64,000 nt of DNA, from IMG/VR virus record IMGVR_UViG_2585427773_000003. One strand, given 5' to 3'. The notes beneath the pieces are model-generated. The model worked only from the letters and a program-made list of their open reading frames with translations. It was not told where the DNA came from and searched no databases. The number at the start of each line of letters is the position of its first letter. The stretch's first letter is position 1. This document shows, in pieces, positions 1 through 64,000 of this stretch. The DNA comes from a virus (lineage: Duplodnaviria; Heunggongvirae; Uroviricota; Caudoviricetes). The position numbers and the translations under genes were made by a program.

Positions 1-40
1 GAAACGGAAGGGACTTGTTCTGGTGGTGTCTTTTAAAAGA

Positions 41-97
41 CCTGCTTCCGTATATATTTAATAAGTTACTTATTATTTATATATATACAGAAGCAGG
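41..97. repeat. 57-bp imperfect palindrome, copy 1
   Basis: 8-bp GC-rich inverted arms cctgcttc/gaagcagg flank an AT-rich core with central AATAAGTtACTTATT; near-identical copies at 32891-32945 and 62387-62441. Confidence 0.9.
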
Positions 98-208
98 CAT
101 AACTTGTCGTCTTAGACGCCCAGAAGCTCTACACTTTGAGCCTGTTAAATTGATTAAAAACTTATGTGTAAAATAGAACGCATTAGTCAGTAGCTAAGAG
201 ATGCAATA

Positions 209-976
209 ATGGACGATTTATCGGTATACGCGAGATCATTGGATAAGGCTAAATACTATGTTTACTGTCTCTATGATACAGAAGACAAGATGAAAAGACC
301 GTTTTACATAGGAAAAGGCAAATCGACTCGTTGTCTCGATCACATCAAGTATCCCGATGACTCTCCCAAATCCATGCGGATCAAAGAACTTTTGGCTAAT
401 AAAAAATTAGGCATAGATATACTTCGTCATGGTATGGATGAAACCACAGCCAAACTTGTTGAGGCGACATGCATCGACCTTATGGGGGTCGGAGAGCTTA
501 CGAATAAGGTACGAGGAAGTGGTTCCATGATGGGCAGAATATCACTGGACGCCTACCATCACTTAGTGCTGCAAGAGGAAACTGAAATTGCTCCTGAGCA
601 CGCCGGTCTTGCCTTCCTGCTAAACAGCACCTACAAGTCAGGAATGTCCGCTCTGGCATTATATGAAGCTACGCGTGGCGTATGGGCAAAGGTTCCAAGA
701 GACGAGAATCTCAAATATGCCTACGCTACATATGGTGGGCTGATAATGGAAGTTTATCGGATTGAATGCTGGGTCAAAGCCGGTTCTCAGCAGTACTTTA
801 CAAGGGATATAGCTCTTGGCCCCGACACAAAACGTTATGAATTTGTTGGCAGAATAGCCGATGAGCATATTAGAAAACTGTATGTAGGCAAATTAATCAA
901 GAAACCACCAAGCTACGGTAGCCCTTTTGTGAAGGTTGGGGTGGTTAGGACTGAACATAGTGTTAGCGCGGCATAA
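209..976 (+). CDS. GIY-YIG nuclease domain protein (homing-endonuclease-like), 255 aa
   Basis: N-terminal YYVYCLYD...PFYIGKGK motif typical of GIY-YIG; C-terminal domain unrecognised. Confidence 0.6.
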   Translation: MDDLSVYARSLDKAKYYVYCLYDTEDKMKRPFYIGKGKSTRCLDHIKYPDDSPKSMRIKELLANKKLGIDILRHGMDETTAKLVEATCIDLMGVGELTNKVRGSGSMMGRISLDAYHHLVLQEETEIAPEHAGLAFLLNSTYKSGMSALALYEATRGVWAKVPRDENLKYAYATYGGLIMEVYRIECWVKAGSQQYFTRDIALGPDTKRYEFVGRIADEHIRKLYVGKLIKKPPSYGSPFVKVGVVRTEHSVSAA

Positions 977-1028
977 AGCTGACACTGTAGTTATGCATTG
1001 GCGCAATGTACGCGCCAATGCATGATTT

Positions 1029-1388
1029 TTAACCTTTTTTCATCAACTCTCGTTTGATTTCATCGGTACGCATCGTGACATCGGCAGCTGTGATCGCCTC
1101 GTTAAGTTTCACGATGTCCTCGATTTCCTGCGGTGACTTCTCTGCCAGATGGAAAATGGCTGCGCGAATCACGTCTGAACGGGTGAATTTCTCGAAGCGA
1201 GGGATGAACTTCATCATCTCCAGCAGTTCGAAGTATTCGTCCTCCAGTGACATTGTGCGGCTTTTAATTTTCTCTTTGCCACGAGTCGGGCGTCCCTGTG
1301 GTCTGACTGGTTGGCGCAAAGGAGTTGTGTTCTTAGCCGGTGCATCAGGCTCTTTGCGCTTTGCTAGGTCACCCATTTTCATGGACAT
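1029..1388 (-). CDS. Small partition protein, ParG-like RHH centromere-binding partner of ParA
   Basis: 119 aa, basic disordered N-terminus then predicted strand-helix-helix; start ATG overlaps parA stop (TAATG coupling). Confidence 0.5.
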   Translation of the reverse strand: MSMKMGDLAKRKEPDAPAKNTTPLRQPVRPQGRPTRGKEKIKSRTMSLEDEYFELLEMMKFIPRFEKFTRSDVIRAAIFHLAEKSPQEIEDIVKLNEAITAADVTMRTDEIKRELMKKG

Positions 1389-2056
1389 TATTCTTCTTCC
1401 TCCAGACTCAACAGATAATCTACAAATTCTTCAAACTCGGCTTCCGCCTTTTTGTCGCGCTCGCTACCGGTCATTTCAAAGATAGAGCGACCAGACTCTT
1501 CCGCATCATCATAGACGTTGCGGTTATATAGATTGACTGGCGCAGACTCGATTCCAAACGTCTCAACAATCTCTTTAGCCGCCAGAATGCGAGACACTTG
1601 TGATGGCAAAGCCGGGCACTGGTTCATGACCGCGCGGACCTTCACTTTATCGTTTACATTGCGAACATTGTCGATAATAGGATCGATGTCACGTAAAGAT
1701 TTCAAATCACGACGCTTAGGACGCAGCGGGATAATGATAACGTCAGCCATCAGCATCGCTTGTCGCTGAATTTCGGAGTCGAAGCCACCAGCATCTACCA
1801 CTACAAACTCAGCTCTACCCTGAAGCGATTTTAGGTGCTTAATGATGTCATCCTGAACGTATGCAAAAGGAATCAGCTCAAGGTCTTCGTTCTGTCGACG
1901 GTCTTCACACCAGCTCGTTGTCGTGCGCTGAATATCTATATCGGTAATATAAACCTTCTTCTTCTTTTTGACTTTCAGGCAAACGGCAATTTGCTGGGCA
2001 ACGGTGGATTTGCCAGGCCCGCCCTTTGTGCCGCCAACCACAAAGATCTTGGTCAT
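1388..2056 (-). CDS. parA: ParA-family partition ATPase (small, type Ib-like)
   Basis: Deviant Walker A GGTKGGPGKST near N-terminus, 222 aa; RBS aaggga upstream. Confidence 0.8.
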   Translation of the reverse strand: MTKIFVVGGTKGGPGKSTVAQQIAVCLKVKKKKKVYITDIDIQRTTTSWCEDRRQNEDLELIPFAYVQDDIIKHLKSLQGRAEFVVVDAGGFDSEIQRQAMLMADVIIIPLRPKRRDLKSLRDIDPIIDNVRNVNDKVKVRAVMNQCPALPSQVSRILAAKEIVETFGIESAPVNLYNRNVYDDAEESGRSIFEMTGSERDKKAEAEFEEFVDYLLSLEEEE

Positions 2057-2374
2057 TGGAGAGTTCCCTTTGCGTATATAATTATCGTCTGAAACAACTT
2101 GTTTTCTTATATGTGATATAGCCTAAATGCCTACGGCTGCGGTGTAAAGGTTAAATGGTAGGTTGTGATTAACAATTGGCAAACATAGCTTGTATTTGTC
2201 TGTTGAAAAAAGTAACAATGACATCTATATTACAAGTACGGTGATATGCCGTACACAATTTGATAATGCACACGTAATGGGCTATAGCCTTTTAAAGTAA
2301 TTTTTGAGTCGAAAACTCAGTTTGAACAGAGGAGATTGATGGCCTTCCTACATCACGGCCATCAGGAGGAATAC

Positions 2375-2644
2375 ATGTCAGCACTAAAAAAGCAGCGCAT
2401 CGATTTGAGATTAACCGATGACGATAAAAGCATCATCGAGGAAGCTGCCGCAATGTCTAACCAGAGCATTACTCAGTTTATGGTTAGCAGTGCATCTGAA
2501 CGTGCCGTGAAAGTTATAGAGCAACACCGTAGACTAGTTCTGAATGAAGAATCCTGGAATCTGGTTATGGACGCTATAAGCAATCCTCCGGCACCGAACG
2601 ACAAGCTGAAACGAGCTGCTGATCGTCTGAAAAGCATGGAGTAG
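2375..2644 (+). CDS. ataR: DUF1778 antitoxin (AtaR/TacA-like)
   Basis: MSALKKQRIDLRLTDDDKS...NEESW motif pattern of DUF1778 antitoxins; RBS aggagga; alternative start at 2339. Confidence 0.75.
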   Translation: MSALKKQRIDLRLTDDDKSIIEEAAAMSNQSITQFMVSSASERAVKVIEQHRRLVLNEESWNLVMDAISNPPAPNDKLKRAADRLKSME

Positions 2645-2651
2645 TTTACTC

Positions 2652-3173
2652 GTGAGCAATACAACGATAGAGATTTTCTCTGGAGAGAAAGATTATGATC
2701 TAAACGGTTTTGATTGCGGCGAAGAGTCACTAAACGCCTTTTTAGCCAACCACTTAAAAAGGCAGCATGAGGGAAAAATTCTTCGTGCTTATGTGCTTTG
2801 CACTCAAGAAGAAAGGCCAAAAGTGTTAGGATATTACACTTTGTCAGGTAGTTGTTTTGAAAAGGAGTCCTTACCTTCAAGAAGCAAACAAAAGAAGGTT
2901 CCTTATCGGAATGTTCCAAGTGTTACTTTGGGTAGGCTGGCTTTGGACAAGTCCCTTCAAGGTCAAGGATTTGGCTCAATGCTTGTAACACATGCAATGC
3001 GCGTTGTGTACAATGCATCTCTTGCTGTAGGCATTCATGGACTTTTCGTTGAGGCGTTAAATGACAAAGCCAAGGCGTTTTATAAAAGTTTAGGCTTTAT
3101 CCAGCTGGTTGGTAACAACGAGCGTTCTTTGTTCTATCCTACAAAATCTATCGAAAAATTGTTCGACGAATAA
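2652..3173 (+). CDS. ataT: GNAT acetyltransferase toxin (AtaT/TacT-like tRNA acetyltransferase)
   Basis: GTG start; YDLNGFDCGEE, LGYYTL, SVTLGRLALDKSLQGQGFG motifs as recalled for AtaT-family toxins; 8 nt after antitoxin stop. Confidence 0.75.
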   Translation: MSNTTIEIFSGEKDYDLNGFDCGEESLNAFLANHLKRQHEGKILRAYVLCTQEERPKVLGYYTLSGSCFEKESLPSRSKQKKVPYRNVPSVTLGRLALDKSLQGQGFGSMLVTHAMRVVYNASLAVGIHGLFVEALNDKAKAFYKSLGFIQLVGNNERSLFYPTKSIEKLFDE

Positions 3174-3176
3174 TGT

Positions 3177-3198
3177 GTTCCCCTCATTTGAGGGGAAC
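3177..3198 (+). terminator. Hairpin after toxin gene (weak terminator)
   Basis: gttcccctc-attt-gaggggaac perfect 9-bp stem; poor T-tract. Confidence 0.35.
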
Positions 3199-3205
3199 TT
3201 CGACA

Positions 3206-3421
3206 TCACCAACCACAAACCCTCTCTCCCATCGTATTGTGAAAAAGGATTTGGCGTTCGGTTTCTTCAGTCATTACATCATTATTGCTGATATAGATAG
3301 GCTCAGCCCCATCGCAGAACAACACGCTGGCTGTTTGTGGTTTAATGACGCACCCACTTATCATACAACTCACGATGAACGGCAGAAGCATCTTTCTGAC
3401 GTATTTTACTGCTCGTCTCAT
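3206..3421 (-). CDS. o-spanin (Rz1-like outer membrane lipoprotein), overlapping i-spanin
   Basis: Signal peptide MRRAVKYVRKMLLPFIVSCMISGC with lipobox ISGC; encoded in alternate frame overlapping 3' end of i-spanin gene. Confidence 0.5.
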   Translation of the reverse strand: MRRAVKYVRKMLLPFIVSCMISGCVIKPQTASVLFCDGAEPIYISNNDVMTEETERQILFHNTMGERVCGW

Positions 3422-3593
3422 TCACCACTTTCACTGTGTTTTGAAGTCGTTTTCTGTCTTCCTGTTTTGCCTTCTCTTCCATTGCTCGTCGCGCCGCATT
3501 CCCGCCCATCGTGTAAGCGCCGACAAGAACGAAAAGAACGGCAGCCAGCGTAATCAAAGCAACTTTTAGCTTTGTCATCAGGCTGCCTAGCAT
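3342..3593 (-). CDS. i-spanin (Rz-like)
   Basis: N-terminal TM helix followed by charged coiled-coil-like segment; directly follows lysin gene (TAAtATG). Confidence 0.5.
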   Translation of the reverse strand: MLGSLMTKLKVALITLAAVLFVLVGAYTMGGNAARRAMEEKAKQEDRKRLQNTVKVVNETSSKIRQKDASAVHRELYDKWVRH

Positions 3594-3594
3594 A

Positions 3595-4287
3595 TTAGAC
3601 CATCCCTTTCTGGTGTTTTCTTACCTGCGACCAGGCAATGAATCCTGCCACAACAATAGTGGCAATACCGAAGATGATGCGTACTGTATCCCCGCTAGAG
3701 ATATGACCTTGTGCTTTATCCATAGCAGCGGAAACCTGCGGCATAACATCGGCCAGCTGCGCCAGACCAATACCTGCTGTAACAGTTGCGCCTGCGGTTT
3801 CTTTAGTTACAGGAACAGCCTTCACGGTTTTCACCGGCTTAACAACGCCAGCTCGACGCAGACCTTCCTCAATAACTTCTGCCGCATACCAGGTGTTCAG
3901 CGTTTTTAGCGGGCCTCGGCCATTCTCGTGGCGAATGATTGCCTCAACCAAAGGTCGAAGGATGTCGTAATCATGCAGATCGATGATCATGTCTGCGGTT
4001 ACACCAACGGCTTTAGACACCTCATTAATGTAGGCGTCAGTATTGTTTTCATTCGGCGGTGCCCAGCGTTCAATAACTTCACGAATGGTATCGATACTTG
4101 TGCCGTCTTTTGCGCGACGTTTATCGTGGTAGGTAATTAGAGTCACCGCCAGCGCACGAATCCCCCAAACAGGGTCTTTAAACGTGCAAAAGCGCGGTTC
4201 GGCAGGGTTGTCGATTAGCCCCTGCCACGGCGAACCTTTGTCGAGGTTGCCAGGGTTGTTATTACGAATGCCTCTCGGAGTTTTCAT
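3595..4287 (-). CDS. Putative lysin / peptidoglycan hydrolase-like protein with C-terminal membrane anchor
   Basis: Position in lysis cassette; GIRNNNPGNL motif; C-terminal hydrophobic helix; strong RBS aggaga before ATG at 4287. Confidence 0.45.
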   Translation of the reverse strand: MKTPRGIRNNNPGNLDKGSPWQGLIDNPAEPRFCTFKDPVWGIRALAVTLITYHDKRRAKDGTSIDTIREVIERWAPPNENNTDAYINEVSKAVGVTADMIIDLHDYDILRPLVEAIIRHENGRGPLKTLNTWYAAEVIEEGLRRAGVVKPVKTVKAVPVTKETAGATVTAGIGLAQLADVMPQVSAAMDKAQGHISSGDTVRIIFGIATIVVAGFIAWSQVRKHQKGMV

Positions 4288-4300
4288 CCTTGATCTCCTG

Positions 4301-4624
4301 TTATTGCAGTCCATTCTTCACGCCATAAGCGGCCAGACCCAGCAGCAGCGCGGTAATCAGGAACGACGTTATCTTTGAGATAATGCCGCCAAAGAACCCG
4401 CTGGAGATGGCGTCTAGCCGATTAAGTAGTTTGTCCAGGTTGGAGTGCTGAATGCTGTGTTGCGAAGGCGTCATATCGCCAAAGTAGGTTTTGAGCTGGT
4501 CGTTGACCTCCTGGCCAATTTCCTCACGCAACTCCTTACCTAATTTGCCGACAACTTCACGCGCAACGATAGCGGCAATGCGCTCTACCTGCTCTGGCGT
4601 TACGCCTGCCATCTCGTTCGACAT
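4301..4624 (-). CDS. Putative holin-like membrane protein
   Basis: About 107 aa, single C-terminal TM segment, first gene of lysis cassette; RBS ggagg before ATG at 4624. Confidence 0.35.
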   Translation of the reverse strand: MSNEMAGVTPEQVERIAAIVAREVVGKLGKELREEIGQEVNDQLKTYFGDMTPSQHSIQHSNLDKLLNRLDAISSGFFGGIISKITSFLITALLLGLAAYGVKNGLQ

Positions 4625-4690
4625 TATTTCCTCCATGAATCGTCAAATCGGGATGGCGGTTTTATATCATAAAACGCCCACACTTGGTAG

Positions 4691-4702
4691 GTAAGTACTT
4701 AC
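4691..4702. promoter_or_regulatory. Palindrome GTAAGTACTTAC (late-region operator family)
   Basis: Perfect 12-bp palindrome 55-66 bp upstream of holin-like start; same family as sites at 23868, 43437, 63069 and others. Confidence 0.5.
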
Positions 4703-5538
4703 ACATGAGCGCCGTAAATTGCCCCAACTTTAGTCCAAGTTGGAGCATTACCAGTAACAGCTTTACCAGCTGCTCCGCCGTTATATTCTGTACCGTTACC
4801 TTGAGTATTACATCTTCCTCCAGCAGCACCGACATTACCACCCGAACCGCCTGTATATGCACTAAGAGACCCCTCACCAACAGATCCTTTACCAGGAGCG
4901 GAAATAGTACCAGCAGTTGCACCGGAACTCATATGAGAGGAAGACCCACCAGCACCGAATGGGCGACCACCGCCGCCGCCAAATATTAGTTTACCCCTGT
5001 TACCGCCGCCACCGCCGCCGCCACCTCCAGCGATTGCACCATTATTCGTAATACGCAAGCGTGTACCGATGCCATTATTAATTGCGTTACCACCAGCAGC
5101 ACCGGCAGCGTTACTACCACCATTGCCACCGCGTCCATAGACAGTCACACCTGCGTTGATTACAAGGCTGATATAAGAGTTGGTAAGTGAACTCGGGAAA
5201 TCTAAACATGGCACGCCGCTACTGGACGACACCAGATCCCCTGTAATGGTAACAACGACTGGCGTCGCCCCCTGGGATTTTAAATAGTTGATCAGTGTGT
5301 CTTTGTTGTAGTTATGATTCGCACCGATGCTGTACTGAATTTCCTTAGAACGACCTGCTAACTGAGACATATTCCCAGCAGCAGACAATTGCACCGCCGT
5401 TCGAGCTGCACTCATCCATCTCTGGCCTGTCACACTGACAGCCGAAGACCCAATCCAACCGGGAACACCGACAATTGGCACATCTAATCTCCTTTTTGAT
5501 GTGAATATCCTGAATTGGTGAGGGGGGCCCCTCACCAT
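4699..5538 (-). CDS. Glycine-rich tail-fiber-associated protein (possible receptor-binding tip/adhesin)
   Basis: Immediately follows tail fiber gene with RBS aaggtga; poly-Gly tracts (GGGGGGGGGN) and G/S/N/T-rich composition. Confidence 0.4.
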   Translation of the reverse strand: MVRGPPHQFRIFTSKRRLDVPIVGVPGWIGSSAVSVTGQRWMSAARTAVQLSAAGNMSQLAGRSKEIQYSIGANHNYNKDTLINYLKSQGATPVVVTITGDLVSSSSGVPCLDFPSSLTNSYISLVINAGVTVYGRGGNGGSNAAGAAGGNAINNGIGTRLRITNNGAIAGGGGGGGGGNRGKLIFGGGGGRPFGAGGSSSHMSSGATAGTISAPGKGSVGEGSLSAYTGGSGGNVGAAGGRCNTQGNGTEYNGGAAGKAVTGNAPTWTKVGAIYGAHV

Positions 5539-5547
5539 TCACCTTGA

Positions 5548-8500
5548 TTACATTTTTGCCTTCAGTTCGCGCACTTCCTCGCGCAGCTCTTTGACAGCCT
5601 CGACCAACATGCCGATAACGCCGTTGTAGTTAAGACGCAGACGAGGCTCTCCTGACTGATCGTTATGGTCAACCGTTACCAGTTCAGGCTGAACATTCTG
5701 GACGTCCTGAGCGATGAGGCCGCCAGACTGCTCATACCGGTCACAGACCTGAATCTCGTACAGAACACCTTCGATCCGATCCAGCTTGTCGAGCGCTCGT
5801 TCAATCTTGCGAATATTGCGTTTGCTACGACGGTCAGAGCGGATATAAACGTCATTAAAGCTGCCATTACCGCCACAAACCCAAGTACCATCATTCTGGA
5901 GGTATGCGTTCGCATCCGTGCCGTTTGCGGTACGTGAGTTGTTGATCATGTAAAAACCAAACTGACTGTTTCCCAAGCCACCCAAGAAGAATTTGCGATC
6001 CGCGTGGTCTTGTCTCAACAACGCTTGTGCAGAGCTTGTACTTACAGCGTTCCTCCCGAAGATGACGTTCTGGTTACGCATATCTATCCACGCGCCAGAG
6101 CCGCTGTTGATGGAAAAACGGTTGGCGTAAACCCACGCACTTGACGTGATGTCACCCGTTACACTCAACGGCTTAAGGCTTTGCAGCGTGCTATTAACGA
6201 ACCTAAAAACATGGGCGCTATTGGCGTAAACATCCAGAATGCCATCTCCGTTCTGTTTAAAGCCGGTGTCATTGTCACCCAGAACAATGGAATTACCGCC
6301 AAGAGCACTGGATGTACCGATGCCCAGTGCACCATTCAATTGACCTCCAGATAATGATAACGCCCCAACATCAGCAGCAGTCGGTTTAATGTGCGAACTG
6401 TAAATTACATATACAGTTCCATCTGTCAGGCCTGTTGGTTTATTCGCTGTATAAGTTGGTGATGTATGAATCGTTACGCTGGCGTTACTGGTATAATCCC
6501 ACTGGATATTAACACCTGTGGCGTAATTACCTATTTCTACATAAATGTCATAGGTATCACCGGATGTATTCACCCATGCAAAATTAGTAAATCCAACCGA
6601 GGTCCGTCGCCATAATGCACCAGTAATACCTTTGGGGTTCCCATTTCCTGCACGCAGAACCAGCTCAGAGATGCCTGCTTGCTGCGGGGAGCCAACGTTA
6701 AACCCTGCGCCACCAATCAGGCTTATGTAAACCACGGAACTGGCTTGTGGCATGGTTACAGTTGCCAGCTTGAACCATCCGGCACCACCACTAAAAGACA
6801 TTGTTGCTGAGTTGATCGTGCCTATAGACCTTGGAGTTAGCTCAATGTTTTTAGAACCGTCAAACGACACCCCATTTATAGTTCTAGCGGTTTGTAACTT
6901 GGTCGCTGTCGCTGCATTACCGGTTGTGTTCTGGTTACCAGCAATGTTTACACCCGGCAGGTTGATATTGGCGGAGCCATCGAATGACACGCCGCCTATT
7001 GTGCGTGCTGTTTGCAGTTTTGTTGCAGTTGCAGCATTACCGTTCAAACTACCATTGATGCCGCCAGTAACATTGAGTCCATTACCGATCGTAACAGCAC
7101 CGCTGGTATTATTAATTATAATAGGTCGCAAACCGTTCCATGAACCTAATGTGTCTCCTGATGCTGTTAGCATGAAATATGTGTTCGATCCATCATTACG
7201 GATAAAGAATCCATAGTTGCCATAGGCAATGCGCAGACCATTCGCCGATTTTGAAATAATCTCGCCAGCAGCAGTTAATCCGCCAGTTAACGCTCCTCCA
7301 GAAAGCGATAATGCTCCTACATCAGAAGCTGTTGGTTTGTTTCTAGTGTTATAAGAACGACGCCAGCCTGGCGCATAATCACTCCCATTGTACACATAAA
7401 TAAATTCCGCATTATTAACACCACCATGACCTGATGTTGTTGTCGTTGTAACACGAATAGTGTAGTGGCTTGTTGACTTATTACTAAACACCTCAATCAC
7501 GGAACCAGATAGATCGATCCTACCGCAACCAGTGTCGTCTATATAATTATTGTTGGCGTAAGCCCATGAGCACCGTGCAATCCAATATTTGTTTGAAAAT
7601 GCACCCTGATTATTTAGCCAAGTTATAAATTGAGCAGTCGTAAATGCCGTTCCGTTACCACTATTTAACCATCCAGCGGCAGCGGTTGGCGCGTTTATAT
7701 CAGCCGGCTGAGGCATAAATCCAGTCGTGTAAACCTGCTCCCAACCACTTTCAAAACCATAGCCATCTCTTGAGGAACGGTAGAACAGACCTCCATTTTT
7801 ATAGTGAGCTTTAATTTGAAGCGTACGGCAACTACCTACACCGGTATAAAAGTTGGCAAGAATATAACTTTCGCCTGTTCTAACTACATTGTAAGCACCA
7901 GATTCAGCATTCCACGGCACGCCACCATCAGCATCAGCATATGACCCTGTTGCTCTTCTTGCGAAAGCGGCAACATGCGCGGCGGTTAAAGTAATATCTT
8001 TGGAACCATCAAACTCAACACCAGAAACCCGTCTTGGCGTTTGCAGCTTTGTTGCTGTTAATGCATTACCGTTCAGACTTGCGGACAGTTTGGTTCCAAT
8101 AACCAGTTCGCCGGTTGCGTTATCAATAGAAAACGGTCTTAATGTATTCCAGCCACCATAAACATCACCTTGATTGGTAAGCAGCAGGTGAGTTTTAGCG
8201 CCATCATTACGCCATAATGCACCATACTCCCCACCTATCATTCGAATCTGATTACCACCACGCGCTACAATTTCGTCTGTGGCAAAAAGTTTTTTGCACG
8301 ACAAGTTATCGTTAACGATTAACGAATTAGACTCATAAAAACCACGCCCACTCTTAAAATCAAGGATAACGTCCGCCGCGATACATTCAGTCGCCGGATT
8401 TGTTGCCCCAAACTTATAGGTCGTATCATTAACAACGAGATCAGCACCAGGTGCGGATATTGACAGGCCATCTTCGATAAACGCAAAAACAGGGAAAGCT

Positions 8501-10401
8501 GCGCCATCAACATAGAACACAGAGCGCAAATCATCGCCCTTATTACTCATCATTATTGAGTGGATGGCTCGTTCATTGTTTTGATATTGCCAGAACATTC
8601 CATAAGCATAACGCCCCCTGTCAGTCCAGCCGCCAGGCATAACAAATCCGTTAAACTCGCAGTTATTCATCGGATCGCCTGCGGTTCGCGTTGCCGTGGT
8701 GATAATGACCCTTGATGCCAGTTCGCTTACTGAGCCAGCAGAACGCATAACAACAACAGGGTAATATTTTCCAGATGTTGCACCTGCAGGAGCGTTAACC
8801 CGCACATAACGCATACCACGCTTATCAGCAAAGTCTGTTTTACTGACCGCGTTAATGTTGTTCAGGAAGCGTCCCTTATCGGGTATATCAGCGCCGTTCT
8901 GGTCTTTCTGCAGACGTTTCTCTGCATTGTCATAGGCTGATTTTACTGCCTTTGGCGTTGCCGCCAGCGTTTCAGACGTACTGTTGGTCGCACTGCTGAG
9001 CTGTACTATCCCCTTTTTCGTCGTGCTCGCATCCTCAAGCGCCACGGCGGATGCAATATCCTCTGCCCGTTTTGCCGCTGTCTCGGCGCGCGTTGCCGCG
9101 GATTCCGCCGTACTTTTGCTCTGTGCTGCCGCCGTCGCACTGCCAGCTGCCTCTGTCGCCTTCGTGGATGCTGTCGTGGCGCTGCCCTTCGCTGCGGACG
9201 CTTGTCTGGTCGCCTCATCTTTTGAAGCAGACGCAGATGATGCCGATGACGCCGCCGAACTGGCGGACGATGCGGCAGCCGTTTTTGAGGATTCTGCGCT
9301 GGTTTCCGACGCTTTCGCGTTCGTCTCGGATGTCTTCGCTGCGGAAGCAGACCTCGCTGCTGCGCTGGCCTGTTCAGTGGCTTCGCCAGCCTTCGTTGTG
9401 GCTGTTGAAGCAGACGATGCGGCACTTTCTGCCGATTTTCCGGCGGCGGTGGCACTGGCTGAGGCCTGCCCGGCACTTGTTGACGCGGCACTGGCAGACG
9501 ACGCAGCCGCTGTTTTTGAGCCTGCCGCAGCCGAGGCGCTCTGTCCCGCTGCCGTTTCAGAAGACCTGGCGTTTGTCTCAGACGTCTTTGCCGCCTTCGC
9601 GGAATTGCCTGCCGCCGTTGCCGAGGAAGCGGCACTACTGGCGCTCGAGGCTGCGTTAGTTTCTGATGATTTCGCTGCCTCTTTTGAGGCCGCCGCATCC
9701 CGGGCTGAGGTGGCAGCTTCTGACGCTTTCGTGGTCGCGGTGGATGCAGAAGTGGCTGCAGATTTTTGTGACGCTGCAGCATTCGTTTCAGACGTTTTCG
9801 CGGCACCGGCACTGGTGGCCGCCGCGCTTTTTGAGGACTCTGCAGCGGATGCACTTTGAGACGCTTGAGAGGCTTTTTCTCCAGCGGTATTGGCGCTTTC
9901 TGCTGCTGCGGCAGCACTGGCCGCCGCCTCACGAGCTTTGTCGCCAGCAGCGTCAATCGCGTCGGTGTTATTTTTATACCACTCAACGTTTTCGTTGTGC
10001 TCGTTGACAATCTGTATCAGCGGCTTAACGGTCACTTCTGTACCGTCTTCACGCTCGATTGTCACCTCATCCAGCGCAGTCAACCAACTGCGCATGGACT
10101 TGGAATCAGCCGACATACGCGACATTAGCGCAGTAAAGCGCGCGCTAAACTGTGTTAAGTCGCCTTCATAGGTCGTAATGATTCGGCACGGAACCTCAGA
10201 CTGAGTTTCGCCGGTATAAGGTTCTGAGAGAACAATATTCGTATCGCTTATTACGCGCTTGATCTCATACAGCTTATTGTCGGGGCCAATGACGATCATC
10301 CCCGGCAACACACCATTAGCTGTTACGTTCCAGGCTGTCCCTGCCCCAACCAGAGTATTGCTACCCTGTGTAAATGTGATAGTACCTTCCCTGTACCACA
10401 T
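5548..10401 (-). CDS. Long tail fiber protein with C-terminal intramolecular chaperone (peptidase S74-like) domain
   Basis: 1617 aa; Ala/Ser-rich low-complexity coiled segment; C-terminal SDRRSKRNI...IAQDVQ...VEAVKELREEV pattern typical of self-cleaving chaperone domains. Confidence 0.75.
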   Translation of the reverse strand: MWYREGTITFTQGSNTLVGAGTAWNVTANGVLPGMIVIGPDNKLYEIKRVISDTNIVLSEPYTGETQSEVPCRIITTYEGDLTQFSARFTALMSRMSADSKSMRSWLTALDEVTIEREDGTEVTVKPLIQIVNEHNENVEWYKNNTDAIDAAGDKAREAAASAAAAAESANTAGEKASQASQSASAAESSKSAAATSAGAAKTSETNAAASQKSAATSASTATTKASEAATSARDAAASKEAAKSSETNAASSASSAASSATAAGNSAKAAKTSETNARSSETAAGQSASAAAGSKTAAASSASAASTSAGQASASATAAGKSAESAASSASTATTKAGEATEQASAAARSASAAKTSETNAKASETSAESSKTAAASSASSAASSASSASASKDEATRQASAAKGSATTASTKATEAAGSATAAAQSKSTAESAATRAETAAKRAEDIASAVALEDASTTKKGIVQLSSATNSTSETLAATPKAVKSAYDNAEKRLQKDQNGADIPDKGRFLNNINAVSKTDFADKRGMRYVRVNAPAGATSGKYYPVVVMRSAGSVSELASRVIITTATRTAGDPMNNCEFNGFVMPGGWTDRGRYAYGMFWQYQNNERAIHSIMMSNKGDDLRSVFYVDGAAFPVFAFIEDGLSISAPGADLVVNDTTYKFGATNPATECIAADVILDFKSGRGFYESNSLIVNDNLSCKKLFATDEIVARGGNQIRMIGGEYGALWRNDGAKTHLLLTNQGDVYGGWNTLRPFSIDNATGELVIGTKLSASLNGNALTATKLQTPRRVSGVEFDGSKDITLTAAHVAAFARRATGSYADADGGVPWNAESGAYNVVRTGESYILANFYTGVGSCRTLQIKAHYKNGGLFYRSSRDGYGFESGWEQVYTTGFMPQPADINAPTAAAGWLNSGNGTAFTTAQFITWLNNQGAFSNKYWIARCSWAYANNNYIDDTGCGRIDLSGSVIEVFSNKSTSHYTIRVTTTTTSGHGGVNNAEFIYVYNGSDYAPGWRRSYNTRNKPTASDVGALSLSGGALTGGLTAAGEIISKSANGLRIAYGNYGFFIRNDGSNTYFMLTASGDTLGSWNGLRPIIINNTSGAVTIGNGLNVTGGINGSLNGNAATATKLQTARTIGGVSFDGSANINLPGVNIAGNQNTTGNAATATKLQTARTINGVSFDGSKNIELTPRSIGTINSATMSFSGGAGWFKLATVTMPQASSVVYISLIGGAGFNVGSPQQAGISELVLRAGNGNPKGITGALWRRTSVGFTNFAWVNTSGDTYDIYVEIGNYATGVNIQWDYTSNASVTIHTSPTYTANKPTGLTDGTVYVIYSSHIKPTAADVGALSLSGGQLNGALGIGTSSALGGNSIVLGDNDTGFKQNGDGILDVYANSAHVFRFVNSTLQSLKPLSVTGDITSSAWVYANRFSINSGSGAWIDMRNQNVIFGRNAVSTSSAQALLRQDHADRKFFLGGLGNSQFGFYMINNSRTANGTDANAYLQNDGTWVCGGNGSFNDVYIRSDRRSKRNIRKIERALDKLDRIEGVLYEIQVCDRYEQSGGLIAQDVQNVQPELVTVDHNDQSGEPRLRLNYNGVIGMLVEAVKELREEVRELKAKM

Positions 10402-10494
10402 GTTGAATATGCTCCTTGATTTAGCGGGTTATCCTTGCCCGCCATTAAGTAAATACTTACCTATTTTTACCGATATAAAATTTTTTTTCCACCA

Positions 10495-13400
10495 TCACAG
10501 ACGGCCAATTCTTACTCGTAGGACGTTGTTATCGTCATAAACGTCAATCCGCTGACCATTTATAACCAATCGCCCATTGCCGCCGCTATTACCGTTGATC
10601 TCAAGCGTTCCATTTTTGCCGAACCGCCATCCAGATCTACCGCTAACAAAATTGGTAGATTGCAGATCGCCTACTTTTGCATTGGTGATTGTGCCATCCT
10701 TGATATACGCTCCATTCATATAGGCGATACTGTTTTCGATAACAAATGGCGTTGTGATCTTCCCGTTAACAGAGTTGACCAAACCAAACCTGTCCGCCTG
10801 AACCAAAAACTGAGATAGCCCAGTGGTGTCAATACCAAGCGCAATACCGGCAACATACTTCTGCCCTCCGCTCGTTGAAGTCTCCATTTTCAACGTCCAC
10901 GCGGTTGATACTTTTTTGTTGGTATCAGCAATAGCTGTTGCCTGCTGTTGAATTGTCGCGGTATTTCCATCCACCTCTGCTTTCAGAGTATCGATTCGCC
11001 CACTCAGAGCATTATCTGCCTGCGTTCTCGCTGTCGTTTCAGTTGTTACCGCCGCGGAAATGTTGGCTGCCGTTTGAGACTCTAAGTTTGTGATTTGAGT
11101 CGCCAATGCAGCATCTTGCTCTGTACGCGTTTTCGTTTCGGTTGCTACAGCCGCTTTAATATCCTCTTTGTATTGAGAGGTCAGCTTGGTGATCTGAGAC
11201 GACAACGCCGAGTCAGCATCAGTTCGAGCCTGCGTTTCAACTGCAACGGCCGCACTAATATCTTTCGCTGTCTGTGCTTTTAAACTTGAAACCTCTTTTG
11301 TTAAAGCGGTATCACCATCTGCACGAGCCGTTGTTTCTCTGGCAAGAGACGCCTCGAGATCATTAGCTTTTGCTGTAAGAGACGTAATCTGGGTAGACAA
11401 TGCACTATCGGCATCAGTCCTTGCTTTTGTCTCTACAGCAACCGCTGCGGCAATATCAGTTCCGGTTTGTGCTCGCAGGCTGTTAATTTCTCGTGAGAGC
11501 GCCTGGTCAGCACTTGCTCTGGCCTCCTGCTCCTGAGTGATGGCAGCGGATATATCACCGTCAACCTTTGACTGAAGCTGGTTTATTTGTTTGGCTAACG
11601 CAGAGTCCCCGCTTGCTCGGGCCTCCTGCTCACTACGTATTGCAGCAGAAATATCATCATCAACCTTTGCCTGAAGTTGGGTGATCTGGCTTGCCAGAGC
11701 CGAATCTTCCGTTGCTCGGGCTTCTTGCTCTTCCTTAATAGCTGCGACGATATCGTTGCTTACTTTCGACTCAAGCTGAGTGATCTGTGTCGTCAGAGCT
11801 TCATCGGCAGATGTACGAGCCTCCTGCTCTGTACTAATCGCCGCGCTGATATCTCCTTCAAACTTAGATTGCAGCTGAGTGACACGCTTTGCCAACGCTT
11901 CATCGCCATCGGCACGAGCGGTGGACTCTTCCAGAATACTGGCCTTAATGTCTTCGCCAATTTCTACGCGAATTTCCTCAACCTTCGTGGCCATTGCAGA
12001 CATATCATCAGCAAAGGTTTTCTGTGTTGTTGCGATCTTCGCGTTATTGACCATCTGCTTGTGCTGGTCTTCATCTTGACGAAGAGCCAGGTCAATATTT
12101 GTTTTGGCTAACGCCTCAATGTTCGTAGTCAGTTCTGCACTTGCACGATCGACCTCTGCAACCGTCTTTTTCATTTCTTCAACGGCAGCGGAGCTTTCCT
12201 CTACCGTTGACTGCAACACTTCCAGTTGTTTAGCGTTTGCAGCATCGCCTTCAACACGAGCCTCGCTTTCCTTAGCAATAAGAGCCGCCGCTTCATCTCT
12301 TGCAGCCTTTATTGCCTCGACTGTATTAGCGAGAGCTTTATCGTGTTCAGATACGGTGTTTTCGATTTCAACAATTGCAGCATCAGTGGCATCAATTTTT
12401 TCAAACGCTTCATTGACCTTGTCGATCGTTGCCGAAACCTCACCTTTAAGCTCGGTTTGTGCGTTCTCCAAAGCATCGCTACGCTCGTTGAATTTTATTT
12501 CAAAACCCGCGAGGTTATCGTTGAACTGCTTATCTAATTCAGCTATATCTTCCTTAACGTCGTTTACCGACCCCTCCAAAGATTCGACGCTCTGGTTGAT
12601 ATGCTCATTTAACTCGTCAACTGCTTCTTGAGAGGCTTTGCTGTTGATGTCCTCAAGCAGAGCCTGACCAAGCTCGGAAGATGTAATTTTGCCAGTCAGG
12701 AACGACAGTACATCGCGAGTTGTCGCCTCTGTACCCAAATTTGAGTTCGGAGGACTTAACATACCTCGCTTGTTCGATGCTCGAACCCAGTAATACCACG
12801 TTTCACTATCCCCAAGACCAGCATGTGTAAAGGTGGTGCTTGCAGACTCTGCGATCAGTTTCGCCGTATCCAGATTGTTGGTCTGGGATGCGTAAACATT
12901 AATGTGATCAAGGTCTACCGAATCTGGATTAACCCAATTCAGTATCACATTACGATAGTCTCCAACGGCCGTTAATGACGTTGGTGCATCCGGCGGTGTC
13001 ATTGTGCCCAGCACCTGATAAACGGTACTGATAATTTCTGTTTTTTTACCGTTGAATGAAACCGCATACAGTTGGAAGTCGTAGCGTCCATTCTCCGCGA
13101 CATTAACGATTTCGTATTGCTCTTCGGTTACACGCGCCGATTGCCAGTTCGATACATTGTTTTCATCAGAACGTCGCCAACTGATCCAATACTCTGGAGA
13201 TTTCCCTTCCCATGTTGCAGTCAGTTTTACTGACAGGTTGCCAGGGCTTGAGAGATAAGTCCCTTCGGTTATTTGCAAATTAGACGGCTTGGAGTAAGTC
13301 GGGTCCAATACCGTCGTATTTTGCGGGATAAGCGTTGCACCATTGTCGATCGCCTCATATTTAGACGGATTGTTCTCAACAGCGGTGATGTCAAAGCTAC

Positions 13401-15228
13401 CCGGCGTTTCCCCCTGCGCGATGTTAACGATGCGAACACGCATAGGTTCGAGGTCTGGTTCTGTAATAGTCCAGACGCCGTTCAAAACAGGCGTTTCAGC
13501 CGAAGACAGGGATTTTGAAAACGTAACTTTTGTTATATTTTCGCCAGTTTCAAGAACATCGCGTTCAACGATTTTGCCTTCCTGATTCAGTATTCGAATA
13601 AAGCAGCCGCCTTTGGCTAACGACACCGGCGCATCGAGTGTGACGCTGTTTTTGGTAAACGCCACAATTCGACCTGAGTTACGTTTGCCTGCGCGATATT
13701 TGTTCTGAATCAGAACGGTTTCACCAGGCATCAGAAATGACGCGTCTAAGCCGGCAGTAAATGTAATTACATCCGACTCCATTCTGGCGGTATATAAAAG
13801 CCACAAACCAACTCGGTGAGCCTGCCCTCGGCTTGTACAGCCAAATGCTACGACTTCTGTTTTACGCTCACCATAACGGCGCATTGCGTCCTGATCTTCG
13901 ACGTACTCGATGTTTTGCTTATAACCGTCCTCCTTGTTGTTGTAGGTTACGAGCGCAACGGATGGGCGATCTTTACGCGCAGAACCTTTATAGGTAAACA
14001 ATCCATCTTTGACGTTAGAGTTGGTAAACATCATTACCGGATCTGATGGGCTATCCTGCATGATGTTAACCATCCCACCAGCCCAAAACACCATGCCGCG
14101 GAATGCTCCGGCAATATCCTGAATTAGCCGGTATGCGTCCTGTCGACTGGTGATCTGCGTATTGATTGCAAAGCGTTTCTCTTTGCCACCAAAGCCATCA
14201 TCGACCTCTTCGTCACAATATCGACCAATCTGGTACAACTGGCCAAGGTCAATCATAGATTCCGACACATACTGACCAAGGCCATATCGAGCATTGGTCA
14301 GCAAATCAAAGAGAATCCACGCGGGGTTCGAAGAAGACAACAGCTTAAAAGTGCCATCCCATACCCCAGCGTAAGTGTTACTGGACTCGTTATAGTTTGA
14401 AGGTACTCGAATTTTTAGGCCACGCACCAGATAAGAGCGAGATGGCATGGTGCTGCCGAATTGCTCAGAGTTTACCTTCAATCCAACCAAAACAGAGTTT
14501 GGATAGTTCATCGGTGTATCGACAATTTCCCCGATTGAATCCACCCATGTATCGTTATAGAGATACTGGCTACTGTTATCATCGGTAATACGGACCACAC
14601 GAACCTTGTATGCTCGTCCAGGCTTAGGCAGCTTCAGCTCATAGCTACGGTAATAAACGCCGGTCTTCTTTGCTGTTAGCTTAATGCCAACGCTTTTTTC
14701 ACCTTCAGCGACCACATCTACAAATGTTGAGTCGCCATTTGCTATCTGGAACTTGTACTCAACAGTCGTACCGTTCGTGTCACCAGTTTTTTTATCTATG
14801 CTTCGCAAAGAAGGAAACTTCATGATGACACGAACCCGATCAGCTTCATCGTTATCGATTGAAACCGTTACATAATGTGTTTTTTTTAACTGGATATTGA
14901 CGGATTTAGGCGTTTCAACGAAATCAAAGCCAGACATTGGAGTCTGGTCTTGTGAACCGTCGCGAAAATCCCATGTGATTCCGCTGAAGTTGGAGGAACC
15001 GTCTTCATTTACAATCGGCAGATCGTCGATAAAAATAGATCTTGCGCCATTTACTAAGCCGCCAATTACCCCTTCCCCAAGAAGATCGAGGATAGCGGCC
15101 ATTGCACGAGAATTTACGGTATCGTCGGCTTCAACCGGTGTACGGCTGGAGCTTTTGCTGCTTTTTTTACCACCCGCACCGGCAATAAACAGCGGTAGCT
15201 TTTTCTTCTTGAACTGTTCCATGTTCAA
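10495..15228 (-). CDS. Tail tip / host specificity protein (lambda J-like) with long coiled-coil repeat region
   Basis: 1577 aa; N-terminus resembles lambda J; about 12 tandem repeats of roughly 24 aa (DISAAI..EQEAR..AD.AL); start TTG at 15228 or ATG at 15222. Confidence 0.8.
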   Translation of the reverse strand: MNMEQFKKKKLPLFIAGAGGKKSSKSSSRTPVEADDTVNSRAMAAILDLLGEGVIGGLVNGARSIFIDDLPIVNEDGSSNFSGITWDFRDGSQDQTPMSGFDFVETPKSVNIQLKKTHYVTVSIDNDEADRVRVIMKFPSLRSIDKKTGDTNGTTVEYKFQIANGDSTFVDVVAEGEKSVGIKLTAKKTGVYYRSYELKLPKPGRAYKVRVVRITDDNSSQYLYNDTWVDSIGEIVDTPMNYPNSVLVGLKVNSEQFGSTMPSRSYLVRGLKIRVPSNYNESSNTYAGVWDGTFKLLSSSNPAWILFDLLTNARYGLGQYVSESMIDLGQLYQIGRYCDEEVDDGFGGKEKRFAINTQITSRQDAYRLIQDIAGAFRGMVFWAGGMVNIMQDSPSDPVMMFTNSNVKDGLFTYKGSARKDRPSVALVTYNNKEDGYKQNIEYVEDQDAMRRYGERKTEVVAFGCTSRGQAHRVGLWLLYTARMESDVITFTAGLDASFLMPGETVLIQNKYRAGKRNSGRIVAFTKNSVTLDAPVSLAKGGCFIRILNQEGKIVERDVLETGENITKVTFSKSLSSAETPVLNGVWTITEPDLEPMRVRIVNIAQGETPGSFDITAVENNPSKYEAIDNGATLIPQNTTVLDPTYSKPSNLQITEGTYLSSPGNLSVKLTATWEGKSPEYWISWRRSDENNVSNWQSARVTEEQYEIVNVAENGRYDFQLYAVSFNGKKTEIISTVYQVLGTMTPPDAPTSLTAVGDYRNVILNWVNPDSVDLDHINVYASQTNNLDTAKLIAESASTTFTHAGLGDSETWYYWVRASNKRGMLSPPNSNLGTEATTRDVLSFLTGKITSSELGQALLEDINSKASQEAVDELNEHINQSVESLEGSVNDVKEDIAELDKQFNDNLAGFEIKFNERSDALENAQTELKGEVSATIDKVNEAFEKIDATDAAIVEIENTVSEHDKALANTVEAIKAARDEAAALIAKESEARVEGDAANAKQLEVLQSTVEESSAAVEEMKKTVAEVDRASAELTTNIEALAKTNIDLALRQDEDQHKQMVNNAKIATTQKTFADDMSAMATKVEEIRVEIGEDIKASILEESTARADGDEALAKRVTQLQSKFEGDISAAISTEQEARTSADEALTTQITQLESKVSNDIVAAIKEEQEARATEDSALASQITQLQAKVDDDISAAIRSEQEARASGDSALAKQINQLQSKVDGDISAAITQEQEARASADQALSREINSLRAQTGTDIAAAVAVETKARTDADSALSTQITSLTAKANDLEASLARETTARADGDTALTKEVSSLKAQTAKDISAAVAVETQARTDADSALSSQITKLTSQYKEDIKAAVATETKTRTEQDAALATQITNLESQTAANISAAVTTETTARTQADNALSGRIDTLKAEVDGNTATIQQQATAIADTNKKVSTAWTLKMETSTSGGQKYVAGIALGIDTTGLSQFLVQADRFGLVNSVNGKITTPFVIENSIAYMNGAYIKDGTITNAKVGDLQSTNFVSGRSGWRFGKNGTLEINGNSGGNGRLVINGQRIDVYDDNNVLRVRIGRL

Positions 15229-15239
15229 AAAATCCTTGT

Positions 15240-15833
15240 TTACATTAGCTGGTCAATCGTGATTGAAGAACTCACAACCTGTGAGCCAACCAGAATTTCC
15301 TCGCCATAGATAAGTTGTACTGGGTTGCCCTGGTTTTCTGTATTTTGAGGGCCGTCGAAATAATAAGAGTTCGAGTTATCTGCCTGTCTCACACTTTCGT
15401 TAGTGGCTTTCGGCGATATGATTTTTGGTATTCCCCCCATCATCAGTGACAAACCGAGAGGTGCTAAAGCAGGCATCACTACCGCCGATACAACCAACAA
15501 AGCGGCCCCTACTACCGTCTGAAACCACCCAAAAGCAGATCCACCGCTTCCTCGCGGAACAGGTGTAATGCGGATTTTGGCAATGTTGTCAGACTGCCCC
15601 ATCATCTGATATTCACTTTCGTCAACAGACCACTTGTGGCCCTGTTTATTGGTGATCTGGATGTGGTAACGGTCATAGGTTTTGATATTGCGCTTCATCC
15701 ATGCTTTAAACCCAGGCTTGTTGGCCTCAATTAAATCCAGAGCCTGTTTTGTATTGCGCACCTTTAGATGCCAGTGGCGGCCAAAATGTTTGGCCATAGG
15801 GCCGCCAAGCTGCACATGAACTAACTCAGACAC
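15240..15833 (-). CDS. Tail assembly protein (lambda I-like)
   Basis: Homology pattern to lambda gpI N-terminus; Gly-rich hydrophobic C-terminal half; GTG start overlapping K gene. Confidence 0.75.
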   Translation of the reverse strand: MSELVHVQLGGPMAKHFGRHWHLKVRNTKQALDLIEANKPGFKAWMKRNIKTYDRYHIQITNKQGHKWSVDESEYQMMGQSDNIAKIRITPVPRGSGGSAFGWFQTVVGAALLVVSAVVMPALAPLGLSLMMGGIPKIISPKATNESVRQADNSNSYYFDGPQNTENQGNPVQLIYGEEILVGSQVVSSSITIDQLM

Positions 15834-16618
15834 GTCTCATCTCCCTTGAGCAAGTCTCTGTGACGCAAGTGATGCGTCGTATGTTTCTGATACATTCCGC
15901 CGTAATAAGCACGACAACTAAGACGGTCGATCTGGTGATGAAGAATCATTCCATCGCCGATATAAACCGCGCAGTGATCTGGCATTTTCCCGTATTGAAT
16001 AAAGAAGACGTCCCCACGTTGAGGCTCTGTTCCAGGTGCAAGCCGTACCAATCCCTCGTTTCGGTAGTTCTGGTCGAGAATGTCGTTATCGCCGGTGTAC
16101 CACGATGGAATATGCAGGTGTGCGTTCGGGTTAAGCTCGACGTTAAACTCACGCTTCAAATAGTCCCGACACAACATCCAGCAATCGAATACGCCAAATA
16201 CATACGGTCTACCCAGGTATGGCATTTCGAAACCATCAGGTGTGATCACATTCATCTCGCTAAAATGGAAAGGGGCATCTCCCTCAACATTCTTGCGAAT
16301 AGCCAGAATCATCCACGGAACTTCCGTCGCTTCACAGCCTGCACGATCGGCATCAGATGCTTCTGCTGATTCATCAGTATGTGAATGCCAGATTGCGATT
16401 ACGTCACCTGCATCCTCTGCCGCCATAATGTCGTCAACGTGCATTACAAAAGTGTTCTGCGGGTTCTCCGAAACATTTCGCGCTTCCATAAAGCGATATT
16501 TGTCGCCATTAGTTCTCACCAGAAAGCCACACGCTTCATTAGGGTAGCGATTTATGGCGCAGAGATAGATTTGCTGCATAACATCAGAGCCAAGCTCAGG
16601 GATTGCTTTATTACCCAT
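15821..16618 (-). CDS. Tail assembly protein (lambda K-like, MPN/JAMM plus NlpC/P60)
   Basis: YPNEACGF and HSH motifs (JAMM-like), C-terminal Cys/His peptidase-like region; start choice 16618 vs 16645 uncertain. Confidence 0.75.
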   Translation of the reverse strand: MGNKAIPELGSDVMQQIYLCAINRYPNEACGFLVRTNGDKYRFMEARNVSENPQNTFVMHVDDIMAAEDAGDVIAIWHSHTDESAEASDADRAGCEATEVPWMILAIRKNVEGDAPFHFSEMNVITPDGFEMPYLGRPYVFGVFDCWMLCRDYLKREFNVELNPNAHLHIPSWYTGDNDILDQNYRNEGLVRLAPGTEPQRGDVFFIQYGKMPDHCAVYIGDGMILHHQIDRLSCRAYYGGMYQKHTTHHLRHRDLLKGDETCLS

Positions 16619-17309
16619 ATCGCGTAGCTCCAATAAACCCGCCAAAATGGATCACTCCGTTGGCAAAATAATTCCGACGCGCATTACAGGCGTCATAACG
16701 TTTTGTGCAGTAATCAGCACCAGACATAGACGTCTGCTGGTTATTTTTGTCGAAATATGGACCGGTATAGCCGCATTCTGGCCCTCGGTATTTCCACGGG
16801 CAGGTGTTTTTAATGATCTGACGATACGGCAGTTGCACCCCCATCAAATCGAACACACTGGACAATTCAAACTCGACAACCTGATGAGTTTCGAGAGTTT
16901 TCTGTTCGATAAACCACATTTCATCCGGGAAATGTTGGTTTGGATCTGCTGTTGGGTTGCCGTCTTTAAAATTAACGGCATCGAGGAAGCGAGCCAGCGT
17001 CATCTTGCGAATAATGCGGCAGCCAACAAGATCGTCGTTCGCCTGAACTTCCGCAGAGACGGTTCCGGCAAAGTTCGATACCTGAATTTTTGGACGTGGC
17101 AACGTTCCCTGGCCAGTTTTGTCAAAGCCTGATGCTTTGATTGGCCACGGCTCGTATGTCACTCCTTGCCAGACGACAGGTTGCATCAGTTCGTTTGTTC
17201 CGGCGTGGAAGAATAACTTCCCCCCTGAAGTTGTGTTCGACATATCCAGTACGAACAACTCAATGAGTGCAGAGGGAGATAAGCTCTGAATATCAGCTTT
17301 AATTCCCAT
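16611..17309 (-). CDS. Minor tail protein (lambda L-like)
   Basis: RFLDAVNF, NTCPWKYRG.ECGY motifs shared with lambda gpL; RBS aagga. Confidence 0.8.
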   Translation of the reverse strand: MGIKADIQSLSPSALIELFVLDMSNTTSGGKLFFHAGTNELMQPVVWQGVTYEPWPIKASGFDKTGQGTLPRPKIQVSNFAGTVSAEVQANDDLVGCRIIRKMTLARFLDAVNFKDGNPTADPNQHFPDEMWFIEQKTLETHQVVEFELSSVFDLMGVQLPYRQIIKNTCPWKYRGPECGYTGPYFDKNNQQTSMSGADYCTKRYDACNARRNYFANGVIHFGGFIGATRYG

Positions 17310-17391
17310 TGTTTCATCCTTGAAATAAGTAGGCGCTAACATCCTGTCAGCGCCACAATGATAGTAAATTAGTACTTACTTATCCAGATAC

Positions 17392-17727
17392 TTAAGCCTC
17401 AAATACTTGTCTGAATGTAGCAGTTAAGACACAGTACCCCTGATATCGCTTGACCGTATGACTGTCACATACAACTACAATCCGTTTTCCTCTTGGATTA
17501 ACCCAATAGAACGACTCAACGCCTGCTCGCTCAGTCAGGAAGTCATCGATTGCATTAATTTCGTTGTATGATCTGGTAAAGGTTAACGACCATTCTTCTT
17601 TAATACGATTAAGACCTTGAGCCTGTCGCTGCTCGTAGTCATCACCAAAATTAAGTACCGTTACATTCGGTTTTACGCTCTTTTCAGATTCGTAATCTGG
17701 ATACCAATTAAACGTTTGTCTTTCCAT
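17392..17727 (-). CDS. Minor tail protein (lambda M-like)
   Basis: 111 aa, position between tape measure and L. Confidence 0.7.
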   Translation of the reverse strand: MERQTFNWYPDYESEKSVKPNVTVLNFGDDYEQRQAQGLNRIKEEWSLTFTRSYNEINAIDDFLTERAGVESFYWVNPRGKRIVVVCDSHTVKRYQGYCVLTATFRQVFEA

Positions 17728-17769
17728 CTCACATCCTTGTGAGACTGCCCCGGTCGGGGCAGTCGATAG

Positions 17770-20700
17770 TTAGTTACGTTGAGTGTTTGGGTTGAGTGAT
17801 CCGCCAGGGCGTTTCTCTTGAGCGATAGTCTCAAGCGCGATTGCTTTCATCCGTTGAGCGGCATTGTTCCATATGCTTTCTGTATCGCCGGATTCTGTCG
17901 TGCTACCGTCACTATGGACGTTGATCTCAATTGATACAGGAGAAAGAACATTTCCGCCTCCACTCATACCATCGGTACTGAGCGTTACAGGGATTGTTCG
18001 GCCATCAGGCAATGGAACATACGCCTCATTCATATCGCCTTCCCCAAACAACGCCAATTGAGGTGAGTTGGCGATACCGCCTTTCTGGTATGCCCGGAGC
18101 GGGATCACGCCGTCTTTTCCGAATATGCCACCATTTGCAAACTTCGGAATTGCAGGAATACCATTCGTGCCATCGGCAGCAGAACTGGTCAGATTGTTGA
18201 ACCCGGAAGTTGAGCCAGAAGAACCGGACATCAATCCATCGAATCCACCGCCAGCCCAAGCTGAAACAAGACCAGATGCAACCGTTGCTCCAAAACTCAA
18301 CCACTTATTACCAGAGCCGGAAGCATTAGCTCCAAGCATTGCAAACGCGGCAGACAGCGCGCCGGTAACAGAGCTGAGGTTCTGCATCGAGAAGATGGAG
18401 TCCTTCACGGCTTTTGTCTCAGCATCTTTGGCTTCGGTGCTATCAAATAGCCCCGATACCCAGCTACCAATCGCATTTGTTGCTGTGCCAATTGCGCTGG
18501 TGGTCTGCTGTGTTGTTTGCCCCAATCCAGTTACCGAACTGGACGTCTCCTTCGTGGCTTCTCCTACAGACTTGTCGCCGTTAACAGTGTTGCCCATTCG
18601 TACCCCTTGATTGGCAACGGCGGAAGCAACCCCGGTCAGCAAATTACCACTCTGTGAACTACCAGCAGCGGTGGTCCCCATCCCCAACATGTTCATTAGA
18701 GGCAGCGTGATCTGCGACTTCACGACCATATTGGTGATATCTTTCAAAATGGACTGAGATAGGCTGGAGAAGCTCATCTTCCCGTTAATAACGAAATCAG
18801 TCAGGACATCAGTTAAGCCACTAAACAAATCAGTCCAGGTGCTTTCGATCTGCTCTGCCAGGTTTTCGTATTCCAGTGCCAACTTCTGCGTCGCAGTCCC
18901 CGTCTCTTTAATAAGCGCGGTATTGCCAGCAGCAATCAGTTGATTGATTTTCTTTGTATAAAGCGCCACAACTTTAGGATCAGACGCCTTATCACGAAGT
19001 TCTATCAACGCTTTGAGATTGCGGTTGTAGGTGTCTTCGAAATCAGCAACTTTCTCTTCACGAGACGGCGTATAGCCAGCACTAATAATGGAATCCGCCT
19101 CCGGTGCCCAAGTGGAGATCATCTGCTCAACATTGCGGCGATTAAACATCTCGCGATATTCAGGTGTCGCATTTTTGAGGTCTTCAAGACGTTTTTTCGC
19201 CTTGTCGATCATCTCTTGAGTAATGAACTCGTTAGGTACCGCATTAGCCAAATCTGTCAGCGATTTCGTTGTATCGCGAAGAGACTGATCAAACGATACC
19301 GTAGCCTTAGAGCTTTCACCCATTTGCCCCATAAGCTGATCAGCTTTGTCCAGAGCCTTCTGGTATCCGGCTGCCAGTTTCTGTTGCGCTGCCTGTTCCT
19401 TCTTGGCCGCACGCTGCGAGGCGTTAGCTGATCGTTGGGCTGCTTTCTCGGCAGCTGCTGCATCCTGTTCACGAGCTTTAGTCAGTGCAGCAATGGCTGC
19501 GGCACGCTCTTCATCGCTCATTTTCTCCAGAGAGCTGGCACTGGATGCTTTCTGCAAATTAAGCTGCGTCTTGAGTTGTTTAGGCCCAATAATCGGCTTA
19601 CCTTCGAAGTCCATCATCGGAGTGCCGTCAGGCAAAGTACGCTGATAAGTCGCAGAATCCATCTGGTTTCGCATATATTGCGCCAGCGCCTTCTGAGCAG
19701 CTTTATCAGTTGTACCTAACCCAAGAACAGTCCCCTGGTTTGACATTACGCCCTTACCAGTTTTGGCCGCGTTATCTCTCTCGAACTCTGCCTGAGTCAG
19801 CTCCTGAGCAACGGCTTCCAAATGCTCCTGATAACCACGAATACTGCCTTGCAGTTTCTGGATCTGCTCGGTATTTCCATCCTTTTTGGCTTTTTCAAGC
19901 TGATCATTAAGAGTCGCAATTTGCTTCTCGGTCGCATTCTTACGAGAAGAAAGTGAATCAACCAGTTTTTGCGCAGGCTCCAGATAGCTTTTGTTTACCG
20001 TTTCACGTAACGGTGCCAATAGCTTGTTCTTTTCGTCATCTGAAAGTGAACCGTCATCATTGATTTTCTGGATCTTATCCAGAGCCTCCTGCCGGGCTTT
20101 CACGAATGTTGCCGCGAAAATCTGGTTTTCCGCTCGAATTTTCTCAATCTGAGATTCGGCAGCCTCTTTAGCCAAACGCTTTGCTACAGCGCCGTCACCA
20201 AGAGCTATCGTGCCGGTTATCTTTTGATACTCTTCCTGATTTTTTTTCAGGCGTGCTTCGATGTCAGCCTTCGACTCTTTGTGAGTAATAACACCGGCAG
20301 AGTTAGATACGTAATTAACACCCTCACCAGTTTTTAATGCTCGTTGATCAGCAAGAATCTGCTTTTCGAGCTTTTCTGCGCGGTCGGCCATTTGTGCACG
20401 TTTGGCCGCCGTCATCGCCTCTGGTATTTTCCTAATCTCGTCAACGACCTTTGAAGTTTCGCTGCGGAGCATGGTCATGTACGTGATTAGGCCAGCAACA
20501 GCTACAGTGGCAACTGTAAATGCTGCCCCTATAGGGTTTGCTGCAATGAACGCCGTTAATCCAGCAAAAGCGCCTTTAAGCCCCGTAATCGCCCCACGGA
20601 TGGCGAAAATAAGAGAGGGGATCGGAGCCAGCCCCATACGTGCCGCACGATTGAATCGGGTTACTGCTGTAGCGCCGAGGTTAAATGGAGTCTGTATGGC

Positions 20701-22362
20701 GGTCGCCATCGTGGCAAAGGTGCTAACCATCTGGCTGCCTGCGCCAACTACCCCCATGATCCCTGCTCGCATCAGTTTGAACGCAACCATCGCGGCCACG
20801 ACCTTACCGAGATTAATTACCAGCTCTTGGTTCTTTGCTAACCATTGAGCAAGCTGACGCAACCCATCGATTGCCGTCGTTAACCCCGAGCCTAAAGAAT
20901 TGGCAAACGAAATCCCTTCGGCGCTATTCATGATTGAAGCCAGTTCTTTCATCCCCTTCGATAGAGAATCCAGATATCCGGCCTGACCAACCCGATCAGC
21001 AAATAACGTGAATGACGTCTGAAGTTGCGCCAGCGCACCTGTGTAGGTTTGCATCATGTCTTTCGCTGCGTTCTCATTCTCCGCACGCAGACCAACAAAC
21101 ATCAGAGACAACGCCTGTTTTGCCTCAACCGTACCGCTGGCAACGGCTTTAGTCAGTTCCCCCATAGTGATGCCTGCGGCGTCTGCCATTGCCTGCATCG
21201 CGTTAGGAACGGCTTCACCTAATTGCTGACGTAGCTCTTCCATTGACACGACGCCCTTACCGGACATCTGCTGAACGGCCACAGCCGCACGTTTCAACAG
21301 CTCACTATCACCACCAAAACGAGCAACGGAGTCCACCAGCGCCTTCAGAGAACCATCGGTTGGATCTAAGCCAGCAGAACGAAACTTCACGAAGGAATCT
21401 GTTAACGCCTGCATCGCGAACGGCGCATTTTGAGCCATGTCTACGATGTACTTCATATCATCAGCGGCAGCCTGGCCCGGGTTGGACTTCTCCTTATTCA
21501 ACCCTCGAAGCATCACCCGCATACGTTCCATTTCGGCCGCAGCTTCAACAATAGGCTTCTGCCACCCAAACATGATGTCAGTAACCGTTCTGGCTGCATC
21601 TCCGATCTCGCCAAGCAGGAAAATGTTGCCACGCAGGCCAGAGAACATACCTCCTTCGTTACTTTTACCGCTATGGCCAGAAGCGCCGCTACGCCGCCCG
21701 CTACCACCATCACCACTTCCAGATGTACGAACGCGTACCGGCTTGCTAATCAGTTGCTGACGTCCGATAACTTCGTCCATCTGCTCACGAACCTTTTTCA
21801 GTCCCTCGGCAGCCTGACTCGTTGTGACACCCCAATTACTGAGTCGCTTCGTCGTGGTATTAAGGCGCGTATTCATGCCACTCACGGACGCAGAGGCTTC
21901 TTTGACCTCCGTACCAAAGCGGCTTGCGCTTTTGCTTGCATAGGTCGCCCAATCAGAGAAATCATTTAGCTCTGATTGCACTTTACGTAATGACGCGGTG
22001 AGTTTATCTACTGAAGAAGTTGTCGTATCGACGCGCTCAATCAGGGCTTTAAGACCAGAATTGAGGCTGGTGATGTTGCCACGCATTTTACGCGTAGCAT
22101 CTGAAGCAAGCTCAAAACCGGCAGCTACATCCTGTAGTTTATCTGCCGTAGAATCGAGCTTGCTTTCCAGAACGCCAATGATACGGGCGACCGAACCCAA
22201 AGAGCGTTCAAAGGTTTGGATTTTTTGAGCAGGCTTTGTTACCTGCTCACCAAATCGAGTAAGCAGTTTCCCCGCACGATCGATTGACGCTGTAAACTGT
22301 TTGTCTTCCAGCGACAGGATAAACTCTACGTTTTGTGACATTCCCTTGTCATCCTCTGCCAA
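17770..22362 (-). CDS. Tail tape measure protein
   Basis: 1530 aa, helical/coiled composition, hydrophobic Gly-rich internal segments, position after G/T chaperones. Confidence 0.85.
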   Translation of the reverse strand: MAEDDKGMSQNVEFILSLEDKQFTASIDRAGKLLTRFGEQVTKPAQKIQTFERSLGSVARIIGVLESKLDSTADKLQDVAAGFELASDATRKMRGNITSLNSGLKALIERVDTTTSSVDKLTASLRKVQSELNDFSDWATYASKSASRFGTEVKEASASVSGMNTRLNTTTKRLSNWGVTTSQAAEGLKKVREQMDEVIGRQQLISKPVRVRTSGSGDGGSGRRSGASGHSGKSNEGGMFSGLRGNIFLLGEIGDAARTVTDIMFGWQKPIVEAAAEMERMRVMLRGLNKEKSNPGQAAADDMKYIVDMAQNAPFAMQALTDSFVKFRSAGLDPTDGSLKALVDSVARFGGDSELLKRAAVAVQQMSGKGVVSMEELRQQLGEAVPNAMQAMADAAGITMGELTKAVASGTVEAKQALSLMFVGLRAENENAAKDMMQTYTGALAQLQTSFTLFADRVGQAGYLDSLSKGMKELASIMNSAEGISFANSLGSGLTTAIDGLRQLAQWLAKNQELVINLGKVVAAMVAFKLMRAGIMGVVGAGSQMVSTFATMATAIQTPFNLGATAVTRFNRAARMGLAPIPSLIFAIRGAITGLKGAFAGLTAFIAANPIGAAFTVATVAVAGLITYMTMLRSETSKVVDEIRKIPEAMTAAKRAQMADRAEKLEKQILADQRALKTGEGVNYVSNSAGVITHKESKADIEARLKKNQEEYQKITGTIALGDGAVAKRLAKEAAESQIEKIRAENQIFAATFVKARQEALDKIQKINDDGSLSDDEKNKLLAPLRETVNKSYLEPAQKLVDSLSSRKNATEKQIATLNDQLEKAKKDGNTEQIQKLQGSIRGYQEHLEAVAQELTQAEFERDNAAKTGKGVMSNQGTVLGLGTTDKAAQKALAQYMRNQMDSATYQRTLPDGTPMMDFEGKPIIGPKQLKTQLNLQKASSASSLEKMSDEERAAAIAALTKAREQDAAAAEKAAQRSANASQRAAKKEQAAQQKLAAGYQKALDKADQLMGQMGESSKATVSFDQSLRDTTKSLTDLANAVPNEFITQEMIDKAKKRLEDLKNATPEYREMFNRRNVEQMISTWAPEADSIISAGYTPSREEKVADFEDTYNRNLKALIELRDKASDPKVVALYTKKINQLIAAGNTALIKETGTATQKLALEYENLAEQIESTWTDLFSGLTDVLTDFVINGKMSFSSLSQSILKDITNMVVKSQITLPLMNMLGMGTTAAGSSQSGNLLTGVASAVANQGVRMGNTVNGDKSVGEATKETSSSVTGLGQTTQQTTSAIGTATNAIGSWVSGLFDSTEAKDAETKAVKDSIFSMQNLSSVTGALSAAFAMLGANASGSGNKWLSFGATVASGLVSAWAGGGFDGLMSGSSGSTSGFNNLTSSAADGTNGIPAIPKFANGGIFGKDGVIPLRAYQKGGIANSPQLALFGEGDMNEAYVPLPDGRTIPVTLSTDGMSGGGNVLSPVSIEINVHSDGSTTESGDTESIWNNAAQRMKAIALETIAQEKRPGGSLNPNTQRN

Positions 22363-22618
22363 ATATTTGCATCAGTTGCTCTTTGGCGTCAGGGTCTGCC
22401 TTATCCTGGCTTGGATCGTAGACTTTATCTGTTACGACTGGTCTTCCAATCCTGAGTTGCAAACCCTCCATGAACGCCTTCACAGCCTCGCCATCCGCCT
22501 GGGACGCACGAGCGACTTGTAAGTTGCGGACATCCTCTTCCGCACGCAGACGGTCTATATTGCGACTGAGCATCCAGAACATCGTGAGAGGAACGTTCAG
22601 TAGCTCTAATGGCGACAC
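22349..22618 (-). CDS. Tail assembly chaperone T-like segment (expected -1 frameshift extension of G)
   Basis: Open frame in -1 register relative to G, overlapping G 3' end and tape measure start; slippery site not pinpointed. Confidence 0.5.
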   Translation of the reverse strand: MSPLELLNVPLTMFWMLSRNIDRLRAEEDVRNLQVARASQADGEAVKAFMEGLQLRIGRPVVTDKVYDPSQDKADPDAKEQLMQIFGRG

Positions 22619-22698
22619 GGCGTAGTGAGCAACTACACGACTGAAATAGAATCCGAGATCTATTGAGACGGTCCTTGTCCCGGATTCATCGCGGGAAA

Positions 22699-23016
22699 TT
22701 ACTTTGCCCCTTCGCCAGCCGCTTTTTCGTTTTCTTCATCAATCACTTCCATAGCGAAGGTGAAGATCTGCTGGAGTTGCGGAACAGTCAGTTTTTCAAG
22801 AACTTCGTCAGGTACTGAAGGGATAACCTTACGAACCAGATCTGCATAAGCTGTCACTTGCTCAACAGGAGACATGTTCATGAGATCTTTGCCTTCCATC
22901 TGCTTGATGGAAACGAACAGACCTACCGTCATTTCAACGATGGGATATTCCTGACCGCCAAATTTGATGCTTTTCTTCGGAGGCAGAATGGAATCGAGAT
23001 CGAGTAATTTGGTCAT
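22699..23016 (-). CDS. Tail assembly chaperone (lambda G-like)
   Basis: 105 aa acidic protein between major tail and tape measure genes; RBS aaggat. Confidence 0.7.
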   Translation of the reverse strand: MTKLLDLDSILPPKKSIKFGGQEYPIVEMTVGLFVSIKQMEGKDLMNMSPVEQVTAYADLVRKVIPSVPDEVLEKLTVPQLQQIFTFAMEVIDEENEKAAGEGAK

Positions 23017-23030
23017 TGGTTAAAATCCTT

Positions 23031-23060
23031 TTAAAAGAGAGGCTCATCCTGAGCCTCTGC
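23031..23060 (-). terminator. Rho-independent terminator after major tail gene
   Basis: Stem gagaggctc/gagcctctg followed by T-tract on minus strand. Confidence 0.6.
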
Positions 23061-23071
23061 TTAATTACTGA

Positions 23072-23818
23072 TTAACCTGCGGAGTTAATCGTTACTGACT
23101 TAGTAGCCTTCTTACCACCGCTATTGCTGGTGAAGGAGATATTTGTAGAACCCTGCGCCACACCACGTACCAGACCCGTTTGATCTACCGTGGCCTTTTC
23201 CTGGTCTTCGGATTCCCAAACACCGGTTTTGTCTGCGGCATCAGCTGGAGTGATTTCGGCTGTCAGTTGCACAGTCTCCCCTGCTTTTACAGTTGGAGAT
23301 TCCGGTTTGATCGACACGGTTTTTACCGGTTTAGGGCCGCTCATTCTTCCCAGAACGCCTTCGTCATCAGGGTATGCGCTGAACTGAACAGAGAACACAC
23401 GAACATCATCAGACTGGTAAGTCATGGTGAAGTTGCCCGCGGTTGCCGCTTTCGGGATGGTCAACACATAGTCGGTGGTGTCCTGCGGAGTCAGAACCAG
23501 CTCCTTCGCCACATCAATCAGGTTAACGCCCTGTGCAGATGTGATCGTGACAGAGCTGTCATCTTCGCTCAGAGTAGAACCAGGCATCAGGTCAACCATG
23601 TTTTGGAGTACAGACTCAGCCAGAGGCGCGGTGATGGTAATGTTGCGCCCCTGAACTAATTCGGAAATTACGGTCTGCCCCAACTGATCGACGGTGACTT
23701 TCAGCGTTTCAGTGGCTACTTCAACCTGAACACCACCTTTGGTGTAACCCAAATCCACACCACCAAACGACACCTTACAGGCACCAAGTTTGATGTTTTT
23801 TACATGGGTATTAGACAT
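23072..23818 (-). CDS. Major tail protein with C-terminal Ig-like (Big_2-type) domain
   Basis: Position; C-terminal T/V-rich beta domain resembling bacterial Ig-like repeats; RBS aaggag before ATG 23818. Confidence 0.7.
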   Translation of the reverse strand: MSNTHVKNIKLGACKVSFGGVDLGYTKGGVQVEVATETLKVTVDQLGQTVISELVQGRNITITAPLAESVLQNMVDLMPGSTLSEDDSSVTITSAQGVNLIDVAKELVLTPQDTTDYVLTIPKAATAGNFTMTYQSDDVRVFSVQFSAYPDDEGVLGRMSGPKPVKTVSIKPESPTVKAGETVQLTAEITPADAADKTGVWESEDQEKATVDQTGLVRGVAQGSTNISFTSNSGGKKATKSVTINSAG

Positions 23819-23867
23819 TGATGGAAAACTCCTTTTTCCGTTAATTCTACGCATTCATTGCGCTAAT

Positions 23868-23883
23868 AGTAAGTATATACTTA
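23868..23883. promoter_or_regulatory. Perfect 16-bp palindrome GTAAGTATATACTTAC
   Basis: 50-65 bp upstream of major tail gene start; member of recurring late-region palindrome family. Confidence 0.5.
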
Positions 23884-23892
23884 CCAATTGAG

Positions 23893-24249
23893 TTAATTCA
23901 ATAAATAGCCAGCAAATTCAACAGGAATGCCTGCTTCTATTAATGCCCCATCATTTTTGGGATAAATGATTGGCATCGCCATCGGTCGTACAAGTCGAAA
24001 ATAAACACCACCAGATTCCGTTTCCTCTACTGGAAACATCTCAATGATTTTATTGGCTTTCTCAACCGTCGTAGTAATTGACGAACCACGCACAATGATT
24101 GTGAATGATTCGTGATAAAAGCCCTGTAGCTCATGATCGATGCTGATACCGGTATTTGGGTTAATAAGCAGGACGCCAGATTTCACATTGGCAGGCAAGT
24201 AGTGACAGAAAATGTCAGTCCCGACCGTGCCAATCTTTGCCTTCTGCAT
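23893..24249 (-). CDS. Tail completion/terminator-like protein
   Basis: Synteny (immediately upstream of major tail gene); about 118 aa. Confidence 0.4.
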   Translation of the reverse strand: MQKAKIGTVGTDIFCHYLPANVKSGVLLINPNTGISIDHELQGFYHESFTIIVRGSSITTTVEKANKIIEMFPVEETESGGVYFRLVRPMAMPIIYPKNDGALIEAGIPVEFAGYLLN

Positions 24250-24277
24250 CAAACTTGCAAACGCTTCGATAAACACA

Positions 24278-24751
24278 TTAACCTCTCGTAAAACCGGCTT
24301 TTCTTGCAGCCTCAAGAATCGCTTCTGAGAACTGCTTCTCGCTAATTTCCACCGCTCTTTCCAGAAAGTGTGGCCCAACACGAGGTTTAACACCGGCAAT
24401 TGGTGGGTTTGTCACGTTCTTCATTCGAGAAAGATAACCGAGTCGGTATTTACCCAGCTCCATGTACTTAGCATAGTCACCGACTTCTACGCCCGGATGC
24501 CCCTGACGTGGTTTTGCTCCAGACACAGAAAGCTCAATGCGCAGCCCTGAATAACCTTCTTTAATCACCCTGGCAAAGATGGCTGTCTCCAGAGATCCGG
24601 TTTCCAGCGGGGCCATTGCACGACTGAGACGCTCAACCAAACGCGCCAGCTTTTCCATGTCCCGAATAAGATATCGCTTAAATGCTTTCTGGCTGTTATT
24701 GAGTCTATTCCCCGCACGTTTGAACTGATGCGCATCGTATTTCAGACCCAT
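24278..24751 (-). CDS. Head-tail connector/tail component protein
   Basis: Synteny within head-tail joining block; 157 aa. Confidence 0.4.
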   Translation of the reverse strand: MGLKYDAHQFKRAGNRLNNSQKAFKRYLIRDMEKLARLVERLSRAMAPLETGSLETAIFARVIKEGYSGLRIELSVSGAKPRQGHPGVEVGDYAKYMELGKYRLGYLSRMKNVTNPPIAGVKPRVGPHFLERAVEISEKQFSEAILEAARKAGFTRG

Positions 24752-25086
24752 ATATTCGCCCCCACTTCAAGATGCCCAGGTCTTCCTCGTAGCCCCCAGC
24801 GGCGATGAACACTGGACACCTTTAATTTTTGACCTTCAAGGATCAGCACATCATCAAGTTGTACAGCCGCTTCTAAAGGGACAACTAACACAGCATCAAA
24901 CAGCTCCAGACTCGCCTTACCACGACTACCAGAGCTATCAGCACGAACTGACGATTTCTCATTACTCTGTTCGAACTTAACCACGCCGACATTCGTCTTC
25001 CTGACGAATTGTAATTGCGCCTCACCGTAAACGTTCTTTGCGCCAAAGCGGTAGATCGCAATTTCTGTTTGCCATGAAATATTCAT
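24742..25086 (-). CDS. Head-tail joining (head closure-like) protein
   Basis: Synteny; about 114 aa. Confidence 0.35.
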   Translation of the reverse strand: MNISWQTEIAIYRFGAKNVYGEAQLQFVRKTNVGVVKFEQSNEKSSVRADSSGSRGKASLELFDAVLVVPLEAAVQLDDVLILEGQKLKVSSVHRRWGLRGRPGHLEVGANIWV

Positions 25087-25165
25087 GCTCTCTCCCTGTT
25101 GTTGTCGGTCGCTCTCATTACTGGCCAAAAAACCTTTCGACCAAAAGTAAATAATGCGACTGGCG

Positions 25166-25999
25166 TTACGCACGGCGAACAATCATACGGTTGTTGATGT
25201 AACTGACCAGCAAGCGCCAGGTACTACGAGCCACATGCACGTTTGCAGCTTTACCGGTACGGTACATGTTGGTTGTTTCACCGATGGACTCTGACAAAAT
25301 GCCATCCTCTCGTGCTGCGGCTACATCATTGCCATTTGCGATCTCACACGCTTCGTTGACAACGGCAAGCATCAACGCTTCTTTGAAGTAGTCAGGGAAC
25401 TCTTCAAACTTCTCCTGCGTCATCTTTTCCCAATCGACTAAATCATGCCGGTACGCTCCATCTGCTCCCCACGGAATGTCATACACATTCAGCATATTTT
25501 GAGGGCGATCGTATCGGTCAAAGTCGATACGTAGAATTTTGCGGATTGAGAACGGTAAAGTTTTAATTCGTCTGGTAGCCTCAATGAGACGCTTGCGCAT
25601 TAAGCCTTCACCATCCGACAGCAAAGTGTCCCCATTCAGCATATCGATCGCCTGCATTTGAGCATCAGCGACAGTTGCAAACGACTGTTCTGGTATCGAC
25701 AGTTCAAAACTATTCAGCAGAACATACATTTGCCGCTCTTCATGCGTCAGACCCGATGCAACAGCCTTCACAATGACGTACCGCAGATCTCGCTCTTTCT
25801 CAGAGAGCTGGTTATATTCAGCCGACACGACAACCGGAATCGACATTTGACCGCTGGTAATTTCTAGCGGCTCGCCATCAACGAGAATAGCCCCGGTGCT
25901 GTCCTTTACTGTGTAGGTAGCAGATTCGATATCCAGCACGTTGAAGGCAAATGAAAGGGAAACAGCTTCACCGCTACGATACGAGTCGATCTGCGCCAT
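25166..25999 (-). CDS. Structural protein of unknown function (head-tail region)
   Basis: Synteny in structural operon; 277 aa. Confidence 0.35.
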   Translation of the reverse strand: MAQIDSYRSGEAVSLSFAFNVLDIESATYTVKDSTGAILVDGEPLEITSGQMSIPVVVSAEYNQLSEKERDLRYVIVKAVASGLTHEERQMYVLLNSFELSIPEQSFATVADAQMQAIDMLNGDTLLSDGEGLMRKRLIEATRRIKTLPFSIRKILRIDFDRYDRPQNMLNVYDIPWGADGAYRHDLVDWEKMTQEKFEEFPDYFKEALMLAVVNEACEIANGNDVAAAREDGILSESIGETTNMYRTGKAANVHVARSTWRLLVSYINNRMIVRRA

Positions 26000-26433
26000 T
26001 ACTCACCGCCTTGTGCTTTCAGGATGCCTTCAATCATCTCGACAATTCCTTTCGCTTTGACACCAACCTGATTACCAATCACACGTAGACCGGCAATGCC
26101 TTCATTGTCTGCAATTGACTCCAACTCTTCTCGTGTGAAAGTCTGGATCTGTTTGGCCGGTTCATCTGGTGTCCCACGTTTCATTGGCACAATGTCAGGT
26201 GCTGCTGGCTCGGTAATCAGGTCTGCGGTCAACTCGCCACGATCACTGTATGCGGCAGACGGAGAAACATTTTTGCCCTCGACTGTTGATGCTCGCATTG
26301 AGGCACAAATCCTTTGCTGATCGATAAAAGGCAACTCCGCTACGGACACCCCGTTCTCGAACTGAACGCCGCACAGCATTCCCGAATAACCGGAAAATTG
26401 CGGTTCTAATAAAACAATTTTTGCTGGTTTCAT
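25999..26433 (-). CDS. Hypothetical structural protein
   Basis: Synteny; 144 aa; start overlaps upstream stop. Confidence 0.3.
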   Translation of the reverse strand: MKPAKIVLLEPQFSGYSGMLCGVQFENGVSVAELPFIDQQRICASMRASTVEGKNVSPSAAYSDRGELTADLITEPAAPDIVPMKRGTPDEPAKQIQTFTREELESIADNEGIAGLRVIGNQVGVKAKGIVEMIEGILKAQGGE

Positions 26434-26477
26434 AACGCTTTCTCTCCTCTTGGGCGGCTTTCGCCGCCCAATGTCGG

Positions 26478-27398
26478 TTATTCCTGTGCGGCAGTGACCT
26501 CTACGGTCGCTGTCGCTTTGTGGCTACCATCTTGGGTAGTAACCTCGATTGTGGCAGTACCAGCCGCAACACCAGTTACAACACCGGTTTCGCTGTCCAC
26601 CGTTGCAAACTCGGTATTTTTAGATTCCCAAGTAACGGTTTTATTTGTGGCTCCTGCCGGCTCGACATTTGCGGTCAGCTGAACAGTTTTGTTTGCCTCA
26701 ACGGTTGTGCTATTTGGGTCGATTTCGACGCCTGTAACAGCCACAACAGGCGCAGTTACTTCCACCGTTGCAGTTGCCTTTTTGCTACCATCTTGGGAAA
26801 CGATCTCAATCGTCGCAGTGCCAACTTCTACACCAGTTACGTTCCCGCTCTGGTCTACCGTTGCCTTATCTTCATTTTTGGAAGACCAGGTAACAGCCTT
26901 ATTCGTCGCATTTGACGGCTGAACATTCGCTTTCAGACTGACTGATTTCCCTTTCTCAACAGACGTTGATTCTGGCGTTACCGTTACGGATTGAACGGCT
27001 ACCGGATTTACGGTGACTTCCACTGAAGCGGAAAGCTGGGTTTCCTGATCAGTTGCAGTAATTTTTACTTTGCCTGGGGCTACGCCAGTTACTAATCCAG
27101 TGCCGTTAACGGTTGCAATTTGATCATTGGCTGACTTCCAGGTAAATGAACTGGCACTCTTACCCATACTAATACCTGCACTAAGTTGAACAGTTTTCCC
27201 AACCAAAACTGATGGTGAAGCCGGAGTTATGTTTACGGATTGGGAGAAGGGAACCGCCTGCAAACAAGCAGATAGCTGACTTTGTTGCCGCTCGGTTAAA
27301 GGTTCATCGGAGATAGAATTGGTAAATCCGGCGCGGCACATATGCCCCGTAAAATCCGAAAATGCCTCTTCCGTAATCTTCATCTTTTGTTCTGGCAT
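26478..27398 (-). CDS. Capsid decoration-like protein with three Ig-like (Big_2-type) repeats
   Basis: Three tandem about 85-aa repeats (ATV.....G.V.GV..G.A.I); follows major capsid gene; RBS aggag. Confidence 0.6.
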   Translation of the reverse strand: MPEQKMKITEEAFSDFTGHMCRAGFTNSISDEPLTERQQSQLSACLQAVPFSQSVNITPASPSVLVGKTVQLSAGISMGKSASSFTWKSANDQIATVNGTGLVTGVAPGKVKITATDQETQLSASVEVTVNPVAVQSVTVTPESTSVEKGKSVSLKANVQPSNATNKAVTWSSKNEDKATVDQSGNVTGVEVGTATIEIVSQDGSKKATATVEVTAPVVAVTGVEIDPNSTTVEANKTVQLTANVEPAGATNKTVTWESKNTEFATVDSETGVVTGVAAGTATIEVTTQDGSHKATATVEVTAAQE

Positions 27399-27411
27399 TT
27401 CTTGCTCCTAC

Positions 27412-27440
27412 AAAAAGGGTGGGCGTATAGCCCACCCTTA
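27412..27440 (-). terminator. Rho-independent terminator between major capsid and decoration genes
   Basis: Stem gggtggg/cccaccc with T-tract on minus strand. Confidence 0.7.
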
Positions 27441-27445
27441 AACAT

Positions 27446-27461
27446 AGATAATTACTTATCT
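27446..27461. promoter_or_regulatory. Palindrome AGATAAttacTTATCT
   Basis: Perfect 6-bp arms, between capsid stop and terminator. Confidence 0.4.
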
Positions 27462-27471
27462 ACCACACTGA

Positions 27472-28350
27472 TTAAATTTTTACATTGGTCAGTGCAGCGA
27501 TAGCCTTATCGTGCTTATTCGCCAGAGAGCAGTACCACTTCACACGGGTACGTACTGCGTCTTTGTTCTGTACAGTACCAATGTTTTCAACAACGATACC
27601 TGCGTTGTCGCCGCCATACAGACCAGTAACGCCGTTCTCTTCAGAAAGGTGCAGACAGTAGATATCCGCTTTGGTGGAGTCCACAACCGGAATGAAGTCG
27701 TTTACGATAAACGGAACGCCGTTATGGCACAGCATTGGTCGACCGAAGTTTTCCATCATGATTTCGGACGGGCCTACGTTTACAGTTCGCAGCAGCGCAC
27801 GATATGCGCGAAGATGCTCAGAACGCATCATGATGCAGTCTGCGCCCAGATCTTTAACTGCGTCGACCAGTTCGTCGAACATAGAGAAAGTCATGGATGC
27901 GCCGGAGATGTCGATCTTCTGATCGTCATGCATCAGCTTCGGAATACCGTCGAAGGCTTTGTTGTTAGTGGTGGAGTCGCCAACAATCAGATTGCGACGG
28001 AAGGCACGAGCCAGACCTTTGACTTTCTGACGAACCTGGATAGCCAGCTGGTTGTTGGTATCAGCCATAGTGGTAGCCAGGAATTTGTCGACGTCAACGT
28101 CGCCAGCCAGAATGCGCAGCTTCGCAACTTTCTCTTCGAAGGTTGCTGCGCCTTCGGTGATGGTGTCGTTCACATCAATGAAAGTAGCTTCGCTCAGCGT
28201 TTTTTCACGGTTGTACAGATATGCCTTTGAATTAATTTTCATAAAAGGCAGGATGGCAAACAGGTCATCGCGATCAATGATGGTTTCGATCACACCCTGT
28301 TCGAGTTCGTTGTTAGACAGCTTTTCAGCTTCTTCACGCAGTAATGGCAT
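27472..28350 (-). CDS. Major capsid protein
   Basis: 292 aa; position after scaffold gene and before terminator/decoration gene. Confidence 0.6.
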   Translation of the reverse strand: MPLLREEAEKLSNNELEQGVIETIIDRDDLFAILPFMKINSKAYLYNREKTLSEATFIDVNDTITEGAATFEEKVAKLRILAGDVDVDKFLATTMADTNNQLAIQVRQKVKGLARAFRRNLIVGDSTTNNKAFDGIPKLMHDDQKIDISGASMTFSMFDELVDAVKDLGADCIMMRSEHLRAYRALLRTVNVGPSEIMMENFGRPMLCHNGVPFIVNDFIPVVDSTKADIYCLHLSEENGVTGLYGGDNAGIVVENIGTVQNKDAVRTRVKWYCSLANKHDKAIAALTNVKI

Positions 28351-28375
28351 CTATCAATTCCCTTTGATTTAGATG

Positions 28376-29263
28376 TTACTTAAGTCCAATTTTCCCCAGA
28401 CCGGAGGCCAACTTATCCATAGTCGACTTGTTCTTCGGTTGGGATATTGTGTAGGTCGATTTGGAATGTGAGCCTACACCCTGCTTGGCTTCGCTACGCA
28501 TCAATGCGTCAGCTTCCGGATCTGCCCGCACAATGCGTTCAATCGCGGATTCAAACGGCAACGGCTTACCTTCACCGTCAACCAGAACAGCTCGTTCTTT
28601 ATGACCTGCCGGTTTGTCATAACCCACTACGCTACCGTCTTCACCCACTTCAAAATGAGAACCGTAGATCACGCGGGCTTTTGCCGGGGTCATCAGAACT
28701 TTGTCACGTAGGAAGAGAGAGTTACTGAAGGAAGCGCCCACGGTCATCTCGACTAATTGAGATTTCAGTGATGCGTTTTCACTTTCCAGTGCTGTATAAC
28801 GTTCGTCACGCTGTGCCAGCTCTGCCTGGTGTGCTTCGATCATCTGTTTTTTAACAGCATCGAACTCACCACGACGCTCCAGTTCAGCTTGCTCCGCCTC
28901 ACGACGTGCATTTTCTGCGGCCTGTTCAGCTTCTAAAAGCTGGCGAGCACGCGCCGGGTCGATATCACCGTACTGAGCAAGCTGATCGGCCAATGTGCGC
29001 TCTTTCTCTTTGCGCTTCATGTTCTCCTTCAGCAGTTCAGCACCAGCTTTCTTGGTTTTACGAAGTTCGGCCAGTAACTCTTCCTGAGTCATGCCAGCGT
29101 ATTCGTCATCGCCCTTCGGCTGCTCTTTTTGTTCACCCTGTTTGTCAGGATCTTGTGTGCTCTGCTCATTATCAGCAGCTACACCGCCAGCGCCTCCACG
29201 CTCATGCGCTTCAGCGACATCCATCAGACCACGACGGGCCAAAAGCATTTGCCACAGATTCAT
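28376..29263 (-). CDS. Scaffolding protein
   Basis: Highly charged helical E/A/R/Q-rich protein between portal and capsid genes. Confidence 0.6.
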   Translation of the reverse strand: MNLWQMLLARRGLMDVAEAHERGGAGGVAADNEQSTQDPDKQGEQKEQPKGDDEYAGMTQEELLAELRKTKKAGAELLKENMKRKEKERTLADQLAQYGDIDPARARQLLEAEQAAENARREAEQAELERRGEFDAVKKQMIEAHQAELAQRDERYTALESENASLKSQLVEMTVGASFSNSLFLRDKVLMTPAKARVIYGSHFEVGEDGSVVGYDKPAGHKERAVLVDGEGKPLPFESAIERIVRADPEADALMRSEAKQGVGSHSKSTYTISQPKNKSTMDKLASGLGKIGLK

Positions 29264-29284
29264 AAAAATTCCTTTTGTTACTTA

Positions 29285-30859
29285 TCACTCGTTCTCTTGA
29301 GTAGATGAGTCCCCATTCCCTCGGGGTTGATCTTGCCCGCTTTCTTGGGCCGTACCACGATCATAAGTAAGTACTGACTTATTTTCAAGGGTATTTAGAT
29401 CATTTTTTGGAGGAAAATTCAAGAGATCTTTATCAAATTCCTTTTTCATCGCCTCAGTAATGTTCGGGAAAATCTTCTCAATAAGCATTTCCATCTGGTG
29501 ACGACGTACAGAGTCCGGTGCCTGAAGTAATGACAGTTTCTCGGCAACAGAAAATTCATCAGTAAGGCCACGAATATCGAAACTTTCTGGATACGCAATT
29601 AAAGAGTGGTCTTCGTCCAGATCTGCCCCCATCCATTTCGCAACCAGTAGCATGATTTGGCGTTCAGCCCTTTCCAGACGCTCTGCTTTTGTGACAAGCA
29701 AGCTATTTACACGCTGGAAGTCATACATTTTTGCGGCACCAGATGAATTATCGATTCCCTGTGCGTTGTCCTGCTTCGTTCGCTCACCAGCTACACCAAC
29801 TGAATGGTAGATTTCGTTAATCACCGTCTTAATCGTAGTGATGATCATCTGAGCTTGTTTCGGGTCTGGTGACAGATAAAACGGCTGGTTTCCACCTTCA
29901 GAATCGTAGGTGAAGACTCGCTTTGTGCCCATTTCAAGCACTTTAGTGTGGTTTTCATCACCAGGTAAAAGCGACTGTACCGGTATAGCCAACTGGCTAA
30001 ATGTCTGATCCTGAATAATGGCATCAAGGTTTGACAGATAGTTTGCAACCGCACGATCAAGATAAGCGATATCATCGATCAACGATGGGCTGAAATACGG
30101 TGATTCACTTTCTCCAATACAATCAACAGGAAACACAGGAACTACGCCGAGATTATGCTCACCGCTATCCTCTAAAATAACTTTTGCCTGACGGCGACCT
30201 GCTCCACCAGCGCCCTTCTTCACTTCCTCACGGAACAGATACCACTCGTTTTGTGTCCACAGACGATAACGTTGGTATTCCTGACCTGTAGAAGTAAAAG
30301 GATCTGCGTCATCACGAGCGACTTCCACAATTAACGCCCACAACATATTCCCGTCGTCGTCCCATGCCACATCCAACATTTGCTGAGGTGAAATCCAGTA
30401 GGCGTAGGCGCGAGCATCTTTCTTTTTCTCGTCAGCTACTGACTCAACATCACCACTCATCGTGCTATCGACAACAACCCATATGCGACCGTAAATAGAC
30501 GACTGCAAATCAATAGCGGCCATAAATGAGTCAATAGAGGCATTCTGGCGAGTCGCACGTTTCCAGAAATTGCGGATCTGCTCTGGTGCCTCTTCGATAT
30601 TTCTATGAATGTCTTCTTTAAAGAGATATTTGTTGATGAGGTTTACCACCTCACGAGTGTGGTTGAAGCGATAAGCACGTTCAACTCGCTCCTTAAACTC
30701 CTGATCTCCCTCTTTAAAGTAACGAAAGATATTGTCTGTAAACCAACCACGCCCGCCAGCGTAAGTGCTGGCGAGGAAGTCCCAATGTTCTTTTTTCTTT
30801 TCGTATTCCGGGTGGCGTCGCGCCACCAGATCCTTAATTTGTTTGTCGTTCAATTCCAT
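29285..30859 (-). CDS. Portal protein
   Basis: 524 aa, position after terminase large subunit. Confidence 0.7.
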   Translation of the reverse strand: MELNDKQIKDLVARRHPEYEKKKEHWDFLASTYAGGRGWFTDNIFRYFKEGDQEFKERVERAYRFNHTREVVNLINKYLFKEDIHRNIEEAPEQIRNFWKRATRQNASIDSFMAAIDLQSSIYGRIWVVVDSTMSGDVESVADEKKKDARAYAYWISPQQMLDVAWDDDGNMLWALIVEVARDDADPFTSTGQEYQRYRLWTQNEWYLFREEVKKGAGGAGRRQAKVILEDSGEHNLGVVPVFPVDCIGESESPYFSPSLIDDIAYLDRAVANYLSNLDAIIQDQTFSQLAIPVQSLLPGDENHTKVLEMGTKRVFTYDSEGGNQPFYLSPDPKQAQMIITTIKTVINEIYHSVGVAGERTKQDNAQGIDNSSGAAKMYDFQRVNSLLVTKAERLERAERQIMLLVAKWMGADLDEDHSLIAYPESFDIRGLTDEFSVAEKLSLLQAPDSVRRHQMEMLIEKIFPNITEAMKKEFDKDLLNFPPKNDLNTLENKSVLTYDRGTAQESGQDQPRGNGDSSTQENE

Positions 30860-30870
30860 TTGAATAACCT

Positions 30871-30889
30871 TAGATAACTACTTACCTAT
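30871..30889. promoter_or_regulatory. GATAACTACTTACCTATC motif (late-region family)
   Basis: Between terL stop and portal start; shares TTACCTATC arm with sites at 55888 and 63069. Confidence 0.4.
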
Positions 30890-32142
30890 CGAGAACCACC
30901 AAGAATAACACGGTTTTTGACTGGATACCTACGATGTACTGGATAGCCCAATGCGTCTGCACTATGCTCAATGCCACCTGTCTTATCCATATCTCGTGTT
31001 CCAGGCTTGTAGATGACTTTTTCCAGTGAATCAATCAAATGCTTGCACTTCGGATCGATATACAGCCGGATATCTCCAGATGCGGACATCAGCATTCGGT
31101 TAACAGCATTAACACGATCCGCAATTGGCGGGTGCTTTTTCGAATAATCGACACGTAAGAATCCCTTCTCTTTGAATATGTCTACGTCAGACTCCCCACG
31201 AGCATGTTGGCGATAAGCACCTGCCGGATCTGGAAATACCGTTACCTGTGATTTCCAGCGCCAGAAGCGTCTCTCAAGCTCATCACAAACTTCTGCCGTG
31301 TTAGAGGAAAAGAGCACCAATTCATCAATTGCCCATAGCTCACCATTTGGCTGAGGTTGCAAAATTACTGAAGACATCGGGTCAATGTTGAAGTCCTGCC
31401 CTACCCATATAGGCAACCGAGGGTTGAACTGAAGCGGTTTTACATGCACGTTACGATCGAACGGGTAGTAAACGCGCCCGGACATGTTCTCAAAGCTGGC
31501 CAGGTACTCCTGAGCGAACGATTTGGGGTCCATATCGTTCTTAGCAGCTTCAATTTCCGCCGTAGGCACAAACGGAGAATCGGCAGTTACAAACTGCCAG
31601 CTCTTCCACTGTCCCTTTCTTTGCAGCTCTACGTTCTGGCCTATAGTCCACAGTTTGTGAAATTCCGAGAAGCCTTTTGGCGTACCAATGATCAGTGCAC
31701 CGCCGCGTGTCGATGAAAGAGTAGGTCGTAACACCTTGTACCAGGTGTCAGCCTTCATATCCTGAAATTCATCAAGCACTACAAAATGCAACGCTACGCC
31801 GCGCAGAGTGTCAGGCTTATCAGCACCTTTGAGGGCGATCTCCGAACCGTTCTTCAACACGATTGTCATCGTGGTGTCGTTCTTTTTCCTAACCCACTTA
31901 CGAGGCAGAACTTCCTGTAGATCGTCCCACAAAATCTGGCGAGCCATCTGGTAAGTAGGAGCGACATACCAGACCCTTTGCTTTTTTTCCTTTGCCGCCG
32001 CACGAATAATAGTGGAGATCGACAACCGGGATTTTCCCCAGCGTCGACCAGCACAAACAACTTTAAATCGATGCGGAGACTGGAAGACTTTCATCTGTCC
32101 AGAATGCAGTTGCACAAGACTGAGCGAGGACGGGATTGCCAT
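30886..32142 (-). CDS. Terminase large subunit
   Basis: Walker A-like CAGRRWGKS, Walker B VLDE, C-terminal nuclease-like region; 418 aa. Confidence 0.8.
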   Translation of the reverse strand: MAIPSSLSLVQLHSGQMKVFQSPHRFKVVCAGRRWGKSRLSISTIIRAAAKEKKQRVWYVAPTYQMARQILWDDLQEVLPRKWVRKKNDTTMTIVLKNGSEIALKGADKPDTLRGVALHFVVLDEFQDMKADTWYKVLRPTLSSTRGGALIIGTPKGFSEFHKLWTIGQNVELQRKGQWKSWQFVTADSPFVPTAEIEAAKNDMDPKSFAQEYLASFENMSGRVYYPFDRNVHVKPLQFNPRLPIWVGQDFNIDPMSSVILQPQPNGELWAIDELVLFSSNTAEVCDELERRFWRWKSQVTVFPDPAGAYRQHARGESDVDIFKEKGFLRVDYSKKHPPIADRVNAVNRMLMSASGDIRLYIDPKCKHLIDSLEKVIYKPGTRDMDKTGGIEHSADALGYPVHRRYPVKNRVILGGSR

Positions 32143-32774
32143 TATTCGTCCTCCCCTTCACTTCCATCATCTGTCGCATCAAATTCGCTTAGAGCTTCTT
32201 CTTCCAACGTCTCAAGCAATTCGTCATCGATGATTTCAGGCTCGTCGTCTTCCTGACGTAATTTCGCCACCTGGGAAGGCGTAAGCTCACCAAATACCAG
32301 GTTCGGAATTTCTTCCTCGTCATTTTCCGCATGATCCATGCCCAATGCTTTGGACGAAACTTCAAAGCATTTTGCAAGGGTATTACTGGCTCTCTGTAAG
32401 CTCTTGAGAGAATCCTCAATCGCCCCTAAAGGCTTACCCTCACGTTTGGCCGTAGTGACTTCGACCATCACCATCTGCCCCAACGCATACGCCCAGCCGT
32501 CATAACGTGTACGACGTTCTTCTATCTTTTCCGCACGGGCTTTAGCGCGAAGCTCTGCGTCAGATTTAAGAGACTCACGAACCATCTTCCCAACAGAGTC
32601 CGCGCCTTTCTCTAATCCTCGCTTTTTGAAATGTCTGGAGAGTGTTTCACGACGAATGCCGTACTCTTCCTCCAGCTTTGAGAGTGTATATTCGCCTGAC
32701 GTCCATTTGGCTTCAGCTTCGGCCCACTCCGCTGGTGTCAGGCGAGTTTTTACCTCGTCTTTTTCGACCGTCAT
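32142..32774 (-). CDS. Terminase small subunit
   Basis: 210 aa, HTH-like N-terminus, acidic C-terminus, start overlaps terL. Confidence 0.6.
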   Translation of the reverse strand: MTVEKDEVKTRLTPAEWAEAEAKWTSGEYTLSKLEEEYGIRRETLSRHFKKRGLEKGADSVGKMVRESLKSDAELRAKARAEKIEERRTRYDGWAYALGQMVMVEVTTAKREGKPLGAIEDSLKSLQRASNTLAKCFEVSSKALGMDHAENDEEEIPNLVFGELTPSQVAKLRQEDDEPEIIDDELLETLEEEALSEFDATDDGSEGEDE

Positions 32775-32890
32775 AGATCCCTCTAAAACACACAGAGCGC
32801 GTCCATGCGCTCTAAAACAACTTGTTTACTGCATCTGCTAACCAACTTGTTTTCTGGGGTGTTTAATTAGGTCTGGCATGTCTTACGAAG

Positions 32891-32945
32891 CCTGCTTCCG
32901 TATATATTTAATAAGTTACTTATTATTTATATATACAGAAGCAGG
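32891..32945. repeat. 55-bp imperfect palindrome, copy 2
   Basis: Near-identical to copy 1; lies 117 bp upstream of terS start. Confidence 0.9.
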
Positions 32946-32969
32946 TCTTTAAATAAGCTCCCAGACCGA

Positions 32970-33236
32970 TTACATCACCAGTAACTTCGCTTTGGCTCGA
33001 CCTAAAGTAGTTAACCCAAGAGTTCGGCGGTGATAGCGATTGTCACTGCGTTGGCGCGTATGCCCTTTCTCCACCAGCCCCTTTTTTATCAGAGCGCGAA
33101 TTGAGAACTGGATACTTTGCTTGGTTGTCTTGTACGGCAAAACTTCAAGCAATTCGTCCAGGTCAAGTAGATGACCTCGCTCATAACCGAGATTGAGCGT
33201 TTTGATGATGTCCTTTTGTTTATCGGTTAACGTCAT
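32970..33236 (-). CDS. Small putative winged-helix DNA-binding protein
   Basis: 88 aa, basic, helix-turn-helix-like segment. Confidence 0.35.
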   Translation of the reverse strand: MTLTDKQKDIIKTLNLGYERGHLLDLDELLEVLPYKTTKQSIQFSIRALIKKGLVEKGHTRQRSDNRYHRRTLGLTTLGRAKAKLLVM

Positions 33237-33245
33237 GGCAAATCC

Positions 33246-34145
33246 TTATGCCGGTAAAGCAATTTCTAACGGTTTATCCAAAGGTTGTTTGTCGAATGCC
33301 AGCAGTGGCAGCGTGTCAGGCAGTCGACGACCAAAGTCAGGGTTTCGATACACACCATACAACGGAGACGTAAAGCTCAGGTTGTGAATGTCCTTGAGCA
33401 GCTTCACAATGCTGGCCTCGTCCACCAGACTGTCGGCAATGTCCTGAATCGTCGTGCCACGATTCCGCCCAGCTTTTGCCAGGGAACTGTTCTTGTGGTA
33501 GTCCGCCACCAGATCACGCAGTGCACGGCGACGACGAGACTCGCTCATAGCGAACAACTCTTTGACGATCGCCTCGTTATCACCCGGGTCGGAGCGGAAA
33601 TGGCGCTGGAACACACGCAGTGCACTTTCATAGCTCTTCGGTCGCTCAGGGCGGATGAACTTAAACCCTGCTTTCATGGCGAAGGGATTGTATTTGCTCA
33701 TCGATGACTGGATCTCAATGATTGGCCGGTCATGCATCCTGCTAACCAGGTTAATCATTCGATAAGAGACGCCTACGCCACGGTACTGAGTATCCACAAC
33801 TGAGCGGCTGATCACCGCAAAGTTGTTATTCACGTACCGGCCCCAGTACTGGTTAGCCACGGTGGTATTGGTAGTTGGTTTCAACTTAGGAAACATGCGA
33901 TGGCGAGGTGCCAGCAGAAGTTTCGGGTAAGCCATAACCACGACGCCCACCAGACGGTCATCCAGTTCGCAGCGATAGTATGTTGGCGCGAAAGGTTTGC
34001 CGTCTGTTTTGTAGTGAAGCGATTTAAGAGCGTGCCAGTCCTCTACAGTTCCCTTTGTGACAGTCATTCGCTCCAGAAAGTCCAGATGACGCGGAAACTC
34101 TTCAGGGCGGTAGCGTTTGATGATGATATCTGCCATGTCGATCAC
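33246..34145 (-). CDS. GNAT-fold (acetyltransferase-like) domain protein
   Basis: Motif QYRGVGVS (R/Q-x-x-G-x-G/A) preceded by hydrophobic strand, NPFAMKAGFKFI downstream; about 120 aa C-terminal extension. Confidence 0.45.
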   Translation of the reverse strand: MIDMADIIIKRYRPEEFPRHLDFLERMTVTKGTVEDWHALKSLHYKTDGKPFAPTYYRCELDDRLVGVVVMAYPKLLLAPRHRMFPKLKPTTNTTVANQYWGRYVNNNFAVISRSVVDTQYRGVGVSYRMINLVSRMHDRPIIEIQSSMSKYNPFAMKAGFKFIRPERPKSYESALRVFQRHFRSDPGDNEAIVKELFAMSESRRRRALRDLVADYHKNSSLAKAGRNRGTTIQDIADSLVDEASIVKLLKDIHNLSFTSPLYGVYRNPDFGRRLPDTLPLLAFDKQPLDKPLEIALPA

Positions 34146-34396
34146 CTGCGCTCGATATTGGCATTGATGAAATCCAGGCGAAGAGACTCCATCGCCCCTA
34201 CCATGACATACGGGCGCCCGCCGTTATGCCAGCAATCAAGAACACTGCCGTCGTTGTTGATCATCAACAGCGCCAGGCTCTGGCTTTTTCCTTCTCTGGC
34301 GTGCTGAAGTGCTTCTTCCAGCAGGCGGATGACTTCCACGTTGTTGTTATCAGTCTCTTTCGATGGCTTCAGCTCTACGATCTTCAAATCAGGCAT
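34142..34396 (-). CDS. Hypothetical protein
   Basis: 84 aa ORF with overlapping start/stop coupling to neighbours. Confidence 0.4.
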   Translation of the reverse strand: MPDLKIVELKPSKETDNNNVEVIRLLEEALQHAREGKSQSLALLMINNDGSVLDCWHNGGRPYVMVGAMESLRLDFINANIERR

Positions 34397-35027
34397 ATTC
34401 CACCTTCACGCGTTCTTTGTAGTGCTTGGTGATCTGCATATCCGGGCGCAGCGCGTTCTTCAGGTCTTCGTGAGTCGTCGCCACCATTACCGTCGCACCA
34501 ACCTTTCGAGCGGCACGCTGGAGGTTAGATGCCACAACCTGAGCGGTTACACGGTCGAGAACAGCGCCGAACTCGTCAGCAGCCCACACTTTAGCGCCTG
34601 ACTCAATCAGTTTGGCAATCTTGAGACGATATTTCTGACCGTCTGACATTTCAGAAGGCTTGCGAACAAACAGATATGCATCGTTCAGACCAGCCATAGA
34701 TAACAACCCAAGCGCATCACTGGTAGTTTTGCCCAGTTGGTCAATGACGTTAACCTCATTATCGAAGGTAAAATCATCGATGGAGGCCACAGATAGCCCT
34801 TCATCCTTCATCTGGTGTTGCAGCTCGCGCAGCACAACGGATTTGCCGGAACCGGATTGGCCGGTAATGTACACCACATCGCCCTGCTTCACTTCCAGCT
34901 CCAGATTGTCGTAAAGCGTCCACTCTTTTTCGTCCAGGCCAAGCCCGAACGACTCAGCGATTTCCAACGTGCGCGTGGTTTTATTTACGCGTGTCTGAAA
35001 CGATACGTTGATGATGTATTTGCTCAT
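34389..35027 (-). CDS. Compact ABC-type ATPase
   Basis: Walker A GQSGSGKS, ABC signature LSDGQKYRL, Walker B VWAADEFGAVLD, H-loop ATTHE; 212 aa. Confidence 0.7.
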   Translation of the reverse strand: MSKYIINVSFQTRVNKTTRTLEIAESFGLGLDEKEWTLYDNLELEVKQGDVVYITGQSGSGKSVVLRELQHQMKDEGLSVASIDDFTFDNEVNVIDQLGKTTSDALGLLSMAGLNDAYLFVRKPSEMSDGQKYRLKIAKLIESGAKVWAADEFGAVLDRVTAQVVASNLQRAARKVGATVMVATTHEDLKNALRPDMQITKHYKERVKVEYA

Positions 35028-35692
35028 GCAGCCATCTCCCCGGAAGAGATCTTCTCCGCATATGCCACAAATGCGTCTACCCCGCTTTCTCCCGTCATTT
35101 CTTCCATGTGGGCAAGCAAATCACCAACAACAATGGCAGAGCCAGCAGGGAGCGTTTTAAAGCCCAATACGTCGACAACACGTACTTCTTCCGCTGCAAC
35201 TTCACGACTGATCTCGGTGTGTTCATCCTTCTGTCGTTTAGTTTCTTCGCCAAGATCGATAACTAGCGAGTCGGTGTCCATTTCTTCTGTCATACTGCCA
35301 ACGAGAACATTCAACTCACGCTCTTCAAAGCCGAAAACCTCGATATCGTCCAGAACAAGCGACTCAAGCTCTTTCTGTAGCTTAATTGCATCGTAATCAA
35401 TGCTGGCAAGTCGGTTATCTTCAAGGCGCTTCGCACGAACCTCGTCATCACTGAGATCATCGCGAACAATAACCGGTACGCGCTCAAGTCCAGCAAAAAT
35501 TGCAGCCTCACGGCGGCCGTGGCCAGTAATAATTACGTCGTTCTTATCGACCGTAATTGGCTGGTCAAATCCGCGCTTTTTAATGGCTGCGGCTAGATCT
35601 CGGATCTGCTGTTCATCATGCTTTTTGGCATTCATCTCATAGGGAATAAGATCTGCCGGGTCGCGATATACGATTTCAAACTTTTTGGTCAT
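35024..35692 (-). CDS. ParB-like nuclease domain protein
   Basis: ParB N-terminal motif ITGHGRREAAIFAGLERVPVIV. Confidence 0.55.
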   Translation of the reverse strand: MTKKFEIVYRDPADLIPYEMNAKKHDEQQIRDLAAAIKKRGFDQPITVDKNDVIITGHGRREAAIFAGLERVPVIVRDDLSDDEVRAKRLEDNRLASIDYDAIKLQKELESLVLDDIEVFGFEERELNVLVGSMTEEMDTDSLVIDLGEETKRQKDEHTEISREVAAEEVRVVDVLGFKTLPAGSAIVVGDLLAHMEEMTGESGVDAFVAYAEKISSGEMAA

Positions 35693-36372
35693 TACATACG
35701 CTCCTTGTAGTAGTCGACCAGCCATACCAGAGCCTCACCAGCGTTCTCCATTTCATTACCGGTGTTAATAGCCTGCTCTTTGATGATGTTTTTTATGGTT
35801 TCTGCAACACGATCTGACGCATCGAAAGTTACTTTGAAGCGCATGGTCTGATGTTCCGCACCCACACGTTCGGTTTTCTCTCGTTTGTCGGTATCGACAG
35901 GCTCATCACTACCACGAGACAACGCCTCCAGTGCTTCAAGGTCGATTGCCGCCTCTTTTGCTAAAACCATCGAGATTTCGTCGTCATACGGGGCGATTTC
36001 AGACAGTTGATAGTCAAGTTCTGACTGAATTTCTTCAATGAAGCGTTGCAATGCGATTTGGTCGTCTTCACCGTATCGCTCGTTGTCCACCAGTGACATC
36101 TGTTTAGCTACGACATCGCTAATTTTGCCCACAGAAAGCACCGGAACCGTTGAAATTCCTTGCTCAATAGCAGCACGCCAGCGATGTTCGCCGCCGAGGA
36201 TTTCAAAAAATCCATCTTCAAGTTCACGAGCCAAAATTGGCTTAAAAAAGCCCAATTTTTCGATAGAACCTTTCAGTTTTTCAAAATTCTGCGCACCAAC
36301 CGAATTGGTGTTCCAGGTATTCGGGCGAAGGTTGGCAACATCAACCTGCAAAATCGTGATTTTTACATCCAT
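35692..36372 (-). CDS. ParB-like nuclease domain protein
   Basis: ParB N-terminal motif ILGGEHRWRAAIEQGISTVPVL; ATG at 36372 preferred over GTG at 36390. Confidence 0.55.
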   Translation of the reverse strand: MDVKITILQVDVANLRPNTWNTNSVGAQNFEKLKGSIEKLGFFKPILARELEDGFFEILGGEHRWRAAIEQGISTVPVLSVGKISDVVAKQMSLVDNERYGEDDQIALQRFIEEIQSELDYQLSEIAPYDDEISMVLAKEAAIDLEALEALSRGSDEPVDTDKREKTERVGAEHQTMRFKVTFDASDRVAETIKNIIKEQAINTGNEMENAGEALVWLVDYYKERM

Positions 36373-36390
36373 TTTATTGCTACAATCCAC

Positions 36391-36408
36391 TAAGTAATCA
36401 CTTACTTA
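36391..36408. promoter_or_regulatory. Palindrome TAAGTAAtcacTTACTTA in divergent promoter region
   Basis: Perfect 7-bp arms, between ParB-like gene (minus) and helicase (plus). Confidence 0.45.
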
Positions 36409-36454
36409 TTATAATAGCCAAATAACATACAAAAGGCACTAAGGAAAGAGGTTT

Positions 36455-38014
36455 ATGACTGTTCGGATTGTATCTAACGCAGTAAATGCGCTTATTTCTG
36501 GCGCAGATGACAAGGTAAAGCAACTGGTGCAGCAAATGTTGAGCTACGAAGTCGAGACTGGCGACTGGAAGGGCACAAGCACGATGTTCAACTGGAGTAA
36601 AAACTCGTTCCCTGCTGGCTTTGCCAAGCCTGTAGCGGCGAACTTGAACAAGGCGGGCATCAAATGTGTTCATATCCGCAAAGACAAAGCCCCGGCGCTT
36701 GGTAAACCAAATCCGGCGGTTAACCCATTCCCATACAATCCTGATTATGCGTATCAGGATCAGACTGTGGAAACACTGGTTCGAGAGGGAATGATGATTG
36801 CGCAGATCGCTACTGGTGGCGGGAAATCTAACGTTGCCTGCAAAGCAGCTGCACGTATCGGTCGAATGACATTATTTTTAACAACCCGCTCTGTTCTGAT
36901 GTTTCAAATGGCCGAAAACTTCCAGAGATCCATCGACTACCGCGCCGAAAATGGCGAACCGTGGTTAAAGGGCCAAAAGGTTGGAGTCATTGGCTCGGGG
37001 GAGTTCCAGGTATCACGACATATCAACGTCGCTACAGTTCAAACTCTGGCAAGTTTCCTTGAAGAACCACCACGCGATGCAACACCAGATAAAAAGAGCT
37101 ACCATCTCAAACGTCGGGAGTTGGTGAAACGCTTCCTTTCAAGTGTGTCTCTGCTTATTCTGGAAGAAGCGCATGAGTCTTCAGGCTCTAATTTCTATGA
37201 CATTGCCAGATTATGTGTGAACGCAGACTATCGTCTGGCGCTTACAGCCACGCCGTTCATGAAGGATTCGACGGAAGCCAACATGCGCCTGATGGCGGTG
37301 GCCGGGCGAATTGAAATTAAAGTCACAGAAAAGTACCTGATTGATCGAGGCATTCTGGCAAAGCCGTACTTCCTTTATCATAAAGTTGCCTACAAGCCAG
37401 ACGAGGCCAGAATCAAGGCCGAACTTGCCAACAAACACCTCAATTTTAGAGTTGGTATGAGCACCGCCTACCAAAAGGCTTATCAGTTGGGGATCGTGTA
37501 TAATTTGGGACGTAACGAGGCCATAGTGCGCGAGGCATTGCTTTATAAGCAACATTCACTCAACTGCATGACTCTGGTTCGTCTTAAACGCCACGGGCAA
37601 ATCCTGATGGAGATGATGAAGGAGTCAGGTCTTAAAGTTGATTTCATCTATGGGGAATCTAACCAGACGACAAGGCAAGCAAAGCTGAATAGTTTAGCGT
37701 CTGGTGAAATAGATGTTTTAATAGGCTCGACTATTCTGGATGTTGGTGTTGATGTGCCAAGCGTTGGTGCGGTCATTCTTGCTGGTGGTGGGAAAGCAGA
37801 AGTTGAAATGAGACAGCGTGTCGGTCGTGGCTTACGAGCCAAAAAAAATCAGGCAAACGTGTGTTTTATCACTGATTTCATTGACATTAGCAACAAATAC
37901 CTGTTGTCTCACTCTTATGAGCGAAAACACATCATCGACACCACACCTGGCTTTGCAGAAGGTGTATTGCCTATTGATGGAGCATTCGATTTTGGAGTTC
38001 TGAAACGAGATTAG
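36455..38014 (+). CDS. SF2 (DEAD/DEAH-type) helicase
   Basis: Walker A ATGGGKS, LEEAHE (motif II), TATP (motif III), QRVGRGLR (motif VI); RBS aaggaaagagg. Confidence 0.75.
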   Translation: MTVRIVSNAVNALISGADDKVKQLVQQMLSYEVETGDWKGTSTMFNWSKNSFPAGFAKPVAANLNKAGIKCVHIRKDKAPALGKPNPAVNPFPYNPDYAYQDQTVETLVREGMMIAQIATGGGKSNVACKAAARIGRMTLFLTTRSVLMFQMAENFQRSIDYRAENGEPWLKGQKVGVIGSGEFQVSRHINVATVQTLASFLEEPPRDATPDKKSYHLKRRELVKRFLSSVSLLILEEAHESSGSNFYDIARLCVNADYRLALTATPFMKDSTEANMRLMAVAGRIEIKVTEKYLIDRGILAKPYFLYHKVAYKPDEARIKAELANKHLNFRVGMSTAYQKAYQLGIVYNLGRNEAIVREALLYKQHSLNCMTLVRLKRHGQILMEMMKESGLKVDFIYGESNQTTRQAKLNSLASGEIDVLIGSTILDVGVDVPSVGAVILAGGGKAEVEMRQRVGRGLRAKKNQANVCFITDFIDISNKYLLSHSYERKHIIDTTPGFAEGVLPIDGAFDFGVLKRD

Positions 38015-38016
38015 TT

Positions 38017-38295
38017 ATGAGTGAAAAGAAAACAACTTACTGTCAGGTAGCATTGTCTGATAAGGCCAATGACAAACTTGGAAAGTTTCAAGTGAAACTA
38101 AAAGAAAAAAATATCAAAATGTCTAAGGCTGAAGTCATAAATACCATTCTGGAACAATTGACAATGGCCGACTTTGACAAGGTTATATCTTCTGTCGGGG
38201 CTTCCGCTAAGACTCGTGAGAAAATCATGCGTATCTATGAGAACTCTAATATGACAAAGGAAGATCTCGAAACGCTATTAAGCAGATTAAAATAA
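38017..38295 (+). CDS. Hypothetical small protein (possible RHH-like)
   Basis: 92 aa, start 3 nt after helicase stop. Confidence 0.3.
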   Translation: MSEKKTTYCQVALSDKANDKLGKFQVKLKEKNIKMSKAEVINTILEQLTMADFDKVISSVGASAKTREKIMRIYENSNMTKEDLETLLSRLK

Positions 38296-38363
38296 TCACG
38301 CTATCAATTAGGGAGACAAAGATGAAGTCTCCCATACTGTTCACTTTCTGTTCTAAAACTATC

Positions 38364-38786
38364 ATGAAATACTCGCTTCTCCCTCTACTAACGTTACCAG
38401 TGTTGATGCTTACCGCGTGCCAATCACGCCCAATATCAATCCATGACGCCAAACCAGCACCGCAGGCCAAAGTGTTCAAGTATCAAAGCGCAGCGCCAGC
38501 TACGTTGGTGGTAATGAGAGACACAGGTTTTGTAGGAGCTGGATGTGATGCTTCCATTTTCATCAACGGCGAAACTGTCGCAAAACTGGCTACAGGCGAA
38601 AAAGCGACTTTCCATTTAAATGCCGGAGTATTAATTGTGGGTGCATCTCTTGAAGGTGCAGGTTTATGTGCTCTAAACCCCGCTCGTCAAGAGCGAGAAA
38701 CGACTCTGAAGAATGGAGACACAAAAGCGTTCAGGGTGTTCACCAGCAATTCTGGTGACATCGACATTCTGCCAACAACTCTGTGA
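38364..38786 (+). CDS. Lipoprotein
   Basis: Signal peptide MKYSLLPLLTLPVLMLTAC with lipobox LTAC. Confidence 0.5.
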   Translation: MKYSLLPLLTLPVLMLTACQSRPISIHDAKPAPQAKVFKYQSAAPATLVVMRDTGFVGAGCDASIFINGETVAKLATGEKATFHLNAGVLIVGASLEGAGLCALNPARQERETTLKNGDTKAFRVFTSNSGDIDILPTTL

Positions 38787-38790
38787 TGAC

Positions 38791-39315
38791 ATGACAACCA
38801 AAGATATTACCTACGGTATCCAAGCTGAACTCTGGCCGCGAGATTACACTAACGTTGAAAAACTACTGATGTTCTGGCGCAGAGAACAAATTCCTGTAAG
38901 GGTCACTCTCGAAGATGGCCAGGCGTTTTGCATGTACGTTTATGGCCTCATGCCATCTCGTAACAAAGTTGACCTTTGCCCAGCCCCTTTTGACAAAGAA
39001 AATCGTATAAGGCTCCCACTTGAACGCATTAGTACAATTGAATCAGGTGTGGTTGACAGTATCGCTCACGATTTCAAAGGTCGACTAACAGTTCACCCTG
39101 ATTATGTCGATAATCGGCCATCACGCCGCGATTTTTTTGCAATTTGCAACCAAGCCTACAAAGCAAACAAATCTATAAGGGTGTACATGGCGGATGGCCG
39201 TGAAATTGAGGGGGTGTCAGCAGGTGCAGATGCTTGTCAGGTTACACTACGTGTCGAGAACGGTAGAAAAATAGTTGTTTTGTTCGATTGGGTTGAACGA
39301 ATTTTGCCTTTTTGA
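38791..39315 (+). CDS. Hypothetical protein
   Basis: 174 aa ORF, ATG 5 nt after lipoprotein stop. Confidence 0.4.
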   Translation: MTTKDITYGIQAELWPRDYTNVEKLLMFWRREQIPVRVTLEDGQAFCMYVYGLMPSRNKVDLCPAPFDKENRIRLPLERISTIESGVVDSIAHDFKGRLTVHPDYVDNRPSRRDFFAICNQAYKANKSIRVYMADGREIEGVSAGADACQVTLRVENGRKIVVLFDWVERILPF

Positions 39316-39318
39316 GTT

Positions 39319-39627
39319 ATGAAATCGATATTGTTACCACCATTATTTTTACTTTGCTCAGTTGCAGCAAATGCAATGGACTATAAGCCTGTCATTCAGT
39401 CGCTGATGAATGACGTGTGCTCAACGTCTCAGAATGTATCAGTTTGCATGTATCAATTTTCGGCAGCCGTAAAAGCAGGAAAAGCGATAGGCGAGAATGT
39501 GGAACTGTGTAAGAAAGTGGCAAATGAAGAACGGGCAATGTTGGATTGCGAATCTAGCGAGTCATCGGCACAGTTCGTTGATGCGCTATTTGACACCAAT
39601 CGTAAGGCTGTAGAGTCTGTTCAATAA
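39319..39627 (+). CDS. Secreted/periplasmic small protein
   Basis: N-terminal signal peptide MKSILLPPLFLLCSVAANA. Confidence 0.45.
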   Translation: MKSILLPPLFLLCSVAANAMDYKPVIQSLMNDVCSTSQNVSVCMYQFSAAVKAGKAIGENVELCKKVANEERAMLDCESSESSAQFVDALFDTNRKAVESVQ

Positions 39628-39642
39628 ATCTATAAGGTTAAT

Positions 39643-39669
39643 AACCGGCTAAGTCCGGTTATTATTTTT
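39643..39669 (+). terminator. Rho-independent terminator
   Basis: Stem aaccgg/ccggtt followed by attattttt. Confidence 0.6.
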
Positions 39670-39817
39670 CACATCACTTCTTTATATCTACAAATCAAAT
39701 AACCTAAATATATATAAGGTCTAAAGCCGCAATCGATTATTTATTTAGGGAACACCTTCGACGATCTCGCTTTTATTTCTAGGACTTTCATCCCTGCAAA
39801 AAATTTTAAAAAAACAC

Positions 39818-39846
39818 TTGCAATCTTTTTTCGTATATCGATAATT
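39818..39846 (+). promoter_or_regulatory. Near-consensus sigma70-type promoter with upstream A/T tract
   Basis: TTGCAA-17 bp-ATAATT, preceded by aaaaaattttaaaaaaa UP-like element. Confidence 0.55.
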
Positions 39847-39910
39847 GAACTCGTCGAAAGCGAAGACGCTAACGACAATAAATTTTAAATTTACATAAGG
39901 AAAAATCATC

Positions 39911-40561
39911 ATGGCTAACATTATCATTTCTAAAAAATCCATCGTTGAAGCTGCTTCCATTGTATCCGATGAACTGCGCGAAAAAGCAGATCTGGCAACT
40001 CAAACATATAACGAACATTATAAAAATGGTACGCACACTAAAGCAGACAAAGCAAATATGCAAGCTGCGACCACTAAACTAGCTTACTTCATCAACAACG
40101 TTGTAAACGCTGTAGAAGACGAAAAATTGTGCTCTGTTTTCTACTATGCGATTAAAGCAAGCAAACAAGCGCCAGAAGTATTTTTTCGTGATGCAATGAC
40201 TAATAGTTATTCTCTGGAAAAACTGGTTTATCTGGTTAAATCAATTAAATCTGGTAAATGCATTTATTCCATCGCTGATATGTCTGGATCTCGTGTATTC
40301 GCTTTAATCGATATGATTAACGACGAGATCGACACGTTCACCAATGGCGCTGTTTTCGATTTAATGAATGAAGCTAAAAAAGCGTGTGAAATTAAATTGG
40401 ACGCTGGCTATACTCAAGCCAACCAGTTGATCAATCTTTGCGAACGTCTCGGACTTGTTGAAAAAGTCAAAGGAGCTGGGAGCGCCAAAGCTGGTACACA
40501 GCAATATCGCTTTATCAAGAATGATTTCTACAATTATTTAGCTGATGCTTTTAAAGCGTAA
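39911..40561 (+). CDS. Hypothetical protein (moron gene 1)
   Basis: 216 aa; AT-rich with codon usage unlike neighbouring genes; RBS aagga. Confidence 0.5.
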   Translation: MANIIISKKSIVEAASIVSDELREKADLATQTYNEHYKNGTHTKADKANMQAATTKLAYFINNVVNAVEDEKLCSVFYYAIKASKQAPEVFFRDAMTNSYSLEKLVYLVKSIKSGKCIYSIADMSGSRVFALIDMINDEIDTFTNGAVFDLMNEAKKACEIKLDAGYTQANQLINLCERLGLVEKVKGAGSAKAGTQQYRFIKNDFYNYLADAFKA

Positions 40562-40609
40562 TTAATGGAATCAAGCGCCCACAATGGGCGCTTTAAAGGA
40601 GCTTTAAAG

Positions 40610-40813
40610 ATGGTCAGCTATGACAAGATCCGCGCAGAATATCGCGCAAATTATCGCGCTTATAAACTGGAATTAATCGACGATTTGATCGCGCAACGCG
40701 ACCAATTAAATTTTACGTTTTCTGATTTGCTTAACAGCAAGCGAGATTGCAAGCGCAAACGTGAATACTTACGCTTAAGCGCATTAATCGGAAAACTTCA
40801 AAATTCTATTTAA
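40610..40813 (+). CDS. Hypothetical small protein (moron gene 2)
   Basis: 67 aa; RBS aaggag; preceded by intergenic hairpin agcgcccacaatgggcgct. Confidence 0.45.
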   Translation: MVSYDKIRAEYRANYRAYKLELIDDLIAQRDQLNFTFSDLLNSKRDCKRKREYLRLSALIGKLQNSI

Positions 40814-40834
40814 TTTTTTTTAAGGAGCTTAATC

Positions 40835-41065
40835 ATGTTTGTTCTTATCGCTGGCGTTAACGTCCATAATGAATATTATGTTAATCGCATCGCTGGGATC
40901 GCTGGTTACGCTGGGCGCGTAGTCGAGCTTATAGATGAAACGACGCGCAAAATTGACTTATTGAGCGACCAGGAGCGAAAAAAAGCAGACGTGAACGACG
41001 CTGATCTATTTTTAATGTTAAAAGCGTTCGTAGAAATGGGATTTAAAATCAGTTTACACAAATAA
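40835..41065 (+). CDS. Hypothetical small protein (moron gene 3)
   Basis: 76 aa; RBS taaggag. Confidence 0.45.
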   Translation: MFVLIAGVNVHNEYYVNRIAGIAGYAGRVVELIDETTRKIDLLSDQERKKADVNDADLFLMLKAFVEMGFKISLHK

Positions 41066-41070
41066 AATCG

Positions 41071-41096
41071 AGCGCCCACTATGGGCGCTTTTTTCG
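41071..41096 (+). terminator. Rho-independent terminator
   Basis: agcgcccactatgggcgct hairpin plus tttttt. Confidence 0.7.
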
Positions 41097-41115
41097 TTTC
41101 CAATACTTCCACAAT

Positions 41116-41141
41116 AACGCGCCATCAATGGCGCGTTTTTT
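41116..41141 (+). terminator. Second tandem terminator
   Basis: aacgcgccatcaatggcgcgtt hairpin plus ttttt. Confidence 0.6.
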
Positions 41142-41539
41142 ATTGTCTTTAACTCACTCCAACAACATAAAAATAAGCGCCAAAATAACGCCATAGACGC
41201 GCTTTTATATCCTTGCCAGTACATACCCATTACTTAACACATTAACGCGCTTAAAACGCGTTATAGCGCATAGTTAATCATTGGCTTTTAGTCTTGCTTT
41301 ATGATCCGCGTTTATTTGTCGGTGCGGATCGGTATTTTGTTTTGTTCTGTATCCGCTCGCGTATTATGTGCGCGTGATTTTTCACATAATCACACCACTT
41401 AATCACGTATGTGATTATGCTACGAAAGAAATCTGGATGTCTCAGGTGACGAAAGTCATCATAATTTTCCCCGCTCACCTGTCCGACAACCGCTGGTTGG
41501 ATTCCACCAGCTTCCCGATGTTTTTTTCTACACAAAGGC

Positions 41540-41665
41540 AAATGCAGCCGTTTCCCGAAAAAATCCTGGCCGTTCCCCGTCGGCTCATGAATACGTTCCT
41601 CGCCGCTTCTGAAAATTTCCCTGCGGCAGCTGGTGGCTATAGAGAAAGGGCCGTTTCTGGCCCTC
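41540..41665. repeat. Iteron-like direct repeats, cluster A
   Basis: Repeated GCCGTTTCCCGAAAA-like units at about 20-bp spacing. Confidence 0.45.
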
Positions 41666-41672
41666 TTCTCAG

Positions 41673-42155
41673 TTACACGCCATCAAGGATGTGGATGCGG
41701 TTGCTTGCGTATACATTCAGCATAAAGTTAGCGCAAAACAGTTTCCATGTATCAACGCCAGCGGTATACGTAATGTTTTTGCATTTAATTGCATTGTTGG
41801 CGATCCGCATCCCCTGCGATACTGCTTCATCGTCGGAAAATTTGAACGACGATTGAGTTTTAATCCAGACAGAAATCTGCGTAGCGAACTCAATCAGCTT
41901 GGACTGGCAGAATCGCCCGGAGCGCACCGGAAAGACGAACGTTCCGAATCCAGAATTTACCACATACGCTTTCTCAAATACCCGCGAGTAACGACGATTG
42001 CCAATGATGTCGCGTGCAATAATGCATTTTTCTTGTGCTGACAGTTCTACCGTCTCATTGTCGCGCCATGCACCAAGTACTCGTTTTTCAATGTCAGAGA
42101 ACGTTACAGCGATATTGCCATGTGCGGGTGCGTTTACAGTAGCGATAAAATTCAT
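41673..42155 (-). CDS. Hypothetical protein
   Basis: 160 aa ORF; operator-like motif 42177-42189 just upstream. Confidence 0.45.
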   Translation of the reverse strand: MNFIATVNAPAHGNIAVTFSDIEKRVLGAWRDNETVELSAQEKCIIARDIIGNRRYSRVFEKAYVVNSGFGTFVFPVRSGRFCQSKLIEFATQISVWIKTQSSFKFSDDEAVSQGMRIANNAIKCKNITYTAGVDTWKLFCANFMLNVYASNRIHILDGV

Positions 42156-42359
42156 GATTAATTCCTTATCGTAAATAACAAATTGTTTTCTTGTTGGTGT
42201 TAATTATCGTTGTACGAATAAGGCGTCAAAGTGGAAAGTTGCGGTAGCCGGACGGGAACAGGTGGGTTTGTCGGTTGCCTGGAGGTAAGAGGTTGGTGTT
42301 TTTAGCCTGCGGGAAACAAGATGGTCATTTAAGGCCACCAATGCTGATGGCCTTAATAA

Positions 42360-42503
42360 TTATCGCACGATTACGCTAAGGATCTTTTCCTCAACTGATT
42401 TGTTGTTGCGACTAAACTGCCTTGCGTATCTGATGACAGAAGAGGCGTTTTGCTTTCTGACCATCTCGGCTCTTTCCTTCAGGCGTTTCTTGAAATCGCC
42501 CAT
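42360..42503 (-). CDS. Possible small basic protein (47 aa)
   Basis: ATG at 42503, basic composition; below ORF-track size cut-off. Confidence 0.2.
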   Translation of the reverse strand: MGDFKKRLKERAEMVRKQNASSVIRYARQFSRNNKSVEEKILSVIVR

Positions 42504-42505
42504 AT

Positions 42506-42880
42506 TTACCACCAGGCGCAGAAGGTCAGTCTGTTATTGTGAAAGTCGTGGTTCTTAATCAGATCTTCCACAAGCTCTTTCAACTGCCCCACATCATGCC
42601 AGTAACCTTCATCGTACTCCTGACTGCCGAAGAAAAAACCTTCCCGGGTAGGCAAGTACTCTTCGCAATTACTTTCGTTTATGTGCATCAAATGAGCCTT
42701 CAGAAAACAAATGTCATTCATCGTTAATTCTAAAAGCTCACAATTTTCGACTTCACCTACGTTGCGCTCCATCCACCCAACGAGCGCATTGAACTTACGG
42801 AAGTAAGCAACCTGCTTTCTGGATGCCTCGTTATTCAGATCGTTTTTAGGTTGTGTCTCGATATAGATATCAAGTCCCAT
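42506..42880 (-). CDS. Hypothetical protein
   Basis: ORF starting MGLDIYIETQ. Confidence 0.4.
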   Translation of the reverse strand: MGLDIYIETQPKNDLNNEASRKQVAYFRKFNALVGWMERNVGEVENCELLELTMNDICFLKAHLMHINESNCEEYLPTREGFFFGSQEYDEGYWHDVGQLKELVEDLIKNHDFHNNRLTFCAWW

Positions 42881-42997
42881 GATGGTTTCCTTATTAAGTT
42901 GCTTCAGTGAAATCATTTTCACAAATCAGATAAGGCAGAAAACAAATTGTTATCGGGCTTAATAAAATGGCGCGGTTTACGCGCCATTTAAAGAGGA

Positions 42998-43393
42998 TTA
43001 AGCGAATACGCTTTCAGGGATTAAGGTGTCGGCAGGAATGCCAGAGGTAATGCGCAGGCCGTACTGACCAATCCAGGTAGTGTTGGTATTCAGGTTGGAG
43101 GCGAATACGGTGTTAACCATATTCATCATGGTTTCAAACACCTCTTCATCAACCTGGCGGAAGTAGTTCTCGATTTTCAGCAGCAGCGGGTCAGTTGCAT
43201 CGAAAATAGACTGGTATTGAGTCGCGTACTCGCCGCCGGAGGCATCACCTTTACGCACGATCGTACTGGCCTGGACTTCGGCACCAGTTTCGGTGTTGTA
43301 CGTAACAACGGTGATTTTTGCCACATTCTTACCTTCGGCGGTTTCAGAGGCATAGTAAACATCAACTGTCAGTTTTTCGCGTTTAACGGTCAT
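42998..43393 (-). CDS. Hypothetical protein
   Basis: ATG at 43393 with RBS ggagag; palindrome 43437-43452 upstream. Confidence 0.45.
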   Translation of the reverse strand: MTVKREKLTVDVYYASETAEGKNVAKITVVTYNTETGAEVQASTIVRKGDASGGEYATQYQSIFDATDPLLLKIENYFRQVDEEVFETMMNMVNTVFASNLNTNTTWIGQYGLRITSGIPADTLIPESVFA

Positions 43394-43436
43394 TTCACTC
43401 TCCGTAGTGTTTTGGTTATTTTTATATTCTATGATA

Positions 43437-43452
43437 GTAAGTATGTACTTAC
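43437..43452. promoter_or_regulatory. Palindrome GTAAGTAtgTACTTAC
   Basis: 44-59 bp upstream of start at 43393. Confidence 0.45.
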
Positions 43453-43455
43453 AAT

Positions 43456-43486
43456 ACAAAAAAGCCCCGTAAGGATGGCGGGGCTG
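43456..43486 (-). terminator. Rho-independent terminator
   Basis: Stem agccccg/cggggct, T-tract on minus strand. Confidence 0.6.
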
Positions 43487-43519
43487 TCGTACTGTCGACT
43501 AATTGCCACTTGCACATTA

Positions 43520-43831
43520 TCAGGCTATTGCCATCACTGATGCTCTCTGAATCTCTTGCTGGGCCACGCGGTTAACTTCCATCAAAGCCAGTTCGAGCTG
43601 ATGTTCCGGCCACATTCTTTGAAATGCCACCCAGCCTTTTCCACGCTGGCGACGAACATTCATTACATAACGAGTAAAGGTGTTTTTATCGAAAGACACC
43701 GCTGTTTCACGGAACAGACGAATAGAGGTTCCATTGGCAACGATGTCCAGCAAAGTTAATTGAGCAACCAGCGCAGGCTTCTCTTTTCTCTTCTGGTCTT
43801 TGTCCAGACCAAGAACCAATGATTTTTTCAT
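43520..43831 (-). CDS. Hypothetical protein
   Basis: ORF with RBS ggag; conserved 65-bp upstream module (43843-43905) paralogous to 44327-44395. Confidence 0.45.
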   Translation of the reverse strand: MKKSLVLGLDKDQKRKEKPALVAQLTLLDIVANGTSIRLFRETAVSFDKNTFTRYVMNVRRQRGKGWVAFQRMWPEHQLELALMEVNRVAQQEIQRASVMAIA

Positions 43832-43984
43832 TACAACTCCGTAAACAACTTGTTTTCTCAATGGCGTAAATAATACCAGTAAGAAAACGGCTACAAAGCA
43901 TATTGATCAGGTGCATGAGCGATATGCAGGTTCTTCCCTGCGGCTATAGAGAAATTAAGCCAGCATTGCTGGCTTTGGTTGGGG

Positions 43985-44314
43985 TTACTCGAATACTTCA
44001 AGAAACTCCTGAACGTCCCAATGCTGGACGAGGTGAAGATAGACCTTAGAAATCACGTCATTTTCGCTATCGCATGTGAAGTAGTACTTCTGGCTGCGGT
44101 TGTATGTGTCCACACAAAATTCGCTCATATCCATAAAGTCAGCATCTTCACCCAGGTCGCTGATCATCAAAGCAGGTGCGTCATCACGAGTCATCAGTTC
44201 CAGCACCCATCTTGAATTGATCAGAGTGGAAGACCAACCTTCTAACTCATAAAACTGATCAAACTCTTTTTGAGTTAATTTCTTGATTTGGTTGATGTCG
44301 ATATTTGTAAACAT
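43985..44314 (-). CDS. Hypothetical protein
   Basis: ATG 44314 with RBS aagga. Confidence 0.45.
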   Translation of the reverse strand: MFTNIDINQIKKLTQKEFDQFYELEGWSSTLINSRWVLELMTRDDAPALMISDLGEDADFMDMSEFCVDTYNRSQKYYFTCDSENDVISKVYLHLVQHWDVQEFLEVFE

Positions 44315-44452
44315 AAAGCAATCCTTAAACATGTTGTTTTCTGAATTGCGTAAACAATACCAGTAAGAAAACGGCCACAAAGTATATCGTTACGGTGTTG
44401 CGCTGCCCGGAGGTTAATAGCGACAAAAGCCACCGTGCTGGTGGCCTCACTC

Positions 44453-44671
44453 TTAATCTTCGTCGCCCGGGAACTCGCTGTGTACCGCGTCCACCAGCTC
44501 CCGCTTTTCATCTTCACTCAGCAGGTGCCAGATATCCTTCCCTTTGGGCGATTCCCCTTCTGCCGGGACGAACGACCACAACTTGCGGTACAACTCCGGC
44601 CCCACTGCATCCAGACACTCAGCCAGGGAATCCACGCCCCACACCTCAACCGTCACAGGCATCTTAATCAT
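44453..44671 (-). CDS. Hypothetical small acidic protein
   Basis: 72 aa; operator-like motif 44704-44718 upstream. Confidence 0.4.
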   Translation of the reverse strand: MIKMPVTVEVWGVDSLAECLDAVGPELYRKLWSFVPAEGESPKGKDIWHLLSEDEKRELVDAVHSEFPGDED

Positions 44672-45049
44672 CTCTTCATCCTCACTTCGTTTATATAACG
44701 TCTAAACATGTTGTTTACTTGTTGGTGTTATTATCGCAATAAGACAAAGGCGGAAAAGGATTTTATTCCGGTGAATGTGGTTTTGGCAGTGAGTTTTCAG
44801 GTTCAGTACCGAGTACACTTTTTACATTATTCTGATTTAGTGGCCGAATGTGGCTGGTGGCAGAGTAATCCTCTCCCCAAAAACCTACTGAAATCGATTG
44901 TGACCCGTTGGCTGTCTGGCACAATTACGCTGTAGCTGGGCATTCAGAGGGAATCCAGCGGTAAGCAAGTCCGCCTACGTGAGCGCCTCTCTTCTTCCCG
45001 CACATTACAGGTGGGTAGCCGCAACTCTCCCTCTCGCTATACCGGTACG

Positions 45050-45190
45050 CCACCGTTCCTGAGCCGGCATCGAGCCTTTTCCCGAAATCCACACAGGCAA
45101 CTCGACCGTTTCCCTGAAAACCTCCAGCCGTTCCCCGAAGGCAACCCAGCCGTTTCTGTAGCGGGATGCAGCCTTTTCCCTGTATGGACC
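45050..45190. repeat. Iteron-like direct repeats, cluster B
   Basis: Six units resembling (A/C)GCCGTTYCCCKGAA at about 21-23 bp periodicity. Confidence 0.5.
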
Positions 45191-45239
45191 GAAGGCTGAC
45201 CGTAGGGGTGTTACGGGGGGATAAAATCAGGAGTTGAAT

Positions 45240-46230
45240 AAATACGAAAAAGGAGGCGACACCCCTCCTTCCCTCCCCACTTATACATACCTGGCTTCTT
45301 CGCTATACATGTTGTGTTTTATCTGTCTCAACCTCTCTATAGGCGTTAATGCTCACTCCTTCCAGAATGTTCTATACGGCGACTATTTCTGTTGGTGAAT
45401 TGGGTGTGTTGTTTTCTCTGTCGGTGTATGTGGTTTCGTTCGTTTTGCGGTGGTTCTTCTATGGGGTGTTCTCGTCGTTTTGGTGATTGTTCTTCTCCGT
45501 GTATGGAGTAATGGCAGGTGGGCGATTCCTTTCGTTATTGTGTTTGAGTTGTTTGTCTGGAGTGTGTGAAAGGCTTTTGTAGTTATTCGTGTATTGGGTA
45601 ATGGCGTTTCCCGTGATTGTTATGCTTCGAGTCTTTTGGGATTGAGAGAATCCTTGCGGTTACAGGCTTCGTTGGGGTTTCAGTGATTCTGGTGTTTCTT
45701 CGCTGTTTGGGGAATGGCGTGTCGTGGGTATCGCGCGTATGAATGTTTTCGGATTGCCTGTGAAAGTTAGGTTGGTTGTCCGGTAGCCTGGGGAGAAGAG
45801 GTGGGTCTTTTCGGTAGCCTGCCATAAAGAGGTTGGTTGTTTTGGGTAATGGCATATGTGTTATTTAGTTGTTTTGTTATACCTGAAAATATGTTGTTTA
45901 TATGGTTGTGTAACGCAACGGGAGCGATTTTGAGCGTGTGTTTTTGTTGGTAGTGTGTTGAGTCGTCTGTGGTGAAAATTGGACTCTGTGGCGCTGTCTG
46001 CTGCGTAGAGTTACGGGTATAAGCAGTGATGTGTGAAAACGTCAATTTTTTAGACCAAATCGGGTGAAAGCGTTGATGTTTCGTTGATCTGTTATTCAGT
46101 TGTTTTCTTGATTGTATAAACAACTATAACTTATTGATATTTAAGGATGTGATTGCAGGTATTGAAGGGGAGTAGTGGCGATCAACGGATTCTTATAGAA
46201 AAGAATCAAATTGTGACCGCCATTATCAAT
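45240..46230. other. GT-skewed non-coding tract with dispersed repeats
   Basis: Strong G+T bias on plus strand; repeated GGGTAATGGC-like units about 100 bp apart; ORFs here are low-complexity and implausible. Confidence 0.5.
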
Positions 46231-46233
46231 GTT

Positions 46234-46968
46234 TTACTTAGTTTTGTTTAGCAGAGAGAGAATTTCATCACTAATTTCACTCGCCTGTTTGATAGCCAAT
46301 GCAGTTACCTCTTCTATGGTTGGTGACTGTTGATGCTCATGTTTGGTTTCAGTTATGACAATGTGTTCTTCACCTGAATTTGCGCATAGTGCCGCATTGA
46401 CTATAAGGTTTGAGTAAGAATTTAGCAGAGCACTGTTGATAAACGCTTTCACGGTATTACTGTCTGCACCAAATACATCTTTTCTGACCGCTTCAGCCTC
46501 ACAGCGAACCCCTGCAGCAACATCGTGAAGAACATGTATGGCCTTGGAGCTTGTTTGTTCACAGTACTCAATCATTATTGTCGAATTGTTCTGTTCAACA
46601 AACGATCTGATGCCTGACGATTTACCCATAGCATCGAAGGCAGCGTGACCCGCACTAGTAGAGATATCTTCATAGAGTTCTTCATCGCTATCTTTTTCTT
46701 CAGGTGTCGAGGTGTCTTCATCGTCGTAATAGATATTGCCTTTAATCAGTGTCTTGGACACTTGATATAAACAATAAGAAACGAGATTTAAGCATTGGAT
46801 TTTAGCTGTATTGTCCTTTGTCGCCTCGCTATTCAGTTCTTTCGCTTCTTCAGTAAGGCTGTTGATAAGACTTTGTATTTTTTCCAACGCGTTAGGTGCA
46901 CACTCCGCGTTGTCCATAAAGAATTTATAACCAGTCCCAGGGATTTCTAAACTTTTCAACTTTTTCAT
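46234..46968 (-). CDS. Hypothetical protein
   Basis: 244 aa ORF. Confidence 0.45.
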   Translation of the reverse strand: MKKLKSLEIPGTGYKFFMDNAECAPNALEKIQSLINSLTEEAKELNSEATKDNTAKIQCLNLVSYCLYQVSKTLIKGNIYYDDEDTSTPEEKDSDEELYEDISTSAGHAAFDAMGKSSGIRSFVEQNNSTIMIEYCEQTSSKAIHVLHDVAAGVRCEAEAVRKDVFGADSNTVKAFINSALLNSYSNLIVNAALCANSGEEHIVITETKHEHQQSPTIEEVTALAIKQASEISDEILSLLNKTK

Positions 46969-47013
46969 TTCTTTGATAATCCTAAAAACAAACTACCAAT
47001 GCTTTAACATCTG

Positions 47014-47322
47014 TTACCAGTTCCAGCACTCAAGCCCTTCAACGACCGGCGCACCACAATCAAAATGTACAGAGTCAAAGCCTACATCAAGTACTTTCTG
47101 AATGTTAGCAATCGCGCCTTCGGATATACCATATCGACGCAAGTCCTCTTTCCAGACATCATCCTGTAACCCAGCGTGGACAATACAACCGCCGTCAATT
47201 TGTGAAACCCAATCCAGCTCATTGCTTGCGATCATGAATCGGCGAGCATCTTCCTCTGATGTATGAGATGAACTGATCAATGCCACCTGGTAGGCTTGGG
47301 TAATGTTCAACATTTCAACCAC
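47014..47322 (-). CDS. Hypothetical protein
   Basis: 102 aa ORF. Confidence 0.4.
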   Translation of the reverse strand: MVEMLNITQAYQVALISSSHTSEEDARRFMIASNELDWVSQIDGGCIVHAGLQDDVWKEDLRRYGISEGAIANIQKVLDVGFDSVHFDCGAPVVEGLECWNW

Positions 47323-47326
47323 TCCG

Positions 47327-47391
47327 AAACAATTTGTTTTCTTATGTGGCTTATTATCTCAATCAATAAAAGGTAGAAAACAAATTGTTTT
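47327..47391. promoter_or_regulatory. Two operator-like palindromes AAACAAtTTGTTTT / AAAACAAaTTGTTTT
   Basis: Immediately upstream of gene starting at 47322. Confidence 0.5.
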
Positions 47392-47428
47392 AGGGTTTGT
47401 TAAAGTCAGAAGGGGTTGTGTCTATATG

Positions 47429-47452
47429 AAAATGCCCAGCGTATTGCTGGGC
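47429..47452 (-). terminator. Rho-independent terminator of metG
   Basis: Stem gcccagc/gctgggc followed by T-tract on minus strand, 23 bp after metG stop. Confidence 0.7.
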
Positions 47453-47474
47453 ATTGTGAAGAATGGTTGCTTAA

Positions 47475-49508
47475 TTACTTAACCTGGTGGCCAGGTTTAG
47501 CACCGACATCCGGGCTTAACAGGAAGATATCTTTCCCGCCGGGGCCAGCAGCCATCACCATGCCTTCGGAGATACCGAAGCGCATTTTACGCGGAGCCAG
47601 GTTAGCCACCATAATGGTGTGACGACCAATCAGTGCCTGTGGGTCTGGATAAGCAGAACGGATGCCTGAGAAGACATTGCGTTTTTCACCGCCGAGATCC
47701 AGCGTCAGGCGTAGCAGTTTGTCAGAACCTTCAACAAACTCTGCGTTTTCAATCAGTGCCACGCGCAGGTCAACTTTAGCGAAGTCGTCAAAGGTGATGG
47801 TTTCCTGAATCGGGTCGTCTGCCAGTGGGCCAGTTACCGGTGCGGCTGTGGCTCTCACTTCTTCTTTGGATGCTTCCACCAGTGCTTCCACCTGTTTCAT
47901 ATCGATACGGTTATACAGTGCCTTGAACGGATTCACTTTATGGCCCAGCAGCGGTTGCTGGATACCATCCCAGGTCAGTTCTGTATTCAGGAATGCTTCT
48001 GCACGTTCAGTCAGTTTCGGCAGTACCGGCTTCAGGTACGTCATCAGCACGCGGAACAGGTTAATGCCCATAGAGCAAATCGCCTGCAGATCGGCATCGC
48101 GTCCTTCCTGCTTCGCCACCACCCACGGAGCCTGTTCATCGACATAGCGGTTAGCCAGGTCAGCCAATGCCATGATTTCACGGATAGCTTTACCAAATTC
48201 GCGGCTTTCCCATGCTTCGCCAATCACTTCAGCGGCATCAGTAAAGGTTTTGTACAGTTGCGGGTCAGCCAGTTCGTTTGCCAGCACGCCGTCAAAACGC
48301 TTGTTGATAAAGCCTGCATTACGGGAGGCCAGGTTAACCACTTTGTTCACGATATCGGCATTCACGCGCTGAACGAAATCCTCCAGGTTGAGATCGATAT
48401 CATCAATGCGCGAAGAGAGTTTCGCAGTGTAGTAGTAACGCAGGCTGTCGGCGTCAAAATGATTCAGCCAGGTGCTGGCTTTAATAAAGGTGCCGCGAGA
48501 CTTGGACATCTTCGCGCCGTTCACCGTCACATAGCCGTGAACAAACAGGTTGGTCGGCTTGCGGAAGTTGCTGCCTTCCAGCATGGCAGGCCAGAACAGG
48601 CTGTGGAAGTAAACAATATCTTTACCGATGAAGTGGTACAGCTCGGCGGTGGAGTCTTTCTTCCAGTATTCATCGAAGCTGGTGGTATCGCCGCGCTTGT
48701 CGCACAGATTCTTGAAGGAACCCATGTAGCCAATCGGCGCGTCCAGCCAGACGTAGAAATATTTGCCCGGCGCGTCCGGAATTTCAAAACCGAAGTAAGG
48801 CGCATCGCGGGAGATATCCCACTGTTGCAGGCCAGATTCAAACCACTCCTGCATTTTGTTTGCCACCTGCTCCTGCAACGCGCCGCTGCGGGTCCATGCC
48901 TGCAACATTTCGCTGAAAGAAGGCAGATCAAAGAAGAAGTGTTCGGAATCACGCATTACCGGGGTAGCGCCAGAAACCACCGATTTCGGCTCGATCAATT
49001 CAGTCGGGCTATATGTTGCGCCGCAGACTTCACAGTTATCGCCGTATTGATCTGGCGCTTTACATTTCGGGCAGGTGCCTTTTACAAAACGATCCGGCAG
49101 GAACATGCCTTTTTCCGGGTCGTACAACTGAGAGATAGTGCGGTTTTTAATAAAACCGTTCTCTTTCAGGCGAGTATAGATAAGCTCAGACAACTGACGG
49201 TTCTCTTCGCTGTGCGTCGAGTGATAGTTGTCATAGCTGATGTTAAAGCCTGCGAAATCAGTCTGGTGTTCCTGACTCATTTCGCCAATCATCTGCTCCG
49301 GTGTGATACCAAGCTGCTGTGCTTTCAGCATGATCGGCGTACCGTGGGCATCGTCGGCACAGATGAAATTAACCTCGTGGCCGCGCATTCGCTGGTAACG
49401 AACCCAGACATCAGCCTGGATGTGCTCCAGCATATGGCCGAGGTGGATTGAGCCGTTAGCGTACGGCAGCGCGCACGTCACCAGAATTTTCTTCGCGACT
49501 TGGGTCAT
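47475..49508 (-). CDS. metG: Methionine--tRNA ligase
   Basis: 677 aa; HIGH-type motif [16 protein letters not shown], Zn-knuckle CPKC...C..CG, C-terminal tRNA-binding domain; sequence recalled as very close to enterobacterial MetG. Confidence 0.95.
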
Positions 49509-49665
49509 AGTAGGCATTACTTCTTTGTAGTGAAAAGGGGCTTGATAGTAACAAAATGGCCTTATGTCTGCCATGTGATAACAGCATTTCTCATAAATGA
49601 TTAAATGTCGTAGCTGGAGTACACTACAAGGCGACAATTGCGCAAATTAAAATAAAGGAGACGGG

Positions 49666-50766
49666 ATGAGCGAGTCCAAATCGCCGGATGCCCTGAGAGC
49701 AATGGTAGCCGGTACGCTGGCTAATTTTCAGCACCCAACCCTGAAACACAACCTGACTACGCTTAAAGCGTTACACCATGTTGCGTTGATGGATGACACA
49801 CTGCATGTCGAACTAATCATGCCTTTCGTGTGGAATAAGCCTTTTGAAGACCTGAAAGAGCAATGTAGTGGTGATCTGCTCCGTATCACTGGCGCAAAGG
49901 CTATTGACTGGAAGCTGTCGTACAACATTGCCACGCTTAAGCGCGTCAAAAACCAACCAGGCATTAATGGCGTTAAGAACATTATCGCCGTCAGCTCAGG
50001 CAAGGGCGGCGTGGGTAAATCCTCCACGGCGGTAAACCTGGCACTGGCGTTGGCTGCTGAAGGTGCGAAAGTTGGTATTTTGGATGCCGATATCTATGGT
50101 CCATCAATTCCAACCATGCTGGGCGCGGAAAACCAACGTCCAACCTCACCTGACGGTACTCACATGGCACCTATCATGTCTCATGGCCTGGCAACCAACT
50201 CTATTGGTTATCTGGTCACCGACGACAATGCAATGGTGTGGCGTGGACCGATGGCCAGCAAGGCGCTGATGCAGATGTTGCAGGAAACTCTATGGCCTGA
50301 TCTGGACTATCTCGTTCTCGATATGCCGCCGGGCACTGGTGATATTCAGTTGACGCTGGCGCAGAACATTCCTGTAACTGGTGCGGTTGTGGTAACTACG
50401 CCGCAAGACATCGCGCTGATCGATGCGAAGAAAGGCATTGTGATGTTCGAAAAAGTCGAAGTGCCGGTACTGGGTATCGTCGAAAACATGAGTGTGCATA
50501 TTTGCAGTAACTGCGGTCATCACGAGCCAATTTTTGGCACCGGTGGCGCACAGAAACTGGCCGAGAAATACAACACGCAGTTGTTAGGCCAAATGCCACT
50601 TCATATCTCTCTTCGTGAAGATCTGGATAACGGAACACCAACCGTTATTAGTCGTCCAGATAGCGAATTTACGGCTATTTATCGTGACCTCGCAGATCGC
50701 GTTGCCGCCCAAATGTATTGGCAAGGTGAAGTAATACCTGGCGAAATCGCATTCCGCGCAGTGTGA
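49666..50766 (+). CDS. apbC: Fe-S cluster carrier ATPase ApbC/Mrp
   Basis: 366 aa; P-loop SGKGGVGKSS, CxxC motif CSNCGH; divergent from metG as in Enterobacteriaceae chromosomes. Confidence 0.95.
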   Translation: MSESKSPDALRAMVAGTLANFQHPTLKHNLTTLKALHHVALMDDTLHVELIMPFVWNKPFEDLKEQCSGDLLRITGAKAIDWKLSYNIATLKRVKNQPGINGVKNIIAVSSGKGGVGKSSTAVNLALALAAEGAKVGILDADIYGPSIPTMLGAENQRPTSPDGTHMAPIMSHGLATNSIGYLVTDDNAMVWRGPMASKALMQMLQETLWPDLDYLVLDMPPGTGDIQLTLAQNIPVTGAVVVTTPQDIALIDAKKGIVMFEKVEVPVLGIVENMSVHICSNCGHHEPIFGTGGAQKLAEKYNTQLLGQMPLHISLREDLDNGTPTVISRPDSEFTAIYRDLADRVAAQMYWQGEVIPGEIAFRAV

Positions 50767-50792
50767 TAAAAAGGCGGTGCATTGCACCGCCT
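50767..50792. terminator. Bidirectional hairpin terminator between apbC and umuD-like gene
   Basis: aggcggtgcattgcaccgcct hairpin flanked by A-tract. Confidence 0.6.
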
Positions 50793-50803
50793 AATCAGTT
50801 CTC

Positions 50804-51193
50804 CTACATCACGGGACAATCATCAAACTCGCCACTTCTTGCGTCGTTGATAATGTGAGTGATCACACCAAACACGGCATTGCTGCCCGTGCATCCATCG
50901 TCATCCTTTGGCAATGCTTCCTTCTTACCGGTTCTTAAATCCTCCAGATGCTGACGTGGGTACTTCCGGTATCTTTTTACGCGATATTCCCCATCCAGAG
51001 CGCATACAAGCAGAGAACCATCAACCGGGGTAAGTGAGGAATCGACCACCAGCAATGCACCCTGTAATATTCCCTCACGATGATGACTATCAGCTGCCCT
51101 CATGAAGTAGGTCGCTGAAGGATGTCTAATTATCTGCTGATCAAGAGAAATACGGCTCTCAGCATAATCCGCCGCAGGAGAAGGGAAGCCCAT
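50804..51193 (-). CDS. UmuD-like S24 peptidase (LexA/UmuD family)
   Basis: FPSPAADY...HPSATYF...DS...VDGEY.VKRY pattern matching UmuD; Ser/Lys dyad positions retained; perfect LexA box upstream. Confidence 0.75.
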   Translation of the reverse strand: MGFPSPAADYAESRISLDQQIIRHPSATYFMRAADSHHREGILQGALLVVDSSLTPVDGSLLVCALDGEYRVKRYRKYPRQHLEDLRTGKKEALPKDDDGCTGSNAVFGVITHIINDARSGEFDDCPVM

Positions 51194-51209
51194 AATACTC
51201 GCCTCTTAA

Positions 51210-51229
51210 TACTGTATACACATACAGTA
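51210..51229. promoter_or_regulatory. LexA (SOS) box TACTGTATACACATACAGTA
   Basis: CTGT-N8-ACAG perfect palindrome 17-36 bp upstream of umuD-like ATG. Confidence 0.8.
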
Positions 51230-51523
51230 TATATTGAAGCTATATATTTTTGAACTCTATCTCTTAAAAAAGATGTTAATAAGATGCTAACTATTGAAAG
51301 GCATAAATATATACAATTCAAACAAACGTTATTTTTAACAAATTTTTTCTTCCCATTGACTTTTTCGAACGCCTTGTCCGGTCTAAAGTGCGCAGAAGTC
51401 ACTTTTTCCTTCCTGAGTTATCCACAGGCTTATGCACTTGCATGAAAAATCTATTCACACTATCTTAATTCGCAAGACACTGATGTTGCAGTATTGAGGG
51501 TATGTTGGGTTAAAAATAGACAT

Positions 51524-51556
51524 TAAAAAGCCCAGTTGACTAGGCTGGGCTTTTTA
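51524..51556. terminator. Bidirectional hairpin terminator
   Basis: agcccag...ctgggct stem flanked by A-tract and T-tract. Confidence 0.55.
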
Positions 51557-51592
51557 AAGGGAAACAGAGTTTGAGGCTCTGTTCCTGAGCCA

Positions 51593-51608
51593 TAAGTATC
51601 TGGCGACT
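51593..51608. repeat. 16-bp direct repeat TAAGTATCTGGCGACT, copy A
   Basis: Identical copy at 51766-51781. Confidence 0.8.
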
Positions 51609-51765
51609 GAATTAAGATTAACCGAATGTACTGGATTCATCAAGAAACGTTGAGTGGTCATACCAGGTAATAATGACCATTTACTAAACATCGTTGTTCT
51701 CAAAGAAGATTTAAGTCCAGGTTTTTGGTGACTCTAAAACCTTACCTTAACTCGAAATCGTGCCG

Positions 51766-51781
51766 TAAGTATCTGGCGACT
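51766..51781. repeat. 16-bp direct repeat TAAGTATCTGGCGACT, copy B
   Basis: Identical to 51593-51608; followed by small hydrophobic ORF. Confidence 0.8.
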
Positions 51782-51855
51782 ACAGATATTGCAACTGCAA
51801 AGGCAATCCCAAAGGTATTTGCAGCTAGGCGCGATAAAACTAAGTGAGGCCTGTT

Positions 51856-51939
51856 ATGGTTAACTTACTGTTCAAAATCGTGCCGCCGATGTTCGCGATT
51901 ATCAAAGCGATCATTGAGTACGTAAACCAGCGTCCATAA
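51856..51939 (+). CDS. Small hydrophobic peptide (27 aa), candidate type I toxin
   Basis: MVNLLFKIVPPMFAIIKAIIEYVNQRP; RBS gagg 6 nt upstream; terminator hairpin 51953-51982 downstream. Confidence 0.25.
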   Translation: MVNLLFKIVPPMFAIIKAIIEYVNQRP

Positions 51940-51994
51940 CGCTAGTTGCTACAGGCCCCATCAAGAGCATGGGGCCTCTTTATCGTACTATTGC

Positions 51995-52621
51995 TTATTT
52001 TTTACGGACTGAGTTGTTCACTGCTCTGGCAATCTTCTCCCGCAATTGCTGCGTTCCGTGGTACTGAACCGCAATATCTCTCAACTCGTTCACCAGTTCT
52101 CGAATCTGGTGATCTTTAAGCTCATTATTTGGGTGATTGGTAACAACTCTGGTTAATTCACCCTTGTCTTTTGCTCTTACGTATGCAGCTCTTGTGCATT
52201 CGACCCATGTATTACCGCCTACATTAACTTCGTAGATTAGGCTGGACTTATCTGTCAATTCGGAACAAATACGGGCCGTGGTCTGGCAACTAGAGCATTC
52301 GCAGTTATCGCGGAAACCGTGATCTACCGGTCGAGAAAGAGGTTTAACTTTTTCATCCAACTTCATCACAGCATCGTGATAAGCGTTCCAGCCGTCATCT
52401 TTACCAAGTTGATAAATCTCTGAAGGCTCCATGTAGTCTATATCGCAACCTTCTTCATCCGATCTATCTGGTCGCTTCCCTGGTAATCGCTCATAAAAAC
52501 GATTTCTGTCTCGACGTTCGGCTCTCAGTGCTAACGCAAGAAGTTGCTCAAGCGAGGTATTTGCACCAGCAATAATTTCATTGAGAATATCTTCTGTGAG
52601 ATCTTTCGCTACCGTGCTCAT
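51995..52621 (-). CDS. Hypothetical protein
   Basis: 208 aa ORF, Cys-rich central segment. Confidence 0.45.
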   Translation of the reverse strand: MSTVAKDLTEDILNEIIAGANTSLEQLLALALRAERRDRNRFYERLPGKRPDRSDEEGCDIDYMEPSEIYQLGKDDGWNAYHDAVMKLDEKVKPLSRPVDHGFRDNCECSSCQTTARICSELTDKSSLIYEVNVGGNTWVECTRAAYVRAKDKGELTRVVTNHPNNELKDHQIRELVNELRDIAVQYHGTQQLREKIARAVNNSVRKK

Positions 52622-53001
52622 TTATCTCTCTCGGTATGTTGCGATGGCGTAAATTTGACGACATCAAATATTTTGGATGGCATCAACTTTATCCGCGAGC
52701 TTAGTTCGGCTCTTCTCTGTAATGCGGTTAATAATGTTTTCGTTCTGACGCCTTCGTGTATCCTCATCCCTGGCACAAGAACTACATCGCAGGGGAGATG
52801 CTCAGGTGACAAATCATTTTGGGCATCGCTAATCAGTCGTGTAATCTCTCTTTCAAGCCGACCGCCTAGCTCTGTTTTAGTGCAATGTTCTGACCAATCG
52901 CCAGCCTCAAGCAGCGCGAGAATGCTTAAAATATCGTCCAATAGATCAGTGGTATTATCGACTTCCTTCTGAAACTCACCGGCTACTGATTTATGCATCA
53001 T
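52618..53001 (-). CDS. Hypothetical protein
   Basis: 127 aa ORF with overlap coupling. Confidence 0.4.
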   Translation of the reverse strand: MMHKSVAGEFQKEVDNTTDLLDDILSILALLEAGDWSEHCTKTELGGRLEREITRLISDAQNDLSPEHLPCDVVLVPGMRIHEGVRTKTLLTALQRRAELSSRIKLMPSKIFDVVKFTPSQHTERDK

Positions 53002-54074
53002 TCGTCATCCTCATCCGAGTCATCCTCATCACAGGATGAGAGTAGTGGGTTAGTCATTCGCCCTACTTGAGTGGCGTAGCCACGCCGACAGAGATTGCGC
53101 AGCACACTGTATATTTCGAACATCTCGGTTCGTTCATCGCCAACATCAAGCTCAGATGCTATAGCGTGGCATTCAGTCGCGAGAGCCGATATTTTCTGAA
53201 ATAACTCTGCATTATTCACTGTTCGACTCCTGCGGCGTTCTGGTAGTGGCATCCAGTGTGTGACATTGCTAATCAGACCATATTCATTAGTTTGAGGATG
53301 GTTGCCGTTATCGTCTCCGTATTTAAAACTTTCCATAAAACCATAATGCTTACCCCCATTAACGCTCACAAAGCCGTAATAAGCTGGTATAACGCCGATC
53401 TCACACGTAATCAGCAAAGGAAAACCAGTTCTCCAATTTAGCTCGCCGATTACAGGCATTCGCTCACTACAGCTTATCCAGCTATCCTTAATGCCACTAT
53501 CTTGACTCTGAAGCATGGCGGCGCGGCAGGCGTTCCATGCTCTCCAGTTGCGTGACTCAATCCCAGCTGGATAAGGGTCAGAGCTTCCTACGATGCACTT
53601 TTCATCCTCAACCATCCACCGTTCAAAATCCGCTCGGAACTTATCGTTGTCAACCACCGCTGGCTGCGGTAACTTTGGTTCCATCAGTGACTCCAGTTCA
53701 GCAATGCGCTTCTCTGCGGCTTCCAGCTCAACGCGCAGCTTCCCAACCGTTAGCGCAATATCCTCGTTCTCCTGGTCACGGCGTTTGATGTATTGCTGGT
53801 TCCTTTCCCGTTCATCCAGTAATACCAGCACAGTAGCCGGGTTGGCTGCGGCGATGAATTCAGCATTGGCCTGCTGCTCCATTTGGAAATCTTCATCGAA
53901 ACCGCTTTCAGGATGCGCTCCTTCAATTCTGCAAATGGGAATATATCCAGCAGCCTCGCGATGAATTAGTGCATCATCACCATCAAATCTGCCATCTCCA
54001 TATTCTAGCGACCACTCGCCACACGTTGCTTTCTCTGCCTTTTCACGCAGTGCCTGATAGTCAATCTTGCTCAC
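52998..54074 (-). CDS. Ead/Ea22-like protein (DUF551-type C-terminus)
   Basis: Resembles prophage Ea22-family proteins: coiled N-terminal half, C-terminal W..CSERMP...THWMPLP segment. Confidence 0.55.
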   Translation of the reverse strand: MSKIDYQALREKAEKATCGEWSLEYGDGRFDGDDALIHREAAGYIPICRIEGAHPESGFDEDFQMEQQANAEFIAAANPATVLVLLDERERNQQYIKRRDQENEDIALTVGKLRVELEAAEKRIAELESLMEPKLPQPAVVDNDKFRADFERWMVEDEKCIVGSSDPYPAGIESRNWRAWNACRAAMLQSQDSGIKDSWISCSERMPVIGELNWRTGFPLLITCEIGVIPAYYGFVSVNGGKHYGFMESFKYGDDNGNHPQTNEYGLISNVTHWMPLPERRRSRTVNNAELFQKISALATECHAIASELDVGDERTEMFEIYSVLRNLCRRGYATQVGRMTNPLLSSCDEDDSDEDDE

Positions 54075-54622
54075 TGGTTGCCTCCTTTGCGAAGCTGTTC
54101 AGCAATACTTACGCATATCTCTGCGCCTCTAATCAGCCCCGGAACGTTCTTGTTTGGCCCAACTTCACCATCAACAAAATCAATCATCGCGTTACGAGCC
54201 ATATCCACGCCCTGCGCACGTACTTCAGCCAGAAAAGCATCGGTGGCTGGAGTTTCTATGCACTGCATTTCATGCAATGTCTGCATGTCCATAAAATCCC
54301 CGTCAGGCTCTGTGATAGTGGCGTTATATGCCGAGTAAATTTTTGACGCTTCATGTGCCAGTTCCGCAGCCTTAGATCGCAATGCCACATTCTCCGCCGC
54401 TAATGCGTCTCTCTGCGCCCGCAACTTCTCAATTTCGGCAGCCATGTAGTAACCAACCATAGCGAAGACGGCAAAAGAGTTATCTGCCTCATCAGGCGAC
54501 ACTGAGGCCATTAGCAGGCCATCGTAAAAATCGTGACTCCCATTGGTGATCGCCACCGCATAGGAGTCGTGGTTCTCGCGCTTGTGAATGAGAACTACGG
54601 GATTTTCGATTTTGTTACTCAT
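54071..54622 (-). CDS. Hypothetical protein
   Basis: 183 aa ORF. Confidence 0.45.
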   Translation of the reverse strand: MSNKIENPVVLIHKRENHDSYAVAITNGSHDFYDGLLMASVSPDEADNSFAVFAMVGYYMAAEIEKLRAQRDALAAENVALRSKAAELAHEASKIYSAYNATITEPDGDFMDMQTLHEMQCIETPATDAFLAEVRAQGVDMARNAMIDFVDGEVGPNKNVPGLIRGAEICVSIAEQLRKGGNQ

Positions 54623-54760
54623 GTGTTTTTCTCTTCTTTGCTGTTACATAAGCACTACCAAGTGCTGGTTTATTTTCACAAATAAGAAAAGGTAGAAAAC
54701 AATTTATTTAAGGCCATAACTTATGGCCTTTATTTATTCATGCAGAAGGATTTGTAGCGC

Positions 54761-55141
54761 CTAATTGCCGGATAAAATGGGTTGAGGTGCTTGCCAGTAG
54801 GCTCCACCGGTCCATGTGAACCCCATGCGAATAAGAGTGTTTATTGCGGCTTTGGTAGACTCCGATTCGACACTGGCTTTTCGAAACTCTTGAACCTCTT
54901 TCGCCAACTTGTATGTAATTGTGCAGGGGACGATTGCAGCCCAGCCTTTCTCATGACTGTTAATGACCATCTGGATGTGACCATCCAGAATAGGTTGATT
55001 AGGCATGTTATTGAAAATGTCTGCCTGTTTTTGAATGTGAAGAAAAAGCCTTGCCAGCTCCATTTGCTCACTACGAGACAAGGGATTATCAAGAGGGCTT
55101 TTTGCAAAAGCGGCTACACGCTGTGCGTCAATGCCAAACAT
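54761..55141 (-). CDS. Hypothetical protein
   Basis: 126 aa ORF. Confidence 0.4.
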   Translation of the reverse strand: MFGIDAQRVAAFAKSPLDNPLSRSEQMELARLFLHIQKQADIFNNMPNQPILDGHIQMVINSHEKGWAAIVPCTITYKLAKEVQEFRKASVESESTKAAINTLIRMGFTWTGGAYWQAPQPILSGN

Positions 55142-55845
55142 CAGCGCACCTCACCATCTTTATGGCTGGAGTTAACTTCCGTCATTAAATGTCTGACGTA
55201 ATCGACAAGAGAGCCGCCTGGTGGAATCTGGCATTCCTCAACTAACTGGAAGTAGATATCCGCTGCATTACGTGTATTGCTACCCGCGCATATTCTTTCT
55301 TCCCGAAGTGCATGAAGCTCGTTGATCAAACGGTCACACTCTCCGTTACGCTGATCCACAACGGCCTCAAGCTCTGCGACGCGTTCACCTGGCGTCTTAC
55401 CTTCTTTGCGTTGGATGGTAACGACGAAATCGCCAATTGCAGGGACGTTGTAATCCAGCTCAAGGTAGTTTTTGGCACCGCTGCGGACGAACTCACCCGC
55501 GAACATGGTGGCGAACATCGCAGAGGCCACTTCGCCGTTGAAAAGTGACTCCAGATCTAACGGAGTCCCGGCAGCAAGAGCCTCTTTTGCTGTATCCATT
55601 GCATCCATGAACCGATCAAACTCACTAGCGCGCTTTTCCAGGTCTTTCCATTGCTCGCTCCAACGTTTGGCAACGAAGTCTATGAATGTTTTCGCGGATT
55701 CATCAAAATCCCCCTCAAACTTAACGATGCCTTTATCAATAATGATCTGGCCTACCGCATCCTCTGCATAACCTTTCAATGTAAACTTGAAAGGAAAATC
55801 AGAATGGCCTGTGACGTTAAAATGCTCTAACTGGAGGTTGTTCAT
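55141..55845 (-). CDS. Hypothetical protein
   Basis: 234 aa ORF. Confidence 0.45.
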   Translation of the reverse strand: MNNLQLEHFNVTGHSDFPFKFTLKGYAEDAVGQIIIDKGIVKFEGDFDESAKTFIDFVAKRWSEQWKDLEKRASEFDRFMDAMDTAKEALAAGTPLDLESLFNGEVASAMFATMFAGEFVRSGAKNYLELDYNVPAIGDFVVTIQRKEGKTPGERVAELEAVVDQRNGECDRLINELHALREERICAGSNTRNAADIYFQLVEECQIPPGGSLVDYVRHLMTEVNSSHKDGEVR

Positions 55846-55905
55846 GTGTTTTCTCTTATCGTTTAGTTATTACATTCTTACACAAATTAAGTAAGTATTT
55901 ACCTA

Positions 55906-57591
55906 TCATTTAACGCGTTTGAAAACGTATACGCTGACTGTGATCCCTGTGTCTTCAAACTCGTTGGTAAACGACTTCCCTCTGGCATAAACGTAATTAT
56001 CCATCGTCATCCAGTCCAGTATTGGCGCAGTGCCCGGCAATACTGCTACAAGACGCCCGCCGACTTTCAGATGCCCCAGCGCAGCCAGCGTGTGCTCTCT
56101 ATGACGACCAAGCGAGTACGGCGGGTTCATAACGATTTTGTCGAACTGATAACCTGCGTTGTCCTCAGACCACTTTATGAAGTCGCAGCAAATCGTGTTC
56201 GTATACCCTTTTCCACGCAGGATATCAGCGAAGAGAGGTGCGATTTCTATGCAGGTAACATCTTCCAGATCGGCGTTAATATAGGCCAGAAGATCCCCAC
56301 GTCCGGCTTGAGGCTCCAGCAGCTTCTCACCAGGCTTCAATTCAGTGGCTCTGGCAACGTACTCAGCAATCAAGCGTGGGGTAGGGTAGAACTGGTGTGA
56401 TTTTGTATCCGGTATTAAACCGGTAGCCACAATCGTATTTAGCGTATGGCCGATGTCATACGGGAACTGCCAGTGCTTTTTCTCCTGCACGCCGCCAATG
56501 AAGCTCAGTGTGCGCTCAAGCTCTTCCACCTGCGACTTCTGGAGAGCTGAATCAGAGAAGTACCATACGCCTTTGTCTTTGCTCAATCGCCCGTCACGAA
56601 GCGCAGTGCGAACCGGCACGGAGATCGTCTTCTGGATTAACCCGAACTGCTTTGGTGCCCGTGTTTTTGGCGCAGTTCGGCATGGCGCGGGGATTGCAGC
56701 AGGCATACTGTAAGCCAGCACCTCATTCAACTTCCAGGCCACGTCAGGATGTATTTCAAAGTGAACGTTGCCGTTCTTGAACATCTTCACGCGCATCAGA
56801 TTTCCATCGACGTTCATCCAGTCACCGGTCTGGCAGTCGTTTGCTCGATACGCAGCTGATAGCACCTCAGCAGTGCGGTTGATGGTAATAAATTCTTTGT
56901 GCGCGAAGAAATGAAGCAAGACACGCAGATCGTCGATGTAGTCCTCTTTGCGATAGTTCACGCTAACGCTGTCCCGCCAGAAATCAGAAATGCAGTCAGC
57001 GATTATCAGACGCTCGCTGAAACCGTTTGTCTTATTTGTCTTGTGCGCAGGACTCAGCGCCTTAAACAAGCCATACACGCGCTCAGAGAGATATTTGTGC
57101 CTGTCATTCAGCAAATTAAGCATCGTGGGTATGACCGTTTCTGCTTTGAACTCCGGTACACCAACGAACTCTTTAACCTTCATCTGGTAGCCGGTTCTGT
57201 CAGTTTTGATGACTTCCTGTTTGCCCTCTATAAACTGCTCGCGCCACTCATCTCGACGGGAAGCTGGCATGATCAGCAAAACGTTAGTCATGTCCGTGAC
57301 CTTACTCCAGTACTCGGCCCAAATATTCTGTTTCACCCATTCCAGATCGACTTTATCCAACCAACCTCGATTTAAACGCGAGCGATCTTCATCTGGTCGA
57401 TGGTTTAGTCTCAGCAGGCGATTAATCATGTTGTGGCGTTCGTCGCCATAAACGAAGTCGTGTACCTGATACATGAAGGCGATCTCTTTCTCGCACTCGG
57501 CCACAATTTCGTGGATGACGTTCATTTCCTGCCGATAGTCGATAGCAGTGTTTGAGTTGGCATCGTCGATGATGGAAAGGGCTGTATTCAT
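55906..57591 (-). CDS. DNA N6-adenine methyltransferase with large N-terminal domain
   Basis: FYPTP, EPQAGRGDL (AdoMet-binding-like) and NPPY motifs in C-terminal third. Confidence 0.7.
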   Translation of the reverse strand: MNTALSIIDDANSNTAIDYRQEMNVIHEIVAECEKEIAFMYQVHDFVYGDERHNMINRLLRLNHRPDEDRSRLNRGWLDKVDLEWVKQNIWAEYWSKVTDMTNVLLIMPASRRDEWREQFIEGKQEVIKTDRTGYQMKVKEFVGVPEFKAETVIPTMLNLLNDRHKYLSERVYGLFKALSPAHKTNKTNGFSERLIIADCISDFWRDSVSVNYRKEDYIDDLRVLLHFFAHKEFITINRTAEVLSAAYRANDCQTGDWMNVDGNLMRVKMFKNGNVHFEIHPDVAWKLNEVLAYSMPAAIPAPCRTAPKTRAPKQFGLIQKTISVPVRTALRDGRLSKDKGVWYFSDSALQKSQVEELERTLSFIGGVQEKKHWQFPYDIGHTLNTIVATGLIPDTKSHQFYPTPRLIAEYVARATELKPGEKLLEPQAGRGDLLAYINADLEDVTCIEIAPLFADILRGKGYTNTICCDFIKWSEDNAGYQFDKIVMNPPYSLGRHREHTLAALGHLKVGGRLVAVLPGTAPILDWMTMDNYVYARGKSFTNEFEDTGITVSVYVFKRVK

Positions 57592-57694
57592 AATTGCACC
57601 ATTAAGAAGTGATTTGTTTAATGGTGCAATTATTTCAAAAATGAAAAGGTACTAAATAGAAATAAACAGGCAATCGTTCAAATAAAGGCATTGG

Positions 57695-58309
57695 CTAATC
57701 ATACTTGGAGGTATTTATCACCAGAATTTTGTTTGTATAAATCTTCTTAATATCCCATGTGACATTACCGGAATACCATTGACCGTTATATACTTGGTTT
57801 CCAGTTGCACCTGTCATTGTTACATAGACAGGTCTGTCGTAATCGGTTCGTCTATAGTTATATACCCCAACCATAGCAGGCATTACCGCACATGGATACC
57901 CCATATCTATTGTAAATTGAGGGTCAGAAATAGTGATAAGTTTCGCATCAAGGGGCATCATCTCACCGTGATACACCATTGCGCCTGCGCTGTTATACAT
58001 GGCAATGCCATAGCCAGAATGTGGTAACACCATATCAGAAAAAGCATAAACTGTTATTGTTCCGGGGCTACCATTTACCTGATGCAATCTGAGAGCATTG
58101 TATCCGTTACTATGCTCATGAATAAACATCATGTTCGCCTTATTACTGCTTTTTATGAAAAAAAAACATGATTTGTTTGATGGGATTGATGTTTGAAAAA
58201 CAGAACCTTTAGATGTAGACATTGTCCCTTTATTAATCAGATTTTGCGGAGTAAATTCTGGACTCATCCACAAACTTCCATCTGATTGAGTAATTGACAT
58301 CCCGAACAT
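57695..58309 (-). CDS. Hypothetical protein (AT-rich cassette gene 2)
   Basis: Low-GC ORF; contains A9/T9 homopolymer at 58156-58164. Confidence 0.35.
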   Translation of the reverse strand: MFGMSITQSDGSLWMSPEFTPQNLINKGTMSTSKGSVFQTSIPSNKSCFFFIKSSNKANMMFIHEHSNGYNALRLHQVNGSPGTITVYAFSDMVLPHSGYGIAMYNSAGAMVYHGEMMPLDAKLITISDPQFTIDMGYPCAVMPAMVGVYNYRRTDYDRPVYVTMTGATGNQVYNGQWYSGNVTWDIKKIYTNKILVINTSKYD

Positions 58310-58311
58310 AA

Positions 58312-58593
58312 TTATCCCCAGTATGTGTATATGTAAGAACCAAGCCCCGTATATAAATTTGACCAACTAACCGTATTTCCATTAATAGTAACTGTTGGAA
58401 CAGGTAAATTAATGTAGTTGTCGTTGTTAAGAGGCATCAATGACCACACGGCATGTAGCGATTTACCCGGTGGCGGATTGGAGTACGTCTTAGAGCCTGA
58501 TGACGCAGTAAATCGATCAAGAAAAAAAATAGGAGTAAGGAAGCCAGTAACGTTAATTCCTTTATTGTTGTAAATCCCTGTACCGTATGCCAT
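58312..58593 (-). CDS. Hypothetical protein (AT-rich cassette gene 1)
   Basis: 93 aa, G/N/T/Y-rich; stop followed 2 nt later by next ATG. Confidence 0.35.
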   Translation of the reverse strand: MAYGTGIYNNKGINVTGFLTPIFFLDRFTASSGSKTYSNPPPGKSLHAVWSLMPLNNDNYINLPVPTVTINGNTVSWSNLYTGLGSYIYTYWG

Positions 58594-58648
58594 TTTTCAT
58601 CCTTGTTTTTTATCAACACAATATGGCCGATCATGCGGCCATATCAGA

Positions 58649-59218
58649 TCAATTAGAGCTTTGAAAGGCTTTGTGTGGCTGTGTTGCGAGGTTATGTCGA
58701 TGGCTTAACTCACGCATCATGTCTTCAAGCCGACTCTTTGTGTCGTCGAGTTGGTCGGCCATTGCTCCCAAAAGCTGACGAACGGCCATCGGATCATCGC
58801 TGTTTAGTGATGGCATTTTATAACCCGCCTGAGAAGACATAAGATTGAACGCAGACATCAACATCGTTAGAGAGGATTTAAGCCCAGCAATTTCACGATC
58901 TTTGCTGGCAATAATCGCCTCACTCTTGTTAGTGTCATCAGTTCGTTGAGTCTCGCTCACCATATCCAAAGTCGCCTGCAACTTATCAGCGCGCTCTTTT
59001 TCAGCAAGATAATGAACACCGAAATGATGTGCTAAAGCTACAACCTGAGTTGGCTCTTCAAAGGTGGACTCAAAATTAAGTGCTGTAACCACTCTCTCAA
59101 ATATGGAAACGTCTTCTATTCCTCGAAGAATGGCTAACATTTTGACCAGTTCATTAGCATCCATTTCTTCGAATAAGGCGTTTTGTTCATCAGCTATCGC
59201 TTTGCATTTCTTGCACAT
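58649..59218 (-). CDS. Hypothetical protein
   Basis: 189 aa; operator-like motif 59237-59250 upstream. Confidence 0.45.
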   Translation of the reverse strand: MCKKCKAIADEQNALFEEMDANELVKMLAILRGIEDVSIFERVVTALNFESTFEEPTQVVALAHHFGVHYLAEKERADKLQATLDMVSETQRTDDTNKSEAIIASKDREIAGLKSSLTMLMSAFNLMSSQAGYKMPSLNSDDPMAVRQLLGAMADQLDDTKSRLEDMMRELSHRHNLATQPHKAFQSSN

Positions 59219-59515
59219 GTGTTTTTCCTAATGCTTAAACAAGTTGTTTTCTTATTGGCTTTATTGTGATGTGGCATAAAAGGGGAGCAAGCTAAACGTA
59301 AAGGTGCAAACTCTCTATTTCGGTCAACGAAACACAAGGGCCATTTGGCCCTTGTCATTAACACGTTGCTTTACGGACTAGCGGATAAGCGAAGTAGATC
59401 GCCAGACCAATGAGGACGCCATCAGAAATGACAGACATCATCTTTCCCGTAAAATCCACCAACACCGCCATCACCAGAAGAGCAATGACGATCACAAGCC
59501 GGAATCTCTCAAGCA

Positions 59516-59941
59516 TTAGAGATAAGCATCCAGTGACAACTGAAGCGCCTGGGCGATCTTTTTAAGTGCCTGCTCTTCTTGTTCGCCAATGCCGTCCTGA
59601 TCGGCAATATCAAGGCACAGACACAGAACATCGACCGCCTCTGGAGTACCCGCAATATCAGACAGCTCACGAATAGCCTGTGCATTAGCAGAACGAGGGG
59701 ACGCTTCGTAACGAGCACGGATATTGGCGCTCATTTGGGCAATTTCACCAGCAAACGGAGAAAACGCAGGCAGAGCTGCAATTGTCTTCTCAAGAATGGC
59801 AATTTCTTTTGCGTCACATGTGCCGTCGGCATAGGAGATCATGTACGCGCCCCACACGGTGGCCTCAACCGCATCACGGTTCTCCATTTTTTTGACTTCG
59901 ATAACAGCTTTACGAGTTTTCTTTTTGAAGAAACCTAACAT
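59516..59941 (-). CDS. TerB-like domain protein
   Basis: ISYADGTCDAKEIAILEKTIA resembles TerB-type helical motif; operator-like motif 59965-59980 upstream. Confidence 0.35.
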   Translation of the reverse strand: MLGFFKKKTRKAVIEVKKMENRDAVEATVWGAYMISYADGTCDAKEIAILEKTIAALPAFSPFAGEIAQMSANIRARYEASPRSANAQAIRELSDIAGTPEAVDVLCLCLDIADQDGIGEQEEQALKKIAQALQLSLDAYL

Positions 59942-60034
59942 GTGTTTTCCTTTTGTTATTTGTCAAAACAAGTTGTTTTATAGTTTCATAAATTGCTTAC
60001 GCAAAGATGGTCAATGCATATGCACTAACAGCCG

Positions 60035-60223
60035 TCAGAAATAACCAAGTACCGAACCGACTGGAAAAACAAAAATCCCAACTACACGAGCCAAGGTCAT
60101 GCCAGCCTGAAACTGGAGATCGCCAGAGCAAACAAGTTTTATAATGTTCGATACCCAACCGGCGGCCATGAGGGCCAGAATTGCCAGCCAAATTTTTCCA
60201 AAGTGATTTGAAAACAAGTTCAT
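60035..60223 (-). CDS. Small membrane protein
   Basis: 62 aa with two hydrophobic segments. Confidence 0.4.
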   Translation of the reverse strand: MNLFSNHFGKIWLAILALMAAGWVSNIIKLVCSGDLQFQAGMTLARVVGIFVFPVGSVLGYF

Positions 60224-60438
60224 ACAACCGCCTTAGTCACAACATGATCCTGAGTAACTGGATGAAATTGAGGTATCGCATCCACCGTCATCCCATCCAG
60301 AGTGACAGGACGCTCTACTGGAGTGGTGGTAATTGTCGTCGACGGAGGTGTGGTGATGGATGAATCCGGCATCAAAAGGCTCTGGCCGGCTGGAACAGCT
60401 ACCGTCGCCAGTGAAACTATAATGAGAACGTAGGCCAT
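60220..60438 (-). CDS. Small secreted protein
   Basis: Signal-peptide-like MAYVLIIVSLATVAVPAG; T/P-rich. Confidence 0.35.
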   Translation of the reverse strand: MAYVLIIVSLATVAVPAGQSLLMPDSSITTPPSTTITTTPVERPVTLDGMTVDAIPQFHPVTQDHVVTKAVV

Positions 60439-60727
60439 TGGTTTCAGCCTCTTTCTTTGAAAATTTTCCATTCGAACTGTCCTTGTTGTTTTTCTCCTTC
60501 ACTAAAGGCCGTGCATTTTTCGCTTGGTGTGAAGAACCAGAGGTAACAATCGCCCCCACGTTCGCAACAACTGACGCTTGCTTATCTAAACGTTCATTCA
60601 GCAACCGAACGGTAGTCTCCAGTTCATCAAGACGTGACAGAACACGACCGCTAAATAATTCGGCCAAAATTTGACGTAGTGAACGAGGACGTTTAGTTGC
60701 AGAAGTGAAATAGGTTTGACGTGCCAT
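60233..60727 (-). CDS. Hypothetical protein, 3' extent ambiguous (overlaps 60220-60438 in another frame)
   Basis: N-terminal 60 aa look protein-like, C-terminal half is S/G/C-rich low complexity suggesting frame error or true end near 60540. Confidence 0.25.
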   Translation of the reverse strand: MARQTYFTSATKRPRSLRQILAELFSGRVLSRLDELETTVRLLNERLDKQASVVANVGAIVTSGSSHQAKNARPLVKEKNNKDSSNGKFSKKEAETNGLRSHYSFTGDGSCSSRPEPFDAGFIHHHTSVDDNYHHSSRASCHSGWDDGGCDTSISSSYSGSCCD

Positions 60728-60875
60728 GTGGACTCCATCCAGTGTCAGAAAGAGTTGCGGCTGGCGATTGCCAGCCGCCTTTCTCGTTCCATCCTGGAAC
60801 TGTGTCTTACCGACACATTGTCATCCTGACGCCGATAAGATACATGATTTAAAATGATAGGTAAACACTTACTTA

Positions 60876-61469
60876 CTATTTGTTATAAACAAAACCAATA
60901 TCTTTCTTGTGAGGCATATCTGCTGCTGAAAAAGCTGCGATCTTCGCGAGTCGATCACATATTTCATTTTCACGATGCCCGGCGTGACCTTTAACCCACT
61001 TCCAGCGAACATTATGTCGACTTGCGGCCTCATCCAGACGCTTCCACAGATCAACATTCTTTACCGGTTTTTTGTCAGAAGTCATCCATCCATTGCGTTT
61101 CCACCATTTCATCCACTGTGTCATGCCGTTTTTCAGATACTGGCTATCAGAGTGCAAAATAACGTTGCATGGATATTTCAAACGCTCCAGCCCGATAAGT
61201 GCCCCCATCATCTCCATGCGGTTATTGGTGGTGCTATGAAAACCATCTGAGAACTCGCGTTCCTCACCACGATACTGGAGAACGATACCGTAACCGCCCG
61301 GGCCACCCGGATTTTTAAGGCAAGAGCCATCACTAAAGATTTTCACGGTTTTGAGCTGGGGATTGAACTCTACGACAGGCGTTGTGGGATTGGTGCGGGG
61401 AGAATTTTTGTTTTTGTCTTTTTTGCGAGTTTTTGCTTGCGATCGGGCTGGTGTCTTCGTCGTCATATA
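60876..61469 (-). CDS. rnhA: Ribonuclease HI with basic N-terminal extension
   Basis: DGSC, NNRME, DSQY, KGHAGH.EN..CD motifs with catalytic D/E/D/H/D in place. Confidence 0.8.
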
Positions 61470-61559
61470 AACTCCTGAATCAAGCGCCGCGCCGATTTTT
61501 CCTCGCGCGTGCGCACACGCGTGCGTGTTAATAATTATTAAAATAAACAAATTACTTCC

Positions 61560-62047
61560 CAGAACAGGTTTTTATAAACCTGAACTGAACGAACGAAGTG
61601 AGTGAAGTTCACCTCGAACGAAGTGAGAGGTTGTCTTTTCAGGTAATACTCTCCCAGGGAGGTGAGTATAAAATTCCTCACCAACCTGGTCGTTTCATAA
61701 CCTGAAAAGCTATGGTCTAAGTCTACTGCCAGCTTAGACTTGGGAAGTTATGGATGACAGCACCCCAGAACCGAGATCTTCCCACACTTTATGAAGGGGA
61801 GTACTGGATTCAACCTCTCGAAACACCCCAGACTCGACAATCATAAAGTGACCCTTGTCTCTGCTCACTTTGGTTCCCCCTTCCCCGACACCTATACGGC
61901 ACCGGTTCTACGCTGGTAGTGAGCTTTTTTAAACCTGACGCCAGTGACGCTTACCCCCACCCATCAGGTCGAGCCTCCAGTCTACGACTGGAAACTATCA
62001 GATCTTAGCACTTACAATTCACTTTATGAATAGTTTGTACTTATCTA
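61560..62047. other. Structured non-coding region (candidate ncRNA or origin)
   Basis: About 490 bp without plausible ORF; multiple hairpins (caggttt..aaacctg, ggtgag..ctcacc, tctaag..cttaga) and direct repeat cgaacgaagtgag x2. Confidence 0.4.
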
Positions 62048-62278
62048 TCATTGTGATTGATTATTTTCTCGACCATGTAGTTGAACATTCAAGGCAAACA
62101 CCTCATTGATCAACTCACCTAAAAGCTGTTCAACAAGTTCGCGATGCTCGCCAAGATGTAAGCACTTAATTGCCCACTCGTACAAGTTGAAAGCCTGCTC
62201 ACGATCTTTCATCATTTCACGAGCCTGGGCCAGAAAATCGCTCTCTACGAGCGCAACGACATTAGTCGGGTATGACAT
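62048..62278 (-). CDS. Hypothetical small protein
   Basis: ORF starting MSYPTNVVAL. Confidence 0.4.
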   Translation of the reverse strand: MSYPTNVVALVESDFLAQAREMMKDREQAFNLYEWAIKCLHLGEHRELVEQLLGELINEVFALNVQLHGRENNQSQ

Positions 62279-62386
62279 GTTGGTTTCCTTAAAGTGGTTC
62301 ATAAAATCGATTTTAAAGCGTCTGGGAAGGGGTTCTAGTGGATTCTGTAGTGGTGTTCAGGTCTGGGAGTCTCTGATATAAAACAG

Positions 62387-62441
62387 CCTGCTTCCGTATA
62401 TTAATAATTAATATGTAGTTATTTATATATACAGAAGCAGG
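62387..62441. repeat. 55-bp imperfect palindrome, copy 3 (variant core)
   Basis: Same cctgcttccgtata...atatacagaagcagg arms as copies 1 and 2, with altered central AT-rich core. Confidence 0.85.
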
Positions 62442-62464
62442 CTAATTACAGACGCCAGAACAAA

Positions 62465-63058
62465 CTAAGCAGCCTTCTTTGATGGTCTTTTTTTCCTGAT
62501 CACATTCGCAGGATCATACCCTCCCAGACTTTTCATGACATCCAAAGGGATCTTGCTTATAGAGTGCCCAGCGTCCTGACAAAATCCTCGAAAAACAACG
62601 AGCATACTGCCACCGGGGTTGATGTTTACTTCTACCTGACCCAAATTGACGTCAGGCTCGACAAACGCTACGCGGCCACCAGACAGAATAATCGTCTCAT
62701 TCGCACACTCTGTTGCACGCTCATACCACTTTGTATCGAGGGATTGAGGAATTAGCATCACTGTTGTAACTCCGCGAGCCTGCTCACGTATAGCCGCATC
62801 AATCCAGGGGGAGATTTTGGAGTAGGGTGGATTGAGGAAGGCAATTGTACCTGGCTGTCCCCATTCAGATTTCAAAGCATCACGCTCAACGCCTATGAAA
62901 TTAGGCAGCTTCGCATTGTCCTTGTTGCAGGCAACGTCAACATCAAATGTCACTCCAAGATAACGTTGAATGGCAGAAAACAGCCAGTCAGGTGTTCTCC
63001 AGAGGTCACGAAGAGAGTTGTCGCGCTTTCGCTGTTTGATTTTTTCGGCTGCAATCAT
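62465..63058 (-). CDS. Phage-type DNA N6-adenine methyltransferase
   Basis: 197 aa; FLNPPYS motif, small Dam-like architecture. Confidence 0.7.
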   Translation of the reverse strand: MIAAEKIKQRKRDNSLRDLWRTPDWLFSAIQRYLGVTFDVDVACNKDNAKLPNFIGVERDALKSEWGQPGTIAFLNPPYSKISPWIDAAIREQARGVTTVMLIPQSLDTKWYERATECANETIILSGGRVAFVEPDVNLGQVEVNINPGGSMLVVFRGFCQDAGHSISKIPLDVMKSLGGYDPANVIRKKRPSKKAA

Positions 63059-63068
63059 CGTCTTTCTC

Positions 63069-63089
63069 GATAGGTAAGTGATTACCTAT
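63069..63089. promoter_or_regulatory. Palindrome GATAGGTAAgtgaTTACCTAT
   Basis: Perfect 8-bp arms 11-31 bp upstream of methyltransferase ATG. Confidence 0.45.
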
Positions 63090-63241
63090 TTTTGCATTTG
63101 ATTTTATGTCTGGCAATCAAATAAAACGCGCCAGAAATGCAAACGAGAAGCTCTCTGGCGCGTTTTTGTGGTGCTGGATATGTGATTGGCTTACCCAGCA
63201 CTATAAAGCTCTCTATGGGCTTTATTTTCAGTAGGGGGACG

Positions 63242-63997
63242 TCATCCAATAGTGTACTCCGCTACAAACTTCTTAACGATCGGTGATTCTTCGTTCAATG
63301 TTAGATTTCCACCGTCTCTAACGGCAATTCCTGTCGCTGGAAATACAGCCATCATTTGCCCAGCCTGAGTTGACGCAGTGTTAAGCGGATACGGTTTTTC
63401 TGGATTGCTCATTAAAGCAATCTTAATACTATTACTTGTAGCCTTCTTTTCTGTGAGAAGGTGTCTCATGGAAATTACCGTGTAAACACTAATATCTGGA
63501 CCTCCGCTAAACCAATTAAGAAGGTTTAATATCTTATCCTTTGCTTTGACAGGCGCGTTTTCGTAAGCGTCTAAGAAAATATCTGTTTCTAAGCCTGCTT
63601 TATTGAAAAACGAATCATCTTTATCACTTAAAGTAAAACGAGGACCTCTTGCAGTACGCGCTTTTTTATTTGTGTTGCTATCATTTGACTGTTGAACTTT
63701 TAATTCATCATTAACATCAACACACTCTTCAACCTCAATCAATCCCAATTGTTCTGGCTCGTTTTCGGCAGATTCAACACTTTCAGCGTTAATTACGTTT
63801 ATAGGCTCATGCGCTAACTCCAACTCATTTAAAGCAGAGCTGAAATCACCTGCTTTTTCTTCATTGAACAGTTCTTCGGCAACATCATCAGAACTCATGG
63901 CTACGCCAGCATCGAGGCCGAGCAGCAGATCGTCAATATCATCAGTATTTTCAACCTGTGCGGCTTTTTTTACTGGTTCATCAAGTGATTGCAACAT
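63242..63997 (-). CDS. Hypothetical acidic protein (may extend beyond window)
   Basis: 251 aa ORF, frame stays open to window edge. Confidence 0.4.
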   Translation of the reverse strand: MLQSLDEPVKKAAQVENTDDIDDLLLGLDAGVAMSSDDVAEELFNEEKAGDFSSALNELELAHEPINVINAESVESAENEPEQLGLIEVEECVDVNDELKVQQSNDSNTNKKARTARGPRFTLSDKDDSFFNKAGLETDIFLDAYENAPVKAKDKILNLLNWFSGGPDISVYTVISMRHLLTEKKATSNSIKIALMSNPEKPYPLNTASTQAGQMMAVFPATGIAVRDGGNLTLNEESPIVKKFVAEYTIG

Positions 63998-64000
63998 GGC

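Follow-up and report, generated by a model that had tools for sequence, protein, structure and literature searches.

The window (the whole 64-kb stretch of DNA that was analysed) is part of an E. coli SSU5-like phage-plasmid. It contains a block of three genes which the original prediction described as an AT-rich, horizontally acquired moron resembling virulent-phage early genes. All three ORFs exist as claimed, and the annotated CDSs of a 99.7% identical relative, plasmid p4_0.2, agree with them. The ribosome-binding sites (RBSs) are as strong as had been proposed: TAAGGA, AAGGAG and AAGGAG for genes 1, 2 and 3, located 7-9 nt 5' of the start codons. The block is bounded on both sides by conserved terminators. 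Its features are as follows:

39626..39790, + strand: conserved control array with TATAAGG boxes, block B and block C (alignment, box counts)
39639..39664, + strand: intrinsic terminator closing the operon upstream (helicase to FljA-like), which marks the left edge of the unit (terminator scan)
39797..39845, + strand: sigma-70-type promoter (promoter scan)
39853..39877, + strand: 5'-terminal stem-loop of the predicted mRNA, GUCG..AGCG....CGCU..CGAC (fold, covariation)
39911..40561, + strand: gene 1, 216 aa, 24 kDa, phrog_1513, core gene of enterobacterial SSU5-like phage-plasmids
40574..40592, + strand: internal copy of the boundary hairpin, AGCGCCCACAATGGGCGCT, without U-tract, left edge of the cassette slot
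40610..40813, + strand: gene 2, 67-aa basic protein, pI 9.6, phrog_6145, accessory cassette
40835..41065, + strand: gene 3, 76-aa protein, phrog_1585, accessory cassette
41071..41143, + strand: tandem intrinsic terminators (terminator scan, folding)

Terminators, control region and promoter

The left terminator consists of a hairpin (TAATAACCGGCTAAGTCCGGTTATTA) with T5 behind it; it has a folding energy of -12.6 kcal/mol (z = -4.3) and is nearly invariant in 10 relatives despite the varying gene that precedes it. On the right, a hairpin with T6 (41071-41095) is followed by a second terminator, AACGCGCCATCAATGGCGCGTT (41116-41137), whose T6 extends to 41143. Both are GC-rich hairpins with a U-tract (z = -4.65 and -5.59), and the segment is invariant in 10 of 10 relatives regardless of the preceding content. 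The repeated hairpins of the original prediction were also confirmed: AGCGCCCA-N3-TGGGCGCT occurs exactly twice in the 64 kb (at 40574 and 41071), compared with 0.01 occurrences expected. The copy behind gene 1 is followed by TTTAAAGG (UUUAAAGG) in place of a U-tract, and the 53-nt stretch containing it (40560-40612) folds at -15.5 kcal/mol. This hairpin is found at the equivalent position in all enterobacterial relatives, and in a Buttiauxella relative with an empty cassette site (L009) it carries T6. Since no U-tract follows it in the window, the internal hairpin probably terminates leakily at best and/or stabilises the gene 1 message at its 3' end.

Upstream of gene 1, TATAAGG boxes (39626-39640, 39706-39721) are followed in the control array by block B, which spans 39738-39763 (ATTTATTTAGGGAACACCTTCGA), and by block C, which spans 39771-39790 (TTTTATTTCTAGGACTTTCA). 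An extra copy of the box lies within the FljA-like gene (39169-39183). In the alignment of ten enterobacterial relatives the blocks of the array are invariant, and they are kept in relatives of 33-54% identity. At least one TATAAGG box was present in 76 of 77 distinct upstream regions (median 2), compared with 0.027 per 450 nt elsewhere. A search of box patterns did not find the motif in the rest of the 110-kb genome, the remaining 46 kb included. In the window, TATCGATAAT, block B, the box motif and every 14-mer of the control region had no recurring copy outside the locus. No operator common to other promoters of the genome emerged, and hence no link to a genome-wide repressor.

The promoter had been given as TTGCAA-17-ATAATT. 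TTGCAA and the A-tract upstream of it stand, but the register does not, as TTGCAA-16-GATAAT fits better: an UP-element-like A-tract (39797-39813), the -35 TTGCAA (39818-39823), a 16-nt spacer and the -10 GATAAT (39840-39845). A 9/12 promoter match alone is not above chance (8 found in 5 kb, 10.8 expected). Three elements do not vary among the ten aligned enterobacterial relatives: the A-tract, CTTG (with the TTG of the -35) and TCGATAATT. Relatives of 33-54% identity have promoter-like hexamers and an A-tract at the equivalent position. Transcription would start at about 39852. A sigma-28 promoter read from TCGATAA was dropped, its -35 region being unsuited when judged by eye.

The predicted mRNA would begin with the stem-loop at 39853-39877 (-9.8 kcal/mol, z = -2.35). 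In a small sample of eight sequences 94% of cells were paired, with compensatory changes in two pairs, compared with 14-44% for slid controls. This lends weak to moderate support to a conserved 5' stem-loop, possibly an mRNA stabiliser or a regulator target. Searches of Rfam over 38000-43000 gave chance-level matches only. The TATAAGG array and the putative stem-loop point to tight, specific control. Repression of gene 1 through its 5' UTR by the FljA-like protein was kept as a minor possibility only. The E. coli fliC 5' UTR has no similarity to that of gene 1 except for the RBS and start. FljA-type proteins act post-transcriptionally and the mRNA remains (PMC2652032), so such an action cannot account for the 0-2 FPKM recorded in a lysogen (see below).

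Gene 1 is a conserved core gene

Gene 1 was found in 815 PLSDB plasmids and in essentially every enterobacterial SSU5-like plasmid. Its genus counts match those of the major capsid protein, which is present in about 790 plasmids at 80% identity or more. The structural genes are 8 kb away on the opposite strand. The position of gene 1 after the helicase and FljA-like genes is kept even at 33-39% identity, and synteny was seen in relatives of 33-54% identity. Absence from close relatives, as expected of a moron, was not observed for gene 1; variable presence applies only to genes 2 and 3. Judged by these sequence comparisons, gene 1 is a lineage-wide, position-fixed core gene.

The claimed AT-richness is real. 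Windows of 1.5 kb have a mean GC content of 0.471 (sd 0.032); that of 39640-41150 is 0.377, which makes it the GC minimum of the 64 kb and places it among the lowest 0.24% of such windows. Upstream of gene 1 the GC is 0.31, with A-tracts. Atypical codon usage, proposed for all three genes, was found in gene 1 only, while genes 2 and 3 show no departure from the element. With weights from the Sharp-Li E. coli table, the codon adaptation index (CAI) of gene 1 is 0.438, compared with an expected 0.342 +/- 0.029 (p = 0.001). This is the fifth highest value among 74 ORFs, comparable to those of the capsid gene and the other high-ranking ORFs of the window, most of which are unidentified. Its GC3 is 0.346 compared with 0.473 (p < 0.0005), and the bias favours the high-expression codons of E. 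coli and does not resemble foreign usage. The GC of gene 1 is below that of its locus in each of the six lineages tested: 0.39-0.41 in five of them (locus 0.48-0.55) and 0.32 in the sixth, Pectobacterium (locus 0.36). Low GC in all lineages tested, together with E. coli high-expression codons, favours a maintained trait over recent import. The AT-richness and the codon bias of gene 1 are probably old, maintained traits.

Expression was assessed in Cyrano, a relative of the present element with a 96%-identical gene 1 protein and a near-identical promoter. The Cyrano orthologue of gene 1, CYRAN_113, gives 0-2 FPKM in the lysogen. In the table, where 5 stands for zero and the Cyrano median is 9.8, CYRAN_113 is at 5.9 and CYRAN_112 at 5.0 (PMC9928086 S1 Table). 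Not until 6 h in macrophages do the values reach about 45. Both genes are under the moron cut-off of 49, and many other Cyrano lytic and replication genes show an equal small rise at 6 h (PMC9928086 S1 Table). Transcription from the repressed prophage, which is expected of a moron, was thus not seen in this relative. With CYRAN_113 at the detection floor in the lysogen, gene 1 is not a prophage-expressed conversion gene. The literature on SSU5-like elements yielded no usable induced-state transcriptome or virion proteome.

The gene 1 product is predicted to form a helical hairpin and a C-terminal winged-helix domain (AlphaFold2, pLDDT 81). The C-terminal 90 residues were modelled in the order H-S-H-H-S-wing-S, with pLDDT 80-90 over residues 130-210. 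Their best structural matches, though weak, are winged-helix proteins such as MukF/MukE, Orc/Cdc6 domains, RTP and the PadR/ArsR type, to which there is no sequence-level relation. Foldseek matches to winged-helix domains were weak (E = 0.015-0.4, TM-scores about 0.3), the best being E = 0.015 against PDB and 0.14 against BFVD, so the putative winged-helix assignment rests on these and one AlphaFold2 model. The N-terminal hairpin and middle helices of the model had no specific structural match. No significant Pfam, NCBIfam, PADLOC or PDB sequence match to gene 1 was found, and a profile search of 1.84 billion proteins returned 23 representatives, all from its own family.

The most conserved motif of the protein, the polar GYTQANQL, is located at the start of the predicted recognition helix. 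This motif and the adjacent conserved DNA boxes are indirect hints that the protein may bind DNA sequence-specifically. Unlike the winged-helix proteins named above, the predicted domain is acidic (pI 5.3, compared with 7.6 for the whole protein), which argues against DNA binding. Among the best fold matches are winged helices that bind protein (MukF/MukE). Regulators do not usually have such highly adapted codons.

The cassette slot behind gene 1

Genes 2 and 3 are promoterless cassettes which occur in many combinations and are missing in some relatives. A cassette consists of an RBS, a gene and a hairpin, and is located between duplicate copies of the terminator hairpin. The slot has at least eight arrangements, for example the array HP-g3v-HP-g3-HP. 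In the 87 IMG/VR loci with gene 1 and the reference loci examined, its occupants belong to two gene families only. Gene 1 is the conserved core of the block, and only the two small downstream genes are exchangeable add-ons.

Gene 2 was found in 517 plasmids, none of them from Yersinia, and every homologue lies within SSU5-like elements. In SSU5 it is labelled "MIT/CorA transporter", which was rejected as being without Pfam or NCBIfam support. Gene 3 was found in 415 plasmids, 157 of which have a variant of about 51% identity. Outside phage-plasmids, its nearest relatives belong to the virulent Pseudomonas phage PAK_P4, whose early region (gp080-gp124) encodes them: gp116 and related Pakpunavirus early-region proteins are similar in size and 38% identical over 96% of the length. 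These belong to a different host and phage type, and nothing gene 1-like adjoins them. An ORF of IncX4 conjugative plasmids, within a run of small ORFs, is 43% identical to gene 3. PADLOC, the models of which represent defence and not anti-defence, gave no match for genes 1 and 3 and a chance-level one for gene 2 (E = 0.027).

Mosaic phage genomes have conserved boundary (linker) sequences at module junctions. Like these, the 19-nt hairpin with its flanks brackets an exchangeable segment and gives relatives a stretch of homology at which to recombine; unequal exchange accounts for arrays such as HP-g3v-HP-g3-HP. In contrast to them, the boundary here is a functional terminator hairpin which is duplicated on insertion, and the segment is limited to two small gene families. 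Integron-type cassettes were considered and rejected, as the hairpins are identical terminator stems and not variable attC sites, there is no adjoining integrase and only two families occur.

Interpretation of the unit and its alternatives

The block is most likely a lytic-phase, high-output transcription unit. The preferred reading, held with about even confidence, is that it represents a conserved "gene 1 transcription unit" of phage-plasmids of the SSU5/pHCM2/pMT1 type, designed for high output but silent during the element's life as a plasmid prophage. That it is lytic, early and of high output is inferred from the design, namely the promoter, the RBSs and a CAI near that of the most codon-optimised genes of the element. 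Upon induction or infection, host RNA polymerase would fire from the UP-element promoter, and the gene 1 message would be stabilised by the 5' stem-loop and by the hairpin that follows the gene. This hairpin may have lost its U-tract through cassette recombination and would let a fraction of transcripts continue through genes 2 and 3, beyond which the tandem terminators would halt transcription ahead of the convergent genes. The TATAAGG boxes and blocks B and C could be sites for a factor that either keeps the promoter off or is needed to activate it. The gene 1 protein would be abundant and a dimeric (helical-hairpin) winged-helix protein, binding DNA, possibly these boxes, in lytic development. 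Cassette exchange would require nothing more than homologous recombination between the hairpin copies of co-resident phage-plasmids.

The original prediction was correct in giving the unit its own promoter, strong RBSs and terminators. Its comparison with virulent-phage early genes is supported by the PAK_P4 relatives of gene 3 and by the early or lytic look of the unit. Gene 1 and the boxes aside, the block is built like an ordinary phage transcription unit. Of the moron reading, variable presence holds for genes 2 and 3, but not for gene 1, which is core, syntenic and silent in the Cyrano lysogen. Lambdoid morons in the Juhala/Hendrix sense are extra genes with their own promoter and terminator, located between conserved genes and expressed from the prophage. 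The block is like them in its compactness, its flanking promoter and terminators and a GC below that of its surroundings, and in that genes 2 and 3 come and go among relatives that are otherwise collinear. It is unlike them in that gene 1 is core and not extra, the unit is silent in the (Cyrano) lysogen, and genes 2 and 3 are promoterless and found inside a terminator rather than between two genes. An acquired moron, expressed autonomously from the prophage and giving the lysogen exclusion, anti-defence or host-modifying functions, would explain the private promoter and terminators, the lowest GC of the window and the variable genes 2 and 3 with relatives in other mobile elements. It is nevertheless very improbable, as gene 1 is syntenic down to 33% identity, its low GC recurs in every lineage tested and is paired with a high CAI, CYRAN_113 and CYRAN_112 are at the detection floor and under the cut-off (PMC9928086), and PADLOC gave no significant match. 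For gene 1 the moron reading is largely refuted.

Three other explanations were weighed. Gene 1 may be a conditional lysogen gene under H-NS-type xenogeneic silencing, activated by host signals (intracellular environment, temperature) and serving the bacterium or plasmid instead of the lytic cycle. The AT-rich, A-tract-bearing upstream region is compatible with this, as is the roughly eight-fold rise after 6 h in macrophages, where virions are not produced (PMC9928086); however, many other Cyrano lytic and replication genes rise likewise. Gene 1 is also intact in all 62 Y. pestis pMT1 plasmids, but pMT1 keeps the capsid gene as well, so that little can be read from this retention. Sequence-specific blocks conserved at 33% protein identity speak for a dedicated factor over generic AT-binding, and silencing of this type is considered unlikely. 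A similarly doubtful alternative is an entry-phase counter-defence or host take-over set, in which gene 1 and the cassettes are the first to be expressed once the DNA has entered, so as to neutralise host systems. The strong promoter and RBSs are typical of early-gene design, and gene 3 has its relatives in the PAK_P4 early region and among the small ORFs of IncX4 conjugative plasmids. However, no similarity to any known anti-defence protein was found, and gene 1, at pI 7.6, is not acidic as DNA mimics are. Finally, gene 1 could encode a late, abundant virion-associated or assembly protein (scaffold-like or a packaged DNA-binding protein) from outside the structural module. Its capsid-like CAI and the largely helical model with a long hairpin would suit such a role, which is quite improbable given the distance from the structural genes, the other strand, the sigma-70/UP-type promoter and the lack of a PHROG structural category for phrog_1513.

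The preferred reading of a gene 1 transcription unit has a wider form, which is rather improbable. Gene 1 would found a family of abundant winged-helix proteins that define the lineage of SSU5/pHCM2/pMT1 phage-plasmids and switch or organise its lytic development, run by the private conserved TATAAGG array. The slot behind it, embedded in a terminator, would pick up entry-phase genes that virulent phages and conjugative plasmids also have.

Clinical E. coli, Klebsiella, Enterobacter and Salmonella (pHCM2 type) commonly harbour SSU5-like phage-plasmids, as does Yersinia pestis (pMT1), and these elements can carry resistance genes. The analysis corrects a likely misreading, in that an AT-rich gene with its own promoter does not equal an acquired conversion gene, and it removes a false transporter label from gene 2. 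Gene 1 and its conserved boxes offer a cheap, testable entry point to the control of the plasmid-to-lytic transition in these elements.

Conservation of gene 1 and its neighbours

The AT-rich block at 39640-41150 shares 99.7% identity with E. coli plasmid p4_0.2, 93-99% with Escherichia phages CMS-2020a and PhiR41_1, 90% with the related phage-plasmid Cyrano and ~81% with Salmonella phage SSU5. In all, 771 PLSDB plasmids match it, from genera that include Klebsiella, Escherichia, Enterobacter, Yersinia and Salmonella. The annotated neighbours are an ABC ATPase, two ParB-like genes, a DEAD-box helicase and structural genes, with RepB elsewhere in the genome. Together these matches and neighbours indicate that the window is an SSU5/pHCM2/pMT1-type phage-plasmid. 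The three open reading frames of the block are present as predicted, each behind a strong Shine-Dalgarno sequence; relatives list their products as hypothetical proteins.

Features of the block
39169: TATAAGG(G/T)(T/C) box inside the FljA-like gene
39626 and 39706: further TATAAGG(G/T)(T/C) boxes
Downstream of the boxes: block B, ATTTATTTAGGnAACACCTTCGA, and block C, TTTTATTTCTArGACTTT
39818-39823: TTGCAA promoter hexamer
39911-40561, plus strand: gene 1 (216 aa)
40574-40592: boundary hairpin, proximal copy
40610-40813, plus strand: gene 2 (67 aa)
40835-41065, plus strand: gene 3 (76 aa)
41071: boundary hairpin, distal copy
41116-41143: second terminator

By TBLASTN gene 1 is present in 815 plasmids, while the capsid protein (27475-28350) is found in 954, ~790 of them at at least 80% identity. 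Genus counts for gene 1 and capsid agree almost one to one: Klebsiella 346/340, Escherichia 217/200, Enterobacter 91/91, Yersinia 62/62, Salmonella 49/49 and Citrobacter 25/25. Only 23 family members turned up when 1.84 billion representative proteins were searched with a profile. At 54%, 39% and 33% identity the gene still follows the ParB/ABC block and the helicase and FljA-like genes, ahead of convergent small genes. Gene 2 occurs in 517 plasmids (none from Yersinia) and gene 3 in 415, with a ~51%-identical variant in 157, pMT1 among them.

Composition and codon usage

At a GC content of 0.377 (background 0.471 +/- 0.032) the block is, as predicted, AT-rich; no other 1.5-kb stretch of the window has a lower GC. 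Unusual codon usage had been claimed for all three genes; it holds for gene 1 alone, genes 2 and 3 not differing from background. With weights from the Sharp-Li E. coli table, the CAI of gene 1 is 0.438, the fifth highest among 74 ORFs, against 0.342 +/- 0.029 when its synonymous codons are redrawn at random from the usage of the element (p = 0.001). Its GC3 is 0.346 vs 0.473, and it prefers GCT, GTT, TCT, ACT, AAA, GAA and CGT and shuns AGA, AGG and CGG. Such a bias looks more like translational selection than like foreign origin. The GC of gene 1 is 0.39-0.41, vs 0.48-0.55 for the locus, in SSU5, a Klebsiella phage, pMT1, a K. quasipneumoniae element and a metagenomic relative at 33% identity, and in Pectobacterium it is 0.32 vs 0.36; it is thus below that of its own locus every time.

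Besides the capsid gene, the top codon-adapted ORFs of the window are 47475-49574 (699 aa, CAI 0.50), probably, from its size and order only, the MetRS-like gene of the Cyrano annotation, and 42998-43393 (CAI 0.53), a 131-aa hypothetical in the convergent block immediately right of the unit.

Promoter and upstream control region

Of the proposed near-consensus promoter, TTGCAA and the upstream A-tract stand, and the register shifts by one base, to 16 nt followed by GATAAT. A 9/12 promoter match alone is not above chance (8 found, 10.8 expected). The A-tract, CTTG and TCGATAATT are invariant in ten aligned enterobacterial relatives, and relatives at 33-54% identity carry promoter-like hexamers and an A-tract in the equivalent position. 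Phylogenetic footprinting therefore supports TTGCAA-16-GATAAT as the putative promoter, though the match score alone does not. A stem-loop begins exactly at the predicted mRNA 5' end (94% paired, two compensatory pairs across eight sequences).

The stretch from the upstream terminator to the promoter contains sequences that are better conserved than the promoter spacer. The boxes and blocks B and C are all present again in Pectobacterium, K. quasipneumoniae and metagenomic relatives, and at least one box was detected in 76 of 77 distinct upstream regions (median 2; ~75 times background). A search of the rest of the genome found no use of the box motif elsewhere. This confinement to the gene 1 locus points to a private regulator or autoregulation.

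The product of the gene directly upstream, 38713-39315 (likely start 38791), matches the FljA family strongly (PF03614, 'repressor of phase-1 flagellin', E = 2.5e-84) and has a C-terminal part resembling Hfq; it might silence host flagellin in lysogens. An FljA-type gene precedes gene 1 in SSU5, K. quasipneumoniae and Pectobacterium; in pMT1, Klebsiella, Enterobacter and Citrobacter the gene in this position is annotated merely as 'transcriptional regulator'. So is the Cyrano counterpart, CYRAN_114, which is expressed in the lysogen. A 102-aa ORF at 39319-39627 (phrog_9536), whose N-terminus resembles a signal peptide, separates the FljA-like gene from the upstream terminator. The gene at this position varies among relatives; the terminator behind it stays invariant.

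The cassette slot, the proteins and expression in the lysogen

The predicted shared-stem hairpins are borne out: the 64 kb contain exactly two copies of AGCGCCCA-N3-TGGGCGCT (0.01 expected). The distal copy is followed by T6 and then the second terminator, and the proximal copy is without a U-tract. The hairpin lies 13 nt after gene 1 in every enterobacterial relative. In Buttiauxella it has T6 and leads straight to the second terminator, representing an empty site. Cassettes have the form TTT(T)AAGGAG..ATG-gene-stop-N5-8-hairpin and are inserted between stem and T-run, so the second hairpin copy closes the cassette. Exact copies of the hairpin are present in 94 IMG/VR stretches, 87 with gene 1 and 7 too short to reach it. 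In those 87 loci and the reference loci covered, only two gene families occupy the slot, in arrangements that include hairpin only, gene 2, gene 3, genes 2 and 3, gene 3 variant, gene 2 plus variant, variant-hairpin-gene 3, gene 3 twice, or tandem 44-47-nt hairpin repeats. The window has lost the hairpin that separated genes 2 and 3 and keeps T8 there. Homologous and unequal recombination between hairpin copies would be enough to explain these arrangements.

Other repeats were also noted. Within gene 2 (40631-40659) a 12-nt tandem repeat (CGCGCAGAATAT/CGCGCAAATTAT) encodes a repeated RAEYRANYRAY peptide. Non-coding clusters of CCGTTTCCC-like direct repeats, which look like iterons or centromere-type sites, lie at 41500-41660 (two, in the convergent intergenic region past the terminators) and 45075-45180 (four, near 45.1 kb); the equivalent place in the 33%-identity relative (L013 7034-7165) carries five. 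A long palindromic element, CTGCTTCTGTATATATATAAATAATAAGTAACTTATTAAATATATACGGAAGCAG, has nearly identical intergenic copies at 42-96 and 32898-32945 (minus strand) and a probable third near 62420; one copy is directly upstream of the structural gene block.

Searches of Pfam, NCBIfam, PADLOC and PDB sequences gave no significant match for gene 1. Its AlphaFold2 model (pLDDT 81) comprises a long helical hairpin, a small helical middle and a C-terminal H-S-H-H-S-wing-S domain. Foldseek gave weak, consistent winged-helix matches to MukF/E, Orc/Cdc6, RTP and PadR (E = 0.015-0.4) and to phage HTH proteins (E = 0.14 and above). The most conserved motif, GYTQANQL, starts the predicted recognition helix, but the C-terminal domain is acidic; DNA binding is therefore no more than plausible. 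Gene 2 encodes a basic protein with homologues restricted to SSU5-type phage-plasmids; the 'MIT/CorA' label it carries in SSU5 and PHROGs found no support. Pakpunavirus phages encode 38%-identical relatives of gene 3, including PAK_P4 gp116 within the early region gp080-gp124, and a 43%-identical relative sits amid small ORFs on IncX4 plasmids.

Cyrano, whose gene 1 protein is 96% identical and promoter region near-identical, served as expression proxy, using RNA-seq of E. coli LF82 carrying it (log2(FPKM+5); PMC9928086, S1 Table). In overnight LB, CYRAN_113 (gene 1) reads 2.78/2.32 and CYRAN_112 (gene 3) 2.32/2.32, or 0-2 FPKM. Both are below the element median and neighbouring CYRAN_114, and far below the authors' moron cut-off (PMC9928086). 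In medium they are still low at 1 h and 6 h, and after 6 h in macrophages they reach no more than ~5.5 (~40 FPKM) (PMC9928086, S1 Table). The unit, as measured in Cyrano, is thus off while the element is a plasmid. A literature search found no induced-state expression data for SSU5-like elements. In the same LF82 data for Cyrano (OV696614), CYRAN_43, a hypothetical adjoining the integrase, is ~700-fold over element background and CYRAN_98, a LexA-like S24 peptidase gene, is high too; both are candidate lysogeny-maintenance genes for this phage-plasmid type.

The block forms a real transcription unit with clear boundaries, very probably not the acquired moron of the original prediction: gene 1, its position kept down to 33% identity and silent in the Cyrano lysogen, is a core gene of long standing, apparently designed for high output. 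Moron-like character is limited to genes 2 and 3, and neither of these has a promoter. Most likely the unit serves the lytic phase and would yield a predicted winged-helix protein in abundance, governed by a dedicated control array upstream. An uncharacterised protein family sits within otherwise familiar architecture, and the slot behind gene 1 is a tidy case of cassette exchange at a terminator hairpin.

Follow-up and report, generated by a model that had tools for sequence, protein, structure and literature searches.

What do two clusters of short direct repeats, and the strand-asymmetric DNA beside one of them, do in a phage-plasmid? The window, by which we mean the whole 64-kb stretch of DNA analysed, comes from an SSU5-like phage-plasmid of E. 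coli and is 98% identical to pERB3f3 and phage Cyrano/pLF82; the phage-plasmid genome is ~108 kb. Phage-plasmids of gut bacteria (SSU5, pHCM2, pLF82) form the family that keeps the arrays and the G+T tract, which are unannotated there. A sequence-only reading had proposed a replication origin of the iteron type, a binding array for a regulatory protein or a non-coding RNA locus. The repeat clusters, tract and dispersed motif it described were all found where it placed them, and above chance. The arrays, a second repeat (B), the dispersed motif (C) and the 0.7-kb asymmetric tract are non-coding, occur throughout the SSU5 family and are separate from the RepA replicon. The arrays and tract are most likely protein-binding, transcription-driven control DNA of the lytic phase, possibly a lytic origin.

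The left part of the locus contains the following features.

41065..41672, no strand: NCR-1, 608 bp non-coding, where the + strand UvsW-helicase operon meets the - strand small-gene block (convergent)
41070..41137, + strand: two tandem intrinsic-terminator hairpins (41070-41090 and 41116-41137) at the end of the + strand operon
41221..41235, - strand: invariant GTACATACCCATTAC, containing an inverted copy of the C-motif core GTAATGG
41547..41660, + strand: A-repeat array 1, GCCGTTTCCC-like units at 41547, 41569, 41602 and 41650
41673..42155, - strand: 160-aa gene (phrog_1641), A array downstream and B array upstream, retained in pMT1
42177..42231, - strand: phage-type promoter/operator motif (GATAAT.. 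AAGAAAACAAnTTGTT), immediately 5' of the 160-aa gene
42239..42330, + strand: B-repeat array 1, three to four ~30-bp units, CGGTAGCC(T/G)G-N9-GAGGTGGGT-like
42360..44671, - strand: six small genes, 50-136 aa, mostly acidic

Mean column identity across NCR-1 is 75% in six lineages. Weak, sub-threshold Rfam matches to isrK and suhB/mmgR at 41070..41137 were judged to be terminator look-alikes. Of the six small genes, most come with a promoter motif and a terminator of their own. The sequence-only reading saw no Rep-like initiator nearby, and this was borne out: the genes flanking the arrays have no Rep domain and no Pfam or functional PHROG assignment, and AlphaFold models of two flanking proteins matched no DNA-binding or Rep fold.

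A units were scored on the + strand as 10-mer matches to GCCGTTTCCC with at most 2 mismatches. This gave starts at 41547, 41569 and 41650, and at 45074, 45105, 45127, 45149 and 45171; direct reading of the sequence added degenerate units at 41602 and 45052, making four units at 41547-41660 and six at 45052-45190. The spacing is 22, 33 and 48 bp in array 1 and 22, 31, 22, 22 and 22 bp in array 2, so the 21-23 bp periodicity reported earlier describes part of the arrays and fails at the 31-, 33- and 48-bp gaps. TRF makes no call on the arrays because their spacers are too variable. Allowing at most 1 mismatch, CCGTTTCCC has 18 matches in 128 kb (both strands), six of them inside the two ~130-bp array stretches and on a single strand, and the A repeats are absent from the rest of the ~108-kb Cyrano genome, the surroundings of repA included. 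The arrays lie 3.4 kb apart in one orientation and bracket the 160-aa gene and the six-small-gene block. The last unit of array 1 overlaps the terminator hairpin of the gene at 41673-42155, and an invariant Chi site (41629-41636) lies inside that array.

Across genera the A-repeat cores are invariant while the spacers vary freely, and no RNA structure or covariation was found over the A repeats, which supports the earlier suggestion of a regulatory-protein binding array. Within array 2, five of the six aligned lineages agree fully over CCGTTTCCCTGAAAACCTCCAGCC, and the Klebsiella row has two substitutions. We infer that the A repeats are putative sites for a phage DNA-binding protein, on one helix face in most lineages, and that the B repeats probably are too. 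This second family, which the sequence-only reading missed, consists of 30-bp units, CGGTAGCCTG..GAGGTGGGT, at 42239-42330 and 45752-45843.

The right part of the locus is a single long non-coding region.

44672..46233, no strand: NCR-2, 1,562 bp, non-coding
44704..44760, - strand: promoter/operator motif serving the last small gene; several relatives have a mosaic breakpoint here
44853..44860, + strand: Chi site, kept in 4-5 of six lineages, about 200 bp left of A array 2
44898..44925, + strand: candidate rightward sigma-70 promoter, TTGTGA-16-CACAAT (in relatives TTGAGA-16-CAGAAT)
45052..45190, + strand: A-repeat array 2, six units at 45052, 45074, 45105, 45127, 45149 and 45171
45247..45273, - strand: terminator-like hairpin and T-run (aaggagg..cctcctt), limited to the window's lineage
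45262..45289, - strand: conserved G-tract block GTATAAGTGGGGAGGGAAGGAGGGG (C-tracts on the + strand), between the tract and A array 2
45300..46015, no strand: strand-asymmetric tract, + strand 67-73% G+T
45497..45858, + strand: C motif, ..TGTATGGAGTAATGGC(A/G).., four dispersed copies, cores at 45508, 45598, 45711 and 45846
45752..45843, + strand: B-repeat array 2, two clear units and one degenerate, 30-31 bp each
45862..45911, - strand: degenerate leftward promoter/operator copy, intact in relatives (TATAAGAAAACAAnTT plus palindrome AAACAAnTTGTTT)
46016..46045, - strand: leftward promoter-like site TTGACG-N18-TATACC, hexamers kept, spacer variable
46094..46125, - strand: further leftward copy of the promoter/operator motif
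46177..46231, no strand: conserved right-end block TGGCGATCAACGG..TCTTATAGAAA..TGTGACCGCCA.TCAA

NCR-2 was found in 245 of 5,426 complete E. coli genomes, every time on plasmids, and bears no annotated feature in RefSeq plasmids. Its tract is the strongest skew anomaly of the genome, with a GC skew of +0.37 to +0.46 and an AT skew of -0.30 to -0.56 over 45350-46100. The whole-genome skew check proposed earlier bears this out: the tract is the sole 1-kb bin with strongly inverted skew in Cyrano (-135 G-C per kb, the rest of the genome being at about +25). Where sequence identity has fallen to 59-69% the skew is still there, and no substitution class is commoner than G<->T. The GGGTAATGGC-like motif occurs four times in the window and three to seven times in relatives. 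The hairpin noted earlier is indeed present and terminator-like on the minus strand, although relatives do not conserve it. Open reading frames in the tract keep neither position nor frame among six lineages, and with no conserved ORF a protein-coding role is rejected.

The region is clearly conserved in related elements; a lack of conservation would have counted against the earlier reading. Relatives from Salmonella, Klebsiella, Enterobacter and Cronobacter have the arrays, the 30-bp repeat, the GTAATGGC motif and the skew as well, and L172, whose flanking protein is 51% identical, retains the arrays, B repeats, C motif, skew and right-end block. The hexamers at 46016..46045 are kept in six aligned lineages and also, by reading its sequence, in L172 (first hexamer TTGACA). 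The hexamers of the rightward sigma-70 candidate are conserved, with a variable spacer, in five of six lineages, and it is not recognisable in L172. The promoter/operator motif occurs genome-wide, and copies of it point into the tract.

The transcription of the tract in lysogens can be judged from published work. In strand-specific RNA-seq of the Cyrano lysogen, CYRAN_103, inside the tract on the leftward strand, is at the floor (log2(fpkm+5)=2.32), and the adjoining cargo gene CYRAN_102 is expressed (PMC9928086). The leftward strand of the tract was at the expression floor in 10 of 10 lysogen samples (PMC9928086). A lysogenic transcript is not supported by this evidence; an unstructured transcript made from the region in the lytic phase is possible.

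These results suggest, tentatively, that NCR-2 and array 1 form a cis-acting region used outside lysogeny, a lytic-phase origin activated by transcription. A phage protein would occupy the A repeats, and probably the B repeats, while the phage-type promoters that point leftward from the right end of NCR-2 would be silent in the lysogen. Upon induction or infection, transcription from these promoters would run leftward through the tract, giving an untranslated, unstructured, C-rich and G-poor transcript that would meet the conserved G-tract block immediately before A array 2. It may there open or prime the DNA next to the array and its bound protein, in the manner of lambda ori, P1 oriL, ColE1 or T4 oriF. 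Replication would then proceed leftward, co-directional with nearly all genes, and array 1, 3.4 kb away, could be a second pairing site, like crr for P4 ori.

Several observations count towards a lytic origin: the conserved architecture and kept skew, the absence of coding or folded RNA, the leftward promoter-like sites and their silence in the lysogen, and the G-tract block between tract and array 2. The element also has an annotated replisome of its own, for which its depositors list UvsW, UvsY, a gp32-like SSB, a RecA-like protein, RNase H, a DnaB-like helicase, a primase and Pol III alpha; their annotation includes no recognised lytic initiator and no mapped lytic origin. Also counted are the complete RepA replicon elsewhere, the maintenance of Y. 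pestis pMT1 as a plasmid without A array 2 and the tract (weak evidence, as the same deletion removed about 25 kb), and the cumulative GC skew, which is monotonic across the whole genome and compatible with one-directional replication along the gene direction, though gene orientation alone can explain it. Against an origin, no initiator was found among the flanking proteins, a conserved AT-rich unwinding element was not found, DnaA boxes are not enriched, the replication genes are far from NCR-2, and the A units of L172 are about 27 and 34 bp apart, not 22. A C-rich leftward RNA favours Rho loading over a stable R-loop; the direction that would be prone to R-loops is rightward, where the sole candidate promoter is not conserved in L172.

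Another reading we consider nearly as likely as a lytic origin, though again doubtful: a purely transcriptional control or insulator (attenuator) region with no part in replication. The A and B arrays would be operators or roadblocks where a phage regulator binds on either side of the early small-gene block, perhaps looping out the 3.4 kb between, and P2 Cox or 186 Apl, single small regulators that bind direct-repeat arrays at two loci, offer a precedent. The tract would be a long untranslated C>G 'bubble' that loads Rho, which would stop leftward transcripts from the cargo genes and the NCR-2 promoters before the early genes, barring an antiterminator or an inhibitor of Rho. When 200-nt windows on both strands of the 64-kb window are ranked by C/G, the top twelve all fall in the tract (C 31-36%, G 10-15%). 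Its predicted leftward RNA (A 40%, C 31%, G 14%, U 15%) is untranslated and nearly unstructured, with a fold of -119 kcal/mol for 776 nt (z = -0.6). B array 1 is directly upstream of a promoter, the promoter/operator motif occurs at every small gene and inside NCR-2, and transcript levels drop between CYRAN_102, an expressed cargo gene, and CYRAN_103, which is at the floor. NCR-2 itself lies exactly at the border between conserved genes and variable cargo expressed in the lysogen. However, expression is already at the floor where the tract begins, which makes 0.7 kb of rut-like sequence look excessive, and the window also has an intrinsic terminator. Most small genes have promoters of their own and do not obviously need a gated leader, no regulator was found, and the conserved C motif and G-tract block are left unexplained.

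A functional RNA seems improbable. It would be an unstructured transcript of ~0.7-1 kb, CA-rich if leftward or GU-rich if rightward, that would serve as a sponge or decoy for an RNA-binding factor, for instance Rho, Hfq, the FljA/Hfq-like protein encoded nearby, an RNase or a toxin. The composition of the tract is better conserved than its sequence, promoter-like sites lie on both sides, the repeated C motif could be a binding module, and 6 kb away is a FljA-family gene (PF03614) whose product has a weak Hfq-like C-terminus. The non-coding RNA locus of the earlier reading, whether structured or expressed in the lysogen, nevertheless gains little from the RNA tests. There was no Rfam family match, no fold signal in the tract on either strand, and no covariation over the array region, the part of NCR-2 that the test covered; a structured RNA is rejected on these grounds. 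Hfq (ARN)n, AAYAAYAA, CsrA GGA and MazF ACA motifs were not enriched beyond composition in five lineages. The leftward strand is silent in the ten lysogen samples, and A cores with variable spacers resemble DNA sites, not RNA modules.

We hold it equally unlikely that the region is chiefly an element for recombination or module exchange, a homologous anchor for cargo swaps at its right edge, with the G+T-rich strand and nearby Chi a hot spot for recombination-dependent replication or repair. RecA-type proteins prefer the G+T-rich strand, and T4-like recombination genes are annotated in the element. The right border is exact, homology to relatives ending within about 3 nt of 46231 beside at least 10 different cargo neighbours; mosaic breakpoints occur at the promoter motif near 44700, and a 330-bp piece of NCR-2 accompanies DUF262 and type I R-M cargo in large Klebsiella plasmids. 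Chi is 8-fold enriched within the window, with a conserved site beside both arrays. However, the arrays of pMT1 and L172 lack Chi, and the site at 44853 is oriented to act on RecBCD arriving from the right, so that it would protect the DNA left of the tract but leave the tract unprotected. Phages often show mosaic borders at the ends of genes, for which a dedicated site is not required, and phased arrays and promoters are left unexplained.

Least likely is a role in maintaining the prophage as a plasmid, be it as the iteron origin first proposed, as copy-control (handcuffing) arrays or as a partition centromere: two gene-bracketing arrays of direct repeats ~two helical turns apart do resemble P1 incC/incA and F ori2, and two ParB-N-domain genes lie ~5 kb from array 1, but no Rep or Par gene is between or beside the arrays, the annotated parA is elsewhere (Cyrano 29307-29975), the RepA replicon about 33 kb away has its own 14 unrelated 21-bp iterons (CTCTCTAYAGTGGATA) on both sides of repA and no A repeats, DnaA boxes are not enriched, and pMT1 is maintained without A array 2 and the tract.

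Compared with known systems, the region shares with the P1, F and RepFIB iteron replicons, whose origin and copy-control iterons flank rep, direct repeats with conserved cores about 22 bp apart and two same-orientation arrays around a gene set. It differs in that a Rep gene is missing from the arrays' surroundings and from the space between them, in having neither enriched DnaA boxes nor a conserved AT-rich element, in belonging to an element with just such a replicon elsewhere, and in that array 2 is dispensable for plasmid maintenance in pMT1. Like the P2 Cox and 186 Apl arrays, its direct repeats lie at two separate loci near promoters in a temperate phage, but their spacing is about 22 rather than about 10.5 bp, and there is no integrase or att context and no candidate small HTH protein. 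With Rho-dependent terminators and attenuators (rut, 'C>G bubble') the tract shares the prediction of a long RNA that is rich in C, poor in G, unstructured and untranslated, and nowhere else in the window is as extreme; it runs to about 0.7 kb against the usual ~80 nt of rut sites, and has conserved repeated motifs.

Other parallels concern the lytic origin that we tentatively favour. At P4 ori/crr and SPP1 oriL/oriR the same initiator-binding repeats occur at two loci kilobases apart; the initiator gene of P4 lies between its two sites, and one SPP1 origin is inside the initiator gene. The protein that would bind the A repeats here is a putative one. By analogy, the present phage, which carries a helicase and primase of its own and has one short repeat in two like-oriented clusters 3.4 kb apart, may be similarly arranged. 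The remaining class is that of transcription-activated or RNA-primed origins, comprising lambda ori with pR, P1 oriL with P53, ColE1 RNA II, the T4 oriF/oriG R-loops and mitochondrial LSP-CSB. The leftward RNA here is C-rich and not G-rich, and the lambda and P1 origins, unlike this region, lie inside initiator genes. Shared with this class are promoter-like sites, silent in lysogens, which face a non-coding region bounded by a G-tract block beside the repeats, in an element annotated with both UvsW and RNase H.

NCR-2, the non-coding region at 44672-46233, holds three families of repeats, and nowhere else in its genome is the strand asymmetry as extreme. Over the 6 kb around it, E. coli plasmids such as pERB3f3 share 98% identity with the window, and phage-plasmid records, Cyrano (pLF82 of strain LF82) and CMS-2020a among them, 97-98%. 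These SSU5-like phage-plasmids are ~108 kb long, lead an IncFIB-type plasmid life and can grow as siphoviruses (PMC9928086); resistance genes have been reported on them (PMC9600943).

Gene order around NCR-1 and NCR-2
36455-38014, plus strand: UvsW-type helicase, first gene of its operon (record annotation)
38791-39315, plus strand: FljA-family regulator of the same operon (PF03614, E = 1.5e-84)
41065-41672: NCR-1, a convergent non-coding region (annotated records)
41673-44671, minus strand: seven small genes, function unassigned (annotated records)
44672-46233: NCR-2, 1,562 bp with no RefSeq feature, followed to the right by variable cargo

Within the 22 kb of pERB3f3 that were examined, no unannotated gap is longer than NCR-2. 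Every RefSeq row examined is feature-free there, while the Cyrano record has two hypothetical ORFs. NCR-2 is matched by 839 plasmid records from Escherichia, Klebsiella, Enterobacter, Salmonella (pHCM2 of S. Typhi), Citrobacter and Cronobacter, with no Yersinia record among them, and almost all the matches listed have nothing annotated beneath. Among complete E. coli genomes 245 of 5,426 carry it, on a plasmid in every case. The FljA-family gene at 38791-39315, whose family is named 'repressor of phase-1 flagellin', shows a weak Hfq-like match at its C-terminus and, in every relative seen, has the UvsW-like helicase as a neighbour; the phage-plasmid may thus carry an RNA-binding regulator.

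The sequence-only reading had placed two iteron-like clusters here, and the GCCGTTTCCC-like units do lie at those positions, every unit on one strand. Their core is CCAGCCGTTTCCC, and we call them A repeats.

A repeats in the two arrays
41547, 41569, 41602 and 41650, plus strand: array 1 in NCR-1, four units spaced 22, 33 and 48 bp
45052, 45074, 45105, 45127, 45149 and 45171, plus strand: array 2 in NCR-2, six units spaced 22, 31, 22, 22 and 22 bp

An iteron origin of the Rep_3, RepA or RepFIB class has at least three direct repeats of ~17-22 bp at regular spacing, and so do these arrays. The units have just a 10-13-nt core in common, with free spacers, and TRF called no tandem array. With one mismatch allowed, the 9-mer core matches 18 times in the 128 kb of the two strands, and six of the 18 fall within the two array stretches of ~130 bp; no further array was found in the rest of the Cyrano genome. 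The GGGTAATGGC-like motif of the sequence-only reading (C motif) is present in four copies; a sigma-54 reading of its TGGCA core was rejected by eye because the spacing is wrong. The hairpin of that reading is terminator-like on the minus strand but is confined to the lineage of the window. A second repeat family, missing from that reading, consists of ~30-bp B units (CGGTAGCCTG..GAGGTGGGT) at 42239-42330 and 45752-45843. A type III toxin-antitoxin locus with ToxI-like repeats was considered and set aside: the units are a short core with free spacers, TRF was negative and no ORF follows on the strand.

Absence from related elements was to count against a function, and the region is clearly conserved, both in an alignment of NCR-2 from six lineages (59-71% identity) and in L172, the most distant locus compared. 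Within the alignment the A cores are invariant and their 10-bp spacers vary freely. The 24-mer CCGTTTCCCTGAAAACCTCCAGCC is unchanged in five of the six lineages, with two substitutions in the Klebsiella row, and the B units, the C motif, a plus-strand C-tract block, two promoter-like sites and a right-end block are also kept. The rest of the tract, the G+T-rich plus strand at ~45300-46015, drifts. NCR-1 shows the same pattern of conservation. In L172 a flanking protein of 160 aa is only 51% identical, yet A units stand in both places, together with three B-like units of 30 bp (GCCTG-N12-GAGTGGTGT), a C-like motif (GATGGCAGGTA), a 0.75-kb tract with 64-72% G+T and the right-end block. Its NCR-1 also holds a tandem array of ~11 bp (TTTAGCCA / TTTAGCAG / TTATAGC units; 9690-9760 of the reverse complement) that is absent from the window. 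A strict array pattern, searched in viral contigs, matched only SSU5-like loci, and a looser two-unit pattern gave only chance matches in genome contigs.

These invariant cores and free spacers, at both ends of the small-gene block, bear out the suggestion of a regulatory-protein binding array. The A repeats are robustly predicted to be binding arrays, acting at the DNA level, that flank the block, and the B repeats are probably DNA-level binding arrays too. We looked for the binding protein among ten of the flanking proteins. Pfam and PHROG searches gave no functional assignment except the FljA-like regulator and a DUF5983 domain, and no Rep domain, in agreement with the earlier remark that no Rep-like initiator lies nearby. 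The most basic and best conserved candidates, of 103 and 160 aa, have homologues confined to the SSU5 family and no relatives in a PDB sequence search. Their AlphaFold models (pLDDT 79 and 85) gave no significant Foldseek match in the PDB, and none to a Rep or winged-helix fold.

The right edge of NCR-2 (46177-46233) is sharp to ~3 nt, directly after ..TGTGACCGCCAnTnTCAAYG, and is met by at least ten unrelated cargo neighbours. The right-end block there contains an inverted repeat; its arms vary from lineage to lineage and are still complementary in two. A 330-bp piece of NCR-2 (window 45781-46110) also occurs in large non-phage Klebsiella plasmids, at 6001-6337 of locus L003 (IncFIB/HI1B plasmid NZ_CP092410.1) and in L010, where it adjoins a DUF262 gene and a type I R-M system. 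The same cargo is found in Klebsiella SSU5-like elements, which implies that it moved with part of NCR-2. At the other end, four loci (L011, L022, L048 and L049) have a mosaic breakpoint at window 44695-44705: their last small gene shares 87-95% identity with the window and NCR-2, from the promoter motif on, only 67-73%. Such mosaics suggest module exchange at the repeated promoter element.

Chi (GCTGGTGG) is ~8-fold enriched, with 16 copies in the window against 1.9 expected and 24 in the 108-kb Cyrano genome, a density equal to that of the E. coli chromosome; its strand bias varies from region to region. One Chi site lies inside array 1 (41629-41636) and another 200 bp to the left of array 2 (44853-44860), and both are kept in most lineages, though not in L172 or in pMT1, the Y. 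pestis relative, where the array-1 copy is mutated to ACTGGTGG.

The strand asymmetry seen in the sequence-only reading is real: over 45350-46100 the GC skew is +0.37 to +0.46 and the AT skew -0.30 to -0.56. In 1-kb bins of the complete Cyrano genome the tract is the single bin that strongly opposes the genome-wide skew trend. Read leftward, that is, on the minus strand, it takes in the twelve 200-nt windows of the 64 kb that are richest in C and poorest in G, with C/G up to 3.1 (window median 0.98, 99th percentile 1.9). Over ~0.7 kb the leftward RNA would have 34-40% A, 29-33% C, 14-18% G and 14-17% U in the lineages compared. The skew is retained, with 60-73% G+T in every lineage, and exchange between G and T is the commonest or joint-commonest class of substitution within the tract. 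That the tract is maintained for strand composition is a robust reading. The tract is non-coding, as had been proposed; open frames shift in place and frame among the six lineages and RefSeq annotates none, so a protein-coding role was rejected. Descent from a decayed copy of a neighbouring gene was rejected as well, since no match rose above chance (E >= 0.27) when the six small proteins were compared by tblastn with the NCR-2 sequences from seven lineages.

The Cyrano genome has 15 copies of a directional motif, (C/T)ATAAGAAAACAAnTTGTTTA, that includes a 13-bp palindrome; shuffles have 2.1. The motif always sits 25-45 nt upstream of a start codon. The genes downstream include terS, parA, the DnaB-like helicase, RNR beta and each of the small genes, and the motif is probably the family's promoter and an operator for a global regulator.

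Promoter-like and related features
2093, 32816, 42177, 42941, 43844, 44328, 44705, 47328, 47379, 59238 and 59967: (C/T)ATAAGAAAACAAnTTGTTTA sites in the window
45862-45911 and 46094-46125, leftward into the tract from the right end of NCR-2: two to three (C/T)ATAAGAAAACAAnTTGTTTA copies, partly degenerate in the window
46016-46045, leftward: promoter-like TTGACG-N18-TATACC, hexamers kept in the six aligned lineages, spacer variable
44898-44925, rightward: candidate promoter, conserved in five lineages, not in L172
45262-45289, leftward strand: conserved G-tract block GGGGAGGGAAGGAGGGG, with 0.7 kb of C-rich sequence upstream

Reading the L172 sequence showed both hexamers of the 46016-46045 site there too. 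The -10 elements of the leftward promoter-like sites in NCR-2 are imperfect.

In strand-specific data from LF82 (PMC9928086), CYRAN_103, an ORF called in the tract, is at the floor in LB (log2(fpkm+5)=2.32) and does not exceed 4.3 in any of the ten samples; CYRAN_102, the cargo gene next to it, stands about six-fold over background. Strand coverage in these published lysogen data thus gives no lysogen-expressed transcript, and the proposal of a non-coding RNA locus finds no recognisable or structured RNA either. Across the whole window Rfam gave no match at gathering thresholds. The sub-threshold matches to isrK and suhB/mmgR at 41067-41151 in NCR-1 (20-22 bits, gathering 41-50) were judged look-alikes of two tandem terminator hairpins. 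The tract folds no better than shuffles on either strand (z = -0.6 and +1.4), and RNAalifold of the array region returned an unfavourable covariation term of +5.67. A structured ncRNA was rejected on these results. Hfq, CsrA or MazF sponge motifs were also rejected, being not enriched beyond composition.

The arrays recall iteron plasmid origins, and this reading was rejected because the element has its RepA replicon, with unrelated iterons, at another place and because of a deletion in pMT1. RepA is ~33 kb from the arrays. Its own 21-bp iteron, CTCTCTAYAGTGGATA, is present in 14 copies placed to both sides of the gene, in the classical P1/RepFIB layout, and is unrelated to the A repeat. pMT1 (locus L051, NC_003134.1, 36276-38751), a maintained plasmid of the SSU5 family, retains NCR-1 with array 1 and, of the small genes, two. 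An IS1541-associated deletion has taken the remaining ones together with array 2 and the tract, and beyond it the sequence runs into hypothetical and AAA-ATPase/metallophosphoesterase genes. DnaA boxes are not enriched (126 observed in the window, 136 expected) and form no cluster in NCR-1 or NCR-2, and the sole AT-rich stretch that might serve as an unwinding element, 46100-46170, is not conserved in relatives. The only DnaA-box-like cluster of the window is three 9-mers in 42 bp at 51418-51459 (TTATCCACA, TTATGCACT, CTATTCACA), near an S24 LexA-like peptidase gene. Cumulative GC skew, suggested as a check, is monotonic over the whole Cyrano genome and follows gene orientation, and therefore locates no origin. 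A partition centromere of the parC, parS or sopC kind was likewise set aside, with parA at Cyrano 29307-29975, no par gene between the arrays and array 2 missing from pMT1.

We tentatively rank first the possibility that NCR-2 is a lytic-phase, transcription-activated origin. It is placed there because lysogen-silent candidate promoters would read into a long non-coding region abutting iteron-like arrays, because the second array lies kilobases away, because the element is annotated with its own replisome, UvsW and RNase H genes without a mapped lytic origin, and because leftward replication would run in the direction of almost every gene. As the leftward promoter-like sites point into the tract, a leftward transcript would run through it to the G-tract block. 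This transcript would be untranslated and silent in lysogens, as was observed, and would cross ~0.7 kb of C-rich tract, then the G-tract block at 45262-45289, and then array 2. Counting against such an origin, we found no unwinding element and no initiator, and the C-rich leftward RNA favours Rho loading over an R-loop.

For this last reason a role in transcription alone ranks close behind, though still doubtful in itself: a Rho-dependent attenuator or insulator, with operator and roadblock arrays, that would separate the early genes from the expressed cargo. Rho-dependent terminators have C well above G over an untranslated, unstructured stretch of at least 80 nt, and the tract has this too. 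An unlikely further reading is a new kind of phage lytic origin or control element keyed on composition rather than sequence, in which a long unstructured non-coding RNA would meet the G-tract block and a protein-bound array; this repressor-gated, C-rich RNA might prime or open the origin, or titrate Rho in the lytic switch. We give little weight to an unstructured decoy RNA and just as little to a recombination or cargo-exchange anchor. A plasmid-maintenance element is the least credible of all; array 2 and the tract are robustly predicted, by the indirect test of pMT1, a plasmid that lacks both, to be dispensable for plasmid life.

Each component is familiar by itself, be it the iteron-like arrays, the phage promoters and operators or the rut-like composition. 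The unusual point is that they occur together, along with a 0.7-kb tract that keeps its composition from genus to genus, in a phage-plasmid family common in the clinic. The searchable literature on origins, iterons, sRNA and transcripts of SSU5, pHCM2 and pMT1 does not describe the NCR-2 region, and searchable papers do not describe the switch from low-copy plasmid to lytic amplification for SSU5-like elements. These phage-plasmids are common in clinical Enterobacteriaceae. Were NCR-2 a lytic origin or a gate for early genes, it would offer a handle on induction, copy-number bursts and cargo gene dosage, a typing marker for intact and defective elements (pMT1 lacks NCR-2), and a defined DNA bait for its binding protein.

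The lytic-origin reading has possible parallels in known systems. An RNA that primes or opens an origin, as the composition-keyed version would require, may be an analogue of the mitochondrial LSP-CSB or herpesvirus oriLyt RNAs. In RNA-primed or transcription-activated origins such as ColE1, T4 oriF/G, lambda and P1 oriL, a promoter reads into the origin and a G-rich RNA segment or a lasting RNA-DNA hybrid marks the start; the candidates for such parts here are the leftward promoter-like sites, with their imperfect -10 elements, and the G-tract block, with its C-rich sequence upstream. At P4 ori/crr and SPP1 oriL/oriR one protein-binding repeat stands at two loci kilobases apart, and the A repeat, found in the whole genome solely at 41547-41660 and 45052-45190, is arranged likewise.

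Follow-up and report, generated by a model that had tools for sequence, protein, structure and literature searches.

An SSU5-group phage-plasmid with a probably old, host-derived metG-apbC cassette

Results

An intact, divergent metG-apbC pair

The DNA analysed here, called the window throughout, is a stretch of 64,000 nucleotides. The locus under study carries the following features.

47432 to 47454, minus strand: terminator hairpin 3' of metG, followed by UUUUCAU (fold -17.6 kcal/mol)
47475 to 49508, minus strand: metG, complete methionyl-tRNA synthetase gene, 677 aa (Pfam architecture)
49509 to 49665: divergent intergenic region, 157 bp, both promoters presumed inside
49666 to 50766, plus strand: apbC/mrp, Fe-S cluster carrier P-loop NTPase gene, 366 aa (NUBPL/ParA PF10609, E=2.4e-102)
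50772 to 50792: GC-rich hairpin separating apbC from the convergent umuD-like gene (terminator scan; folds -17.5 and -18.6 kcal/mol)
50804 to 51193, minus strand: umuD/humD-like S24 peptidase gene (Pfam and PHROG matches)
51212 to 51227: LexA box CTGTATACACATACAG, upstream of the umuD-like gene

The metG product has the full MetRS architecture (tRNA-synt_1g, E=3.9e-166; Anticodon_3; a C-terminal tRNA_bind domain), with HLGH, KMSKS and the four zinc Cys residues all intact, and its sequence fits a class I MetRS, the dimeric MetG of the E. coli type. It is 94.2% identical to E. coli K-12 metG in nucleotides and 98.2% in amino acids. ApbC also retains its motifs, a deviant Walker A (GKGGVGKS) at residue 112 and CSNC (CxxC) at residue 280, and fits a NUBPL-type Fe-S carrier ATPase of the ApbC/Mrp family. 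Residues 87-295 are identical to K-12. The apbC gene is 82% identical to that of E. coli in nucleotides and 94.8% in amino acids, and belongs to a phage-plasmid-specific allele class. An earlier note on this DNA, made from the letters alone, had called both genes host-type and divergent; both are indeed intact, and the layout is that of K-12 mrp/metG.

Homology to chromosomes covers exactly the interval between the two stop codons, that of metG and that of apbC. Within the intergenic region, the 55 nt adjoining metG resemble the chromosome, and the core is phage-plasmid-specific (77% identity between Salmonella and Escherichia phage-plasmids versus 49-54% to chromosomes). A consensus promoter scan of this region returned nothing above threshold, so the promoters of metG and apbC are presumed ones. 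The hairpin downstream of metG, described in the earlier note as native-looking, turned out to be phage-plasmid-specific: it is common to all the phage-plasmids compared (Escherichia, Salmonella) and differs from the chromosomal terminator. At 50772 to 50792, the minus strand shows a T-run and the plus strand has an A-run ahead of the hairpin, which makes a role as bidirectional terminator probable. The umuD-like gene beyond it is 80-85% identical to P1 humD, and its homologue in phage Cyrano is induced in macrophages (LF82 transcriptome).

The window belongs to an SSU5-group phage-plasmid

The best match of the window was the circular E. coli plasmid pHH107-1 (99.9% identity). Phage Cyrano/pLF82 is about 98% identical to the window, and Cyrano and pECOH89 show 95-98% identity over 40-64 kb. 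The closest replicons are closed circular plasmids of 107-114 kb. A 3.6-kb region holding metG-apbC, together with both flanks, was collinear at 96-99.9% with complete circular plasmids of ~110 kb and also with phage records (Cyrano, CMS-2020a and PhiR41_1; four phage records matched at 96-99%); S. sonnei plasmids matched the region at 97-98%. PhiR41_1 was submitted as a phage record, and K-12 MG1655 is given as its host. These alignments bear out the proposal that one element, a phage-plasmid with host genes, spans the pair. An assembly chimera, or two islands bounded by att sites, was rejected because more than 200 independent closed replicons share the arrangement.

The ORFs flanking metG-apbC match phage protein families (PHROGs), so the phage-type genes reported earlier on both sides are confirmed. 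Elsewhere in the window lie genes for tail, capsid, portal and terminase proteins, together with ParA/ParB-like genes; its siphovirus structural and packaging module is homologous to that of SSU5. The collinear pHH107-1 has annotated ParB-family genes, and the window itself carries no replication initiator. The nucleotide-metabolism genes nrdAB, thyA and dfrA lie on the same element as metG-apbC. Searches across the whole window found no tRNA gene and no Rfam RNA family, and the sole tandem repeat was one of 99 nt inside a tail gene. The arrangement requires no integrase to explain it. A portal and terminase query matched 757 plasmids of the SSU5 group, with an identity of 95% or more in 185 Escherichia/Shigella plasmids and of about 83% to Salmonella and Yersinia pMT1 relatives. 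We assign the window, on sequence grounds, to a ~110-kb E. coli phage-plasmid of the SSU5 group, Escherichia clade (pECOH89/pLF82-Cyrano/pWPMR2 type). Virions have been described for Cyrano (PMC9928086), which is present at 5.5 copies per cell.

Near its left end, the window carries a putative partition gene and a toxin-antitoxin pair.

1388 to 2056: ParA/MipZ-like ATPase gene (profile match)
2336 to 2644, plus strand: TacA/DUF1778 antitoxin gene (Pfam TacA1, E=8.6e-26)
2652 to 3173, plus strand: GNAT toxin gene, AtaT/KacT-like (GNAT Pfam matches)

The gene pair fits the AtaT-AtaR type II layout, in which a GNAT toxin of about 175 aa follows a DUF1778/TacA antitoxin, and the AtaT-like toxin noticed earlier is thus present. 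The toxin is about 70% identical to AtaT and almost equally close to KacT (PDB entries 6GTS and 6AJM for AtaT, E about 1e-79; 5ZGN for KacT, 3.5e-75). The pair adjoins the parA-like gene, 45 kb from metG. It was found in 145 PLSDB plasmids, some of them large conjugative plasmids, versus 202 with metG-apbC, and is missing from the metG-bearing phage PhiR41_1.

Operator-like palindromes bound an accessory bay

A perfect 13-bp palindrome, AAACAAnTTGTTT (motif AAACAANTTGTTT), recurs through the window and marks the edges of the region around the pair.

42176, 42940, 43843, 44327, 44704, 47327 and 47378: AAACAANTTGTTT sites left of metG-apbC
54697, 59237 and 59966: AAACAANTTGTTT sites right of metG-apbC
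47327 to 47390, minus strand: predicted promoter/operator module at the left bay edge, with two exact AAACAAnTTGTTT copies (47327-47339 and 47378-47390)
54670 to 54740, minus strand: right bay edge (86% identity to SSU5), containing a palindrome with one mismatch at 54697-54709

The window has seven exact copies, where chance predicts 0.02; allowing up to one mismatch gives 14. The earlier claim of a shared motif on both sides of the pair holds. The palindrome is a backbone feature of the SSU5 group: 21 kb of SSU5 contain eight exact copies, and 559 kb of chromosomal loci from enterobacteria contain none. Promoters with such sites include those of partition, early and late operons. The left module, 87% identical to SSU5, has a GATAAT -10-like hexamer between its two palindromes and lies upstream of an operon at 47014 to 47322. 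No description of an SSU5 operator or repressor turned up in our literature search. The protein that binds the putative operator is probably encoded outside the window; a candidate is the repressor of the element, the homologue of Cyrano CYRAN_45, which the window does not include.

The metG-apbC pair sits in a variable accessory bay of about 47.4-54.7 kb, bounded on both sides by conserved promoter/operator modules. SSU5 shares only the bay edges; it is without metG-apbC and has ydfZ-like and HD_4 (RelA/SpoT-type hydrolase) genes there. In relatives, this bay has a der or RelA/SpoT-type HD hydrolase gene. The same bay thus also gathers other translation or stringent-response genes (der, HD_4 hydrolase). 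Our motif scan of the window placed no AAACAAnTTGTTT site within the metG-apbC cassette, its intergenic region included.

The pair is near-universal in the Escherichia clade

The metG-apbC pair was found on 202 PLSDB plasmids, 190 of them at 95% identity or above. It is near-universal in the Escherichia clade: 190 plasmids carry the pair versus 185 with the backbone portal and terminase, both at 95% or above. The phage-plasmid-type pair occurs in about 4% of complete E. coli genomes. Carriers in E. coli/Shigella number roughly 220. SSU5, pHCM2-type and Klebsiella relatives are without it, and a distant Salmonella backbone has it at the same junction. Chromosomal copies are nonetheless maintained: apbC is kept in all 5,426 complete E. 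coli genomes, at one place per genome, and a full-length metG-apbC place occurs in 5,425 of them. No phage-plasmid-type apbC was seen on any of the 5,426 E. coli chromosomes.

The two genes have different histories

The phage-plasmid apbC is 82-83% identical to its counterpart on all 5,426 E. coli chromosomes, with nothing intermediate. Its dS is 1.55 against K-12 and 0.05-0.18 among phage-plasmids, versus 0.27 and up to 0.35, respectively, for metG. The dN/dS of the cassette genes is 0.02-0.05 (metG against K-12, 0.03), and the ApbC protein is identical in seven phage-plasmids, with 74 synonymous and 0 non-synonymous polymorphic codons. Third-position GC in apbC is 53%, against 62% in K-12, a shift toward the phage-plasmid backbone; the GC3 values agree with the dS pattern of an old apbC and an Escherichia-like metG. 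In the apbC tree the phage-plasmids form a long monophyletic branch. In the metG tree the gene of the window is nested inside the Escherichia alleles (bootstrap 100), with phage-plasmid alleles interleaved with K-12, and blocks resembling K-12 occur in the metG genes of pECOH89 and of the S. sonnei phage-plasmid (runs test, p<0.0001). A Salmonella phage-plasmid carries, within the same phage-plasmid junctions, a pair with 97% identity to the Salmonella chromosome.

A donor scan of species-representative genomes, covering at least 80 loci, gave no apbC closer than 82% in nucleotides among the matches listed, so no extant donor was identified. Its top match, 'Enterobacter hormaechei B56', was rejected as a mislabelled record identical to K-12.

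By these comparisons, apbC appears to be an old, compositionally adapted phage-plasmid lineage, and metG appears to have been kept Escherichia-like via mosaic exchange with chromosomal alleles. The direction of this exchange, from the chromosome to the phage-plasmid or between phage-plasmids, we infer by reference to two chromosomal Escherichia alleles.

The data point to a single capture of both genes and their intergenic region from an Escherichia-lineage chromosome, because chromosomal homology stops at both stop codons and because the terminator and intergenic core, common to the Escherichia and Salmonella phage-plasmids, are absent from chromosomes. After capture, the cassette gained its own terminator, strong purifying selection retained it in essentially every member of the Escherichia clade, and apbC diverged, drifting toward phage-plasmid composition. 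The resident chromosomal metG probably overwrites the phage-plasmid metG repeatedly, in patches, by recombination, so that metG stays host-matched. In the Salmonella phage-plasmid, both genes have probably been swapped for Salmonella alleles, inside the same phage-plasmid junctions.

Expression and possible role of the cassette

In the published LF82 transcriptome, the Cyrano apbC homologue stands 9-fold above background in lysogens. The metG homologue is weakly transcribed (about 16 units, where background is about 10 and the floor 5, or about 1.6-fold), a signal that may be blurred by reads cross-mapping between it and its 94%-identical chromosomal counterpart; strong over-expression of MetRS is therefore not evident in LF82 under that condition. 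The cassette lacks backbone operators and has its own terminators and, presumably, its own promoter region, which suggests that it behaves as a moron. Its expression would take place while the element is a plasmid (lysogeny), a multi-copy replicon of about 5 copies per cell, and the phage-plasmid MetRS and ApbC would add to the host supply. A phenotype has been attributed to such a gene: according to the papers that cite Tam et al. 2024 (medRxiv 10.1101/2024.10.27.24316207; cited in PMC12452169 and bioRxiv 10.1101/2025.09.12.675607), metG borne on the phage-plasmid pWPMR2 of Shigella sonnei promotes antimicrobial survival, and both citing papers already describe variable metG copies on the phage-plasmid. 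According to PMC12452169, an extra, variable metG leads to tolerant or persistent subpopulations with better survival under antibiotics.

The reported tolerance phenotype leaves the strict conservation of apbC unexplained. We tentatively raise the possibility that the cassette does more than add antibiotic tolerance. Ancient fixation and strict conservation of ApbC, and not of MetRS, could then mean that the element itself depends on the Fe-S carrier or on the divergent promoter unit. On this view the cassette would be a long-standing, near-core module of the Escherichia clade, combining a conserved partner, ApbC, with a metG that serves as a permanent recombination partner of the chromosome. 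If this were true, infection could shuttle metG alleles, tolerance alleles included, between strains and species, an idea that the Salmonella-type gene replacement fits.

Alternative explanations

An SSU5-group phage-plasmid with an old, host-derived, moron-like metG-apbC cassette, kept under selection and mosaic in metG, is the explanation in which we place high confidence. The best surviving alternative is that the cassette serves the phage, an extra MetRS (initiation) and ApbC (Fe-S) boosting the lytic burst or plasmid replication, with antibiotic survival as a side effect. A near-fixed pair with a long-conserved ApbC fits selection at the level of the element, which carries other self-sufficiency genes (nrdAB, thyA, dfrA among them), and the der or hydrolase genes in the bay of relatives point the same way. 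However, the absence of a backbone operator indicates that the cassette is not wired into the phage programme, and the SSU5, pHCM2-type and Klebsiella relatives manage without the pair. We regard this alternative as unlikely.

Recent capture from E. coli fares worse. If the pair were an incidental pick-up from a current E. coli host, carried as neutral passengers, one would expect the closeness of metG to K-12 and its nesting among Escherichia alleles. However, the uniform distance of apbC from all E. coli chromosomes, its shifted GC3, the strong purifying selection, and the occurrence of the pair in virtually all of the Escherichia clade and, at the same junction, in a distantly related Salmonella backbone largely refute this scenario, to which we give very little credence.

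The earlier note had also suggested a functional tie between MetRS and the AtaT-like toxin, a family that acetylates charged initiator Met-tRNA, so that metG would offset the element's own toxin. The resemblance to AtaT and the co-occurrence of the toxin-antitoxin pair and cassette in the window and in Cyrano would suit this idea. Against it, the N-acetyl group is removed by peptidyl-tRNA hydrolase, and more MetRS cannot remove it. The toxin is nearly as near KacT, is missing from many metG-bearing relatives, including PhiR41_1, and also occurs on unrelated large plasmids, and its pair sits far off, next to the partition gene, in the manner of an ordinary addiction module. The tie is, in our judgement, highly improbable. 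Equally improbable is essential-gene capture for addiction, whereby the plasmid copy would let chromosomal metG or apbC decay and make the phage-plasmid indispensable: both have housekeeping functions, metG being essential, but the chromosomal copy counts reject it, with no carrier having an inactivated chromosomal metG seen at that level.

Discussion

Infection spreads phage-plasmids, which are afterwards maintained as multi-copy plasmids, and a housekeeping aminoacyl-tRNA synthetase on one of them can alter host physiology across many strains; in epidemic Shigella sonnei, the citing papers link a phage-plasmid metG to antibiotic survival. The cargo itself is already known, being annotated in hundreds of plasmids and linked to antibiotic survival by the 2024 preprint, as cited. 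The present analysis refines this picture: the pair is near-fixed in the Escherichia clade, with an apparently old, invariant ApbC, a metG that seems to be exchanged patchwise with the chromosome, and a probable host-matched replacement in the Salmonella element. The earlier interpretation stands in part. Its deduction from raw sequence of a single phage-plasmid with captured host genes was correct, for a case documented already; the toxin tie and the native terminator were not sustained.

Comparison with known systems

Cyrano and pECOH89 share the metG-apbC cassette, the toxin-antitoxin pair and the umuD-like gene with the window, but their metG alleles differ in mosaic blocks. Gene content to the right of the umuD-like gene differs among relatives, and pHH107-1 has a type I restriction-modification system there. 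The pWPMR2 and related S. sonnei/E. coli SSU5-group elements have the same backbone clade and cassette; unlike the Shigella pWPMR2, the window is an E. coli member nearest pHH107-1 and Cyrano. SSU5 and pHCM2 resemble it in gene order, in the dispersed AAACAAnTTGTTT operator-like site and in the conserved bay edges, but lack metG-apbC. The C1 operators of P1 offer a parallel for this site, since there too copies of one short operator are scattered over the genome of a phage-plasmid, at many promoters; the P1 C1 operator is asymmetric, whereas the site here is a perfect 13-bp palindrome. Like prophage morons, the cassette lies between phage operons with its own terminators and a presumed promoter region, and transcription of its apbC homologue is seen in the lysogen. 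It differs from the usual morons in that it duplicates core housekeeping genes, not a virulence or defence gene, and in that recombination with the chromosomal original appears to continue.

Comparison of the metG-apbC region with plasmid and phage genomes

Along its whole length, the region holding the divergent metG and apbC (mrp) genes (47300-50900) matched pHH107-1, a circular E. coli plasmid of 109.7 kb, at 99.9%; many other ~110-kb plasmids matched it at 96-99%. It also matched the phage records Escherichia phage Cyrano (pLF82), CMS-2020a and PhiR41_1, which cover 87-96% of the 40-64 kb part of the window at 96-98% identity. These pHH107-1/Cyrano-type elements are members of the SSU5 group of phage-plasmids. 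In Salmonella phage SSU5 itself the pair is missing, although the flanks align at 67-89%. The ORFs flanking the pair belong to phage protein families, and elsewhere the window encodes tail, capsid, portal and terminase proteins together with ParA/ParB-type proteins; neither tRNA genes nor Rfam matches were found in the window. The earlier proposal of a single phage-plasmid with captured host genes stands, as ~110-kb plasmids and phage records are collinear with the region. An assembly chimera and two unrelated islands are both excluded by the same arrangement in more than 200 closed replicons.

We observed several other features in the window. The segment at 44740-46230 (1.5 kb) bears no gene annotation in close relatives, and its plus strand is strongly enriched in G+T. 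It contains GGGTAATGGC three times along with further short repeats, shows 67% identity to SSU5, and could represent a non-coding RNA or a region related to replication. The protein encoded at 38713-39315 strongly matches the FljA 'repressor of phase-1 flagellin' family (E=2.5e-84); relatives carry it under the annotation of a transcriptional regulator. A 99-nt tandem repeat (11513-11730; 2.2 copies, 76% matches) lies inside a 1577-aa ORF (10495..15228), and a stretch of the adjoining 1617-aa ORF, at 9-10 kb, is 61% GC and strongly AT-skewed.

In PLSDB, 212 plasmids carry the pair, 190 of them at 95% identity or more. Nearly all, pECOH89 included, are non-mobilizable and ~110 kb long, and their hosts are E. 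coli, Shigella sonnei, E. albertii and E. marmotae. The portal and terminase backbone segment occurs at 95% or more in 185 plasmids, and in more distant form in ~570 further plasmids of Klebsiella, Enterobacter, Yersinia and Salmonella. Since 190 pair-bearing plasmids stand against 185 with the backbone, the pair is present in nearly the whole Escherichia clade and seldom outside it. Among 5,426 complete E. coli genomes, phage-plasmid-type apbC was found at 222 plasmid places (215 at 95% or more), while every chromosome has its own apbC, 82-83% identical to the phage-plasmid type, and no allele lies between the two classes. Consequently, the element is present in ~4% of these genomes, is never integrated, and always coexists with the chromosomal copy.

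The pair occupies an accessory bay

Around the pair, only two short islands are conserved with SSU5, and both hold the palindrome described below. They bound a 7.3-kb accessory bay that contains metG, apbC, a umuD/humD-like gene and Ea22-type genes.

Features of the insertion site
47327-47395, left conserved island, 87% identical to SSU5
47432-47454, terminator hairpin 3' of metG (-17.6 kcal/mol, then UUUU)
47475..49508, minus strand, metG, 677 aa, complete MetRS domain set
49666..50766, plus strand, apbC, 366 aa, NUBPL/ParA domain
50772-50792, second hairpin, between apbC and the convergent umuD-like gene
54670-54740, right conserved island, 86% identical to SSU5

Both genes are intact. As the earlier note had described, they are arranged divergently; the spacer between them is 157 bp, and mrp/metG of E. 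coli K-12 have the same layout. MetRS retains its HLGH and KMSKS motifs and all four zinc-knuckle cysteines; ApbC carries Walker A (GKGGVGKS) and CSNC motifs and is identical to K-12 across residues 87-295. Similarity to the chromosome is bounded exactly by the two stop codons. The hairpin 3' of metG, first read as native-looking, proved to be of phage-plasmid type: it differs from the chromosomal terminator and is common to all phage-plasmids compared.

The bay of SSU5 holds different genes instead of the pair, including an HD_4 (RelA/SpoT-type hydrolase) gene (SSU5_099, 11175-11816 of the locus compared), which is also present in the bay of the E. marmotae plasmid NZ_CP146383 (13926-14567 of its locus). 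In the latter (9703-11175 of the same locus) and also in NZ_CP148383 from E. coli, apbC is immediately followed by a der gene of host type (EngA ribosome-biogenesis GTPase), with ~91% identity to the chromosomal gene of E. coli. The bay has here captured a second housekeeping gene with a role in translation, and it seems to gather genes that touch translation and the stringent response.

metG and apbC suggest an old capture and later exchange

The window apbC is only 82% identical to K-12 at the nucleotide level. Its dS to K-12 (1.55) is comparable to that between K-12 and Salmonella (1.36), while dS among phage-plasmids is only 0.05-0.18. The protein is invariant in all seven elements compared, all 74 polymorphic codons being synonymous. 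Phage-plasmid alleles cluster on a single long branch (bootstrap 100), which is sister to Escherichia with all codon positions (bootstrap 99) and weakly so with positions 1+2 (42). GC3 is 51-53% in phage-plasmid apbC, 60-66% in chromosomal apbC, and 44-50% in six of seven backbone genes sampled.

The window metG is 94.2% (nt) and 98.2% (aa) identical to K-12, with dS 0.27, dN/dS 0.03 and GC3 61% vs 62.6%; dS among phage-plasmid alleles reaches 0.35. In a neighbour-joining tree, these alleles group within Escherichia (bootstrap 100), and K-12 branches among them. The pECOH89 and S. sonnei alleles alternate long K-12-like and window-like blocks, the latter element showing 0 differences from K-12 across 240 nt; runs tests support mosaicism in both (p<0.0001) and in PhiR41_1 (p=0.0007).

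Salmonella phage-plasmid CP053410 carries the pair at the same place, but its two genes share 97% identity with those of the S. enterica subsp. arizonae chromosome (dS 0.07 and 0.04). The phage-plasmid-type terminator is kept: the 150 nt 3' of metG share 74% identity with the window vs 57% with the Salmonella chromosome. Likewise, the intergenic core matches the window in length and at 77% identity, vs 54% for the chromosome.

The simplest reading of these sequence comparisons would be a single ancient capture of the pair from an Escherichia-lineage chromosome. Long residence in that lineage, recorded by apbC, would then have come with repeated homologous recombination with the chromosomal alleles of resident hosts, which overwrote metG in patches and replaced both genes as a whole in the Salmonella element.

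A separate record, CP170191 (labelled Enterobacter hormaechei B56), has a metG-apbC region 100% identical to E. coli K-12 and is probably mislabelled or contaminated.

A dispersed palindrome marks the element

The palindrome AAACAANTTGTTT has seven exact copies in the window, vs 0.02 expected by chance, and 14 with at most one mismatch.

Sites of the dispersed palindrome AAACAAnTTGTTT
2092, 32815, 32840, 42176, 42940, 43843, 44327, 44704, 47327, 47378, 54697, 59237, 59966

As proposed earlier, the pair is flanked by sites on either side; none at 0-1 mismatch lies inside the cassette. Minus-strand sites are located 13 nt 3' of a -10-like hexamer (GATAAT, TATTAT) and 10-35 nt 5' of the start codon, some promoters having an extra site further upstream. 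Palindromes are found ahead of the parA-like operon, the small-terminase (late) operon and numerous early operons. In 21 kb of SSU5 there are eight exact copies, while 559 kb of 81 chromosomal loci have none. The palindrome looks like a dispersed operator of a global regulator of the element, probably a lysogeny repressor encoded outside the window. A literature search found no published description of it or of an SSU5 operator.

No evidence of a link between the AtaT-like toxin and metG

The GNAT toxin (2652..3173), with a TacA/DUF1778 antitoxin gene 5' of its ORF, is ~70% identical to AtaT and nearly as close to KacT. The suggested functional tie to MetRS is not supported: the toxin gene adjoins the parA-like gene, at a distance of 45 kb from metG, is absent from metG-bearing PhiR41_1, and occurs in 145 PLSDB plasmids vs 202 with the pair, some of the 145 being large conjugative plasmids.

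Expression and relation to published work

With its own terminators, a presumed promoter region of its own and no backbone operators, the cassette would be expressed apart from the phage programme, from a replicon present, for the Cyrano type, at about 5.5 copies per cell (PMC9928086). In published LF82 data (background ~10, floor 5), the apbC homologue is 9-fold above background, the metG homologue is low (~16 units), and the neighbouring umuD-like gene is highly expressed, with strong induction in macrophages. The promoter of this umuD/humD-like gene (50804-51193) overlaps a canonical LexA box, CTGTATACACATACAG (51212-51227), which fits the macrophage induction; the Cyrano homologue of the gene rises from log2 7.4 to 12.3. 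The strong purifying selection on MetRS and ApbC indicates that both proteins are in use.

The passage of PMC12452169 that cites Tam et al. 2024 states that expression of phage-plasmid metG gave rise to a subpopulation predisposed to gaining resistance, and gives antimicrobial survival as the effect of extra metG. A 2025 preprint (bioRxiv 10.1101/2025.09.12.675607) places the element concerned, pWPMR2, in the SSU5 group with E. coli relatives. The core finding, metG-apbC on a phage-plasmid, is already known and annotated in public records, and the evolutionary details described here (age, mosaics and Salmonella replacement) may add to it.
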